From: Octopus vulgaris
Taxonomy: Eukaryota
Assembly (NCBI GenBank): GCA_951406725.2
Contig: OX597816.1
Span: 155,620,001 to 155,684,000, forward strand
Reading direction: 5' to 3'
Length of the DNA stretch: 64,000 nt
Position numbers and translations under genes: made by a program. The notes beneath the pieces were generated by a model. It was given only the letters and a program-made list of their open reading frames with translations, had not been told where the DNA came from and did no database searches. Positions 1 through 64,000 of the stretch are shown here, one piece after another. Each line of letters opens with the position of its first letter. Positions within the stretch are counted from its first letter, which is position 1.

Positions 1-1290
1 AAGAACAGAGTCAAATACTTTCCTGTAATCAAGCCATACTTTCACATGGTTTCTTTAGTGTTCTCTTGAGATAGTATGGCTTCTTTTATCAAAAGTTGTT
101 TGGCACATCCCTATACTCAGTTCATTCTACCTACTTGCTCATCAGTCACTATACTCTTGGACTCACAATGAGCCTGGAGGAACTGGCTGATGCCTAAGCA
201 TTATGTACAGTTTGTATATAATGTTTAGGTAAGCAATGGGCTTATAGTTTTCTGCCAGCTCAGTAGTTTCATTCTTGGCTACAGGATCTGACTGTGCTAT
301 AATAAGTCTACTTGATATATCAATTTGGCTTTCTGTAGATTTTACCAACTATTAGGTCTCTTCTAGGTACTTTCTGCTTATGTAGTTTGCTGCAGTGTAA
401 GTTTTAGGGTTGACTGTGTATGCTTTACTGTCAACTTTGGTGATACAGCATTCTTTCTTAAACCAGAATGATTCGAGATCTTTCTGAGAAGAGGCTTTCT
501 TATTAGTAATGTTTTTCTTTGTTAACACCTGGTATAATGCCTGTGGTTTGGAAGTAAAATTCTGATTTATATTGGCTCACTCAAAAGTTTTTCTATGATA
601 AAGAAGCTTTTCACTCAGCCTCCTGAGTCTGTCTTCAAATTGCCTTCCTTCAAGAGCTTGGCATGAAGTGTTACTTTTGAATTTCATTATTTTTTTTTAC
701 ATAAGATGTAATTGGAAAGGTGTGAAATCATTGTTCTCTGTATATTTCATTATCATGGTTAACAATCCCATATAGCAGCACACATTATTGATGCTTTCTT
801 CAAGTCTGCTTCGACTATTTTTTCCCATCTAGGTTGTTTCTGCTTAGCATATGCACTACATGTTTCTCCAAGGTGTTCTTTAAAATTCATTATAACTGTT
901 TATAGGAAAGAATAAATTGTCCAGTTATATACACCACATGATTCCATGTGATCACCAGCAATATAAACAATAACTTTTGAAATGAGAGAAGTTGGCTTTT
1001 TATTTAGTCCCATTAAACATGGCCTTTTGCTCAGCAATAGAATAGAAAGACTGGAAAAATATTTTATGAATTGTGATTTCAAAATGTTCTTAAGTTCAAT
1101 TTATTCTGTGGGCATTTCTATTGAATTGGTTGAATGTGGAGACATATGAGAGTTGAGCTATGCCGGCAGTGGTTTATTTACTTCATCAGTTTCTCTTATA
1201 GTAGATTCTAGTTTGTTCCCAATGTATTGAGAAGATCGGTTAGCATCAATAGAGCTGGAATAACAGCTGCAATTTGTGACAGTCATTTGT
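1..1290 (-). mobile_element. Decayed R4/Dong-type non-LTR retrotransposon, N-terminal/RT-start fragment
   Basis: NYKPIAYLNIIYKLY resembles RT motif NYRPITCLxTxYK; many stops and frameshifts. Confidence 0.5.
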
Positions 1291-1339
1291 ATGTATGTAT
1301 GTATGTGTGTGTGTGTATGTATGTATGTGTGTATGTATG

Positions 1340-1373
<34 letters not shown>

Positions 1374-1476
1374 TATATGTGCATATGTATATATAAGAGT
1401 TAAACAGGATGTCAAACATTAAGGCAAAGCAAATATCTCAAGTCATATACAATATTATTATAGGAAGAAATTCAAA

Positions 1477-1532
1477 ATCTTACAGCTATTTCTAGGATAT
1501 CCCTGAGTAGGGGATATTCCATCATCAGAGAC
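1477..1532 (-). ncRNA. Type I hammerhead ribozyme motif (Penelope-type)
   Basis: Minus strand: gtct-CTGATGA-tggaatatccc...gggatatccta-GAAA-tagctg-TA-agat; stems I and II pair; stem III is a near-palindrome of acagctgt. Confidence 0.7.
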
Positions 1533-1844
1533 AAATAGGGGAAAAAATATGCAAAATGAGAATGGTATATATTAATAATATGACAACATAGAGGAAATGA
1601 GTAAAAGAATAAGGAGATGGAAAGAGATGGAAAAAAGAAGCATAAAAGTTCATAGTTCAAATTTCAAAAGTGATATAAACCAGAACTGTTTAACTATTAT
1701 ATATCTGCCGCATTGGAAATCTGCAATGGCTCCATAACTACTGTCTTGGCTATGACCTTGGAGCCTCAGTAATCTGTTACAGCACTTAGAGTTCCTAATT
1801 GTTTAGATCACCTGTGAAGTAAAATGCCATACTTTGTATATATA

Positions 1845-3160
1845 TCATCATCATTGTCGTTTAACATCCACTTTCCATGCTGGCATGTGTTGGATGGGTT
1901 TATTGAGGACTGGGAAGTCAGAAGGCTGCACCACACTCCAATCTGATCTGGAAAAGTTTCTACAGCTGGATGCTTTTCCTAATGACAACCACTCCAAGAG
2001 TGTAGTGGGTGCATTTTATGAGCCACTGGCATGAGAGCCAGTCAGGCACTACTGGCATCGACCACACTCAAATCGTGTTTTTTATGTGCCACTGGCACAG
2101 GAGACAGTCAGATGACACTGGCAACAATCATGCTTGAATGGTGCTTTTTATGTGCCACCAGCACTGGAGCCAGTCAGGTGTCACTGGCAATGATCATGCT
2201 CAAATGGTGGTTTTAATGTGCCTTTGGCATGGGTGCCAATCAGGCGGTACTGTCATCGGCCATGATTTCACTTCCCTCAACAGGTCTTTGCAAGTGCAGT
2301 TTATTGCCCAATGATTGACGGGTACTCTGTTAAATGGGCTGGTTATGCTGCACTGCCATAGGCCATGGTTATGGTCTCACTTGGCTTGCATATCTCCAAA
2401 GGACTCGGTCACTTGTCATTGCCTCGGTGAGGCCCAATGTTCGAAGGTCGTGCTTCACCACCTGATCCCAGGTCTTCATGGGTCTAACTCTTCCACAGAT
2501 TCCATCCACAGTTAGGGAGTGGCACTTACGCACACAGCTTTTCACATCCATTCTCGCCACATGACCATACCAGCACAGTCGGCTCTCTTGCACACCACAT
2601 CTGATTCCTCTTAAGTCCAACTTTTCTTTCTGGGTGCTTAAACACTGTCATGTACGCACACTGACATTACATATCCAGCGGAGCATACTGGCTTCATTCT
2701 TGCAAGCTTACGCATGTCCTCAGCAGTCACGGCCCATGTTTCACTGCCATGTAGCATGGCTAGGTACAGAGGTTTATTTTGGCTAGGTATTTCTCCTGCA
2801 GCTGTATTACCAGAAATATAGCATTAGTGGTGTTTTTCCCTGGCAAAAGCCCAAACTGCATCTTGTCTAGACTGATAGACTGACTCCCTAATTAGTTAGG
2901 CTATGACCTTCTCTGTGACTTTCATTACCTGATCCAATAACTTGATACCTCTGTAATTATTTGTATCTGACGCATCACCTTTACCTTTGTAATAGTTGAC
3001 TACAGTGCTGCTACACCAGTCATTGAGTATCATTCCTTCATGTATCACCTGATTGACTATACGGGTGACTAGACTATAGCTAACACTGCCAGATATTTTA
3101 AGCATCTCTGCGGTGATTCTTGATGGGCTGGGGACTTGCCCTGTCTTCATACTCTTAATT
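1845..3160 (-). mobile_element. RTE-clade LINE fragment (RT pieces + 3' UTR with (GAT)n tail)
   Basis: YKGKGDASDTNNYRGIKLLDQVMKV; RLCWYGHVARM...GRVRPMKTW; internal deletion; tail at about 1845. Confidence 0.85.
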
Positions 3161-3537
3161 GCTTAATCTACCAAGGTACTGTCAATTCGAATAGCAATAT
3201 ATAATATATATATGTTGGTCCATAGGTGAAACCATAGAAATTTAAAATGAAAAATTATATATTTTGTACAATTACTACCACTTTTCTTTCTCACCATAGG
3301 AGTATTTGCACACACACACACACTTTCTTGAAAACGGAAGTATTTTGAGTTGTTACTCTGACATAAAAGCAAGCAAGGTGGTTTTCTTAATGCAGTTTCA
3401 GTGTCAATGATTAAAAGTATCAATATTACTTTTTTTTTCTTTCTTTTTTCACAATATGAAACCATTTTTCAGGATATCCATTATCTGAGAAAGAAATCAT
3501 CTTCAGCTACTGGTATTTGAAAATTTTTTAGTAAACA

Positions 3538-3915
3538 TGAAGTGGCTGTGTGGTAAAAAGCTTGCTTCCCAACCACATGGTTCCAGGTTCAGTCCCACTG
3601 TGTGGCACCTTGGGCAAGTGTCTTCTACTATAGCCTCGGGCTGACCAAAGCCTTGTGAGTGGATTTGGTAAATGGAAACTGAAAGAAGCCTGTCGTATAT
3701 ATGTGTTTGTTGTTTGTGTCCATTTGTCTCCCCACCATTGCTTCACAACCAAAGTTAGTGTGTTTATGTCCCCATCACTTAGCAGTTTGACAAAAGAGAC
3801 CAATAGAATAAGTACTAGGTTTAAAAGAATAAGTCCTGGGGTCGATCTCTTTGACTAAAGGTGGTGCTCCAGCATGGACACAGTCAAATGACTGAAACAA
3901 GTAAAGGAACAAAAG
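3538..3915 (+). mobile_element. tRNA-derived SINE, family A (composite)
   Basis: gtggctgtgtggtaa A-box, ggttcagtccc B-box, gcaccttgggcaagtgtcttc body; more than 12 similar copies in the window. Confidence 0.85.
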
Positions 3916-3958
3916 AATGGATAAAAATATAAGTGAGGGTACTGCAAAGTTCTTAGTT

Positions 3959-4146
3959 TTAAGGGTATTGCAAAAGGCCTGCTTGGAGGCAAAACCTTCC
4001 GAGTTCTTTTACAGGAATTAGAAAAACTGAAGGACTGCTGCAATAAGTGTGTGAATCTGAGATGGGGATATGTTGAATAAAATCATAATTAACTGATCCT
4101 CCTGTATTTTCTTTTAACCCAAAAGCCAGGAACTTTTCAGCATACC
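3959..4146 (-). CDS. WDR93: Probable terminal coding exon of WDR93-like gene
   Basis: tactag acceptor, phase 1 compatible with the 29984 donor; non-repeat open frame YAEKFLAFG...SPSVFLIPVKELG...LLQYP-stop; SVFLIP loosely matches WDR93 SVFYFN; weak polypyrimidine tract. Confidence 0.45.
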
Positions 4147-4335
4147 CTAGTATGCAAGAATTCATCAATCAATCACGCATGCATGCACACATGCATAATC
4201 ACCAAACCTATAAGTTTAGTCATAGCACTTACTCAGCATTACCTGACACATTTGGGTCTTCTTGACACCATTACCTCTCAAAACCTCAATATAAACGGTT
4301 ATCCCAATCTCTTACTCTACTAAGCTATACTTGTA

Positions 4336-4796
4336 TAGGAGTGACTGTGTGGTAAGTGGTGCAGGAGTGGCTGTGTGATAAGTGGCTCAGGAGTGGCTGT
4401 GTGGTAAGTAGCTTGCTTACCAACCACATGGTTCTGGGTTCAGTCCCACTGTGTGGCACCTTGGGCAAGTGTCTTCTACTATAGCCTCAGGCTGACCAAA
4501 GGCTTGTGAGTGGATTTCGTAGACGGAAACTGAAAGAAGCCTGTCGTATATATGTGTATATATATGTATGTGTGTGTATATGTTTGTGTGTTTGTGTTTG
4601 TCCCCCAACATCGCTTGACAACTGATGCTGGTGTGTTAACGTCCCCGTAACTTAGCGGTTCAGCAAAAGAGACCGATAGAATAAGTACTAGGCTTACAAA
4701 GAATAAGTACTGGGGTCGATTTCTTTGACCACAGGCGATGCTCCAGCATGGCCACAGTCAAATGACTGAAACAAGTAAAAGAGTAAAAGAAGAGAG
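4336..4796 (+). mobile_element. SINE family A with triplicated 5' head
   Basis: Three tandem ~26-bp copies of ggagtggctgtgtggtaagt precede a full SINE body. Confidence 0.85.
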
Positions 4797-5393
4797 TAAT
4801 ATATATATAATTGCTTTCTTTTTTGAAAAAAAAAAAATCCTCACATCATTTACATACATCCAGACACTTTAAAAGATACCTCCCTACTTAACTGTCTAAG
4901 TATACATGGAATATATAGGATGATACGATTATCAATAATAAAATTGAAAGCTGTATAATAAAGATGTGTCCTTTGAAATTGATGTCTGACTCTTATAGAA
5001 ATATAATATCCTATTTTAGCCTTCTGAATTAGTGAATTCTTTTATATATTTCTCTTGATAATTAGTTCTTGAGTAATTTCCAAATACCAACAGGCAAGAA
5101 TATTTAATTTCTTATATAATGGGTTCATCATATGTTAAAAAATGGTAACGTTAAAAAAACAACAGAAAAAGCAAAAAAAAAAAAGCATGAAGTTATCCAT
5201 CAAAATTAAATATTGTTAACAATTGTGTCTTCCTTACTCTTGTGCGTTTTATATATATAATACTGAAGGCTTGAAGATTACTATATGACTTTACATGTGA
5301 ACAGATGAACACAAATATTCTGAATGTGACATCTAAATAGATGAAGGCATGTCATACTCATCTTGATGACTAATCATAAATCTGTCCATTAAT

Positions 5394-5701
5394 TACAGTA
5401 TTTACATTGGATGGATATATGTTCTCCAGCCTTCATCAGGTGTCCTGGTAGAATTTAGAACCCAACCCTGGGTTCTTATTTCTAAGGTATTCTTTTGCTG
5501 ATGTTATTAGTATTATCATTATTATTACTTATTCAAGGCACTGCCTGGAATTGAATTCACAATCCTGGGGTTAGTAGCCCACACTTTAACTATTAACTAT
5601 AACCATTACGTTATATGCCCACAGGCACATAGTGTAATGGTTAAGAGCATGGGCTACTAACGCCAAGATTGTGAGTTAAATTCCAGGCAGTGTCTTGAAT
5701 A

Positions 5702-5738
<37 letters not shown>

Positions 5739-5913
5739 GCAATAAGAATAATAATAAGAAGATCAGCAAAAGAATACCTTAGGAATGAGAACCCAGGCTT
5801 GGGTTCAAAATTCTACTAGAACACCTGATGAAGGCTGTAGAGTAAATCAGCTGAAACGTGGTGGTAACAACAAACAAGATGAGCACACATATCCATCTAA
5901 TGTAAATATTGTA
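5394..5913. repeat. Palindromic head-to-head element: tRNA-like head + (AAT)n + hammerhead-like motif in each arm
   Basis: Arms about 5394-5620 and 5624-5913 are imperfect reverse complements; right head ggcacatagtgtaatggttaagagc...gagttaaattccaggc has A/B-box-like motifs; aacac-CTGATGA-aggctg..cagct-GAAACGT at about 5820-5863. Confidence 0.7.
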
Positions 5914-6369
5914 CAGAATTCCTCAGCTCAAAAATATAGAATCGTAATTGTTTTATTTAGCAAAATAAAACTCAGAGTAATATTCTGAAAAGTTGAACTT
6001 TTAATCAAATATACAAACTCTATGCATCCAGTACTTTTTCCTTCATTGATAAACACACATGCTCATAATGAGGCATAAAATTCTTACTCATCACAAGTAT
6101 TAAATCTTCTCTTTTTTCTACGTGTGATCATACCATGAGTACTACACATCATCTTTTATATATGTGTATACATACATGAAATGTGTCTATTTAGCATGCT
6201 CATTTTAAAAATAATGAATGCATTTTGTATGATTTGCTGAAACTTATATTATAAAAAAAGAAGTAGATCTTTGTCTGTCTGTCACACCAATTTGAGGGAG
6301 GGAAAGAAGGGTAGGAATCAAAATATATATCACAATGGGAATTTAGAAAGAGAGGAGAAAAAGTTGTTG

Positions 6370-7340
6370 AGAGAGAGAGAGAGAGAGACAGTGTGTGAGT
6401 GTGAAAGATAGATAGATAAGTAGGTAGCTATGTAGGTAGTGTTGTCACCATAGTAACTAACAAGTTTTGATTAAAAACGTGAGAATCTTAAGGGCGAGCC
6501 TGTCAACACAATGCAACACAGCTTTAAAAAGCTTTCATTATATAAGAATATAGATTGTTACTGTTTTGGTTGTTTGTGTGTGTGCATATTCTGTGTGCAT
6601 GCATGTGAGTGTATTTCTGTGTTTCTTTCAACATAGAGACAATGCAATACAAACTTTTAAAAATGGCTTTCACCATAATGACAGGTTGTTATTGTTGTTG
6701 TTGCCGAGAGAAATTCAGAAGAGAGAGACGGACAGATAGACAGACAGAATGTATGTATGTGTGCATGTGTGTGTGTGTGTGTGAGTGCATGTGCTCATAT
6801 GTGTGTATGTTTGTGTGTATGCATGAAAGAAATAAATATTGGTTTCAAGAAAAAAAACAAATCCTTGTTGATGTTGAGAGAGAAATAGCGAGAGAAAGAG
6901 AGAGGAAGACGTTGACAGTGTATGTCTGTGTATGTGAGTGTGTGAAAGAAATAGAAATGGTTCCGAAAAAGCAAGCCTTTGTTGTTGTTGAGAGAGAAAT
7001 AGTGAGAGATAGAGAGAGAGAGAGAAATAGACAGTGTATGTGTGTATGTGCTCATATATGTGTGTGTATGTGTATGTGTGAGTGCGTGTGCTCATGTGTG
7101 TGTGTGAGTGTGTGGAAAAATTAAAATTGGTTTCAAGAAAAAACAGGTCTTTATTGCTGAGAGAAATACAGTGAGTGAAAGAGAGAGGGATACAGAGAGT
7201 GTACGTGTGTGTGTGTGTGTATGCATGAAAGAATTAAAATTGGTTTGAAGAAAATAAACAGGTCATTGGTGTTGTAGAGAGAGAGAGAGAAAGTGAGTGT
7301 GTATGTGTGTATAAAAGATAGACAGATAGGTAGACTGTTG
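6370..7340. repeat. Compound microsatellite-based minisatellite (GA/GT tracts with recurring aattggtttcaagaaaaa...gttgttgagagaga unit)
   Basis: About 4-5 imperfect units of 110-170 bp; explains the spurious ORFs at 6609-7414. Confidence 0.7.
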
Positions 7341-8211
7341 TCACCATAGCAACTAATGATACTTTCACTATATAACAGTCTACTATGAAAAGAAGGTGTG
7401 TGCATGATTAACAAATATTTTTATTGGCAGTGATGGGGATGCTGGGATTGGAGGAATCGCTGGCAAGGGTGAATGGAGTGTGGTGGTTTGGGCTTGTTGA
7501 GGAGGGATGAGGAGCATGTTCCGAGGTGGGTGCTTGAGTTTGAGGTAAATGGAGCATGAAAGAGAGGTAGACCCAGGGAAAGGTGGAGGGGACAAGTGGA
7601 GGAGGAGATTGGGAGGGTTGGCTCCAGAAGAGAGGATACCCAAAACAGGGCAAGATGGTGAAATGGTGTGAGGACGGTTGCAATGGCATTGAGGCAGATC
7701 CAGCCACTCCTGTTAATGGAGACAAAACCCAGATTTAAAACACTGGTTGATGATGATTATGAAATAGAGACAGGTAAAGACCTGGTATAGTATAAATAAA
7801 ATCAGAGTAACTTGCAAAGCAAAGAAAAAGACTGACTGGAGTTGAGTAGAGGAGGAGATATCTTTATGCAAGGTGTTGAGAGGCTAAAGTATGACAGATG
7901 TGTCTTTCATAGAGGAGGTATATGACTTGACCCCACCCTGACCCCTGTATAATATAGGGAGAAGCTGGAAAGAAGACACTGATAGGGGGTAAAGAAAAAT
8001 ATAGATAGAAAAATAAGAATTCATTTGAAGAAATTCTTGATTGGAGGAATTCCAACCATGTTTCGTGGTTCACTACCTCAACAGCTCCTTTATAGGATCC
8101 AGTGGCTGAAGACATTATCAGGAGGAGCCACATCCAGTTTCGGCCCCCACATCATCATCATCACCCTTATTCAACATCCATGTTCCTTACTGACATAGGT
8201 TGGACTGCTGA

Positions 8212-8242
<31 letters not shown>

Positions 8243-9169
8243 CCACCCACAGACGTGCACACACATCCACCCACGGATATGCACACACACACACACACAC
8301 ATACACATGCCTATATATCCACATGTGTGCACACATGTAGAGGATTGGTTTGATTGAAGATTGCTTCAAACACTCAGTCCTTGAGTCATTTATGTAACTT
8401 TACATCAGATGAAATTAAACACACACACACACGCACATACACACACACACAAATGCACACACACATACACACCTACACACACATATACATGCATATACAT
8501 GTACACACAGACACACACACAAAAGGCAAAAAAGTACACTGCATATACAAATGTATATGATTACATTCACAGCAGTATCAGGATCAGTAATATCCATGAA
8601 TTAGTAATGAAAGGAAAGAAAAATGAAACACAAAGAGAGAGAGAGAATAGGAGAAAGAGAGAGACAGAATAAGAGAAAGAGAGTGAATGAGTGGAGTGAG
8701 AAAAGCATCTGAAATCTGTAGAATTTAGAATGAAAGAAACAAGAGAGGAAAAGGAAATCATTTGTACAAAGTGAAGAGGGAGGGTTTAAACATGCTTAGC
8801 TTTAGTTAACAAGCAAGAATTATCTGGTCAGCTATGTATTTTAGGAATCATCAAGTTCTCCACATGATTTCCAGTGCAAATTTACAGCGAAATGTTTGTA
8901 TTTTCCTGTATTTGAAATTTGCATTTATTATTTTTTTTGCTCGGTTTCGGTGATGCCGTTCATAATGGTGATGCATACGTGTAATCTGTCTGTGTAAAGA
9001 AATGACAAATGGAAAATGGATTAATGGTCTAAGGGCTGTTATTTAAACTCTAATTTATTCTTCTCAAAGGTGATAGTAAATTAGTACAGAAGCTAAGGAT
9101 ATAAGAAGATTATATGTATGTATATATGTATGTCTCTTCTATTTTTTAATTATTATAAATTTTCCACTG

Positions 9170-9922
9170 AGGAGGGAACCGGTTTCTAACAAAGATAGAA
9201 GGCTACATGTTTGGGATGTAGTTAACACAGACAAATTCACGTTTGGAATTTGAGAAAAGTCTTGCATATTTTTACTGTTCCACTCTAAAATTGCACTGTT
9301 AATGTACAAATTAGCTGGTTGATTTCTTTTTCTGAAAATCCCAGTTTATCCAGATTCTCCTTTAAGCATTTACTAACAAAACCTAGTGCTCCAATTATTA
9401 TTGGTATGAATATGAATTCATAGTCTGGATATAAACACTGGAGGTTTCAAGGCAATTGTCCATAGATATTCTCTTTTTCTTTGATTTTCAAAGAGATATT
9501 TATACCTGCAGGGCAGCTAACCTCTTTGATGGTACATACCTTTGCCCGTCTGTCCCAAACATCAATATCCAGCCCGTTATGTTTACATTTGACAGAAGTT
9601 TTGCTGGGAATATTCCACCAGTATTCCTTGAGTTGGTGTTTATGAATGAATTTCACACAGAGGTATTTTCTAAGTTTATTTCAGGACAGACTTTTTTGCA
9701 GATGGCATTGCAAATTGTTTTAGCAACAACATCGTGCCACATAGGGGGGTAGTACCGTGACAACATTTTAGGACAGCTGCTAATCACATGCATAATGTCT
9801 TCCATAGAAACATGACATAGCCTACACATGTGGTTGCACCTTGGGATTACAAGAATGTCACTGTCTCTCTTGTTCATGATGTACTTTGTGGCAATCTCCT
9901 GTTCCTGGATTGCAAATGCAAA
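9170..9922 (-). mobile_element. R4/Dong-type LINE 3' fragment (CCHC knuckle + RLE endonuclease)
   Basis: CRLCHVSMEDIMHVISSCPKM..WHDVVAK; YWWNIPSKTSVKCKHN.LDI..WD..EVSCP..NI..K..EK. Confidence 0.8.
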
Positions 9923-10356
9923 GTATGTATGTATGTATGTACATATATATTCATTTTAATATTTCACTAAGGCTTAAGGAAGTGAGCTGGCAGAATCTTT
10001 ATTGCATGGGAAAAAATGCAAGGCTGCATTTCTTATGACCTAATGATTTGAGTACGATTACTGCTAGGGTAGGGCTGACTTAGCCTTTCATCCTTTTGGA
10101 ATCAATAAAATAAGTGTCAGTTCATCACTAGGGTTGATGTAATCGACTTAACCCCTAACCTGGAATTGCTGACCTTGTGCCTAAATTTGAGACCAATATT
10201 TCACTTAGGCATAAGTGATATTACTAATCTTCATAAGCATCCAGTTACGATTGCATTGCATCTTATAGCAGAAACAACTGTAAGCTAATGAAGTTCATTA
10301 CATATTTTCTTGGTCTCTTGTCATTTAATTTCCTGAACACACACACACACACACAC

Positions 10357-11579
10357 TAGAGTGTTTGGAAAATAAATGCATTTTTTTCACCACTATGAAA
10401 TATGAATCAACCAATCACATCAGAGCTAAGGTTGAATGGGTGGCAACTGTCTAAAATAATATACTATCTCTTCTAACTGGCAGTGTGTCTTTCATAGTTA
10501 CTTCAGTAATTAACTCCACAGAGGATAAGAACTTTATGAAACAGCATAGTTGCTGTAGCTAACTGTATAAGTTTCAAAAGAAAATTACTGCTACAGAAGC
10601 AATAAAAGACATTTATATCCAGATGCAGTGAAAGCTTATTCATGTCAGCTGTGGTTTAAAAGGTTTTAAGATGGTGATTGTAACACATCCAACATACCTT
10701 GCTCTGAAAGACCAACTCTGAATGATAACCTTTTGAAAGAAATTAAAATAGCAGATTCACATCAATGTACCAGAGATATGTGCAACAATCCACAAACAAC
10801 TCAAGCAAATAGAGGGAGTTTGGGTTCCACAAGAGTTTATGCTTGAGAACAGAACACAACATTCCATCATCTGTAGCAGTCTTCTAACCAGAAATAACAA
10901 TTTGACATTTCTCCATTGCATTGTTACAGGTGATGAAAAATGGATTTTGCATCACTACAGAATCTGAAAAAGACAATGGTTATCATGTAATGAGAAGCCA
11001 GTGCCAACACCAAAACCAGAACTCCATCCACAAAACTCCTTGCTCTGTGTTTGGTGGAACAAGAGAAGTATCATCTATTATGAGCTACTGGAACATAGAA
11101 AGACCATCAATGCAAATATCTATTGCCAACAACTTGTGTAAATGAAAAATTATGTTGAAAGTGGCCAGCTTTGGTAAATGGAGAAAGTGTTATTCACCAG
11201 CATGACAATGCATGGTCACACTCTTCAAAATAAACCCAAGAAAAAAAAGGAAAAAATCATTAGAATGGGAAGTTCTTCCACATCCTCTACACTCATCTGT
11301 CTTTGCACCTATGGATTTCCATTTGTTCTAATCACTAGAATATTTTATAGGAGGCAAAACATTCAGAAACAGAAAATTGAAAACAGGCTTTCAGACATTT
11401 TTCAGGAAAGAAAATAGGTTTCTTTGAATGTGACATAAAAAATGTTACTCACCCATTTGGCTGCAGTTGTTGACAATGATGGTGATTACATTCTTGATTA
11501 AAACTATTCAGGTAAACATAGTTTATGTTCATTTTAATATCTTTTCTGGTCAAATATAATTACTTTCCAGGCACCCTAA
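10357..11579 (+). mobile_element. Decayed mariner (DD34D) transposon, about 1.2 kb
   Basis: Imperfect TIRs tagagtgtttggaaaataaat / aattactttccaggcacccta; transposase remnants WVPQE, IVTGDEKW, HDNA, APMDFHLF with frameshifts. Confidence 0.85.
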
Positions 11580-11816
11580 CAGCACATACTACACTCTCGG
11601 AGTGGTTGTCGTTAGGAAGGGCATCCAGCTGTAGAAATTCTGCCAGATCAGACTGGAGCCTGGTGCAGCCATGTGGTTTGCCAATCCTCAGTCAAATTGT
11701 CCAACCCATGCTAGCATGGAAAGCGGACATTAAATGATGATGATGGTGATGATGATGATATATATATATATACATATATACATATATATATATATCTAGT
11801 GCCTATATGAGCAGAA

Positions 11817-13400
11817 GACTATGCATGGATATGTTACTAGAAAGCTCCGTGATGATAGTAATGTCGATCATCAAAGCAGTTCATCATGGACTAATAGCCG
11901 GGTTACTAATTCCCACTTTGAAGGGTATGTGTTTGCAATTCAAGAGCAGGTAATATCAGCCAAGCACCTGATGCACATAAGGGATAGAGATTCAGGAAAA
12001 GCCATAACATGTGACAACCAATTCAGACTTTGTGGAGTTCACACTGAAGATATCACCCATATCATAAGCAGTTGTCCAAAAATGTCATCACGGTATTATC
12101 TACCGATGAGACATAATGTTGTAGCTAGGACACTCTATAATGAAATCCGTCGGAAAGATAATCCCGAAGACAAAGAAATAAAAACCCACAATATGGTAGA
12201 AGCCATAGCCACTCACAATAAAAAGGAATACTGGTGGAATGTACCAGTGAAGACCTCAATAAAATGTAAGCACCACACACCGAAACTATGCACAGTTGTG
12301 GAAATTATCTGCCCAGCGGATGCTAATATAAAGCTGAAGATCGGTGAAAAAGAGAACACTTATGCTGAACTACTGAGAAATCTGCAGTTACACTATCCAT
12401 ATTACATGTTCAGGTTTATACCAGTAATTCTTGGGGCCCTGGTATATGTAATACACTGCCTAAATACAAATCTTGAAAAATTAAGCTTCTCAAAACCAGA
12501 AAAGAAAAAGCTGATTTAAAGACTACATATCCAATCCATCACAGGAACTGTAAAAATCTGTAAAACTTTCCAGAAGTTAAGCATTTAAATATATATGAGC
12601 ATGTCTAGATATGGAAACTTATGCATGAGAATACATACATAAACTAGTAAAGCACTTAGAGAGCGCAGACCTCTGCCAAGCAGCTCATTTCCACCCATAT
12701 ACACACATGCTGAAAATCACCCAATTTCCCAAACCAACTCTGGCAAAAACATAACCTCCTTGGCGGCGTTAAAATAAATAACACAGCCATATGATTTTTT
12801 TTTAAAAAAACCTTTAAAAACAGGAATCAGCCGAAGCAGTTATAATACATCAATGACAACAGCAAACTATTTTCATCATACAATGAAAAAAAAACCAATT
12901 ACCTAAAGCTTGAGTGATACACACACAATGCAAGTAAAATTACTAATAGAGAAACAAAAATAAACTTTGGAAACAGCAACACCACCATAGGTTACGTTGA
13001 AAGGATGAACATACTTTTAAGGGAGATAATCAAAGAACATAACATTGTAATACTTCATGTAAAGTAAATATAACAAATGAAAGATCCTTCAAGAATCCAT
13101 AAAATTCCCAGATCACTATCAAAATTTCATCATCTGTTCCTTGTGTCATTACTAGCACTTTCTGCAAGTTTCATCAAATACGTTCACAACTGTTTGAGTT
13201 ATTTTGCACACAGACGGACAAACCAATGCCGATGAAAACATAACCTCCTTCCTTGGCAGAGGTAAACATACAAATCTGCACATACATACAAACTAAAATA
13301 CCCTGTTGTTGATGTTGAAATTCCAATGAAGGAGCCTTGGAACTAGGTTAGAAACCGGTTCTTTCTCTACTGGCAAGGAATCTTGAAATAAACTGAATAA
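11817..13400 (+). mobile_element. R4/Dong-type LINE 3' fragment; 3' UTR interrupted by a Helentron-type insertion
   Basis: 232-aa ORF with FAIQEQ, RLC..EDITHIISSC, RHNVVA and an RLE-like C-terminus; UTR resumes at about 13265. Confidence 0.85.
12642..13265 (-). mobile_element. Helentron-associated non-autonomous element (HINE/DINE-1-like)
   Basis: 5' ttacctctgccaagg..ggaggttatgttttc; 3' subterminal IR cttggcagaggt, hairpin gcgctc..aagtgc, ending ctagtt. Confidence 0.7.
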
Positions 13401-13683
13401 CATCACACAAACATACTTATATTGTTGAGCAGTATGTTCTTGGTTATAGCATATAACCAGTGAGAAAGATATCGTTGGTTTTGCTTCTGCTGTTGCAGTC
13501 GGTAATATTGTCAATTCATATATGGATGAATGAATGTATAGATATATAGTGTTTGTTTGTTTAATATCTGCTTTTCCATGTGAGCATATGGACTGATTTG
13601 AGGTGAGATCTTACAAATGGATGTTCTTCTTGTCATCAGCACTTAACTGTTTTGCAAGTAAAGGGGGTTTATTCCCCAGGCTT

Positions 13684-13912
13684 TTAACCCTTTAGCATTT
13701 AAACCGGCCATATCCGGCCAAAAGTATTCTGTCTGTTCTATGTTCAAACTGGCCAGATCTGGTCTCTCACACCAACCCTACAATATCGTTTTAAAAATTA
13801 ACAGCTACCTCATCAAAATCTCATAGCTACAAGATAATGCATGATTAGTTCAAGACAAAGTGGATGAAAAAGCATTAATTTTGGCAGAATAATGCGAACA
13901 CTAAAGGGTTAA
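13684..13912. mobile_element. piggyBac-like MITE
   Basis: ttaa-ccctttag ... ctaaaggg-ttaa (TTAA TSD, CCC termini); related copies at about 36649-36822, 34041-34612 and 37981-38030. Confidence 0.8.
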
Positions 13913-14939
13913 AGCATAGAGCAGATTATCATAATGCAAACAAAGAATGTGAACATCATATACTAACTCAAGTCAACTATGGGAGGTCAAAAGTCATGCA
14001 CGCATGCACACAGAGAAATTATCGGCTTCCTTCAGTTTCTGGTGACCATATTCACATACAAAGCAGTTTTCAACTCATATCTATTATAGAAAGGCCCTTG
14101 GCACAAAGTTCTGCACCGTGAGATTGAATCCAAAATACATGTGGTTGCAAAGTGAACTTTTTAATCATACAACCATAGAGAACAGCTTTACTTTTAAATA
14201 GGTGTTCTTCTGGTATTTGTCTCAACTATAAACAATCGAATAGAAGATGCAACTGATTTCAAGAAAAATAGACAGACACACACACTGCAACTTAGGATAT
14301 GTAAAACATACAAACAAAATGTCTGCAGTTTGAGAACGATATCAAGACATTCCTAAAAACCATTTATTGAACATATATGCAACAGGAATAGCTATTTCCA
14401 GCCAAAATTTATGGCAGAGGACTCACCATTCAGTCAGTATGGAGAATGCTTACAGCTACTAAGGTAAGTAAAAAAGAAAGAGGAAAGCAACTGTTTACAG
14501 GATAGGAGAATCAGCAGAAAAAGCTAGCTATGGAACAAGAGAGAAAAAGTGAAGCTGGAAACCAAAAAAACATGAGTTGTGATTTGGACATCATTGCTGA
14601 CACACCAACTTATGTTTGCTGATTTCTACATAGGAACAAAAGTTCTTTGTGAGTTCCATATGACTGAGGTTGTGCGTGTCACTGAAAAAAGTGATATTAC
14701 ATTGAAACACTGACGTCTGATAGTTCGCAAACATCATTTGGAGCATGTTGTGCTTTTAGCACAAATTGGCTCTAAGGAAAAGTTGTCTGAGATCAAATTC
14801 TACAGTGAGCACCTTTCCACATTTGTGTGTATATGAACTTGTTATAAATGATGCACACATCATTATAACATCATTTTTTACAAACTCATAATTAAAATAA
14901 ATGTTGCCATTAAAATAAATGTTGCTGGTAGTCACTGCA

Positions 14940-15762
14940 GAAACTACAAGTAGACAATGGCTGGTGAGAACTATCCAAGCCATGTACAGTGGGTGCTGAC
15001 ATTAAGATGAAAGTTGGCAATGAATTTAGTGAGCAAGTAGAAGTTCACAAAGGCTCAGTTGTTACTACCCTCCTGTTTGTCATAATCCCTCAAAGCCATA
15101 GCAAAGAAGTTTAAAACTTGTTTCCCCGGGAGCTCCTCTATGACCTTGTTCTTATAGTTAAATTTGCAGCTGAAATAGAAATGAAATTCCAGGAATAGAA
15201 GCAAAACCTGGAATCAAAGGGTGTTAAAGTTAACTTAGTAAAAACTAAAATTCTAATGAGCAGGAATGTGGAAAATGGCTCTGGTATGTAGAAAAGATGG
15301 TAGAAATTCCATATGATGTACTCAATGAAAACTGTGGATACATGAGGAGTAGTGGAATCACAGGAAGGTTAACAGAGAAAGAAGGTCTTGTGTGTGGCAG
15401 AGGCACAGGAACAATACATGGTAACACAGAAGGATGACAACAAAAATCCCTAGAGGCAGTAAATAGTTTCTGTTACCTAGGTGACTTAATTAGCAGTGGA
15501 AGAAGATGCTTTCAAGGAGTAGTTGCTAGAATACAAATCAGCTGGTGAAATTTCAGAGAATTATTACCTCTGTTGATAATAAAAGGCTTCTCTTCCACTA
15601 GTAAAGGTGCCATATTAAAAGCAAACAGTTCACTATGTAACGTTGGTTGGTGTTGGGAAGGGCAGACAATGGAGCTTGGCACAGTCCTCTGGTTCACTGG
15701 CTCTTGTCAAACTGACCAACACATACCACCATGGAGCATAGATTTGAAATGATGATGATGAT
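14940..15762 (+). mobile_element. Highly decayed RTE LINE RT fragment
   Basis: DNA similarity to the 58727-60360 RTE copy (gaatggctggtgaga..., gagctcctcta, ttcagagaattattacctctg); gatgat tail. Confidence 0.7.
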
Positions 15763-16534
15763 ATATTCATATACACACAAATGCACAGACATAGATTTAA
15801 GCATACATTTTTCCTACTTTTAAACTAAAATATCAGGTGTGCATCATACCCAAACCACAAATGCTAAATATTTACCTTGAATTGAAGGTCTAATTGACAC
15901 AATTTATATCTCATAGAATTACACATGAAAAACTGCATAAGGTAGTTTAAAAAAGTTTTTACAGCTTTTGAAAAATCAAAATACTATTTCAATTTAAGAT
16001 TATACCGTTTTTTTTTTTTTAATTTAAGAAAATCCACTCTTAATGAGCACTCTTAAAACTTTATTTTCTTCAAAAATTTCCAAAAGAGAAAAATTTGAAA
16101 TAAATTTACAGTGAAAGAAAAATTAAATTCAAATCCGATAGTGATATTTTTACCCCTGTTAAATAACTAACAAGACCAAAATCACCATCAAATCACAATC
16201 TAACTTAATTTATTCCAGCAATCAAATAAAATTCAAAGAAAATGATATACTCTGATAAAATAAAACTGAAGAAAAATAAAAAAAAAAAGATTATTTAAAA
16301 AAAAAAATTGTTTATATAAGGTGGTGTTCCAGCATGGCAGCAGTCAAATGACTGAGACAAGTAAAAAGAAAATATTTAATAAAAGACCAGAAGATGAAGA
16401 TCAAAAGTTAATATAACTTTGAGCACTTCACATAGTATTTTTCAAGTCAAGTATTGGTTGACTTTAGCTGAATCATTTACAGAGATGTAAACAGACGCCT
16501 ACATACATGCACACACACATACATAAAATGTATG

Positions 16535-16935
16535 CTTTTATTCTTTTACATGTTTCAGTCATTTGACTGTGGCCATGCTGAAGCACTGCCTTTAGTCGAA
16601 CACATCGACTCCAGGGCTTATTCTTTGTAAGCCTAGTAATTATTCTATCGGTCTCTTTTGCCAAACTGCTAAGTTGCAGGGATGTAAACATACCAACATC
16701 AGTTGTCAAGTGATGGTGGTGGTGGTGGGGAACAAACATACACACACACACACACAAATATATACATATATACGATGAACTTCTTTCAGCTTCTTCAGCC
16801 AAATCCACTCACAAGGCTTTGGTCAACCTGAGGCTATAGCAGAAGACACTTGCTCAAAGTGCCATGGAGTGGGACTGAACCTGGAACCATGTGGTTGAGA
16901 AACAAGCTTCTTACCACACAGTCATACTTGCACTT
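16535..16935 (-). mobile_element. SINE family A
   Basis: Reverse complement of the 3538/4336 copies. Confidence 0.8.
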
Positions 16936-17012
16936 ATATGTATGCATATATATGTATATAAAATATATTCATATAAAGACATACATATCTATCTATCTAT
17001 CTATCTATCTAT

Positions 17013-17047
<35 letters not shown>

Positions 17048-17086
17048 AATGAAAGACAGAAGATGGAATAGAGGAGAATTTATTAA

Positions 17087-17178
17087 TCACAACAACTGTT
17101 TCAACACATCTAGCATTGATCCCTCATGGGTGGGACCCTCAACAACTGGTTCAGGAGCAGATGTATCTCATCCGATGA
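17087..17178 (-). ncRNA. Degenerate hammerhead motif at 3' end of Penelope-like remnant
   Basis: tcat-CGGATGA (core mutated)-gatacatct...agatgtgtt-GAAAC-agttg-TT-gtga. Confidence 0.55.
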
Positions 17179-18925
17179 CGGATGATAAATAGATACGACT
17201 CATTAAAATAACAGTTCCGTGATGTAACTTCTCGCTTTGTAGAAAGGAAAGATCAAAAATACAATCACAGATTGGAAAAAAAGAGATATGCACATGCAAT
17301 TCAGTGAGAAATGTACTAAGAATAATTAATAAATATGGATAGATAAACACCCTTGGGCAAGCTGCATGGTGCGAGTGAAATCGTTCATACAAGCATCTGC
17401 AAAAATGTGAAAGGTGGTGCTCCAGCATAGCCACAGTCAAAGGACTGAAACAAGTAAAAGAGTAAAAGAGACATGCACATGTAAAGTTTGGTGCACTTAT
17501 GATCACAAAGCAAGTTAACCATCTACTTGGTGTTTGTAAAAACAAGGAGGTTAAAAGTAAACTTAAGTTATCTATAACTTAAAGTAAATTAAATTATGTT
17601 AAGAGTTACTCGAAATTCATTCCCACTGAATTGTGCAAAAGTACATTTATATGTATGTAGGCATCTCAAGAGTCTTTTAGAAATTCTATTAATGATTTTC
17701 TCATTAATCCACAGAATAGACAAGGATTCCTTGGAGCAGAGATGGCATCTTCTGGAAATTATACTGTATGGTTTCAAGTGTCTTACTATGGATCAAGTTA
17801 TGCTGTACTTCATTTTATCCTCCTTCAGCATTCAAAGTTGACCAAAGATGTTGAATGACTCTTATTGATAGTCTTAAAGCTGGCGACATAGTTATGGTAA
17901 CAATTCTTAAATGAATCAGCTGCTGGCCCAATGTAAACATACAACCATCCCCATGTGTGCACAGTACATTTATTTATAAGATTTGTATTTATACAGAGAT
18001 TCATCAAAGGACATTTTGATTTTTAGCTGCATGAGCATTTATCATATTTATTTGTATATGTCAGTCCTGACTCCATTTACCAACATTGTTATCATGTTAG
18101 ATGTATCAAAAGTATTTCTATTACTACAGTGTAGTCGTAATTGGTGTTTATCATTGCAGTTTACATATTCTTGGTTAGTATTTAGATGCATATGTTTGCT
18201 AGATCCTGTAGATGGGTTATTAAAACTTTGCTGCATTTTGCTATTGTTTATGTGATGCGTAAGCTGCTCTAAATTAGCAGAGTTGATGTAGGATATCTTC
18301 ACAGTATGCCACTTAAAAATAAATAGTATGATACCAATTATATTTAGGAAAACACTTGGACAAAGCAGCAAAAAAATTTCCATGTGAACTGAAAATTGGG
18401 TTGAACCAGCAGACATCCCGATTCCTATATCTATTGTTAGGCTTATTTGATTGTGTTGTACAGGACTGGAACAAGCAGTTGCATAATTATGTCGTGTGTG
18501 TCTATGAGTTTTCATTGGTAGTTCATTGATATGACCAATTCTTCCTGGCCTGTATTCTATATCTGAGTGAGTTTTCAAACTGTGACATTGTGTTGGTGTT
18601 CAATGTGTATTATAATTGGAGGAATTAGCAGTGTTGTGTATGCCTGCTTCTTGTATATATTGAATTTTTTCATGGTACCTAGCCCTAGCTGGAGCAGCAT
18701 GATAATTAGTTGCATGTGATTTGGAAATTTTTTTATTAGCGGATAATTTAGAAATTCATGTAGAAATATTCTTAACTAATCCCCGTGTAATCGAGGGTGG
18801 ATGGTTGGATGCTACATTAATGTACTTAATACAATCATTTTGCTTATGGAATGGTTCAAATAATCCAGTATCAGACAGAAGGTAGTGTCAAGAAAATTCA
18901 CTCTATGGTAATCTTTACCCATAGT
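17087..18925 (-). mobile_element. Decayed Penelope-like element (Naiad/Nematis-type RT thumb + GIY-YIG)
   Basis: VNFLDTTF...SNHPP; YVYIGPAADSFKNCYHNYVASF..STSL; PYS..CHLCSKE..I...C.H..K; hammerhead remnant at 3' end. Confidence 0.7.
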
Positions 18926-19926
18926 AATATATATATATATATATATACCCCCCCAACATATATACATATCATCCTCATAATCATTTAATCTGTTTTCCAT
19001 GCTAGCATGGGGTGAGTACTGGGTGGTTTTTTGTGTCACAATAATAAAGTAGGTCAAAAAAGAACAAAAAAAATGTCTTCTTGATCAAGAGTGTGTGTAT
19101 GTGTGTGTGAGGGGATATTTGAGTAGGTGGAGAGGTAATTTTCTGCCAAGGACAAACCGAAGTGTCTTGATAAAGAAAAGATATATGGCTATCCAACATT
19201 CACATAAGTGTGGGTGGGAGAATCTACGAAAAGAATAAGATGGTAGTGATGGATTCCTAGAGCAAAACCCTCAAGAAGAAGAGATAATAGAGACAGTGGA
19301 CAGGAAGGGAAAGGAGACAGGCATAAGTGTGTAAGGGGAGAGTAGCAGATAGTTTGAGATGAGCCTAGATGAGAATGTAGTGGGTAATGAACAGGTGTGG
19401 AGGTGCAACTTGATGGGAAATATCAGTGTGAGCAGGGGGCTTAGGAATGAAGACATGAGTGGGTGCTGTGAATGATAGCCCATATGCAAGGTGTTAAGAT
19501 GAAGCATGGCAGAGGAGGGTTGAGAGGAAGAATGAGAATGAGGGATGGAAGTGGAAGAAGGAAGGAAGTAACTTGTAGCCCAAAGAATTAGGGGGATGTA
19601 ATGTAAGTCAAAGAGAGAAGGTTAGCGGGTGGGGAGAGGGGTAGGAAGGTGAGAAGTGGGGAAGGCTTGATGGCCTGTATAGGTATAGGGACAGTGCCCA
19701 GTACATATGAGCATACACAAAATATTCATAGTGCTTCATATTTGCTGTTATGGATTGGTCTTCTCAAGTGCAACAAATTGCCTATAATCTCAGGGTTGGG
19801 TCACATGAATAGGCCAGCTCTGACCCTGTGCTTCTAGATTAGAAAAGAACAACTGGGAGAGAGTGTCTGCTGTTTTGAACAAAGCAACCATGGTTTTGTG
19901 GGGTTTCCACAATCAACCTCAGAAGT

Positions 19927-21045
19927 ATTCTTTTACTTGTTTCAGTCATTTTGACTGTGGCCATGCTGGTGCACTGGCTTTTAGTCGAACAAATCAACCC
20001 CAGGACTTATTCTTTGTAAGTCTTGTACTTATTCTATTGGTCTCTTTTGCTGAACTGCAAAGTTACGGGGACGTAAACACACCAACATCCGTTGTCAAAT
20101 GATGGTGGGGGAACAAACACAGACACAAACATACACACACACATGCACAAATATATATATATGCGATGGGCTTCTTTCAGTTTCCATCTACCAAATCCAC
20201 TCACAAGGCTTTGGTCAGCCCGGGGCTATAGTAGAAGACACTTGACCAAGGTGCCACAGTGGGACTGAACCTAGAGCCATGTGGTTGGTAAGCAAGCTAC
20301 TTACCACACCACTACTCCTGCACCTAAGGAATTTTTTCTTTTTTGCTTTTGTTTTTGTTATTTCTCTTATTTTCTAAGTAAACATCCACTTTATCATCCT
20401 GTACTGTCTTCAATCTTCAGTCAACCCTTGTGGTTAATAAAACAGAGCATTATTTTTTTCTTTTTACTCAGCTGAAAATAAAAATGAAGCTGAAATTACT
20501 ATCAACAATAAAATGGAACAAAAAGAAACGAATTTTTTTCTTAATTGTTTATGCAATAAATGACTGAAGATGGAAGACAGGAGGCTTGTGTAGGAATTGT
20601 TAAGATCATTGATGATGAATATCTGATTAGAACACATGATTGGTTTGGAAGTCATAGGCAGTCAGGTTAACAGTAAAAATGCAGGTGTTTGGTGATTCAT
20701 GTGCTTTCATAACAACACACACATACAGGCACACAGACACGGACACACAGACAGACACACACGCACACACATACATACACAATTGTGTTTCTTCAAAACT
20801 TTCCTTAAAATGCAAATTTTAAAACAGAATTGTACTCTTTTACTTGTTTCAGTCATTTGACTGTGGCTATGCTGGAGCACCACCTTTAGTCGACCAAATT
20901 GACCCCAGGATTTATTCTTTGTAAGCCTAGTACTTATTCTATCGGTCTCTTTTGCCGAACCACTAAGTAACAGGGATGTAAACACACCACCATCGGTTGT
21001 CAAGCAATGTTGGGAGGACAGACACACACACACACACACACATAC

Positions 21046-21087
<42 letters not shown>

Positions 21088-22275
21088 TACACGACGGGTT
21101 TCTTTCAGTTTCTGCCTACCAAATCCACTCATAAAGCTTTGGTCGGCCCGAGGCTATAGCAGAAGACACTTGCCCAAGGTGCCATGCAGTAGGACTGAAC
21201 CCGGAACCATGTGGTTTGTAAGCAAGCTACTTACCACACACCCACTCCTATGCCTATGTACAGAAATACATTTTCAAGAGCACAATTAGAAATCTGGTTA
21301 AAAAAAGTGAAAAAATGCTAAAATTTTTGAAACGAGGTGGACAGCAGAAATTTGACCCAAATAAATCTGATCCAAATATTTCTTTTTTCAAAATTGTAAC
21401 CCTCATCCTGGTAAAATGTATCTCTGTAAAATTTCGTTTAAACTTAAGACCCATAAAAACATACTTTGAAACCTAGAAAAGGAGCATCAGTCTGTAGTTA
21501 TGACACGTACATTCTATTATGTTTGTGTGTTTGTATGTATTAATGTACCACTGGGATCAACAAAGTGCTTTAGTGTCTCATAATACTACATGCATTTCCC
21601 TAACATCATTTTCCTTTACTGCTGAATATTGGTTTCAAATTTTGGCACATCACCAAGCATTTTGGGAGAGGGTGCTAGTTGATTACTTTGACCCCAGTGT
21701 TCAACTGGTACTTTAAAAATCAACCTCCAAAAGGATGAAAGACAAAGTTGACCTCGATGGAATTTGAACCCAGAACATGTAAACAGGTGAAATACTGGTA
21801 AGCATTTTGCCGGCATGCTAATGAGTCTGCCAACTTGCTAACTTCTTTACTGCTGAATATTGATTATTATTACTACTATTTCTCTCTCTCTTTTACTTGT
21901 TTCAGTCATTTGACTGTGGCCATGCGGGAGCACCGCCTTTAATCGAGCAAATCAACCCCAAGATGTATTGTTTGTAAGCCTAGTACTTATTCTATCGGTC
22001 GCTTTTGCCGAACCGCTAAGTTATGGTGACGTAAACACACCAGCATCAGTTGTCAAGCGATGTTAGGGGGACAAACACAGACACACACACACACACACAT
22101 ATATATAAATATATACGATGGGTTGTTTCAGTTTCCGTCTACCAAATTCACTCAAGGCTTTGGTCGACCCGAGGTTACAGTAGAAGACACTTGCCCAAGG
22201 TGCCACACAGTGGGACTGAACCTGGAACCATGTGGTTTGTAAACAAGCTACATACCACACAGCCACTCCTATGTC
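19927..22275 (-). mobile_element. Cluster of minus-strand SINEs: family A at 19927-20325, 20833-21254 and 21886-22275; family B at 21627-21842
   Basis: Repeated cttttacttgtttcagtcatt...gggactgaacc..accacacagcc units. Confidence 0.8.
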
Positions 22276-22997
22276 TATTGCTGATCTTTTTTTTTTTTTT
22301 TGAAGATCAAAAAGCAGATTTCTGACCTCCACGTTGAAAGATTACTGTACTGCTTCCAAGTGATTTTAATTGATTATATCAACCACTTCTTGTTACTCCC
22401 TAAAATTCCCTAACACCAGTGACCCACTGAATTGCATGTGTTGTGAACATACAACATCTAAAGGGAGGAGGTGTACTCCAGTGATGAAAAGCAAAAGTAA
22501 TCAAATATTCACAATGAAATCTGTCAGAACATTTTAAAAATAAATAGATATGTTATTATTTGTGTTCTCATTAGTTAGCATATATCCTATTAATTATAAA
22601 GAGAAATTATTTTCCTCCAATATCTAATCCAAAAGAATGGAATAAAATTGGAAGTGTTGTGCTTGAGAAGACCCATCAAGCCAAGTGAAATTGTAGTTGT
22701 GACCAATACTGGTGTTGTGTAACTGGCACCTGTGCCAGTGGCACAAAAAATATTCCATGCTTGAGAAGAAGACCCATCAATCCGAGTGAAATCATAGTCA
22801 TGGCAGATTCTGGTGTCACACAACTGGTACCTGTATTGGAGGCATGTAAAAGCACCCATTACACTCTTGAAATGGTTGGCATTAGGAAGGGCATCCAACT
22901 GTAGAAACCTTACCAAATCAGACAGGAGTCTGGTGCAGTTTGCCAGCCCTGGTCAAACTGTCCAGCCCATGCCAGCATGGACAATGGATGTTAAATG

Positions 22998-23086
22998 AAT
23001 AATAATAATAATAATAATAATAATGATTATGATAATAATAATGATAATAATAATAATAATAATAGTAATAATAATAATAATAATAA
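22998..23086. repeat. (TAA)n microsatellite
   Basis: About 29 imperfect aat units; source of the poly-Tyr ORF. Confidence 0.95.
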
Positions 23087-24650
23087 GCCAAGGTTACAAT
23101 TGAAAGAGGCATCTTCCAAGGAGACTCTTGTTCATCTCTGTTATTTTCTATAGTCTTGATCCCACTTTCTGTAGTCCTATGCAAAGTTAATGCACACGAT
23201 GAGCTGAGAAAGAATGAACCTTGTCTAAACCACCTTCTCTTCATGGATGATTTAAAACTGTTTGCAAAAACAGAGCCTGAAATAGAGAGGCTGGTTGAGA
23301 CTATGCAAATGTGCAGCAAATATAAATAAATGTGCACTGCTCTCACTCAATAATAGCAATAATGACAATCCTTTCTGCTATTGGCACAAGGCCTGAAATT
23401 TGAAGGGAAGGGGCAGTTGAATAGATCAACCCCAGCATGCAACTGGTACTTAATTTATCAACCCCAAAAGGATGAAAAGCAAAGTTGACCTTGGCAGAAT
23501 TTGAACTCTGAATGTAGGGATGGATGAAATGCTGCTAAGCATTTTGCCTGGCATGCTAACGATTCTGCCAGCTTGCTGCCTTACATAATAATAATAATAA
23601 CAACAACAACAACTAGAAAAGCACCTGGAGAGCACAGACCTCCATCAAGCAGCTCATTTCAGCCCATATACATGCATGCTGAAAATCGCCCAATTTTCCA
23701 AACCAATGCCAGCAAAAACATAACCTCCTTGGTGGGGGTAAAAAAAAATAACACAGCCATGTGATTTTAAGAAAAAAAACCCCTTTTAAAAACCTCCAGC
23801 ATCATCATCAGCATTGTCATTGCTTCCACTTCAGCCACATACACTGCCATCAATGTTATCATGACCGTTACCTTGACAGTCACTTTCACCACCACAACCA
23901 GTATAACCACTGCAATACCACCATCACACGACTAACACTACCATCAACACCACTATTATCACCATCACCTCAGCATCACACATCACATTGCTCCTGTCAC
24001 CATCATAATCACCGTTACTATTTTACCCTCCTCCCATACTTATCTCGACCAGCGTCATCATCAACACTGTCTCTAAACAGCAATGCCACCATAGGTCATG
24101 TGGAACAATGTGTTTTCAAGGGAGATAATCAAAGAATGTAACAAATGAAAAATCCTTCAAGAATCCATAAAATTTCTCAGATCACTACCAGAATTTCATC
24201 ATCTATTCTTTGTGTCATAACCAACTTTTCCTGCAAGTTTCATCAAATACCGTTCAGAACTTTTTAGTTATTTTGCACACAGATGGACAGACAGACAAAC
24301 TAACGCCAATGAAAGCATAACCTCCTTCCTTGATGGAGGTAATAATAATAATAATAATGATAAGTATATTGAGTATTGCAGACAACATAAAAGAATTAAT
24401 TAGCTTTAGCACGAAGAAATGGAAAGTAGATCTCTACTGAGACCGATTCCTGAATACAAACTGTAAGACTCTTCAGCAAAAATATGGGGATGGAATTTGG
24501 CATAGATAAGTGTGCAATATTAGTCATGAAAATAGGTCAGGTAGTCAACAGTGAAGGCATCAATTAAAAGGAGAAAGTTATAAGTATCCAGGAGTATTAG
24601 AATCTGGCAGAATACTAATTATAGAGCAAAGCCAGCCAACAGCAACAACT
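23086..24650 (+). mobile_element. R4/Dong-type RT fragments interrupted by SINE and Helentron insertions
   Basis: GIFQGDS...NHLLFMDDLKLFAK at 23100-23320; YGMEFGIDKCA-like segment at about 24480-24560. Confidence 0.65.
23610..24342 (-). mobile_element. Helentron-associated non-autonomous element, same family as 12642-13265
   Basis: aactagaaaagcac..gagcacagacctccatcaag ... ccttgatggaggtaa; shared internal segments with 12642-13265. Confidence 0.7.
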
Positions 24651-24670
24651 CATAGAGTAATAACAATTTT

Positions 24671-25058
24671 GGTTGGAAGCACTCCGTCGGTTACGACGAC
24701 GAGGGTTCCGGTTGATCCGAATCAACGGAACAGCCTGCTCGTGAAATTAACGTGTAAGTGGCTGAGCACTCCACAGACACGTGTACCCTTAACGTAGTTC
24801 TCGGGGATATTCAGCATGACACAGAGAGTGACAAGGCCGGCCCTTTTAAATACAGGTACAACAGAAACAGGAAGTAAGAGTGAGAGAAAGTTGTGGTGAA
24901 TGAGTACAGCAGGGATCACCACCATCCCCTGCCGGAGCCTCGTGGAGCTTTAGGTGTTTTCGCTCAATAAACACTCACAACGCCCGGTCTGGGAATCGAA
25001 ACCGCGATCCTATGACCGCGAGTCCGCTGCCCTAACCACTGGGCCATTGCGCCTCCAC
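24671..25058 (-). mobile_element. Young tRNA(Arg)-derived SINE (octopus OR-like)
   Basis: Head gtggaggcgcaatggcccagtggttagggc...tcg...ggtttcgattccc; CpGs intact; 11-bp TSD gtaataacaat at 24657-24667 and 25060-25070. Confidence 0.85.
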
Positions 25059-25619
25059 GGTAATAACAATAATGATAACTACACTGTTATATTCTTTTCT
25101 ACTCTAGGCACAAGGCCTGAAATTTTGGGAGAGGGGGGCTAGTCAATTAGATCTATCCTAGTACACAACTGGTACTTAATTTATTGACCCCGATTTTGAA
25201 CTCAGAATGTAAAGACAGACAAAATACTGCTAAACATTTAGCCTGGTGTGCTAATGTGTCTGCCAGCTCGCTGCCTTAATTACACTGTTATATTGGCTAC
25301 AGAAGGTAGCGGCAAGGACAAAACTGACAATAATAATGGTGATCAGTGGTGGCCACAACTACTATAGTAATATAATAATACTAATGGTAACAGCAACAAT
25401 AATGATGATAATAATAATTGTGGTGATAATTGTGGCAGAGAAAATAATAATCTCTTTATCTATCACAAAGGCTCAATGATAATAGCATTAATGTAAAGCA
25501 AAACATGTTTTATGAAACAGAAAGACAAATTAAAATAGTACACCAAATCACTTGTTCTATGGTTAATCTGGAATCATGTCCCTCAAGGGAGAGCCAGCCT
25601 AAGATCTAAAAGTCATCCA

Positions 25620-27135
25620 CTGGCCCATGTTCTTCTCCAAATATGAACCTGGATGATCACTTGAACAAGAACTGATCCAACTTGAACCCTCCGAGTTCAC
25701 CACCACAGCCATCACAAGAAGAAAAATGTAACAGGATCGAATGGACCCAGGAAGAGTATAAAGTAATATATGCTTATTACTATGTATTTGGTAAGCTATC
25801 ACAAGAAAGACACATCACAAATTCCTACAAGATTTGGAGAACACAAAATCAAGATAGCAGACCCTATTTAAATGAAAACAAGTTAGCAAATCCTAGGAAG
25901 GATATCTTCAGAAGTAATAGACTCACAGATACTGAAATAATCATGATCAAGCATGCAGTGGAAAATGACCTAAATATAAAACTGGAAGGAAAATGAAGAC
26001 CCAGACGAAGCAAGCAGCCAGCCACAAATCTTAATTGCAAGACTGTCATCTGACCAAATCATGCAAAGGCCTGAAGAAATAAGAAATTCTAACGGACCTG
26101 ATAAAGATAGCCATGAACGTGATAAAGAAACAGTATTTGAAACCTGCACATTTGCTGAAGATCATAGAGTTTATGATGAAAAAGTAGAAAATTCTGAATG
26201 TGCTTGCAATTTTAAGACATACAAATATGAATGATAAAGAACCACTTCATAAACACTTAAATACAAACCAAAATAAAAATAAATTAAAATTGACAACTAT
26301 GTAACAAAAGAAACCATACAAGAATTAAAACCTGATCTAATTGAGTTAAATGAAATTATTTACATATCTGCAAAGGCAATTAAAACAAGTTATAAAACTT
26401 TGGAAAAGCAATGGGAACCAACTTGAGAAGAAAGCTACACAAGTAAAATTGAAAAGATATTGAATTAATGAGAGAGAGAAAATATCAATATCAAATTAAC
26501 TAATCTGTAGAAATGATGTATGATCTAAAAAAGGAAGGATGATGAAAAGAAAATATGGATTTTTAACAAGAGAAGTGATATCAACAAAAGAAACACTGTA
26601 AGAAAAAATTCAAGCAAGAGCTCAAAGAATATAAAGATCTGAGAAAAGAAAGTTTTACAAGCAAAACATTTTACAGAGAAATAGGGAAAGAGAAAATAAC
26701 CAATGAAGATCCCACTCCCATAGAAGCTGAAAACTTTTGGCAAAAGATTTGGGGTGATGAGAAGACATACTATGAAAGTACAGATTGGATTATGCACATA
26801 GAAGGATCCAACCAAAATTTACAAGAACAAGCATAAATCCCTAAGGATAAATCTCTCAGCAGTTCCGGTTGTTACTTATAGCTTCAATAGCTTCTGTGTT
26901 GAATTGGAAGATCAGTGAAATAAAGAAAATAGAAAAATTTACAAGCTTCTAATTTTTAATAAAATGCATCACTCAAAGGCAGATGTGGTTCGTCTTTGCC
27001 TTCACAGAACTGAAGGAGATCAAGGCTTGATTCATTTTGTACTTTCTTAGAAAACCATCACAACTGGACTGGCCAAATATCTTGAAACAACTAACAACTG
27101 GATGCTAAAACTAGTTGAAAATCATGAGTGGTGTA
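25620..27135 (+). mobile_element. Decayed R4/Dong-type LINE 5' region
   Basis: WTQEEYKVI...YKIWRTQNQDSRPYLNENKLANPRKDIFRSNRLTDTEI; later LCLHRTEGDQGLI (LYxxRxxGGRGL-like). Confidence 0.6.
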
Positions 27136-27329
27136 ATTTTTACACCTTCATTCTATCTTGAAGGTGAGAAAAAGTTAGAATAAAGCTTTACGAAATCTAT
27201 CTCAATGAATTCCATCTGATCTCTGTGAGCATGAGAAAATTAACATTAAAAAGATGTTCGAATGGAGGTGTGTTGATGTATGTTCCAGTCAAGAGATGTA
27301 TGTTCCAGTCAAGGTGGAGAGGAGCTTCA

Positions 27330-29280
27330 GCCACATTCCTCACAGGCTAGAAACATAGGTATAAAATCTTCTGGGAAGGTAACAGCAAAGGTGTAGGAGG
27401 TGTGGGCATACTCTTGCAAGGAAATGAGTGGATAAGGTCATAGAGGTAGTCAGAGTGTGTGATAGTTTTGCAGAATAGAATAACAATTATCTTTGCCTAT
27501 ACTCCACCAAGTAGGTCTAGCAAATGAACTGCCTTTATGATATACTTCTGCAGACTATCTCAAATATGAGTGACAATGATCTTATTTTGTGGCTGGGGAT
27601 ATCAATAGGCGTGTTGGGCAGTAGCTTGGTATTTTCCATGGTGTACATGGGGACCATGGAATTAGTTCCTGAAATTAGTTCCTGAAATGAAGAAGGAACA
27701 AGGCTACTGAAGTTCTGTGATGCGAATAACCAAGTGATCTGCAACATGAACTTCAGGAAATCAACCACCCACCTGTTAACCTACCAATCAGGTGACCACA
27801 TTAGAGATCGATTATATCTTTGACAGCAGGATGCATGATTGCTTCTTAATACAAAGATCTTCCATGGTGAAGAATATAGACCCCAGCATAGACTAGTCAT
27901 TAGTAAATTTAGACTTTAAGTCAGAAGGGTGCCAAGAAGCAAACCAATCTGCATTTAATGATTCTGGTGAAGAAGAGGCTTGGAAATGCCATTATGAAAG
28001 GCTACAAAATGTGGAGAATGAGTGGGAGGAGAAGAGTCTGCCAAATGTTGACCCAACTGAGGGACCAATCTGAATCGATAATAGCTTAGTAGATAAAGAA
28101 ATTAAGGACATGAAGACAAGGAAAGCCCTTGGCCCATCACGTATTTCCACTGAGATGTTTAAAATATCTGGCGGAGTAGGAAATAGCCTAGTCACCTGTA
28201 TAGTTAATCAGGTTGTGACTTTCAGCAAAATGAGTTGATAAGGTCATAGAGATACCAGAAAGGGTAATAGAATGCTTAAGCTTAGGCTAGTCTTACAGAA
28301 CAGTGTAGTGATAATTATCTCTGCCTATGCCCCTCAAGCAGGCCTACCAAATAAACAGAAGGACCACTTCTATGATATTCTTCTGCAGGCTACCTCAAAG
28401 ATGAAAGACAATGATCTCCTCTTTGTGGTTAGGGATTTCAAAGGGCATGTTGGACGGCAGCCTGGTATCTTCCATGATGTGCATGAGGGCCATGGATTTG
28501 GCTCCCCAAACGAAGAGGGAACAAGGCTACTGGAGTTCTGTGATGCAAATAACCCTTTGATCTGCAACACCAACTTCAAGAAGCCAGCTAGCTATCTCAT
28601 AACATACCAATCAGGTGTTTTTGCTAGCCAGATCGATTACATTCTCATCAAACAATGGGATGCATGGTTGCTCTTATATACAAAGACTTTACCTGGTGAA
28701 GAATGTACCCCTCCCCCCCAGTATAGACTAGTCATTAGTGACTTTAGACTCCAGGTCAGAGGGATGCCAAGAAGTAAACCAATCTAGAAAAGAAGGATTT
28801 GGAAGCTTAAGGACCCTTTATATGGTCAGAAATTTAGGGACGTCCTAATTCAGAAATTCGATGAAAGGGAAGAGGAGCTACAGATTTGTGACATAGAGGG
28901 CAATGGGGAATTTCTGAGGGACAGCTTGCTAAGTGACACAGACCAAATCTGTGGAAGGTGCAAAGTCCCATCCAGACCTAGGGTAATGTGGTGGTGGAAT
29001 GATGCAGTAAACAGGGCCATTAGAGCTAAGAAACAGGTCTGGAAAACCTGGAAGAATGAGGTTAGCAGGGTATTATATCAAATTGCCAGAAGAGATGCTA
29101 GGAGACAAGTATATCTAGCCAAGGGAGAAACAGAAAAGTTTTCCTATGTTCAGTGATGTGAGGACACAATAACTGAAGTGTTTCAGATTGAAAGACTGTG
29201 TGAGAGAGAAAATCGTGATGTCATAGGAGAGAAATGTGTCTGTATAGATGATGGTGCACTTGCATGTAATGATTCTGCAA
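27330..29280 (+). mobile_element. Two adjacent decayed RTE LINE endonuclease fragments
   Basis: IISAYAPQAG...DFKGHVG...NEEGTRLLEFC...QIDYIL (APE domain); WWWNDAV. Confidence 0.85.
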
Positions 29281-29644
29281 AGTTCCGCCAAGGTCAACTT
29301 TGCCTTTCATCCTTTTGGGGTCAATTAATTAAGTACCAGTTATGCACTGGGGTCGATGTAATCGACTTAATCCATTTGTCTGTTCTTGTTTGTTCCCTCT
29401 ATGTTTAACCCCACCCCTGTGGGTAATAAAGAAATAGAAAATATATATGTATATCAGGCATATGCTCGGTGTGTGTATGAAATTTCCTTGCAATATATTG
29501 GTCAGCACAAGTTTGTAGTTGAAAATATTTACTCAGTGGGATTGAACCCAGAACTGAGTGGTTGCAAAATAGATTTCTTAACCATACAACCAGGCCTACA
29601 TCATGATAGTCATAGCAGAGATGCTTTTAGTTTTAAAAGATAAA

Positions 29645-29935
29645 GATCCCCTTTCAGCATGAAAAACCATGAGATTGCACCTAGAAAGTTCCCCTCTGAG
29701 GTATATGGTTGTTTGTGGAAGACCATTAGTCACCCATGTATACCAGCCTCTGCTCTCCATACCGCCGATATTGTCCAAGGGAAAAGCAAAGGCTGATACA
29801 ACTTGGCACCAAAAACATCACAACATATTTCTGCAGCTGAGTGAATGGGATTAACATGAAATAAAATGTTTTGCACAAGAACAACACACTGCTTGGTATA
29901 GAACTCACAACCTTGTAGTTGTAAGCCTGATAAAC
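29645..29935 (-). mobile_element. tRNA-derived SINE, family D (decayed)
   Basis: Similar to the 34220-34570 copy. Confidence 0.65.
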
Positions 29936-29983
29936 AAATAACAACATTATAGAATATAGTACTAAATAACATAACGTGCATAC

Positions 29984-30179
29984 CATTAACATAAACGTAT
30001 GTGGCCTCGGATAGCACAGCATCTTCTTGCGAAGGATCTGGTTTTATTTGAATTGAAGCAATAACAGGATCCCATATTGGCAGAGGTTTATAAGAAGGTG
30101 GCAACTCCAGTTCACAGAGAGTTTGGCCATTGATAACCTCAGTCAGCAGAATCACACCATTATTGAATGTCATCAGAAG
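29984..30179 (-). CDS. WDR93: WDR93-like protein, internal exon
   Basis: cattttgcag acceptor and gtatgc donor; 196 nt, phase 0 to 1; LLMTFNNGVILLTEVINGQTLCELELPPSYKPLPIWDPVIA resembles recalled WDR93 [41 protein letters not shown]. Confidence 0.85.
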
Positions 30180-31439
30180 CTGCAAAATGAGATGTGAGAG
30201 AAGCAACAAAAAAAAAATATATAATTACTACAAAATAAACAACCAGACTTTCTCTTTGAGAGCAAAGACGGAATTATATAATCAACAAAATCATATAATT
30301 TATTACTTTTGTAATTATTTCACTCCATTTAATTGAGTAGCAGCTATTTAGTGAAATGAGAATGATTTTTACAAATTAAAACCATCACCACCACCACTGC
30401 CATTACAATCAATAGCCAAAGAAACCTCTTGGTGTTCCTTTGATTTACTAAAAGTAGCAACAAAATACCCCTCCTTTCATCTTATTGTTTTTTAAAAGAA
30501 AGACAAATGTACATCTATTAATTTATAAAAGTCCAGATTGTGATGGTTGGAAATGTTTTTGATTATAGATATCTTTGACTAGTGTACAGAGGGCTTAAAC
30601 AAGGATGAGGACATCTACCATTCTCTTATAATAGAATGGAAGGTTTATGATACCTGTGGAGTATCTCCTCCCATTATAATTATTTTTGTAGTTTCAAAGA
30701 TCTGGAACACAAAGAAGATGACCACAAGCAGAGTACAATTCAATAACCATTTATTTACAGGAATGTTGAGAGAAGATAGCAGAGAAGAAATGTTAGAGAT
30801 AAATTGCCAATAAGCCAGATAGTCTTTTATTAAATAAAGTCTAAGATGCTTATTTATGTAATAAGAGTGTTGTCTCATAAGTATGAACAATATTCTAAAT
30901 ATTGGATTCGGCAGCTGATCAAGGCCAAAGTGTTTAACTTAGCTTCTGATGTTAATTATAAAAATATTGCTTTTGCTGGGGATTTGAAGAATTATAGATC
31001 ATAAGTGAGCAACAGGATGATAAATCTCCTGCATATGTGACTCTACTGAAGCTATATTGGTGGTCAGTGGAAGAAATTCAAGTTGATAAAGAAAGTTATT
31101 TTTGCAATTGTTTCCATCACCTCTGAGATCTTGGAAGTTAGAACAATTGATTAGTAGCTCAGAGAGGTTTACCTTTTGGGAATGGGACCCACTATAATGT
31201 ATTTCCATAGACTAACATAAGATTGAATAGTTTGGAGAGGATGGGAACAATGTTGAGAGCAATGTAAGATACACTCTTGGTAGTGAACAGAAACTTTGAA
31301 ATGAAAGGGAGGAAATGTAATTTCGATTTATGAATAATTAGGGTAAATTGAGATAAATGAAATGTTAAAAACAAATACAAATAGAAGTAAATAAATCTTA
31401 ATAAAGGACTAAATATGAAAAAAAAAAAATTTACAGTAC

Positions 31440-31500
31440 CAGGTCATTTTTTCCAGAAATAGGCACGACCTTATTCAGAGCTGCTTCTGCAAACCTTGAT
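31440..31500 (-). CDS. WDR93: WDR93-like protein, short internal exon
   Basis: attcacag acceptor and gtactg donor; 61 nt, phase 2 to 0, exactly bridging the flanking exons; SRFAEAALNKVVPISGKNDL. Confidence 0.75.
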
Positions 31501-33300
31501 CTGTGAATATTAACAAAATTTAAAAAACCTTTAAATTTAAGGAAGTTTAACATTAATTTAATACCAATACATTGATAGTATTGATTTCTTACATTTGTCA
31601 ATGACCACAACGTTGTTGAAAGGTTAATACAGCTGACTGAACTGATTCCTCAGTATGTCACAAGCATGTCTTTATTTCACTGACCACCACTTCTCAAATT
31701 TATAGGAATGGAAGGCTAAGTTAAATCCAGAATGTAGTGGGATGGAATTAAATAGAGTAAAGCATTTAATTACCATTCTGCTAACCTTCCACCTTATAAT
31801 GTTGAAAATTAATAAATGTTATAATCAATGATCAAATGAAAATGGTTAGACAATTGAAGTCACTAACATGAAAAGAAACAACAAAGTTTTCATTTCACTG
31901 ATTTAGAATATTTATTACTAAATCTCATATAATGGTAATAATGATTCAGACGATGGTGCCAATGAGAATTAATCCCATAACCTATTGAGTCACAGGTGAA
32001 CTATTAAAAAGTTCCTCTAGCAGATCTAAGGGACAAGTCAGCTTTACAGAGTTCATCCTTCTTCATAGTGTACTCTTAAAATTAAACAGACACCCTACTG
32101 TAATACAATGAAACACTTATTAAATGTATAGTATAACTGCTGCATCTAACTTGAATTTTTTTCTGCTCTGTGGTACCTATTTACAGACAAAGCCATTTTA
32201 GGTTTCAGTATCTTGGCAATTAACAAACTGGAATAATGGTGAAGGGGTATCAGCTCTCTGTTTTTCAGATAGACATTCATTACTTTATTGATATATTACT
32301 ACTTTTGTCATGTCTCTCCCATGAGATAATATACTTGCAATGTTTTATATAGTGAAACAATTATCAGGAGTCACTTTTAGATCTAAGCAAACAGAGCAGC
32401 AGAAATATTTTCTCTTATCTATTAGACAGCGAAATTAAAAGTTCTCTTTTAGGTAAGGTCCTTGAAACTATGAATGACTTTCACTTTTTTGTTTTCAAAA
32501 ACTTTCAAAATCAGAATGCCGACCATTATGTGTTCATGATGCCATAAAAACTATGCAAGTTTACTCAGCTGTTCTATTCTACATTTATAAATTTCAAAAT
32601 ATTTATTTATCATTGCAACTTCACTAACACTAATTTCCAGAAAGTAATATTGGAGCCTATGTTTTGCTTTTCTTAAAGTGAAGGAATGGCTGTGTGGTTA
32701 AGAAACTCACTTTGCAACAGACGTGGATTTGAGATCAGTCCCTCAGCATGGCACCTTAGACAAGTGTGAATTTGGTCGATGGAAACTGTGTGGAAGTCCA
32801 TCACCATCATCATCAAAACATCTCTTTTCTATGACCTGGGTTGGACAGGTTGACAGGAGCTGGTGAGCCAGGGTACTGTGTCAAGTTCTACTATTTGCTT
32901 TGGCATGATTTCTGTGTCTGGTTGCCCTTCTTCCTATTTCCAACCACTCTACAAAGAGTAGTGAGTACTTGTTTTTATAACACCAGCGCCAGCAAGGTCA
33001 CCAAATAACTTTCAAAACAAGACCCCTCAAGTAAGTGGTGAGTAGTAATGAGGGAAGTGTGCCAGGTGGTGAGGGGTTAAAGTGCAACAGAGAGACAGAA
33101 ACAGTGTGCGTGCACGTGTGTGTGTATCATTGTGTTTGTGCATATCCCCACCATACCATAGCACAAGAACCCAACTTAAAGAAATAAGTACCAGGGTTGA
33201 TTTGTTCATCTAAACCCTTCGAGGCAGAGCTACAGTATGGCCACAGCCTAATCAGTGAAACGAGTAAGAAAAGATGAAAGATAAAAGCTAAACAACTCAC

Positions 33301-33496
33301 GCAGGTAGCAGTGTTGTCATGGAGTAGGAACCATCAGTATAAGTGATGTATTGTACCAGGCCACTGTTTAAAATCGCAATAAGGTGGCAGCTGATTGAAT
33401 AAGGCTGTTGGTTATTTGGAGGAGTATTTAGTGAAAGGAAGTATAAATCTTTAAAAGATCCTTCTTTGCTAAGATCAAAAACACCAGACAATATAC
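33301..33496 (-). CDS. WDR93: WDR93-like protein, internal exon
   Basis: tcttttgcag acceptor and gtgagt donor; 196 nt, phase 1 to 2; GILSGVFDLSKEGSFKDLYFL...TTLLPA. Confidence 0.8.
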
Positions 33497-34219
33497 CTGC
33501 AAAAGAGAACATATAGTCTACATCTGTAAGATGCATTATTACTCTCCTATTTATAATTCTCAAAAGACTGCTTTGATAGGCCCTCAATTACTAACACCTA
33601 TAAAACTGGAAATATCTGGGGCTGAACATAATGCTAATCAAGACATGGTCATGGTCTGATAAGATATGTGTATATGCATAATTACACACACACTCTCACA
33701 CACATATATGGCTGACTGTGACTGTGTGGTAAGAAGTTTGCTTCCCAACCAAATAGTTCTGGGTTCAGTTTCACTGAGCAATACTTTGGGTAGGTGTTTT
33801 CTATTACAGCCTTGGGTCGACCAAAGCCTTGTGAGTGGATTCGGTAGATGGAAATTGAAACAAGCCTGTCATGTATATGTGTGTGCATGCGTATGTGCCT
33901 GGTGTTGGTGTGTTCACATCCCTTTAACTTAGGGGTGTGGCCATAGAATAAGTACCAGGTTTAAAAAAAAAAGCTAAGTACTAAGGTCAATTCATTTGAC
34001 TAAAAGTTTTCAAGGCAATGACCCAGCATGGAAAGTAGAGTTAACCCTTTATCATTCACATTATTCTATCAAAAATAATGCCTTTTTATTCATATTGTTT
34101 TGAATTAACCATGAATTATCTTGTAGCAATGAGATTTTATTAAGGAGGCTATTAATTTTTAGAATGATATTGTAGGGTTGGTGAGTGAAGCCAGTTTGGA
34201 CATAAGGCAGGCAGAATAT

Positions 34220-34570
34220 TTTGCTTGAATTGAGACCCCCTTTGGTCATGACTGACCTTGGGATTGCACCTAGAAAGTTACCCTTCCAGACACAAGTCTG
34301 GGCAAGGATGTTTTATGGAAGACCAGCAGTCACCCATGCATACCAGCCTCCCCTCTCTATGCCACCAGTGTTATCCAAAGGAAAGGCAACAGCAGATACA
34401 GCTTGGCACATGTGATGTCACAACTCATTTCTACAGCTGAGTGAACTGGAGCAATGTGAAATAAAGTGTCTTGCTCAAGAGCACAACATGCAGCCTGGTC
34501 TGGGATTCGAACTCACAACTTCACTATTGTAAGCTCAATGCTCTAACCACTGAGCCATGTGCCTTCACTG
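34220..34570 (-). mobile_element. tRNA-derived SINE, family D, nested in a piggyBac-like MITE
   Basis: Head gtgaaggcacatggctcagtggttagagc...gagttcgaatccc; cttgagcaagacacttt body. Confidence 0.8.
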
Positions 34571-35005
34571 AATTTGGTTGAATACGGAGGGTTTAAATGC
34601 AGAAGAGTTTAAATGATGATGAAGGAAAACATAGAGACACAAGGCTGGCAATTTTGAAAGGAGATGGATTCCAGTCTCCAATATTTGAGTGGTATTTTAT
34701 TTTATGAATCCCGAAAAAGATTAAAAAACCATTGAGTACAAGAGCTGGAAGAAATACCACATTTTTTCTGCTTGTTTTCTGATGCTCTCATGATTCTACC
34801 ATCACACTACCATTATTCATAATTAACTAAAGAAGAAATAATAATTAAACTAATGACAATCTGAATTGATGAATAAAAGTTAATAAAATGTGTAAAACTG
34901 ACAACATTTGTTTAACATATGGTGGCTCTTAGTAAAAGGAATCACTAATATATTGAAGTGGTAAGTTAATGGGCCTTAAATGTAATAAACAAATACCTAT
35001 TAAAT

Positions 35006-35048
<43 letters not shown>

Positions 35049-35929
35049 AGTGTATGATAATACATGAAAAGGATAAATAGAGATAAAGAGTTCATTTAAA
35101 CATTTAAAACATAAAATAAAATATTGGAGTGAATTATAGGAATATGGAATATAAGAAAATATATAAAAAAAGGTTAAGTGGATTTAAAAGGATGTGAGGG
35201 AAGACTCAAGTACAATGCTCTAAATGAGATGTCACTCAAATAGAGAAAAGCAATTAGTTAAAGAAATATTAACAAGAATACATTAAATGTGAAGCAAATT
35301 TTGTTCAGTTCTGAGAAATTTGAATAATTAAATGATTAAATCATAAAATAATTAAAATGATTAATTAACTGAAAAATCTCTGTAAAACCTTTTTAAGATT
35401 CAAAAATCAAAAGGTAAAAAAATAAGTTAAATTAACAAAGAATTTAAATCATTAAATGATTAAATCGTAGGATAATTACAAAGACAATTGCAAGATAATT
35501 AAAAAATTAATTAATTAATTAATTAATTAAAAATAGCAAAACAGTTTTAAAATAAAAATAAATATAAAAAAATAAGGGTTGAAATAAAAGATGAAATTGA
35601 ACTAAGAACCAGATTTGTTGCAAGGTAACTGTTACTTTATTTAGATATTCATTTTACGTCTCTTTTTTCATGTTAGTGTGGGTTAGGTAATTACAATTTA
35701 CAGAAAGCATTGTTTAAACAGGCAGACGATCTTACAATTTAAAACTCATAGTAAAACAGAAAGAAATGTTAATTGAAACCAAATATTTTCATGTAAATTC
35801 AACCGAAAATTCTTCCAGTATCAAATTAAATGTTAACTTTATATATTTGGGGAGATATAATCCATATCAAGTAGCTACGGAAAGAAAAAGAAATGGAGTT
35901 AAGTACAAAGAGGGATAAATCGGAGAATA

Positions 35930-36442
35930 CCATAAATCCTCGAGTATAATCCACATTTTTTTCCCAAAATTTAAAGGTCAAAATCCCTAGTGCGTACTAT
36001 ATACGAGATCAAAAATGAAAATTATTTTCTAAGCAATGTCCGAGTCTCTATTTGCTGTCTGACAATGTTTATTCAGACGCATTGTCGGGTGCGAAAATAC
36101 CTTAAGCTAAGCCTGAAAGCAATGAAGTCATAAAAGAATTGTCCATAACTTGCAGTAAGCAACATTTATTAAACGTTATTACTGTATTACTGTTATTTCT
36201 TTATTTTCTGCAAACAAAATGCACAAAAAAAGCTACACGTTTGCATTATGTTATATATACAATAATAATAAAGGACGTTACCGTATACATTTTTACAAAC
36301 CAAGGACGTTATATAGACCTCCTTGACTCATGTTAGAGAAGGGGTGCATATTATACACAAGGTTTAGGTTTTTCAGAGGTACAGCCCCCTAAAAATCCCC
36401 TGCGTATTATACTCAAGGGCACACTATACTCAGGATTTACAG
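35930..36442. mobile_element. Tc1/pogo-type MITE
   Basis: TA-ccataaatcctcgagtata ... tatactcaggatttacag-TA; internal sub-terminal repeats. Confidence 0.75.
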
Positions 36443-37071
36443 TATAAACTGGAAACAAAATAGTCCAAGATAATAGCAGATCTCTAAAATGGTTTCTCTC
36501 ATCAGTGTGTCAAAAACTGCATTAGAGTCAAGTTAATGTAGCCCAGTACATAACTGGTACTGAGTTTGTCAGATCAAAAGAGAATGAGCCAACAATGGAG
36601 CCTCTATGTGATCCCTCAACTTGCAAGAAATAGCAGCTAAATCTTGCTTAACACTTTAGCATTTAAACTGGTGGATTTGGCTTCTCACACCTACCCTATA
36701 ATATCATTCTAAATGTAAACAATCATAACAGTGGAACCTTGAAGCTATGAGACAATGCATGAATAATTCAAAACAATGAGAATAAATAAGCATTACATTC
36801 GGCAGAGTAATCTAAATGGTTAAATAACATGCAACTCTCTAAAAAGAATAAGCAGACTTTTAAATATTGAGATCTGAGATCTGCAATGCCTGGGGGGGGA
36901 TAAAATGAGGATAGACAGCATAGGTAGACCACCTTAATGATGACAACAACTCCCACTACCCCCACTCATACCTCTACAACCACACCACCATCACCACCCA
37001 AAGATCAAATTTAAAAAAAATTAAAACCTAGTACAATTTGAACACTGAATATTGAAATAATAAAATTCATT

Positions 37072-37866
37072 ATCATCATCATCATCATCATCGTTTAATG
37101 TCCATTTTCCATGCTGGCATGGGTTGGACGGTCTGACAGAAGGCTTCACTAGTCTCCACTCTGATCTGGCAATGTTTCTACAGCTGGATGCCTTTCCTAA
37201 TGCCAACCACTCTGAGAGTGTAATGGGTGCTTTTTACATGCCACCAGCACTGGCACTGGTATCATCCACGTTCGGATGGTGCTTTTTACATGCTACGGGC
37301 ACAAGAGTCAGTTGGGCGGGCATCGACCATGCTCAGATGGTGCTTTTTATGTACCATGGGCACAGGGAATCAGTCAAGCAGCGCTGGCAATGACCCATGC
37401 ATGAATGGTACTTATTGTGTGCCACCAGCATGAGAACTAGTCAGGCGGCTCTGGCATCGGCCACAACTACAATTTCCATTTGATTGTCATCTGATTTTTG
37501 AGTTTTATTTTGATTTTATTTGACTCAATAGGTCTTCTCAAGCATGGCGTATCACCCGATGATTCAAAGGTACTTTTTAAATGGGCTGGTTATGCAACAC
37601 TGGTATAGGCTACAGCTGTGATCTCACTTTACTTCCTGGGTCTTCTCAATCACAGCATATGTCCAGAGGTCTCGGTCTTTCATTATTGCCTCTGTGAGGT
37701 CCAATGTTCAAAGGTCATGCGTCACCACCTCATTCCCTGTCTTCCTGGGTCTCTTTCTTCCATAGGTTCCTTCCACTGTTAGGAAGTAACACTTCTTTGC
37801 ACATCTCTCCTCATCCATACACAGCACATGGCCATACCAGCACAGTTGTCTCTCTTGCACACCACT
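37072..37866 (-). mobile_element. RTE LINE 3' end / UTR
   Basis: (CAT)n tail and cagctggatgcc..ccaaccactc motif shared with other RTE copies. Confidence 0.75.
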
Positions 37867-38393
37867 ATAAATCATTTATTGGGTTAGCTCTCTGTCTATT
37901 CTCATTTCATCACCACCCCACAGGCATAGTAGATCTTGAATCTTAATATTTAGAATTCTTTCAAGAGTATTGCATGTTATTTAACCTCTTATCATTCAAA
38001 TTACTCTGCCAAATATAATGCTTATTTATTCCCAGATAATGATGGAGCCATTTTCCAAACCAACTGCAATATGGGTTGTACACAGTGACAGTCTACGTGC
38101 TTTTATAAAGTAGTGTAGTAAATGCATAATTTCAAAGTTTAAGTGGGTAAAATTATATTACAGAAGTAATTTTAGATGATGACAAAGCCTTGTAATTAGA
38201 TATATAATTAATATTTAACATAGGCAATATCTAACAATTTGGGACATCATTAAGTCAACCCTAGCTACTGATCTGGTGCTCATTTCTATTGAACCTTGAA
38301 GGATGAAAGCCCAAATTGATCTTGGCAGAATTTGAAATCAGAACTTAATGTATCTAAATAGTCTTATGAATAATTGCAGAGGATAAATGTTAC

Positions 38394-38528
38394 CTAAGTG
38401 GTAATCCCAGATAATGATGAAACCATTTTCCAAACCAACTGCAATCCGGGTTGTACACAGTGAGGTGGTCACAATTTTGATGGCAGCAGCAAATGGCCAC
38501 ACCATATCTGGATCAGGAGACTCAGAAT
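38394..38528 (-). CDS. WDR93: WDR93-like protein, WD-repeat exon
   Basis: cttttacttcag acceptor and gtaac donor; 135 nt, phase 1-1; SESPDPDMVWPFAAAIKIVTTSLCTTRIAVGLENGFIIIWDYHL resembles recalled WDR93 DPEGVWPCAAPI...LVLACEDGVLTLWDL. Confidence 0.85.
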
Positions 38529-38671
38529 CTGAAGTAAAAGAAAAAAATGAACTATTAATATAAGATAATGTAACACGAATCATTTTCATTATTAAATCCA
38601 GCATTAGCATCATGATAACGATGCAATAAATCAACATTCAACATCTTGGAAACCTTTAACTAATAACACTG

Positions 38672-40060
38672 TTACTCTTTACTCTTTTACTTGTTTCAGT
38701 CATTTGACTGTGGCCATGCTGGAGCACCGCCTTTAGTCGAGCAAATCAACCCCAGGACTTATTCTTTGTAAACCTAGTACTTATTCTATTGGTCTCTTTT
38801 GCCGAACCGCTCATTATTGGTTGTCAAGCGATGTTGCGGGGACAAACACAGACATACAAGCATATACATATATATATATCTACATATATACGATGGGCTT
38901 CTTTCAGTTTCCGTCTACCAAATCCACTCACAAGGCTTTGGTCAGCCCAAGGCTATAGTAGAAGACACTTGCCCAAGGTGCCACACAGTGGGACTGAACC
39001 CAAAATTTATCATAATTAAAACATCTTTTATCTTTTACTTGTTTCTGTCATTTCTGTCATTCTGGGGCACTGCCTTGAAGAGATTTTAGTCAAACGGATC
39101 GACCCCTATACTTTTATTAAGCTTGGTACTTATTCTAATAGTTTCTTTTGCTGAATCGCTAAGTTACAGGGATGTAAACAAACCAGCACCAGCTGTCAGA
39201 TGGTGTGAGACAGACACACACACACACACACACACATATATAAATGATCGGTTTTTTGCAGTTTCTTATTTCTTTACTGCTCTCAAGGGTCTACACACAG
39301 AGGGGACAAACAAGAACAGACAAACGGATTAAGTCAATTATATCGCCCCCAGTGCATAACTGGTATTTATTTAATCGACCCAGAAAGGATGAAAGGCAAA
39401 GTTAATCTCAGCGGAATTTGAACTCAGAATGTAGTGGCAGACGAAATACCACTAAGCATTTCACCCGGTGTGCTAACGTTTCTGCCAGCTTGCTGCCTTT
39501 TCAGTTTCTGTCTACCAAATCATCCACACACAAGGCTTTGGTTGGCCCGAGACTACAGCAGAAGACACTTACCCAAGGCACCAAGCAGTGGGACTGAACC
39601 TGGAACCATGGTTGGGAAGCAAACTTCTCACCACACAGCCATGCCTGTACCTGTGGAAACTAAAAAGAAAGTGAATAAAAAAAAACTCTAAAGGTACCAA
39701 AATATGAAACTGAATTTAGAATCCAGTCCTGTGATTTACCATTTAAGCCAACCTATTGTTTTATTATTATCTATCATCATTGATACACGAACAAGTATTA
39801 CACTATATCTGTTGCCAGGACACCAACTTTGAAATGATCCAGTCTGTCTATCTATAAACAAGTGAGGGTGGCAAGCTGGCAGAATCATTAGCACGCCAGG
39901 CAAAATGCGTTACGTTCTGAGTTCAAATTTTGCTGAGGTCGACTTTGCTTTTCATCTTTTCAGGGTCGATTAAATATGTACCAGTTACACACTGGGGTTG
40001 ATGTAATCGACTTCAACATTTTGTCTGTCCTTGTTTGTCCCCTGTGGGCAATAAAGAAAT
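38672..40060. mobile_element. SINE cluster: family A (38672-39001, 39025-39650) with nested family B (39266-39498) and family B on + (39866-40060)
   Basis: Family B motif gtcgactttgcctttcatcctttcggggtcgataaa; family A body split by the family B insertion. Confidence 0.75.
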
Positions 40061-40312
40061 ATCCATAAACAAGTGGGGTAAGAACTGAAGTACAGTGCTT
40101 GTAAATCTGACAAAGGTTTCATTTATCAGCCGTAACAATTTTAACAATGCCTACGGGGATAGGCTAATGTGGATTGGCTTCTCGCTCAGGTTGACTAGCT
40201 CTAAACATTGTCAGCTGTTGGTGGTTGAGGTTGGTTATGCCTACAAAAGGTAAAGTTTCTTCTAAAGAAAAGCAGGAAGAGAATAAGACATTCTGAACAA
40301 ATCTTTGCTCAC

Positions 40313-40390
40313 CTTTCTTTGGTTTCACCAATGAATACCGATTGAGAATATGACAGTTGGTTGACCAAACAAGAAGGGAAGGTGGAGTGG
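40313..40390 (-). CDS. WDR93: WDR93-like protein, internal exon
   Basis: ttttctcattgtag acceptor and gtgagc donor; 78 nt, phase 1-1; TPPSLLVWSTNCHILNRYSLVKPKK resembles recalled human WDR93 LGIHWTRSHNFFLYSL. Confidence 0.75.
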
Positions 40391-43300
40391 CTACAATGAG
40401 AAAACAGAAGCTATAATATGCCACACACACACACACACACACACATTACACAATGTTATATGCACATGTACACTGTATACATTCATATATTGCAATATTT
40501 TATTTTGTTTACTTATGTATAATAAGAGAAATTTAAAATATAAATGAGGGTAAAACTAGGCTGTAGTATTATATTAGACTGTAAAAAATATATAAACACA
40601 ACAAAAAAAACTATGGAAATGAAAATCCTGTAGACAGTAATCCTGCAACATCTAAGTACTAATGTACACATCTCACTGCCTATTGTAATAAAATGCTGTA
40701 TATCTAATGGTAATTGTTAATTGTAAGGATGTTGGTGGCATTTGTAGTAATACACTCTATTGAATAGAGTCATAATTAAATATAAATGATTTCAGTTTAA
40801 AATGTGCAAGTTATTTAATGATGTATGAAAGTAGTGGTAAAAATAAAATATTTTGTAGACATCCCTTAAAATAAAAGTCATACTGCTTACAGCATAAAAT
40901 TTAATCTTTAAATCAAGAATTTGCTGAGAAAAACAAGGAAATTTGAAATAGTTGAGAGCAATATTAGCCTATGGAGAAGTAATGAAATGATAGAATTAGA
41001 CTGATGAAAAGTTAACTAAAAAACGAATGTCAGTAGTTATTTAGAGAATCATGATGAATTAGATTGTGATGGCTTTTAAGTGATAAACTCAATTTTATGA
41101 ATATTGACCTTTATTTTGGAAAGTGTGCTGCAGAATTTGCTTAATAACTTTTTGCACAAATGTTACTGACCAAAATCAGGAACCATGCCAGTCTGAATGG
41201 CTGCATTAGAATTTTTTTTTTTTATGTGTTTCATGCTTTATTCTTTGCAGTAATATTTCTTTCTAATTTTGGCACAACACCAGTAATTTTGAGGGGTTGG
41301 GGAAGACATTTGGACCAATCGCAGTACAAGGCAAGTACTTACTTTATCAACCCCTGAAAGGATGAACGGTAAAATTGACCATGGCAGCATTTGAACTCAG
41401 AATGCAAAGAGTCAAGAGAAATGTTACTAAACATTTTGTCAGCCTCAGTAACAATTATACCAGCTTGCAGCTTTTCTTATAATACTTTCTGAAGTGGCTG
41501 AGTTCCTTTTGAGTGTTGGGCCTCACAGAGGTGAGGTAGCTGAGTTCCTTTAAGCATTGGGCCTCATTGAGGAAATGACCGAAACCTTTGGTATTATGTT
41601 GTGCTTGAGAAGAAGACGCATCAAGCCGAGCAAAATCATTTGTGGCAGATACCAGTGTCATGCAAATAGCACCCGTGTTAGTGGCATGTAAAAGCACCCA
41701 TTACACTTTCAGAGTGGTTGGCATTAGAAAGGGCATGCAGCCATAGAAAACCATGCCAAATCAGACTGGAGCATGGCACAGCCTTCCAGCATGCCAGCCC
41801 AGTCAAACCGTCCAACCCATGCCAGCATGGACAACAGATATTAAATGAGGGGAAAAAACAATTCTGGAAGAACATGAATAACCATGATTGTACATGATAG
41901 GGGAAAGGGTCAACATTATATGAGAAATTAACATGTGTTACTAAATTTTAGCTATAAATAGTGAGGGTCACATTTTAAACAAGATCATACTGTGCTGGAA
42001 TAAGGACTTATTTTTTTAGTCAGGAGAAAAGACAATTTTGACACATGACTGTTTACAGGACCTCCAAGACTGATGGGAGGAGTGGGAGAGAATAAAGTAT
42101 CCTGAAACTGATGAACTGGTTAGAATGCTAACAACAGAGTGAACTCCATAAAAGGTACCCAAAGTGCCAGGTGGTAGTGTTAAGAGACAATGAACTAAGT
42201 GTACTACCCAATTAGGTTTTAGCAGAATTTGAACTCAGAGTGTAAAGAGCTGAAACAAACACCACAAGGCATCCAGCATGACATTATTATATCATCATCA
42301 GCAGCAGTAGCAACAGCACCAGCTGGAATGGGTTGGGTGGTTTGACAGAATCTGATGGGTCTGAGGACGGCGGTGTGCTTGAGTGTCTGCTTTGGCTTGG
42401 TTTCTATAGCTGGATGACTTTTCCAATGCTAACCAATTTACACTCAATACTGGGTACATTTTTTCATGTCACTGGCACTAGTGGGGTTTCCATACAGCTC
42501 ACAGGATTATGAAATTCAAAGAGTGGGGAATGGCTTTATGCTAGGAGAAGGAGGTTAAGTTTTTTGTTGCAGAGGATATACATGGCTATTCACATTTAGG
42601 GGAGAGAGTTAGAAGTGAATCAGTTGTAGCTGTGTAGAGATAAATAATGGTGGTGAAGTGTCCAGGTGATTCCTCAAGGTATGAAGTGAGAAGAAGTGAG
42701 TGAAGACAGAGAAACTACAAGTGTGAATGAGTGGGGTTTTGCAACAGTGTATGGGGTGGGGAGAGATAGGGGAAATGGGAGAGGGGAAAGGAGGTAGGCA
42801 ATAGCGGTATAGATTGGGCAGGGTTGAAAGATGAGTGCAAGGAGTGATAGACACAGGGGTTGGGGATGGTCAATGGTGTATGAGTTGGGGAAAGTAAGGG
42901 GATGCTACAAGAGAGCAGAGCACTCTACCAAGTGCATTTTTTAATTCAATTCTGAAAGGATGAAAGACCAAGTCAACCTTAGCAGGATTTGAACTCAGAA
43001 TGCAGATAACCAGGGCAAATACCATAAAGCATTCTATCTGATGCTTTATTGACTCTGCCAATTCACTGCCTTTGATAATTATGACAAGAATCACACATTG
43101 CATATATTGCTTAAAAAGCAAATGTCCTATCAATTACAACACAGGCAGACTGCAGTTTCCTTCATCCAAGTTATGTGACTTTTCATATGGCTGTGTGTGC
43201 ATGTGCCTGTATATGCATGTGTTCACTTTGCTTTTTAATTCTTTCAATTCTTCCATTGAAAAATGGTTTGTGTTGAACTAAGGGGAACAAAGCTACATTC

Positions 43301-43744
43301 TTAGAATTCATTCATCAAAAATTGTATAAATTAATGTTGAAAAGTTACCGGCCTTTAAATGCTAAGCTATTCCGGTGTTGAGTCTGTACCATAGATAGTA
43401 AACATAGATCCTTTGCTACTATGAAGAAACATCCAGTTCAGCATTTGGTATAGCTTTCAATCCTAAAACTCAGTACTACACCTTCTAGGATCATTGTCAT
43501 CATCATCATCCTTTTGTGTGTGTGCGTATGTGATAAAATACATAACTCTCTTCAGGTTTTATCTTTTTCGTTTTACATGTTTCCATATTTTCTTTATCAG
43601 ATTTCTGCAGTTGACTTTGAATGGTTGAGTTCCTAAATCCATATCCAATCTTTCTATGGAATCATGGTCACATCATGAATTAATTGAATATATTTGATGT
43701 TTGTGTTGTTGTTTCCTTTAAGACTTTCCTGCCAAAGGTTTGTT

Positions 43745-43976
43745 GATGGCGAGCTGGCAGAAACATTAGCACGCCGGGCGAAATGCTTAGCGGTATTTCG
43801 TCTGCGTTATGTTGTGAGTTCAAATTCCGCCGAGGTCGACTTTGCCTTTCATCCTTTCGGGGTCGATAAATTAAGTACCAGTTACGCACTGGGGTCGATG
43901 TAATCGACTTAATACCTATGTCTGTCCTTGTTTGTCCCCTCTGTGTTTAGCCCCTTGTGGGTAATAAAGAAATAGG
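43745..43976 (+). mobile_element. Young tRNA-derived SINE, family B
   Basis: tggcagaaacattagc A-box-like, gagttcaaattcc B-box, CpG-rich conserved core; about 10 decayed copies elsewhere in the window. Confidence 0.85.
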
Positions 43977-46186
43977 TTAGCATTATGTCTCAGTGGTCAT
44001 GTATTGAGTCATCTGTCATGGTGGTCAAATTTTGACTGTCAGGCTTTTTTTGTATGTAATTATGTGAGTAGGCATGTATGTGTGTATTCATACATATACG
44101 CACCACCAGATTGAATAGTGCAGCCCAGGTGTCAAAACCATAATCATATCCGTCGGGCAACTGATGATGGAGGCATGTTGGATTGTTGGTATGGCTGTTT
44201 TTGTATAAGTGGAATAGCATTATAACACATCCTTTTGATATATATGGTTTATATAACTTGTAGAAAAAGAAAGTACTATATCAGTTAGCCTATTCATTTA
44301 CAAATATGTATTCAACACAGGAGGTTAAAGATGATGATGATGATCATCATCATCAACAATATTTAATATCCTTTCTCTATGCTGGCATGGAGTTGACCAG
44401 ACTCCATTTTGTTTGTTTTGCTATGATTTCTGTGGCTGGATGCCCTTCCTAATGCCAACCACTTTACAATGTGTACTGGGTGCTTTTAATGTGATACTGG
44501 CACAGGTGCTTTTACATGGCACCAGCACCCATGGGCCAGCAAAACTAGGACCATTCAGCTAAATGAGGGACATAGAGAACATGCCTGACTGTATGGGTCG
44601 CCATGATTTTGCTTAGTTTGACATGTCTTCTGAAGCATAGTAAACCACCAGAAGTTTCGGTCCCTGGTCAGCTCCTCTGTGAGGCCCAGAATAATTGACC
44701 TCACATGATTATAATTAATTATGCAGTACTTTTACTGCCAACAAACAGTGACCAGCAAGTTCCACATGACACCTATGTACAACAAGATGGGCAGGGTTAG
44801 AGATAGCTGGATGTTTGATCTTTTGGACTGTTAGTATAACACCCAATCAATCCGAGTATGCTCATGTATGTGGTTCTATTAAGAACACAGTAGGTAGCAT
44901 ATGCTTCTGTTTCTGGTCAATGAACTAGAACTAAGTCGCCTATATTATCATTAAAAACAACTACATCCACAATCCATTTGTTTAATAAAATATGGCAGAG
45001 AGGAAAATTAAAGGACAAAAGCAAAATGAAGCAAAACTTAGATTTTCATCATTGATGCATCATAGTTATAAAAAGTTGTAGTTTTTATTTTATAACAGTT
45101 GATGTATCTCTCCCTTTATGTTTTAAATTGCTTCCTTTATGCTGGTCTCCAGTTATTCCAGAGTGCACTGGCTCATGTGATAACGAAAAATTAATAAATA
45201 AATTACTAAGAGAGAAAATTTTCCAATCAGATTTTCATCATTGATGTGTCTAGCATTCAAGCAAGCATTCAAGTACAGCATTCCAGGAAATTTCTGAAAT
45301 ATTTCATTTCTGAATTTGATTGATTATTTCAGGGAAGAAGCTTTTGAAAAATTTACTGTCAATATTCCCAATGCAATACTTACTCACCAGTTTTATAAGT
45401 CAGAAATTTCTAAAGTGGGGAATCTATACATTAACTTCCACCTCACCATTAACTAAACAAACGAATAGTTAATAAACTCTATCTTTGTATTGTATTCGAA
45501 ATGAAATACTCAAAATAATACAGGTACAGTCATGGCTGTATGCTTAAGAAGCTTGCTTTGCAACAGCATGGTTTCTGGTTCAATCCCACTGTGTGACACT
45601 TTGGGAATTTGCCTTCTATTGGAGCCTTGGGCTGACCAATTGACTAATGTCTTGTGAATGAATTTGGTAGATAGAAACTGAAAGAAGCCTGTTGTATATG
45701 TGCATGTGCATGCACGTGCATGTGTGTGTATGAATGCATGCATGTATGTATGTATGTATGTATGTATGTATGTATGCATTTGTGCATGTGTGTGTTTGTG
45801 TGTACACTAATGTGGACATCAATGTCACTGTCAAAAACATTATGTTGTTTGTTTCTAGAGAAAACATGTCTGGTTATGGTAAATATTACCTTGCATGGAA
45901 ACAGGTGAGGCTTGATAGCATGAAGAGTATCTGGTTGTGGACAATCTGCTTCAACAAATTCAGTCCAATACATGCAAGCACAGAAAAGTGGATGTTAAGT
46001 TAAAATGACGCCCTCTGCCATCCTCTAAAATTTTTCTCTCTCTCCTTTCTCTCTGCTAATATGCTGCCTTAAAACAATGTGTAATGAGGATCTATGCGGT
46101 AGTGGCTTCCATAAACAGAGTTTTCATAATGTGTAGGAAAACTGTGCACATGCATCCCAACTCCCATCACACACACATGCACACAA

Positions 46187-49100
46187 TCATCATCATCAAT
46201 ATTTAATGTGTTGTCCATGCTGGCATGAGTTGAGTGGTTTGACCAGGGCTGGTAAGCTGGGGAGCAAATTCCAGTCTGATTTGGCATGGTTTTCTATGGC
46301 TGGATGACCTTCTTAACACCAACCACTCTGAGAGTATAATGGGTGCTTTTACGCGCCACTGGCACTGGTGCCATTTGCATGATGCCAATGTGCATTTACA
46401 TGTCACTGACATGGGTGCAAATTTCTGTGACATAGGTATCTGCAACAACTGCGATTTTGCTCAGCTTGACAAGTCTTCGCCTCATGCACAACATAATGAC
46501 AAAGATCTTGGTCATTGCCTCTATGAGGCCCAACACTTGAAAGGAACTCAGCCATTTTGCCTCTCTGAGGCCTAACGCTCGAAAGGAACTCAGTCATTTT
46601 GCCTCCGTGAGGCTCAGCGTTCAAGAGATGTTTTAAGGGCTACCAGCATAGGTGCACTTGGCTTGATGGGTCCTCTCAAGCACAGCACATCGCCAAAGGT
46701 CTTAGTCACTAGTCATTGCCCCTGTGAGGCTCTGAGTTTGAAGATCATACTTCACCACCTCATCCTATGTTTTCCTGGGTCTACCTCCACCACAGGTTCC
46801 CTCCACAGTTAGAGATTGGCTCTTCTTTACATACAGCTGTCCTTGTCTGTACATATCACATGACCATGCCAGTGCATTCGTCTCTCTTGCACACCACATC
46901 TGATGCCTCTTACACCTAACTTTTCTCTCAAGATGCTTACAGTCTGTTGAATATGCAAGCTGACATTGCACATCCAGCAAAACATACTGGCTTCATTTCT
47001 TTCAAGCTTAAGCCTGGCCTTGGCTGTCACAGCCCATGTTTCACTGCCATGCAGCATAGCTGTTCCCACACAGACATCAAACAATCTGCCTTTCATGCTG
47101 AGGGAGAGGCCCTTTGTTGTCAGCAGGGGTAGGAGCTCTCTGAATTTTGCCCAGCTTAGTCTTATTCTACATCTACACTCTTGGAGCATCTAATTCCACT
47201 ACTAACCTGGTCACCTAGATACTGGAAGCTATCTACTACCTCTAGCTTGCCCCACTGGCAGTTGATGGAGTGTATTTTCTGTGCATTTTCAGTGTTTATT
47301 GTAACTGTGCACCTTCTACATACAAAAGTTAATTTTCCTGTTAACCTTCCTCTGATATTACTGCACCTTTTATGTGTCCAAAGCTTACACTGGGTGCATC
47401 TTATGGAGTTTCTACTTATACCTTTTGTACAGATTGAGCAGGGCCATCTACCTGGAAGGATTTGCAATTTGTTTGTCTTCCTACTAAGACTATGGATTTT
47501 ACTAGGTTAACTCCAAGGCCTTTTGATTCTAGACATTGTTTCCATACCTGGAGCTTCTTCTCTAGTTTAGATAGTGATTCAGCTATGAGAGCAAGGTCAT
47601 CAGCATAGAGGAGTTCCCAGAGGCAGCATGTCTTGAATTTCTCTGTTATTGCCTGGCAGACTATGATGAACAAGAGGAGGCTGGGCACTGGTCCTTGGTG
47701 AACCCCTACTTGTACCCTGAATTCTTCACTGTACACATTGCCCACACTCACCTTACAGGTAGCATCCCTGTACAAGGCTTGTATGGCTCTCGCCAACCAC
47801 TCATCTATCTCTAGTTTTCACATTGACCACCAGATTAGGGATCAGGGGACTGTCAAAAGCTTTCTCTCCAAGTAAACAAAAGCCAAGTACAAAGGTTTAT
47901 CTTTGGCTAGCTATTTCTCGTGCAGTTGCCTTACCAGAAATATAGCATCAGTGTTATTTCTACATGGCACAAAACCAAGCTGCATCTCATCTAGACTAAC
48001 TCTCTCCCTAATTAGTTGGGCTATGACTCTCTCCACAACTTTCATCACCAGATCCAACAATTTGATACTTCTGTAATTATTTCTGTCTAAGCATCACTTT
48101 TACCTTTGTAGCAGTTGGCTACAGTGCTGCTACACAGGTCATTAGGTATGACTCCTTCATGGACTGCCTGATTTACAGTATGGGTGACTAGACCATAACT
48201 CACACCACCAGATATCTGAAGCATCTCAGTTGCAATTCCTGATGGGCTTTTGCTGTCTTCATATCCATAATTGCTTTATCTCCCAGAGTACTGTTGATTC
48301 GGGTAGCTGGTCCCTCAAATGGGTCAACATTTGGCAGACTTTTCACCTCCCATTCACACTCCACATTCAGCAGTCTTTCATAATGGCATCTTCAAGCCTC
48401 TTTCTTTGCAGACTCATTAAAAGGAAGTGCACCATCATTCACACAGACACATTTCTCTCCTATGACATCACAATGTTCTCTCACACACTGTCTTTCAATC
48501 TAAAATACTTCAGTTATTTGGTCCTCACATCACTGAACACAGGCAAACTTTTTTCTGTTTCTCCCTTGGCTAGATATACCTATCTCCTAGCTTCCCTTCT
48601 GGCTATCTGATACAGTTCCCTGCTTCGTCCACTCTTCCAGTCCTTCCAGGCCTGTTTCTTTGCTCTAATGGCCCCATGTACAGTATTGTTCCACAGTGAC
48701 TTTGCACCAGCCACAGATTTGGTCTGTAGAACTCAGCAAGCTGTCTCACAAGAATCCTCGGTTGCCCTCTATGTCCAAGTTTGTAGTAACTCCTCCCTGT
48801 CATCAAATTTCTCAATTAGGATGTCCCTACATCTCTGATCATATGAAGGGTCCTTAAGCTTTCAAATCCTTCTTTTCCTGATTGGTCTGCTTCTTGGCAT
48901 GCTTCTGGCCTGGAGTCTAAAGTCACTAATGGCTAGTCTATGATGGAGGGGTACATTCTTCACCAGGGAGGGACTTTGTATTTAAGAGCAACCATGCATC
49001 CTGCTCTCTGATGAGAATGAAGTCGATCTGGCCAGCAGAGTCACCTGACTGATAGGTTATTAGGTTGCTGGCTGGCTTCCTGAAATTGGTGTTGCAGATC

Positions 49101-49690
49101 AAAAGGTTATTTGCATCACAGAACTCCAGTAGCTTTGTTGCTGCTTCGATTCAGCAACTACTTCCATGGTCCCCATGAATATCATGGAAGATATTTGGCT
49201 GCCATCTGACATGTCCATTGAAATCTCCGACCACAAAGAGATCATTGTCTTTCATCTTTGAGGTAACCTGCAGAAAAATATCATAACCGTAGGTCCACTT
49301 GTGGAGCATAGGCAGATATAATTGTAGCTATACTATTCTGCAAGACTAGCCTGAACTTAAGTATTTTATCGCACTCTCTGACTATCTCTATGACCTTGTC
49401 CACCATAGCCATTTCTCATCAAGAAGTATACGCACACCACCTATTCCGTCACTGCTACCTTCCCAGAAGATTTTATACCTATGTGTTTTGCATGTGAGGA
49501 ACCTGGCTGAAGCTCCTCTCCACCTAGCCTCTAGGATGCAGCACACATCAACATGCTTCCATTCAAGCATCGCAACAATCTTGTTAGATCTACATTTCAG
49601 TGTGCCTACATTTACAGTGCTAACTCTGAAAACTGGGACAGAGATGTGGGAGGGAACATGGGAAGGTGAGATGTTATTCAGCACCTGAAA
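46187..49690 (-). mobile_element. Near full-length decayed RTE-clade LINE (APE endonuclease, RT, PHD-like finger, 3' UTR)
   Basis: STVNVGTLKCRS..DVCCILEARWRG; GVHQG..LLFIIV..WELLYADDL; CSIC..CTQCKLWTHKRC..CRRC; FQYLGD; (GAT)n tail; multiple frameshifts. Confidence 0.9.
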
Positions 49691-49905
49691 AGAAGGTTTC
49701 CATGATTGTTTGATAACAGATATGTCATAATGGTTGATCTCGCTTTTAACCTATCGTGTTAAAATTGTTGCCTCTACTGGAGGTGAGAGTAAAGTAAGCA
49801 TTGTAAATATAAGCATTACTGCAGCTGCAAATATAGATATAAATATGCCAATGTTAGATTAAGTAAACGGGCTGCCATTTGGTTGGGTTAGTCCATTATA
49901 TATAC

Positions 49906-49973
<68 letters not shown>

Positions 49974-50284
49974 TCAATATAGGGTGGCAAAAAATTTCGT
50001 AGAATTTATTTGCCACCAGCGGCCTAGTGGGAAAAAATTAAATAGTCATAGACCATTTATAAGTTCAACATCACAATCAAGGAATGGCCATAATAGGCCA
50101 TTCACCCACTAGAAATAACAGCCAAAGCTTTCAACCGCAAAATAACATTAATTCCGCAAACCAGGAGAAAATTAAAAAAACATTTACCCTGTAATTTCTT
50201 ATACGATGCACTGTTTCATCTATTGTTTAATGGTAAACTAACCTGATTAAATTAAATCAAGCCAATCTTCCATAGGCCGATAGA

Positions 50285-50387
50285 TTCTAACTGATGAATC
50301 TATCGGCCTATGGAAGATTGGCTTGATTTAATTTAATCAGGTTAGTTTACCATTAAACAATAGATGAAACGGTGCATCGTATAAGAA
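50285..50387 (+). ncRNA. Type I hammerhead ribozyme (tandem copy 1)
   Basis: ttctaa-CTGATGA-atctat...atagat-GAAAC-ggtgcatc-GTA-taagaa; predicted cleavage after 50381; one stem I mismatch. Confidence 0.8.
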
Positions 50388-50767
50388 ATTACAGGGTAAA
50401 TGTTTTTTTAATTTTCTCCTGGTTTGCGGAATTAATGTTATTTTGCGGTTGAAGCTTTGGCTGTTATTTCTAGTGGGTGAATGGCCTATTATGGCCATTC
50501 CTTGATTGTGATGTTGAACTTATAAATGGTCTATGACTATTTAATTTTTTCCCACTAGGCCGCTGGTGGCAAATAAATTCTACGAAATTTTTTGCCACCC
50601 TATATTGATTAATTATGAATTTTCTGGTTAATTCCGTAATGGAATCGGCGGCTTATATTTGCTGCCGATAAATTTGGCGCGAGTGCGATGATTTGAAAAT
50701 TTTAGGTCAGATATTGCCGAGGCAGGGATAGTGGTGCCTCGTGATAATATCTGCTCGGATCTGGCTG

Positions 50768-50870
50768 TTCTTACTGACGAATCTATCGGCATATGGAAGA
50801 TTGGCTTGATTTAATTTAATCAGGTTAGTTTACCATTAAACAATAGATGAAACGGTGCATCGTATAAGAA
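50768..50870 (+). ncRNA. Type I hammerhead ribozyme (intact core)
   Basis: Stem I ttctta/taagaa; CTGACGA core 50774-50780; stem II atctat/atagat with long internal hairpin; GAAAC; near-palindromic stem III acggtgcatcgt; GTA cleavage triplet ending at 50864. Confidence 0.85.
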
Positions 50871-50994
50871 ATTACAGGGTAAATGTTTTTTTAATTTTCT
50901 CCTGGTTTGCGGAATTAATGTTATTTTGCGGTTGAAGCTTTGGCTGTTATTTCTAGTGGGTGAATGGCCTATTATGGCCATTCCTTGATTGTGA

Positions 50995-51035
<41 letters not shown>

Positions 51036-51447
51036 GAGAGAGAGAGTGGGAGGGACCGAGAGGGGGTGAAAGAAAGAAGGCAGAAGATGGTTTGGAAGTG
51101 AGGGAGGGATGGAAAAATTTAAGTCTTCTGGTGCAGAAGTGAGGCAGAGCCCTGTGAGTCTTCAGTATGAAGGATAAGATTTTTGGTATAAGAGATTACC
51201 GGTATATGAGAAGGGATTTCTGGTATTGATGTTGGGGGTAGGAAAGGATGGGTGCATCATGAACAAGAAATGGAAGAAGAAATGGCTGGCTTCACCACTG
51301 GAAAACCGAAATAGCAGTGAAGGACAATAGTGAGGCAAAGAATGATAGAAACACATGAGTATTGAAAGGGGTATGATAATAGAAGTTATTAGAAAAAGTA
51401 ATGAGTTACAGGTTACAAAGTTAATTTAACTCAAGAACATTAGCATA

Positions 51448-51841
51448 CTCTTTACTCTTACTCTTTTCAGTCATCTGACTGCGGCCATGCTGGAGCACCG
51501 CCTTTAATCAAGCAACTCGACCCCGGGACTTATTCTTTTGTAAGCCCAGTACTTATTCTATCCGTCTCTTTTTGCTGAACCACTAAGTAACAGGGACTTA
51601 AACACACCAGCATCGGTTGTCAAGCAATGCTAGGGGGACAAACACAGACACACAAACACACACACGCTTATATATATACATTATATACATATATACGACG
51701 GGCTTCTTTTCAGTTTCTGTCTATCAAATCCACTGACAAGGCTTTGGTCAGTCCAAGGCTATAGTAGAAGACACTTGCCCAAGGTGCCACGCAGTGGGAC
51801 TGAACCCGGAACCATGTGGTTGGTAAACAAGCTACTTACCA
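51448..51841 (-). mobile_element. SINE family A (young)
   Basis: Full composite body, CpG-retaining. Confidence 0.85.
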
Positions 51842-52203
51842 GTAATATATAAATCCTTAACTCCTTAAAAATGTTTTAGCCCAAAGGCCGCGGCCATGCT
51901 GGGGCACCACCGCTGTTAAATGAATGAAAAAAGATGAATGATTAAAAACTAGAGAAGTTTCTTAGCTTAGCGGCTGGGCACACACACACACAAACGACAA
52001 TATATATATCTCTTAAAGGGATGTTAGCATCTAAGTTCCCCGGTTTAATCCAGTGCATTGGTGAAATACTAAAAAGATGTTAGCTTCTCACAGATGCAAA
52101 TGAGTATATTATCATTTATGTAACAGAAAAGAAAATGGAGAAATCGACAGATAGTCGTCAATTTATTAAAATGACTCCAATTTTAAACAACATCGATTTC
52201 TTA

Positions 52204-52302
52204 TAATCTATAGATGTTTCTATATTCAATTAATTCAAATTACAAATATTTAAATTACAGATGCATTTTGAATATAGTAAATTGAATATTTCATCAGGGT
52301 TA
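52204..52302 (-). ncRNA. Degenerate hammerhead motif downstream of Penelope-like remnant
   Basis: taacc-CTGATGA-aatattcaatt...aattgaatata-GAAAC-atctata-gatta; stem III decayed. Confidence 0.5.
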
Positions 52303-54292
52303 GAAATGTACATAAAAAGGAATCATATCCCAATGGATTGAGGGATCATTGGCAGACTTAGCAGTGTTTGCATGTTAATGTTTTTTTAAAAAGAACATTA
52401 CTGTGTATATGCAATTTTGTTTTATTATTATTATTATTATTTTATTTGTGTGTGTGTGTGGAGGGGTGCATGTTAATATATTTGGAAAACAAAAAAAACA
52501 TCTTAGATTTGCATAAACAATACTTTCAGATTTAATGGTAATTAAATCTATTTATTCTTAAATTTTCATTATTACTTGTGAGAGTATGAATGACAGTATA
52601 GCTTAATTAGTTAATTAAGAATTATTTTCTAAGTCACTTAGTCATAACTGCTAGTTTTAACAATTAATCATTAATTTTTTAATTAATATAGTTTATACTA
52701 TTAACCATAGTTATTGTTTACAGTGTACCACGTAACTATGATAGATTCAATCTGCTTACTGCAATCAGTAGCTGCATTTTAATAATAAGAGAATACTAAA
52801 GGATAATATTTGAGGACTATATTAATACTTACAAAATTATATCTATTAACCGATTAATATATACTTTATTTCATTTGAATTTTAATAATAATTTTAATTT
52901 TTAAAAAAATACCTACTTATATCTATTAGATAATCAATTTATAATTTTAGTAACTTTTTAATTTAACTGTAATTTTTTAACATAAATTTGCTGGTGTGCA
53001 CACAGGATAACCCTTCTTCACTCTTACTGTTAAGTAGTTTATGTTTAGAAGTTAAAATTCGAAAAATCTCACCAATGCAAAAATCGCAGCAAATATTTCC
53101 AATTTTATTGGTTTTGGCAAGGCTTTTGATTTCCCACTTTAGGTTACATAATATATTTTTGTCTTTTAAGTCCAAAATAAATTTGCTTAAACTGGTATGT
53201 GGTAATTTGTTTCTATTTTTATATGTGCATTTGTGGTTGGTTATTCACTTTTTAATATAATTTTCCCTAGATCCTATGTAAAAATAGTTTTTACCCTCAG
53301 ATTCCACTTTACATCTATACACTACATTTTTTTGCTTGCAACAATTTTTAAACAAACAGTTATCTTTAATTTTGCAATCACAATATATATTTTTATTTTC
53401 TTTTATAGAATTGCATTTAGTATTGTTATTGTTCATAGCATTAGTTTTTTGGTTAAGATGGGATAGAACGTGGGTTGTTTCCCTTTGTATTTTAGCGGGT
53501 TTATTAGCACATTCATTATAATCAGAATTGTTTATGCTATCCTATACTGTATCTGTACTAAAATTAACTGTATTATTAAAGAAATTAGTTAACTTTTTAT
53601 TGTTAAGTGAAGGTACAATCTGGGAAACATTAGTTGAGGCAGAAAATCCAATACCAAGTTTACTGGTGTTAATTATATCATAATATTTACTTCCCTTAGT
53701 AAAGTGTTTTGAAAATAGTTTATAAAGAGATTTAACCAAGTTACTTTTAATTTGCATAGCAAATAGAATAATTAACCATATAAGATTGTGCTTATTAGAA
53801 GTTCCAATACAATTATCCAATTGCGAATCAATTTTATTTATATATAGGGTATGTCATTTAATTTCATTTTTATTTTCATGAATTTCATTAGATGAATGAA
53901 GTAATAAATATGTTTTCATATGTTGGATATCATTGTTATTTAGTGTATATTTATTTTTACCCTTATTTCTATTCTTTCCAGACTTAAAAATTTTTCTGTT
54001 ACTATTCATTATATCTATGGTATTCCTATCACTGTAGTTTATACTTGATGAATAACCTCTGCTTATATCTTGCCCTACTGAGCGCCATGTTGTAATAGTT
54101 TGTGTTTTTGTTGAAAAATTTCTCGCCTGATGATAAATTTGAGATTCTTCTAGATATATTGTAAGCCATAGAATTTGTGATAGATCTAGGATGATTACTT
54201 CTGATATATGTTTAAGGTTGGTATTAGGTTTGTGGAATGGTTCATGGTTTCCAGTAAGAAGGTTAAGGTTTACATCTAAGAAGTTATTTCAA
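52204..54292 (-). mobile_element. Penelope-like element remnant (Naiad/Nematis-type): RT thumb, Asn-rich linker, GIY-YIG endonuclease
   Basis: NFLDVNLNLLTGNHEPFHKPN..SNHP; CDCKIKDNCLFKNCCKQKNVVYRC..YIG..NH..TSLSKFI.DLK..WEI..CDFCIGE..LLNSKSE..CVH..KF. Confidence 0.85.
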
Positions 54293-54332
54293 TAAACTGA
54301 TGTCTATCTGTTGATTTTTTTCATTTTCTTTT

Positions 54333-54374
<42 letters not shown>

Positions 54375-54426
54375 TTTATATATATATATACGTATTTATA
54401 AATATATATATGTATTTATAAATATA

Positions 54427-55065
54427 TCATCATCATCATCATCATCATTTAGAGTCTGTTTCCATGCTGACATGGATTAGACAGTTTGAGTGAAACTGGC
54501 ATGTCAGAAAGCCATACCAGGCTCCAGTCTTGTTTGGTTTGGTTTCTATGGCTGGTTGCCCTTCCTTACACCAATCACACAAAGAGTGTAGTGAGTGCTT
54601 TTTACATGTCACTAGCACTGACCATGATATATATATTTATATATAAATATATATCATCATCATCATCGTTTAGCGTCCGCTTTCCATGCTAGCATGGGTT
54701 GGACAGTTCAACTGGGGTCTGGGAAGCCAGAAGGCTGCACCAGGCCCAGTCTGATCTGGCAATGTTTCTACGGCTGGATGCCCTTCCTAACGCCAACCAC
54801 TCCGTGAGTGTAGTGGGTGCTTTTTACGTGCCAGACAAGTCTGGCAAACAGCCATGATCGGATGGCACTTTTTACGTGCCATATATATGTATCATCATCG
54901 TCTAACGTTCACTTTCCATGCTAGCATGGTTTGGACGGTTCGACTGGGGTCTGGGAAGCCAGGAGGCTGCACCAGGCTCCAGTCTAATCTGGCAGTGTTT
55001 CTACAGCTGGATGCCCTTCCTAACGCCAACCACTCCGTGAGTGTAGTGGATGCTTTTTACGTGCA
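54427..55065 (-). mobile_element. Three tandem RTE-tail short elements, each ending in (GAT)n
   Basis: Copies at about 54427-54620, 54655-54832 and 54893-55062 share ccatgctagcatgg..ctggatgcccttcctaacgccaaccactc. Confidence 0.75.
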
Positions 55066-55196
55066 TATACCAGTCCATGTATCTGTTGCTGGTTGAATTG
55101 GTTATACTCTTCCTCCTCTACCTTCAAATTAATTACCTTTTGATAATGTAAAAAAAAAAAAAGGGGGGACTTAACAAGAGAAACGCCATTACTTAC

Positions 55197-55255
55197 TGTT
55201 ATTAACTCCACATTCCAGTGCAGGATCTGGTTGTATAAACTTGAAATTCTGAATC
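55197..55255 (-). CDS. WDR93: WDR93-like WD40 protein, internal exon (most 5' exon found in window)
   Basis: ttttctag acceptor and gtaagt donor; 59 nt, phase 2 to 1; encodes IQNFKFIQPDPALECGVNN; in frame with the next exon. Confidence 0.6.
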
Positions 55256-55996
55256 CTAGAAAATAAGAAATCAGAAAATGGTAATTAATGATGGCAGAAT
55301 TGCAATAAATATATTGGTTTCAAATTTTGGCACAATGCCAGCAATTTCAGGGGACGGGATAAGCCAGTTACATAGGTCCCAGTGCTCAACTGATATTTAT
55401 TTTATCGACAACCCGAAAAGATGAAAGGCAAAGTAGACTTCAGCAGAATTTGAACTCTGAATGTAAAGACAGAGGAAGTGTTGTTAAGCATTTTGCCCAG
55501 CATGCTAATGCTTCTGTCGGCTTGCCACCTTAACTATTTAAGTTTAGCTCAGATGTGATTTAGACTTATGTAAGGTACTCCACTATGACCATTCCATCTT
55601 TCTCACAAGTGCAATGCAACAAAAGCTACACTACTAATGTGAAACAAGCCCACCATATATATGTGTACATGTATGTTGTATATATGTATTGCTGACTAAA
55701 TGATGGGCTGCCAGAAGCACAAATAAGCAAATTAAGCCATCTGGCTGCTTTAGTGTTGGTAGGGGACAAATGCAAACATACACACACACACACACAATAT
55801 ATATATATATAGTCAATCCAAACATGAACAAGCAAGAAAAAACAAGAATGCGAGGATGTGGTACAAGTACTGTGTTATTAGCCTCTGTGGCTAATAAAGA
55901 AACTTTATCTATTTATCTATTACACACATACACATATATATGTATGTATGTACATAACTATATACATATATATATATATATATAGGGGGTGGGGAA

Positions 55997-57685
55997 GTAA
56001 GAAGAAAATAAGCAAAAATGCACATTGGAAATCAAAACAGTAAAGACTTTTTATGAAAAGGACAGGTATATACCATTAGATGAACTGAGGTAGGAATAAA
56101 AGTAATAAAAGTCATTATTGTGAATTAAATTCAATATTTGTCCAACCCATGCTAGCATGGAAAACGGACGTTAAACGATGATGCTGATGATGATAATACA
56201 GTTTACTATCGACACAAAATGTGGAATTGCAATGAAAACCTGAGCTGCTCCAGTGAGTGTGAACCTTGTAATGGGCTACCTAGAACTTAAAATATACCAA
56301 TCATCACTACAAAAATATAGCACCTCATTCCATTGCTATTTAAAGGAGAACTGGAAGAGGTATTTGGACAACTGCTTCATACTTTGGAAAGATAGCATCA
56401 ACAAACTCCTCGATTTCAAAATAATGCTTAACAATATTAATACCAACATACAATTCACCATAGAGCACAGTAATAAACAACTCCCTTTTCTTGACATCCT
56501 AATTAAAATAGTCAAAAACCACATTGAAACAGACATCTTCTATAAACCCACAGATTCAAAACAATACCTATTATCCAACTCATGCCACCCCAAACACATA
56601 AAAATTAATATACCTTATAATCTAGTGAAAAAAATCTGTACTCATGAACAAAGACTCCTTGAACTCAGATCAATACTAATCAAAAGACATTACTCGATAT
56701 CATTAATAAATGATGGCATTAAACGAGCTAAGGAAATAGATATACGAACATTAAGGGAAGTCAACTGAAATGCTACACCAAACTTAAAAATACTCCCATA
56801 CATCTCCACACATAACCATAGAAACAGCGAAACCTTCAATATTGTCATCCAAAATCTACCCATCCTCACAGGAGATAAAACAATGAACAAAATAAGCAAA
56901 ATGCAACCTAAATCATTGAAAAAATATTAACCAGTGCAAGCCTATATCCATTAATGGAACCAAAAGTGAAAAAATGTGGTCTATCTAACTGTGGTACATG
57001 CCCCCATCTTTTGGAGGGTTCAGAGTTCCACTTTAAACAAGGTGAAATATTTTATATTGGCAAACAGGAAGTATCACTCCATCAAAGAACCACTCTCAGC
57101 AAAGAACAAATCTACCACCCACAATACAGACAGATACAGGTCAGTGAACACATAGAAAGGTGTGCTAGGAACCTTAATCCTAATTTCCTAATTTTCCCCT
57201 TCTATCAATGTTCACAGAACACCTCAGTACAGCAAAGGATGAATAAAGAGGTAACTTTCATCAATAAATATCTTCAACAACTCAATATGAACACATAACA
57301 TAATACAGAACACTACTAACCTTTTAATTAATACCATTAACCCCTACATATCCCATACACCATTCACATTACAGATTTATATCTACCCTAATAACACCAA
57401 ATCCATAACTACTTACCTCTCTTACACATAATCTTTTTACTCAGGGACTAGTAGACCCAACACCATTCGGTAATCAGTGTGCAATCAAAGCAGTGAACAA
57501 TAATTTTACAAAGCCGGTATGCCTTTGAATCTCTTTAACAATTCACAATAATGACTTTTATTACTTTTATTCCTACCTCAGTTCCTCTAATGGTACACAT
57601 CTATCATTACTTTTCATAAAAAGCCTTTACTTTTTTTGATTTCTAATGTGCATTTTCACTTTTTTCTTCTTATTTTCCTCTTACA
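55997..57685 (+). mobile_element. Penelope-like element remnant with inverted terminal pseudo-LTR segments
   Basis: WKRYLDNCFILW, LPFLDILI, TDIFYKPTDSKQYL..SCHPKH; CGLSNCGTC and YIG; 55997-56127 is an imperfect reverse complement of about 57540-57685. Confidence 0.85.
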
Positions 57686-57726
57686 TTTCCATGTGTAGTT
57701 TCTATTTTCTTTTTGTAACATATTTC

Positions 57727-57773
<47 letters not shown>

Positions 57774-57854
57774 TGCATGATGGAAGTTAAACGATGATGA
57801 TGATGTATATATATATATATATGCATGCATGATGGAAGTTAAACGATGATGATG

Positions 57855-57899
<45 letters not shown>

Positions 57900-58726
57900 A
57901 TGCTTTATTAGTAAAGCTGCAAGGATATCACAAAAACTGTTACTCAGAGTTTCTTGTTCCTGTTCGTTGGGCAGATCCAGTTTAGAATGGGACAAGATAG
58001 GGTTATATGCATAAATATACAGTTACTTTGATAGATACACATTTGAAAATGGTTTTCTTTCATTGGTCCTTTTCAACTAATGGTCTTTTCAATAACTGGT
58101 TATATGAAATTACAATTATGATTTAAAATCATATCATTATAAGATCGAAGGAAACCTTAAATCAAGAATTAGATTTAGTAGAAGGAAAAACTCTGACGCG
58201 CTCTCTCTCTGTTTTGATAACCACTTGCTTCACCAACACTTCCCCCTCCTCTATCACCCCACCCTACATAAACTAGTGCACACACTCAGATTCCTCCACT
58301 CCATTTTTATAACTCTGCTGAAAGAATAGGAATCCAGAAGATGCCCTTGTCTTATTTTGCGGTACTCCCCCTCCCACTCCCACCACCTGTTCTAGAAGTC
58401 GCTATCTTCTGTCATCCTTTGGTTATCTCCCATGAACACTTCTAAAGGCTTAATGCTATCCCCACCCCTACTTAGGTTTTATCCCCTATGTAAGGCGGTG
58501 ATCATATAGCGTATAAAAATGATGGTGTAGTGTATGAAGGTTGAAGGCTACTGTTAGTTTATGAATTCTGCCAAATGCGAGCTTTCTTTTCAGGTACATG
58601 ATGCTGCTGTCCCCTATCCCAGGGTCTCAAGGGCCCAGGCAGACTAAAGGTAGGTCTAGTGAGATTATTGAGATGCTTGAACAGAGATTTGTGTAGATTT
58701 GTACTGTCTCCAAGAAGTAACTTGGC

Positions 58727-60365
58727 GAGGAAGCTTTTGACAGGATCCCCCGATCTCTTATCTGGTGGTCAATGAGGAAACTAGGGATAGATGAATGGCT
58801 AGTGAGAGCTGTGCAAGCTATGTACAGGGACGCTGTCAGTAAGGTGAGGGTTGGCAACAAGTACAGTGAAGAATTCCGGGTAGGAGTAGGGGTCCACCAA
58901 GGATCAGTCCTCAGCCCCCTCTTATTCATTATAGTCCTCCAGGCAATAACAGAGGAATTCAAGACAGGATGCCCCTGGGAGCTCCTCTATGCTGATGACC
59001 TTGCTCTAATTTCTGAGTCATTATCAGAACTAGAGGAAAAGTTTCAGGTGTGGAAGTAAGGATTAGAATCAAAGGGCCTTAGCTAAAACCAATGTCTTAA
59101 TAAGTAGGAAGGCAGACAAATCACAAGTAGATGGCCCTGTTCGAACTGTAGAAAAGGCGTAGGTAGAAACTCTATAAGATGCACCAAGTGTAAGCTATGG
59201 ACACATAAGAGGTTCAGCAATATCAAAGGAAGGCTAACTGGGAAGATAGTTTTTATATGTGGCAAATGCTCAGGTGCTATAAATACTGAAAATGTGCAGA
59301 GAACAGCTTCTGTCTCATTCCAGGGAGAAAAACAAGTAGTTGATAGCTTCCATTACCTAGGGGACCAATTCAGTAGCTGGGTGTGGATGCTCTGAATGTG
59401 TAGCTGCTAGAATAGCCTGGGCAAAGTTCAGAGAGCTCCTACCTCTGCTGGTGACAAAAGTCTTCTTGCCTAGAGTAAAAGGTAGACTATATGATGCATG
59501 TGTACGAACAGCCATGCTACATGATGTGGTGTGCAAGAGAGACAACTGTGCTGGTATGGTCATGTGTTGCGAATGAATGAGGACAGCTGTGTGAAAAAGT
59601 GTCACACACTAGCAGTTGAGTGAACCTGTGGAAGAGGCAGACCCAGGAAAACCTGGGATGTGGTGATGAAGGACGACCTTCAAACACTTGGCCTTAATGA
59701 GGCAATGACGAGTAACCGAGACCTTGGAGATATGCTGTGCTTGAGAAGACCCAACCAGCCAAGTGAGACCATAACCACAGCAGGTGTAACCAGCCCACTT
59801 ATGAATACCCATCATTAATTGGACAATAAACTATACTTGCAAAGACTTATTAAGGCAAGTGAAATCAAAATTGCTGACGTGGCCGATGACAGTACTGCCT
59901 GATTGGCACTTGAGCCAGTGGAATGTTAAAAGCACATCTGAGCATGATCGTTGCCAGGGCCACAGATTGGCTCCCATGCCGGCGGCACCTACAATGCATC
60001 ATTCAAGCATGATCATTGCCAGCATTGCCTTACTGGCACATGTGCCGGTGACACATGAAAAACAAAATTCGAGCGTGGTCATTGCCAGTACTGCAGGACT
60101 GGCTCCGGTGCAGGTAGCACATAAAAATCACCTTTTGAGCATGGTCATTGCCAGAAGCCCTGACTGGCCCTCACACTGGTGGCATGTAAAAGCACCCACT
60201 ACACTCTCAGAGTGGTTGGCATTATGAGGGGCATCCAGCTGTAGAAACTTTGCCAGATCAGATTATCAGATTGAGCCTGGTGCAGCCTTCTGGCTCACCA
60301 GTCCTCAGTCAAACCATTCAACCCATGCCAGTATGGAAAGCGGACATTAAACGATGATAATAATA
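58727..60365 (+). mobile_element. RTE LINE RT-to-3'-end fragment
   Basis: GVHQGSVLSPLLFIIVLQAITEEFKTGCPWELLYADDL; PHD-like segment; 3' UTR and gatgat tail. Confidence 0.9.
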
Positions 60366-60503
60366 AATATATATATATATATATACACACACACAAACAC
60401 ATGCACATACAGAGACACATGGACACAAACTCTCTCACACACATGCATGGACACACACATACGCATGCATGCGCACACACACACACGCACGTCTACACAT
60501 CCA

Positions 60504-60686
60504 TACAAGGTCTGATTAAAGAGAAGTTCTAGAAATCTCTTCCATCAATGGAAATAATGTTGGATTAATTGCATGGCTTCTGAAGGGGACAACTTTGAAG
60601 GAGTTGCTGAATTGAAATGCTGAATTGAAACAAATTATAGTTTTCTTGTTATAGCAACAGTTTCAATGCTTTTTGATTAGACATCA
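60504..60686 (+). mobile_element. Internally deleted mariner-like element
   Basis: Imperfect TIR tacaaggtctgattaaa / tttgattagacatc; WINCMASEGDNFE resembles a mariner C-terminus. Confidence 0.55.
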
Positions 60687-60909
60687 TCTTCATCCATAAA
60701 TACACATGTACACACGCACACACACACATGCACACACACACACATCACATTGTACTTGTGTAGCGAATAAGTTTGCACTGAAACATGGTTTTCGATTCAC
60801 TACCATTGTGTAGCACTTTGGCAAGTGTCTTCTGCTATAGCTCCACTTTGATCAGGTGTTTTCTGAGTGAATTTGATAGTAAGAAACTATACAAAACCTG
60901 CTGCATATG

Positions 60910-60943
<34 letters not shown>

Positions 60944-61498
60944 TATTATAAGTAAAAAAATACAAACTGGGACAAGAACGTAAAACATTTAGAAGACGAT
61001 ACAAAAAACACGGAAAAGGCTGATTTTGACCAGCGGTCACGTGAGGGAAGAGAGAGAAAAGAAAGGGGGCAAAGGAAACAAACAAAGAGAGAGAGAGAGA
61101 AAGAGGGACGAAGGCAACAAAGGGGGGAGAAGAGAGAGAAAGAAGGAATTAAAGAGGGGAGAAAGAGTGCGTGCCAAGGATTGGCTTGTGAGTGCAAAGT
61201 GAGAAAGACAGAGAAATGTAAGAGAGTGGGGGAAGAGTAGACCAAAGAATCAGAGGCAAGAAAAGAGAAAAGGAGGAGAAGTAGAGAGAGAGAAGGGGAC
61301 AGATCAAAGTAGAGTGCAAAGTGTGAAAGGCAGAGAAATGTAGGAGAGAGAGACAGTGTGTAGAGTCGTACCAAATTTACAGGAATATGTAATTACATAA
61401 GGCCAACGAGGGTACGGACGCCGCTATATATATTATATGTAGAAAAATACAAACTGGGACAAGAACGTAAAACATTTAGAAGACGATACAAAAAACAC
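60944..61498. repeat. 68-bp direct repeats with 487-bp period, flanked by (TA)n
   Basis: aaaatacaaactgggacaagaacgtaaaacatttagaagacgatacaaaaaacac within 60944-61011 and 61431-61498. Confidence 0.85.
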
Positions 61499-61595
61499 AG
61501 ACGGGACATATATATATATATATACACACACATTTGTGTGTATGTATGTGCATATATAAGTGTGTGTGTGTGCATAAGTATGTATTCTTTTATTA

Positions 61596-61967
61596 TTACC
61601 TCTGCCTTAGCAAAGGCAGAAATATTGTTTTCAGTCATGTTTGTATGTTTGTTTGTCCATGGACAAGATATCTCAAGAACTGCTGGCTGGATTTGGATGA
61701 AACTTTCAGTGATGTTTGGTCTTATGACTGGTATGAACTGATTAGATTTTGGGATCGATCTGGTACTGAACAAGTATTCTGAACTATTTTCCTGTTTTTT
61801 TTTACAAAAGTTTTGAGGGCGGTCAGGTTCATTTTTAGTATTCTTGTTTGTGAGAGCAGTCGAGTTTATTTCAGCTATTCTCATTTAAAAAATAATCTCT
61901 GGCTAAATGTTCAGAAGACATTGGTGTTGCCTTGGTGGAGGTTTGTGCACTCTAAGTGCCCTTGTTT
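61596..61967 (+). mobile_element. Helentron-associated non-autonomous element (second subfamily)
   Basis: ttacctctgcctt..aaggcagaaatattgttttc ... ccttggtggaggt + gtgcac..aagtgc hairpin + ttgttt. Confidence 0.6.
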
Positions 61968-61999
61968 TACATGTTTTTAAGGCAGTGAGCTGGCGAAAT

Positions 62000-62706
62000 C
62001 GACCCCAGCATTCATTTTCTTTTCAAGTCTGGTACTTATTCTATTGGTCTCTTTTGCCAAACCATTAAATCACAGGGATGTAAACACACTAACACAGGCT
62101 GTCAAGTGGTGGTGAGGGGACAAACACAGACACAAAGACACACACATAGATACATATGACAATCTTCTTTCCGTTTCCGTCTACCAAATCTGTTCACAAA
62201 GCTTTGAGCAGCCCGAGGCTGTAGTGAAGACACTTGCCCAAGGTGCCATGCAGTTGGACTGAACCTGGAACCATATGGTTGGGAAGAAGCAAGCTTCTTA
62301 CTACACAGCCAAACCTGCACCTACATATTCTTTTATTCTTGTATTGTTTTACTTGTTTCAGTCATTTGACTATGGCCATGCTGGAGTAACGCCTTTAGTC
62401 GAACAAATTGACCCCAAGACTTATTCTTTGTAAGCCTAGTACTTTTGCCGAACCGTTAAGTTACAGGGACAAAAACACACCAAAATCTGTTGTTAAGCAA
62501 TGGTGGGAGACAAACTTGGGCACACAAACATATATATACATATATATACGATGGGCTTCTTTCAGTTTCTGTCTACCAAATCCACCCACAAGGCTTTGGT
62601 TGGCCCGAGGCTAAAGTAGAAGACACTTGCCCAAGATGCCACGCAATGGGACTGAACCTGGAACCATATGGTTTGTAAGCAAACTTCTTACTACACAGCC
62701 ACTCCA
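62000..62706 (-). mobile_element. Two tandem SINE family A copies
   Basis: Copies at 62000-62322 and 62348-62706. Confidence 0.8.
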
Positions 62707-63230
62707 TATATCTATATGTATGTCATCATCGTCATCATTGTTTAACGTCCATCTTCAATGCATGCATGAGTAGGATGGATGACAGGAGCCAGCCAGGTAG
62801 AAAAATTACCCTAGGCTACTGTGTCTGTTTTGGCAAGGCTTTTACAGCTGGATGCCCTTCCTATCACCGACCACTCTGTAGAGTAGACTCAGTATTTTTT
62901 ATTTGGTACTAGCACAGGTGAGGTTAGTCTTTGCATCATTTTTACAGCTGGATGCTCTTCCAAGCACCAACCATATTATAGTGTGAACCGGATGATTTTA
63001 ATGTGGTACCAGCACTGGCAGGGTAACCAGGTAACTCACAATATAAGGAATTATGAGACAAACAGAACATTTGAAGAGGGGAACTTGTGTCAGAGGATGG
63101 AAGGTTAGAGTGTGACAAAGAGAAAAAAGCAGGTGTCTTGCCATAGCAGAGGAGGTATTAGAGGAGGTGATCTGGTATCAAATAATGAAAGGTTATAGTG
63201 TAACAGAGAAACAGAGGCAGGAACAGGTGT

Positions 63231-63407
63231 CTTGCTATAAGAGGAAGTACATGATTACACAAAGAAAGAGAAAGAGAGGAGGGAGAGAGAGAGAGAGAGA
63301 GAGAGGGGGGTGCAACAGAAGCCAGAAACAAGCATGCTGATGTAAAGGAGATACTTTGTTACCCAGTCAGAGGAAAAATGAGTGAAGAAGCGAGAGAGTG
63401 ACCAAAT

Positions 63408-63459
<52 letters not shown>

Positions 63460-63495
63460 AAACAGCAAAAGTGTAAGAGAGAGTAAAAGAGAGAT
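63231..63495. repeat. (GA)n-rich tract
   Basis: Long GA dinucleotide runs. Confidence 0.9.
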
Positions 63496-63784
63496 GGTAT
63501 AGTGCTAAGGTAAACTCACAAGTAACAAAAATATGAGCATAGAACCTGGTTAGAAAAATAGGGTGTGAGTGTGGGTATTGGGGTATGGGCAGCGATACAG
63601 TGAAGGATACACATCATTGGACAGAATGGACTAAGCGGAACAAGAGGATACACTAGGATGGAAGTGTTGCTGAAGGTATCACAGATGTGCTATGAAAGAT
63701 TCTGGACAATGGACATCAGTTGCAATAAGAACAGTAATAATTGAGTGAATATTTATTTGGCAAAAAAAAAATAATGACTATTAC

Positions 63785-64000
63785 AGGAGCAAGAGTGGCT
63801 GTGTGGTAAGTAACTTGCTTCCCAACCACATGGTTCCAGGTTCAGTCCCACTACATGGCACCTTTGGCAAGTATCTTCTACCATAGCCTCGGGCTGATCA
63901 AAGTGAGTGGATTTTGTGGACGGAAACTGAAAGAAGCCCTCAGTCAAACTGCCCAACCCAAGCCAACATGGAAAGCAGATGTTAAGTGATGATGATGATG
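63785..64000 (+). mobile_element. SINE family A head fused to RTE-type tail
   Basis: gagtggctgtgtggtaag head followed by ccaacccaagccaacatggaaagcagatgttaagtgatgatgatg. Confidence 0.7.

Follow-up and report, generated by a model that had tools for sequence, protein, structure and literature searches.

A young protein-free retrozyme family of Octopus vulgaris with paired 3' ends in (TA)n tracts and a probable Penelope-type mode of insertion

Metazoan non-LTR retrozymes (coral, mussel and axolotl, PMC7229834; vertebrate survey, bioRxiv 10.64898/2026.07.22.740005) are described as tandem repeats of a non-coding unit that contains a type I hammerhead, with a low GC content and a structured monomer, occurring as dimers to multimers alongside Penelope-like elements (these sources and those cited below were available in part, and statements about them refer to those parts). 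Their entry into the genome is a matter of proposals, either reverse transcription on a circle (PMC7229834) or local amplification (bioRxiv 10.64898/2026.07.22.740005). Elements of the Penelope/Poseidon and Neptune types (PMC8557442, PMC3846280, PMC4209133) display 5' truncation, partial tandems, an inverted 5'-truncated copy, a one-sided tail, microsatellite targets and a hammerhead upstream of their ends; two of these papers (PMC8557442, PMC3846280) treat the origin of the inverted arms and tails as an open question. Palindromic, dimer-folding hammerheads have been described for Penelope repeats (PMC4209133). Besides, the protein of an anole Penelope-like element (PLE) cuts and extends both DNA strands, uses two internal RNA start sites and was modelled as a dimer (PMC11167929). 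The octopus element described here resembles both groups in all the retrozyme and Penelope traits listed above.

The element of the window and its family

In the window, i.e., the whole stretch of 64,000 nucleotides that was analysed, an element spans 49966-50996 and consists of an inverted arm and 1.5 tandem units, with a (TA)n tract on either side. Judged by its sequence, it is one copy of a young, protein-free mobile family with a unit of ~485 nt and a predicted self-cutting RNA. Unit positions are counted from 50382 (+1), the first base past the predicted cleavage site, and E1 and E2 designate two fixed 3' ends of the family. The features are the following:

49897..49965, no strand: left (TA)n target tract
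49966..50287, minus strand: inverted 5'-truncated arm of 322 nt (unit positions 398-483 plus 1-235)
50285..50287: junction of the two arms, head to head, overlapping by 3 nt (locus L001)
50285-50996, plus strand: forward arm of 1.5 units, ending 132 nt beyond the second cleavage site
50285..50388, plus strand: hammerhead 1, core 50291-50297, predicted cleavage after 50381
50382..50864, plus strand: complete 483-nt unit, from cleavage site to cleavage site
50565..50599, plus strand: hairpin ahead of E2, followed by TTGATT and the E2 point 50616
50768..50871, plus strand: hammerhead 2, intact, core 50774-50780, long stem II, predicted cleavage after 50864
50865..50996, plus strand: partial unit (1-132) ending at E1
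50962..50983, plus strand: 8-bp hairpin ahead of E1, followed by TTGATT
50997..51031, no strand: right (TA)n target tract

A first-pass annotation had read from this DNA two hammerheads 483 nt apart (CTGATGA, CTGACGA, GAAAC, GTA ending at 50381 and 50864) in a non-coding, CpG-retaining unit embedded in (TA)n, and all of these points were recovered, CTGATGA lying at 50291-50297 and CTGACGA at 50774-50780. The unit at 50382-50864 is structured (z -5.2), its longest stop-free frame read round the ring being 60 codons with no ORF above that, and the observed/expected CpG ratio is 1.06, vs 0.27 for the window. The 322-nt inverted arm, the end at 50996 and a mismatch in hammerhead 1 were absent from the annotation. 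This arm, whose outer end is E2 (+235), is identical to the forward arm at 320/322 positions, does not include the CUGAUGA core and holds the inverted counterpart of the E2 hairpin at 49983-50017. The element is covered by contigs of three runs guessed to be RNA and of one run of unknown kind, in which strand, ends and level are invisible, so that they carry no weight as evidence of expression; those of the three guessed-RNA runs cover nothing on the flanks. Among runs recorded as RNA, none contains the stretch. In X1, a lone contig over one position bears an allele found in 1/136 arms sampled.

Exact genome-wide matches amounted to 251 for a 28-mer and 1017 for the stem III 16-mer, vs 0 and 1 for the reversed controls, so the hammerhead unit is not a product of chance; the E2 end followed by TA gave 913 exact matches (control, 7). 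In a DNA search, 40 of the 1762 candidates were scored and yielded at least 194 matches, many of them in tandem arrays and the best ones with 95-100% identity. Across the family, the unit measures ~483-493 nt, and older subfamilies reach down to ~75% identity with it. The main set comprised 106 non-overlapping loci picked by score or hammerhead pattern, and a second set comprised 40 loci picked by the E2 pattern, 35 of which match the unit and 5 do not. Overlapping duplicates, L126 (no unit match) and L152 (part of the L037 region) were excluded. Every analysed locus is a permuted slice of the unit, from 0.4 to 9.2 units long, with tandem units abutting head to tail, and no copy continues into an ORF of its own among these loci, which sample part of the family. 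The family is thus dispersed and multi-copy, bears signs of retrotransposition, carries a type I hammerhead in each tandem unit and has neither protein-coding capacity nor an LTR-retrotransposon body. On these sequence traits it is assigned to the non-LTR retrozymes, a known class in which the octopus unit is a new member.

Several neighbouring observations were made. Insertions at L037 and L152, L088 and L090 are duplicated or rearranged, showing nested inversions or another partial copy in the vicinity. A second, older ring family of 474 nt (L199:3075-3484, L210-L234) has its own hammerhead, two fixed ends and (TA)n targets, and presents a GCTGTTATTTCTAG-like motif, a hairpin and TTGATT ahead of its first end, as in the window family. 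The copy in L199 had been considered as an ORF-linked relative and was rejected, being this second family sitting inside an old element. A motif search led to an unrelated old dispersed repeat (L235-L254), which bears a motif of ~18 nt common to both ring families. A long array of 89-nt tandem repeats with a motif of the second ring family lies at G000:C4:9102370-9106466. Finally, L093:700-1010 (minus strand) holds an element with a long-loop type I hammerhead and a (TA)n end ~125 nt past its site, possibly a third family.

Hammerhead structure and conservation

The elements of a type I hammerhead (CUGANGA, GAAA, NUH and stems I-III) are found in hammerhead 2 and in the family at large. The core is intact in 238/244 full copies, N7 being the sole free position (C182, T25, G24, A7). 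A few inherited events, with counts that are not independent, lie behind the changes in the stems and the triplet: an A-T to G-C compensatory change of stem II in 5 copies, a compensatory change of stem I in 2 copies with a wobble in 5 more, a GC to AT double change at the centre of stem III in 8 loci, which keeps the dimer duplex and is relevant in the duplex only, and a shift of the cleavage triplet from GUA to GUC in 9 loci. Stem III, at 50852-50863 in hammerhead 2, had been noted as near-palindromic, in line with predicted energies of -17.5 kcal/mol for the intermolecular duplex vs -0.2 for the hairpin. According to these models, the hammerhead of the family probably cleaves as a dimer. 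Caution for any such prediction comes from Xenopus, in which only 1/9 predicted dimers cleaved in vitro (bioRxiv 10.64898/2026.07.22.740005). The first-pass annotation had also counted on an Rfam hammerhead search; no match was obtained, be it at the gathering score or with E values as high as 10, the likely reason being the insert of ~56 nt that stem II closes.

The two hammerheads of the window differ in their predicted state. Hammerhead 1 carries an A-A mismatch in stem I that occurs in 1/238 parsed copies, and the predicted stem I pairing probability is at most 0.02 for this hammerhead alone. Moreover, its position is the inversion junction, where a 158-bp hairpin formed with the inverted arm is predicted to trap it, and the pairing of its stems I and II falls to 0 once at least 25 nt of the upstream arm are included; the stems of hammerhead 2 form in the same prediction. 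Release of a 483-nt RNA by the window copy, as the annotation had proposed, is not supported, since hammerhead 1 is predicted to be disabled, which makes this copy a poor substrate for a cleavage test. The construct put forward for that purpose, 50260-50900, includes inverted-arm sequence predicted to block hammerhead 1.

Paired 3' ends, mode of insertion and its alternatives

Counted from the cleavage site, 160/174 of the 3' ends fall at E1 (~+131) or E2 (~+235), each preceded by a hairpin and then TTGATT, and 165/174 lie within 25 nt of (TA)4+, vs a baseline of 2%. Among the 68 two-armed loci, 11 with a non-canonical end were left out of the pairing count, and in all the others (57/57) one arm ends at E1 and the other at E2 (p 7e-18). 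Single-armed loci end at E1 (19) or at E2 (17). In the larger set, which includes E2-selected loci, 73/74 pairs are E1+E2, and the lone E2/E2 case is gone when the outermost ends are used. Such geometry would be expected of two cDNAs primed from both sides of a double-strand break. The inverted 5'-truncated arm, the tail at one end and the microsatellite target are all traits of the Penelope type.

The two arms of a locus also share their haplotype. They are identical at all 37 informative columns in 63/70 loci, vs 6.0 expected, and arm divergence is 0.5% within a locus vs 2.9% from other loci (43 loci). Alleles private to a locus are common to both arms in 14 cases and present in one arm only in 58. 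The arms differ in 7/70 loci, among them L082 at two linked subfamily columns. This sharing could alternatively reflect one dominant source locus or gene conversion. An overlap of 1-9 nt is seen at 46/74 junctions, a raw count with no null.

As to the form of the template, the cleavage site is crossed by 167/220 arms, with 296 read-throughs in total, and the median 5' truncation is 486 nt. In a +1..+30 window that was picked after the data were seen, 18 first-pass 5' stops were counted vs 6.1 expected, or 14 vs 2.4 in loci not selected by hammerhead; two stops placed at +1 may be alignment gaps. In later laps, the same window holds 14 stops vs 6.4 expected (p 0.006), and 1 vs 0.8 in the unselected set. 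Four loci have stops at +2..+23 on both arms. Stops and read-throughs together fit a mix of cleaved linear and circular or uncut/multimeric RNA, pausing of the reverse transcriptase at the hammerhead being an alternative cause of the stop excess; the excess of later laps fits partly cleaved linear multimers or such pausing as well as circles. The period-4 pattern of L089 and the period-3 pattern of L036 point to block duplication after insertion. A multimeric circle behind the former was rejected, as unit 1 breaks the period.

From the observed family, its architecture, the two fixed 3' ends, their pairing, the arm haplotype and the conservation of the ribozyme, we infer, with a probability of roughly 0.7, that the locus is a head-to-head insertion of a non-LTR retrozyme, likely copied by a Penelope-like enzyme from two fixed sites into both ends of a (TA)n break. 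Tandem copies would be transcribed and their transcripts would cleave as hammerhead dimers into ~485-nt RNAs, part of the monomers being ligated into circles. A Penelope-like reverse transcriptase/endonuclease, probably a dimer, would cut both (TA)n strands; priming would take place at E1 (+131) for one DNA end and at E2 (+235) for its counterpart, with a single RNA, or RNAs of one source copy, as template. The cDNA would then run a variable distance, past the cleavage site and round the unit if the template were circular or uncut, or would stop near +1 on a cleaved linear RNA. The two cDNAs would be joined at their 5'-truncated ends, often via short overlaps, and some long arrays may later have been lengthened by local block duplication. 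A stricter version, to which we grant somewhat less than an even chance, has a single Penelope dimer open both (TA)n strands and start two cDNAs at assigned sites on one rolling circular RNA. If true, this would provide a large genomic fossil record explaining the inverted-repeat-plus-tail structure of Penelope elements, an instance of rolling-circle reverse transcription of an animal circRNA, and a ribozyme cleavage site marked in vivo.

No circle is required if the templates are linear, partly cleaved multimeric transcripts of long source arrays, a reading that we consider rather unlikely. It would account for the stop excess after at least one read-through (14 vs 6.4) and for the two longest single arms, which end at +16 and +25, and the anole PLE inserts in vitro without the need for ribozyme cleavage (PMC11167929). 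However, the median truncation would shrink arrays in every generation unless they were regenerated, no array above ~9 units is present among the loci listed, and circles have been shown for mussel, coral and axolotl retrozymes (PMC7229834). The inverted arm might instead owe its origin to the first product folding back or priming itself, or be homogenised by gene conversion, with no second priming on RNA. Self-priming has been proposed for Penelope inverted repeats (PMC3846280), the shared arm haplotypes would suit such an origin, and 17/74 junctions are near-palindromic, which is above chance (p 1e-4). Yet each arm holds at least 25 nt absent from the other in 8/74 pairs, which argues against a simple fold-back, the majority of junctions join distant unit positions, and the stop of the second arm at the other fixed site is left unexplained; we judge this origin improbable.

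The unit could also be the pseudo-LTR (pLTR) of an autonomous Penelope element and the copies its truncated derivatives. Their architecture is like that of Penelope insertions (PMC8557442), Xenopus retrozymes resemble pLTRs (bioRxiv 10.64898/2026.07.22.740005), and our sample covers part of the family only. Past the terminal region, however, each analysed locus continues as the ring and never as an ORF, the tandem units abut head to tail, and no Penelope element carrying the unit as pLTR, as the annotation had envisaged, occurs among the analysed loci and sampled families, so that we give this reading very little credit. Even less is left for a satellite that expands through recombination of DNA and keeps a relic ribozyme; as the main route, this is already largely refuted. 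Block duplications do occur in L089 and L036, and local amplification was proposed elsewhere (bioRxiv 10.64898/2026.07.22.740005), but dispersed insertions, fixed 3' ends, variable 5' ends, (TA)n targets, a conserved ribozyme and arrays on both arms of single insertions (L082, L139, L148, L182) speak against it.

For the preferred reading, i.e., copying by a Penelope-like enzyme, partners were sought in the genome. The retrozyme-like character and Penelope mobilisation suggested at first sight hold as far as family architecture, hammerhead and insertion traits are concerned; the choice of partners is not supported, as the Penelope lineages of the window are short broken pieces with diverged relatives. 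They consist of two decayed fragments, 53542-54288 (-) and 56244-57729 (+), the second ending in (TA)n; five ORF fragments of the window had no Pfam match, and nothing significant is common to the unit and those relatives and 3' ends that were examined. An ORF with reverse transcriptase and GIY-YIG domains, as borne by autonomous Penelope-like elements, is absent from the unit, and no copy in the analysed loci runs into one of its own. Elsewhere in the genome, young Penelope-like families with intact ORFs are present, namely N1 (Neptune-type, ~810 aa) and P2 (Poseidon-like, ~900 aa), both with hammerhead motifs, two fixed ends, (TA)n targets and the inverted-arm layout of the retrozyme. The clade labels of N1, P1 and P2 come from motifs (CxxC linker, PMC8557442) and not from a tree. 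For N1, Pfam gives RVT_1 only; candidate GIY-YIG/HTH_animal matches came from the Atlas at a low recognition score. No sequence significantly common to the unit and N1, P1, P2 or older Neptune relatives of the window fragment was found. The P2 tail matches an older retrozyme subfamily at 21/24 nt, by eye, with p 0.003-0.007 uncorrected among 80 comparisons, vs p 0.63 for the window's own subfamily, and may be taken as a weak hint at a partner.

Further observations concern these families. In N1 (L101-L113, L035; e.g., L101:6900-6940), the core pair of a minimal hammerhead-like motif is U3-A8; in a related family (L114, L115) the pair appears to be A3-U8. Both N1 ends come after TTTCTTAT. At L035:4302-4716, a young copy of the Neptune type bears a retrozyme copy inserted straight into its (TA)n end. 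In P1 (L155-L168), which is very young and Poseidon-like, the ORF is split at one C run in all 8 copies displayed there, which could be due to a programmed shift, to an effect of the assembly or to the lineage being non-autonomous. P1 has a fixed end at L159:2347; a search with a guessed P1 end plus TA returned 0 matches. A frameshift conserved in two Penelope families was considered and, in the case of L165, abandoned, a close relative of L165 having a 904-aa frame.

Relation to known retrozymes and Penelope-like elements

The retrozyme class itself is known, and what is new here is the genomic evidence on its insertion mechanism. Neither an octopus retrozyme nor such an end-pairing analysis was found in the literature searched, subscription papers, Repbase and preprint supplements lying outside the search. 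Compared with the units of ~170-400 nt reported for invertebrates (PMC7229834), the octopus unit is longer; it has a long stem II and a 12-nt palindromic stem III, and is known here from DNA alone. Insertion ends, paired priming sites and inverted arms, which are present in the octopus family, do not appear in the available text of the metazoan descriptions. The tail is 104 nt long in the octopus element vs 30-40 nt in Penelope-like elements. In contrast to Penelope/Poseidon and Neptune as described in the accessible sources, the octopus element has no ORF, its repeat is the whole element, and among the autonomous families sampled none shares the unit. The shortness of the ring makes the two arms overlap and allows a comparison between them that would be harder with long coding elements.

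A close parallel is anole Poseidon PAc in vitro (PMC11167929), with two internal starts of reverse transcription that define a tail, both strands cut and extended, and an AT-rich target. In that system the strands did not differ in their start sites, whereas the two octopus ends differ at 57/57 loci. The pairing of E1 and E2, the shared arm haplotype and the excess of stops after the cleavage site offer precise predictions for this existing in vitro Penelope system.
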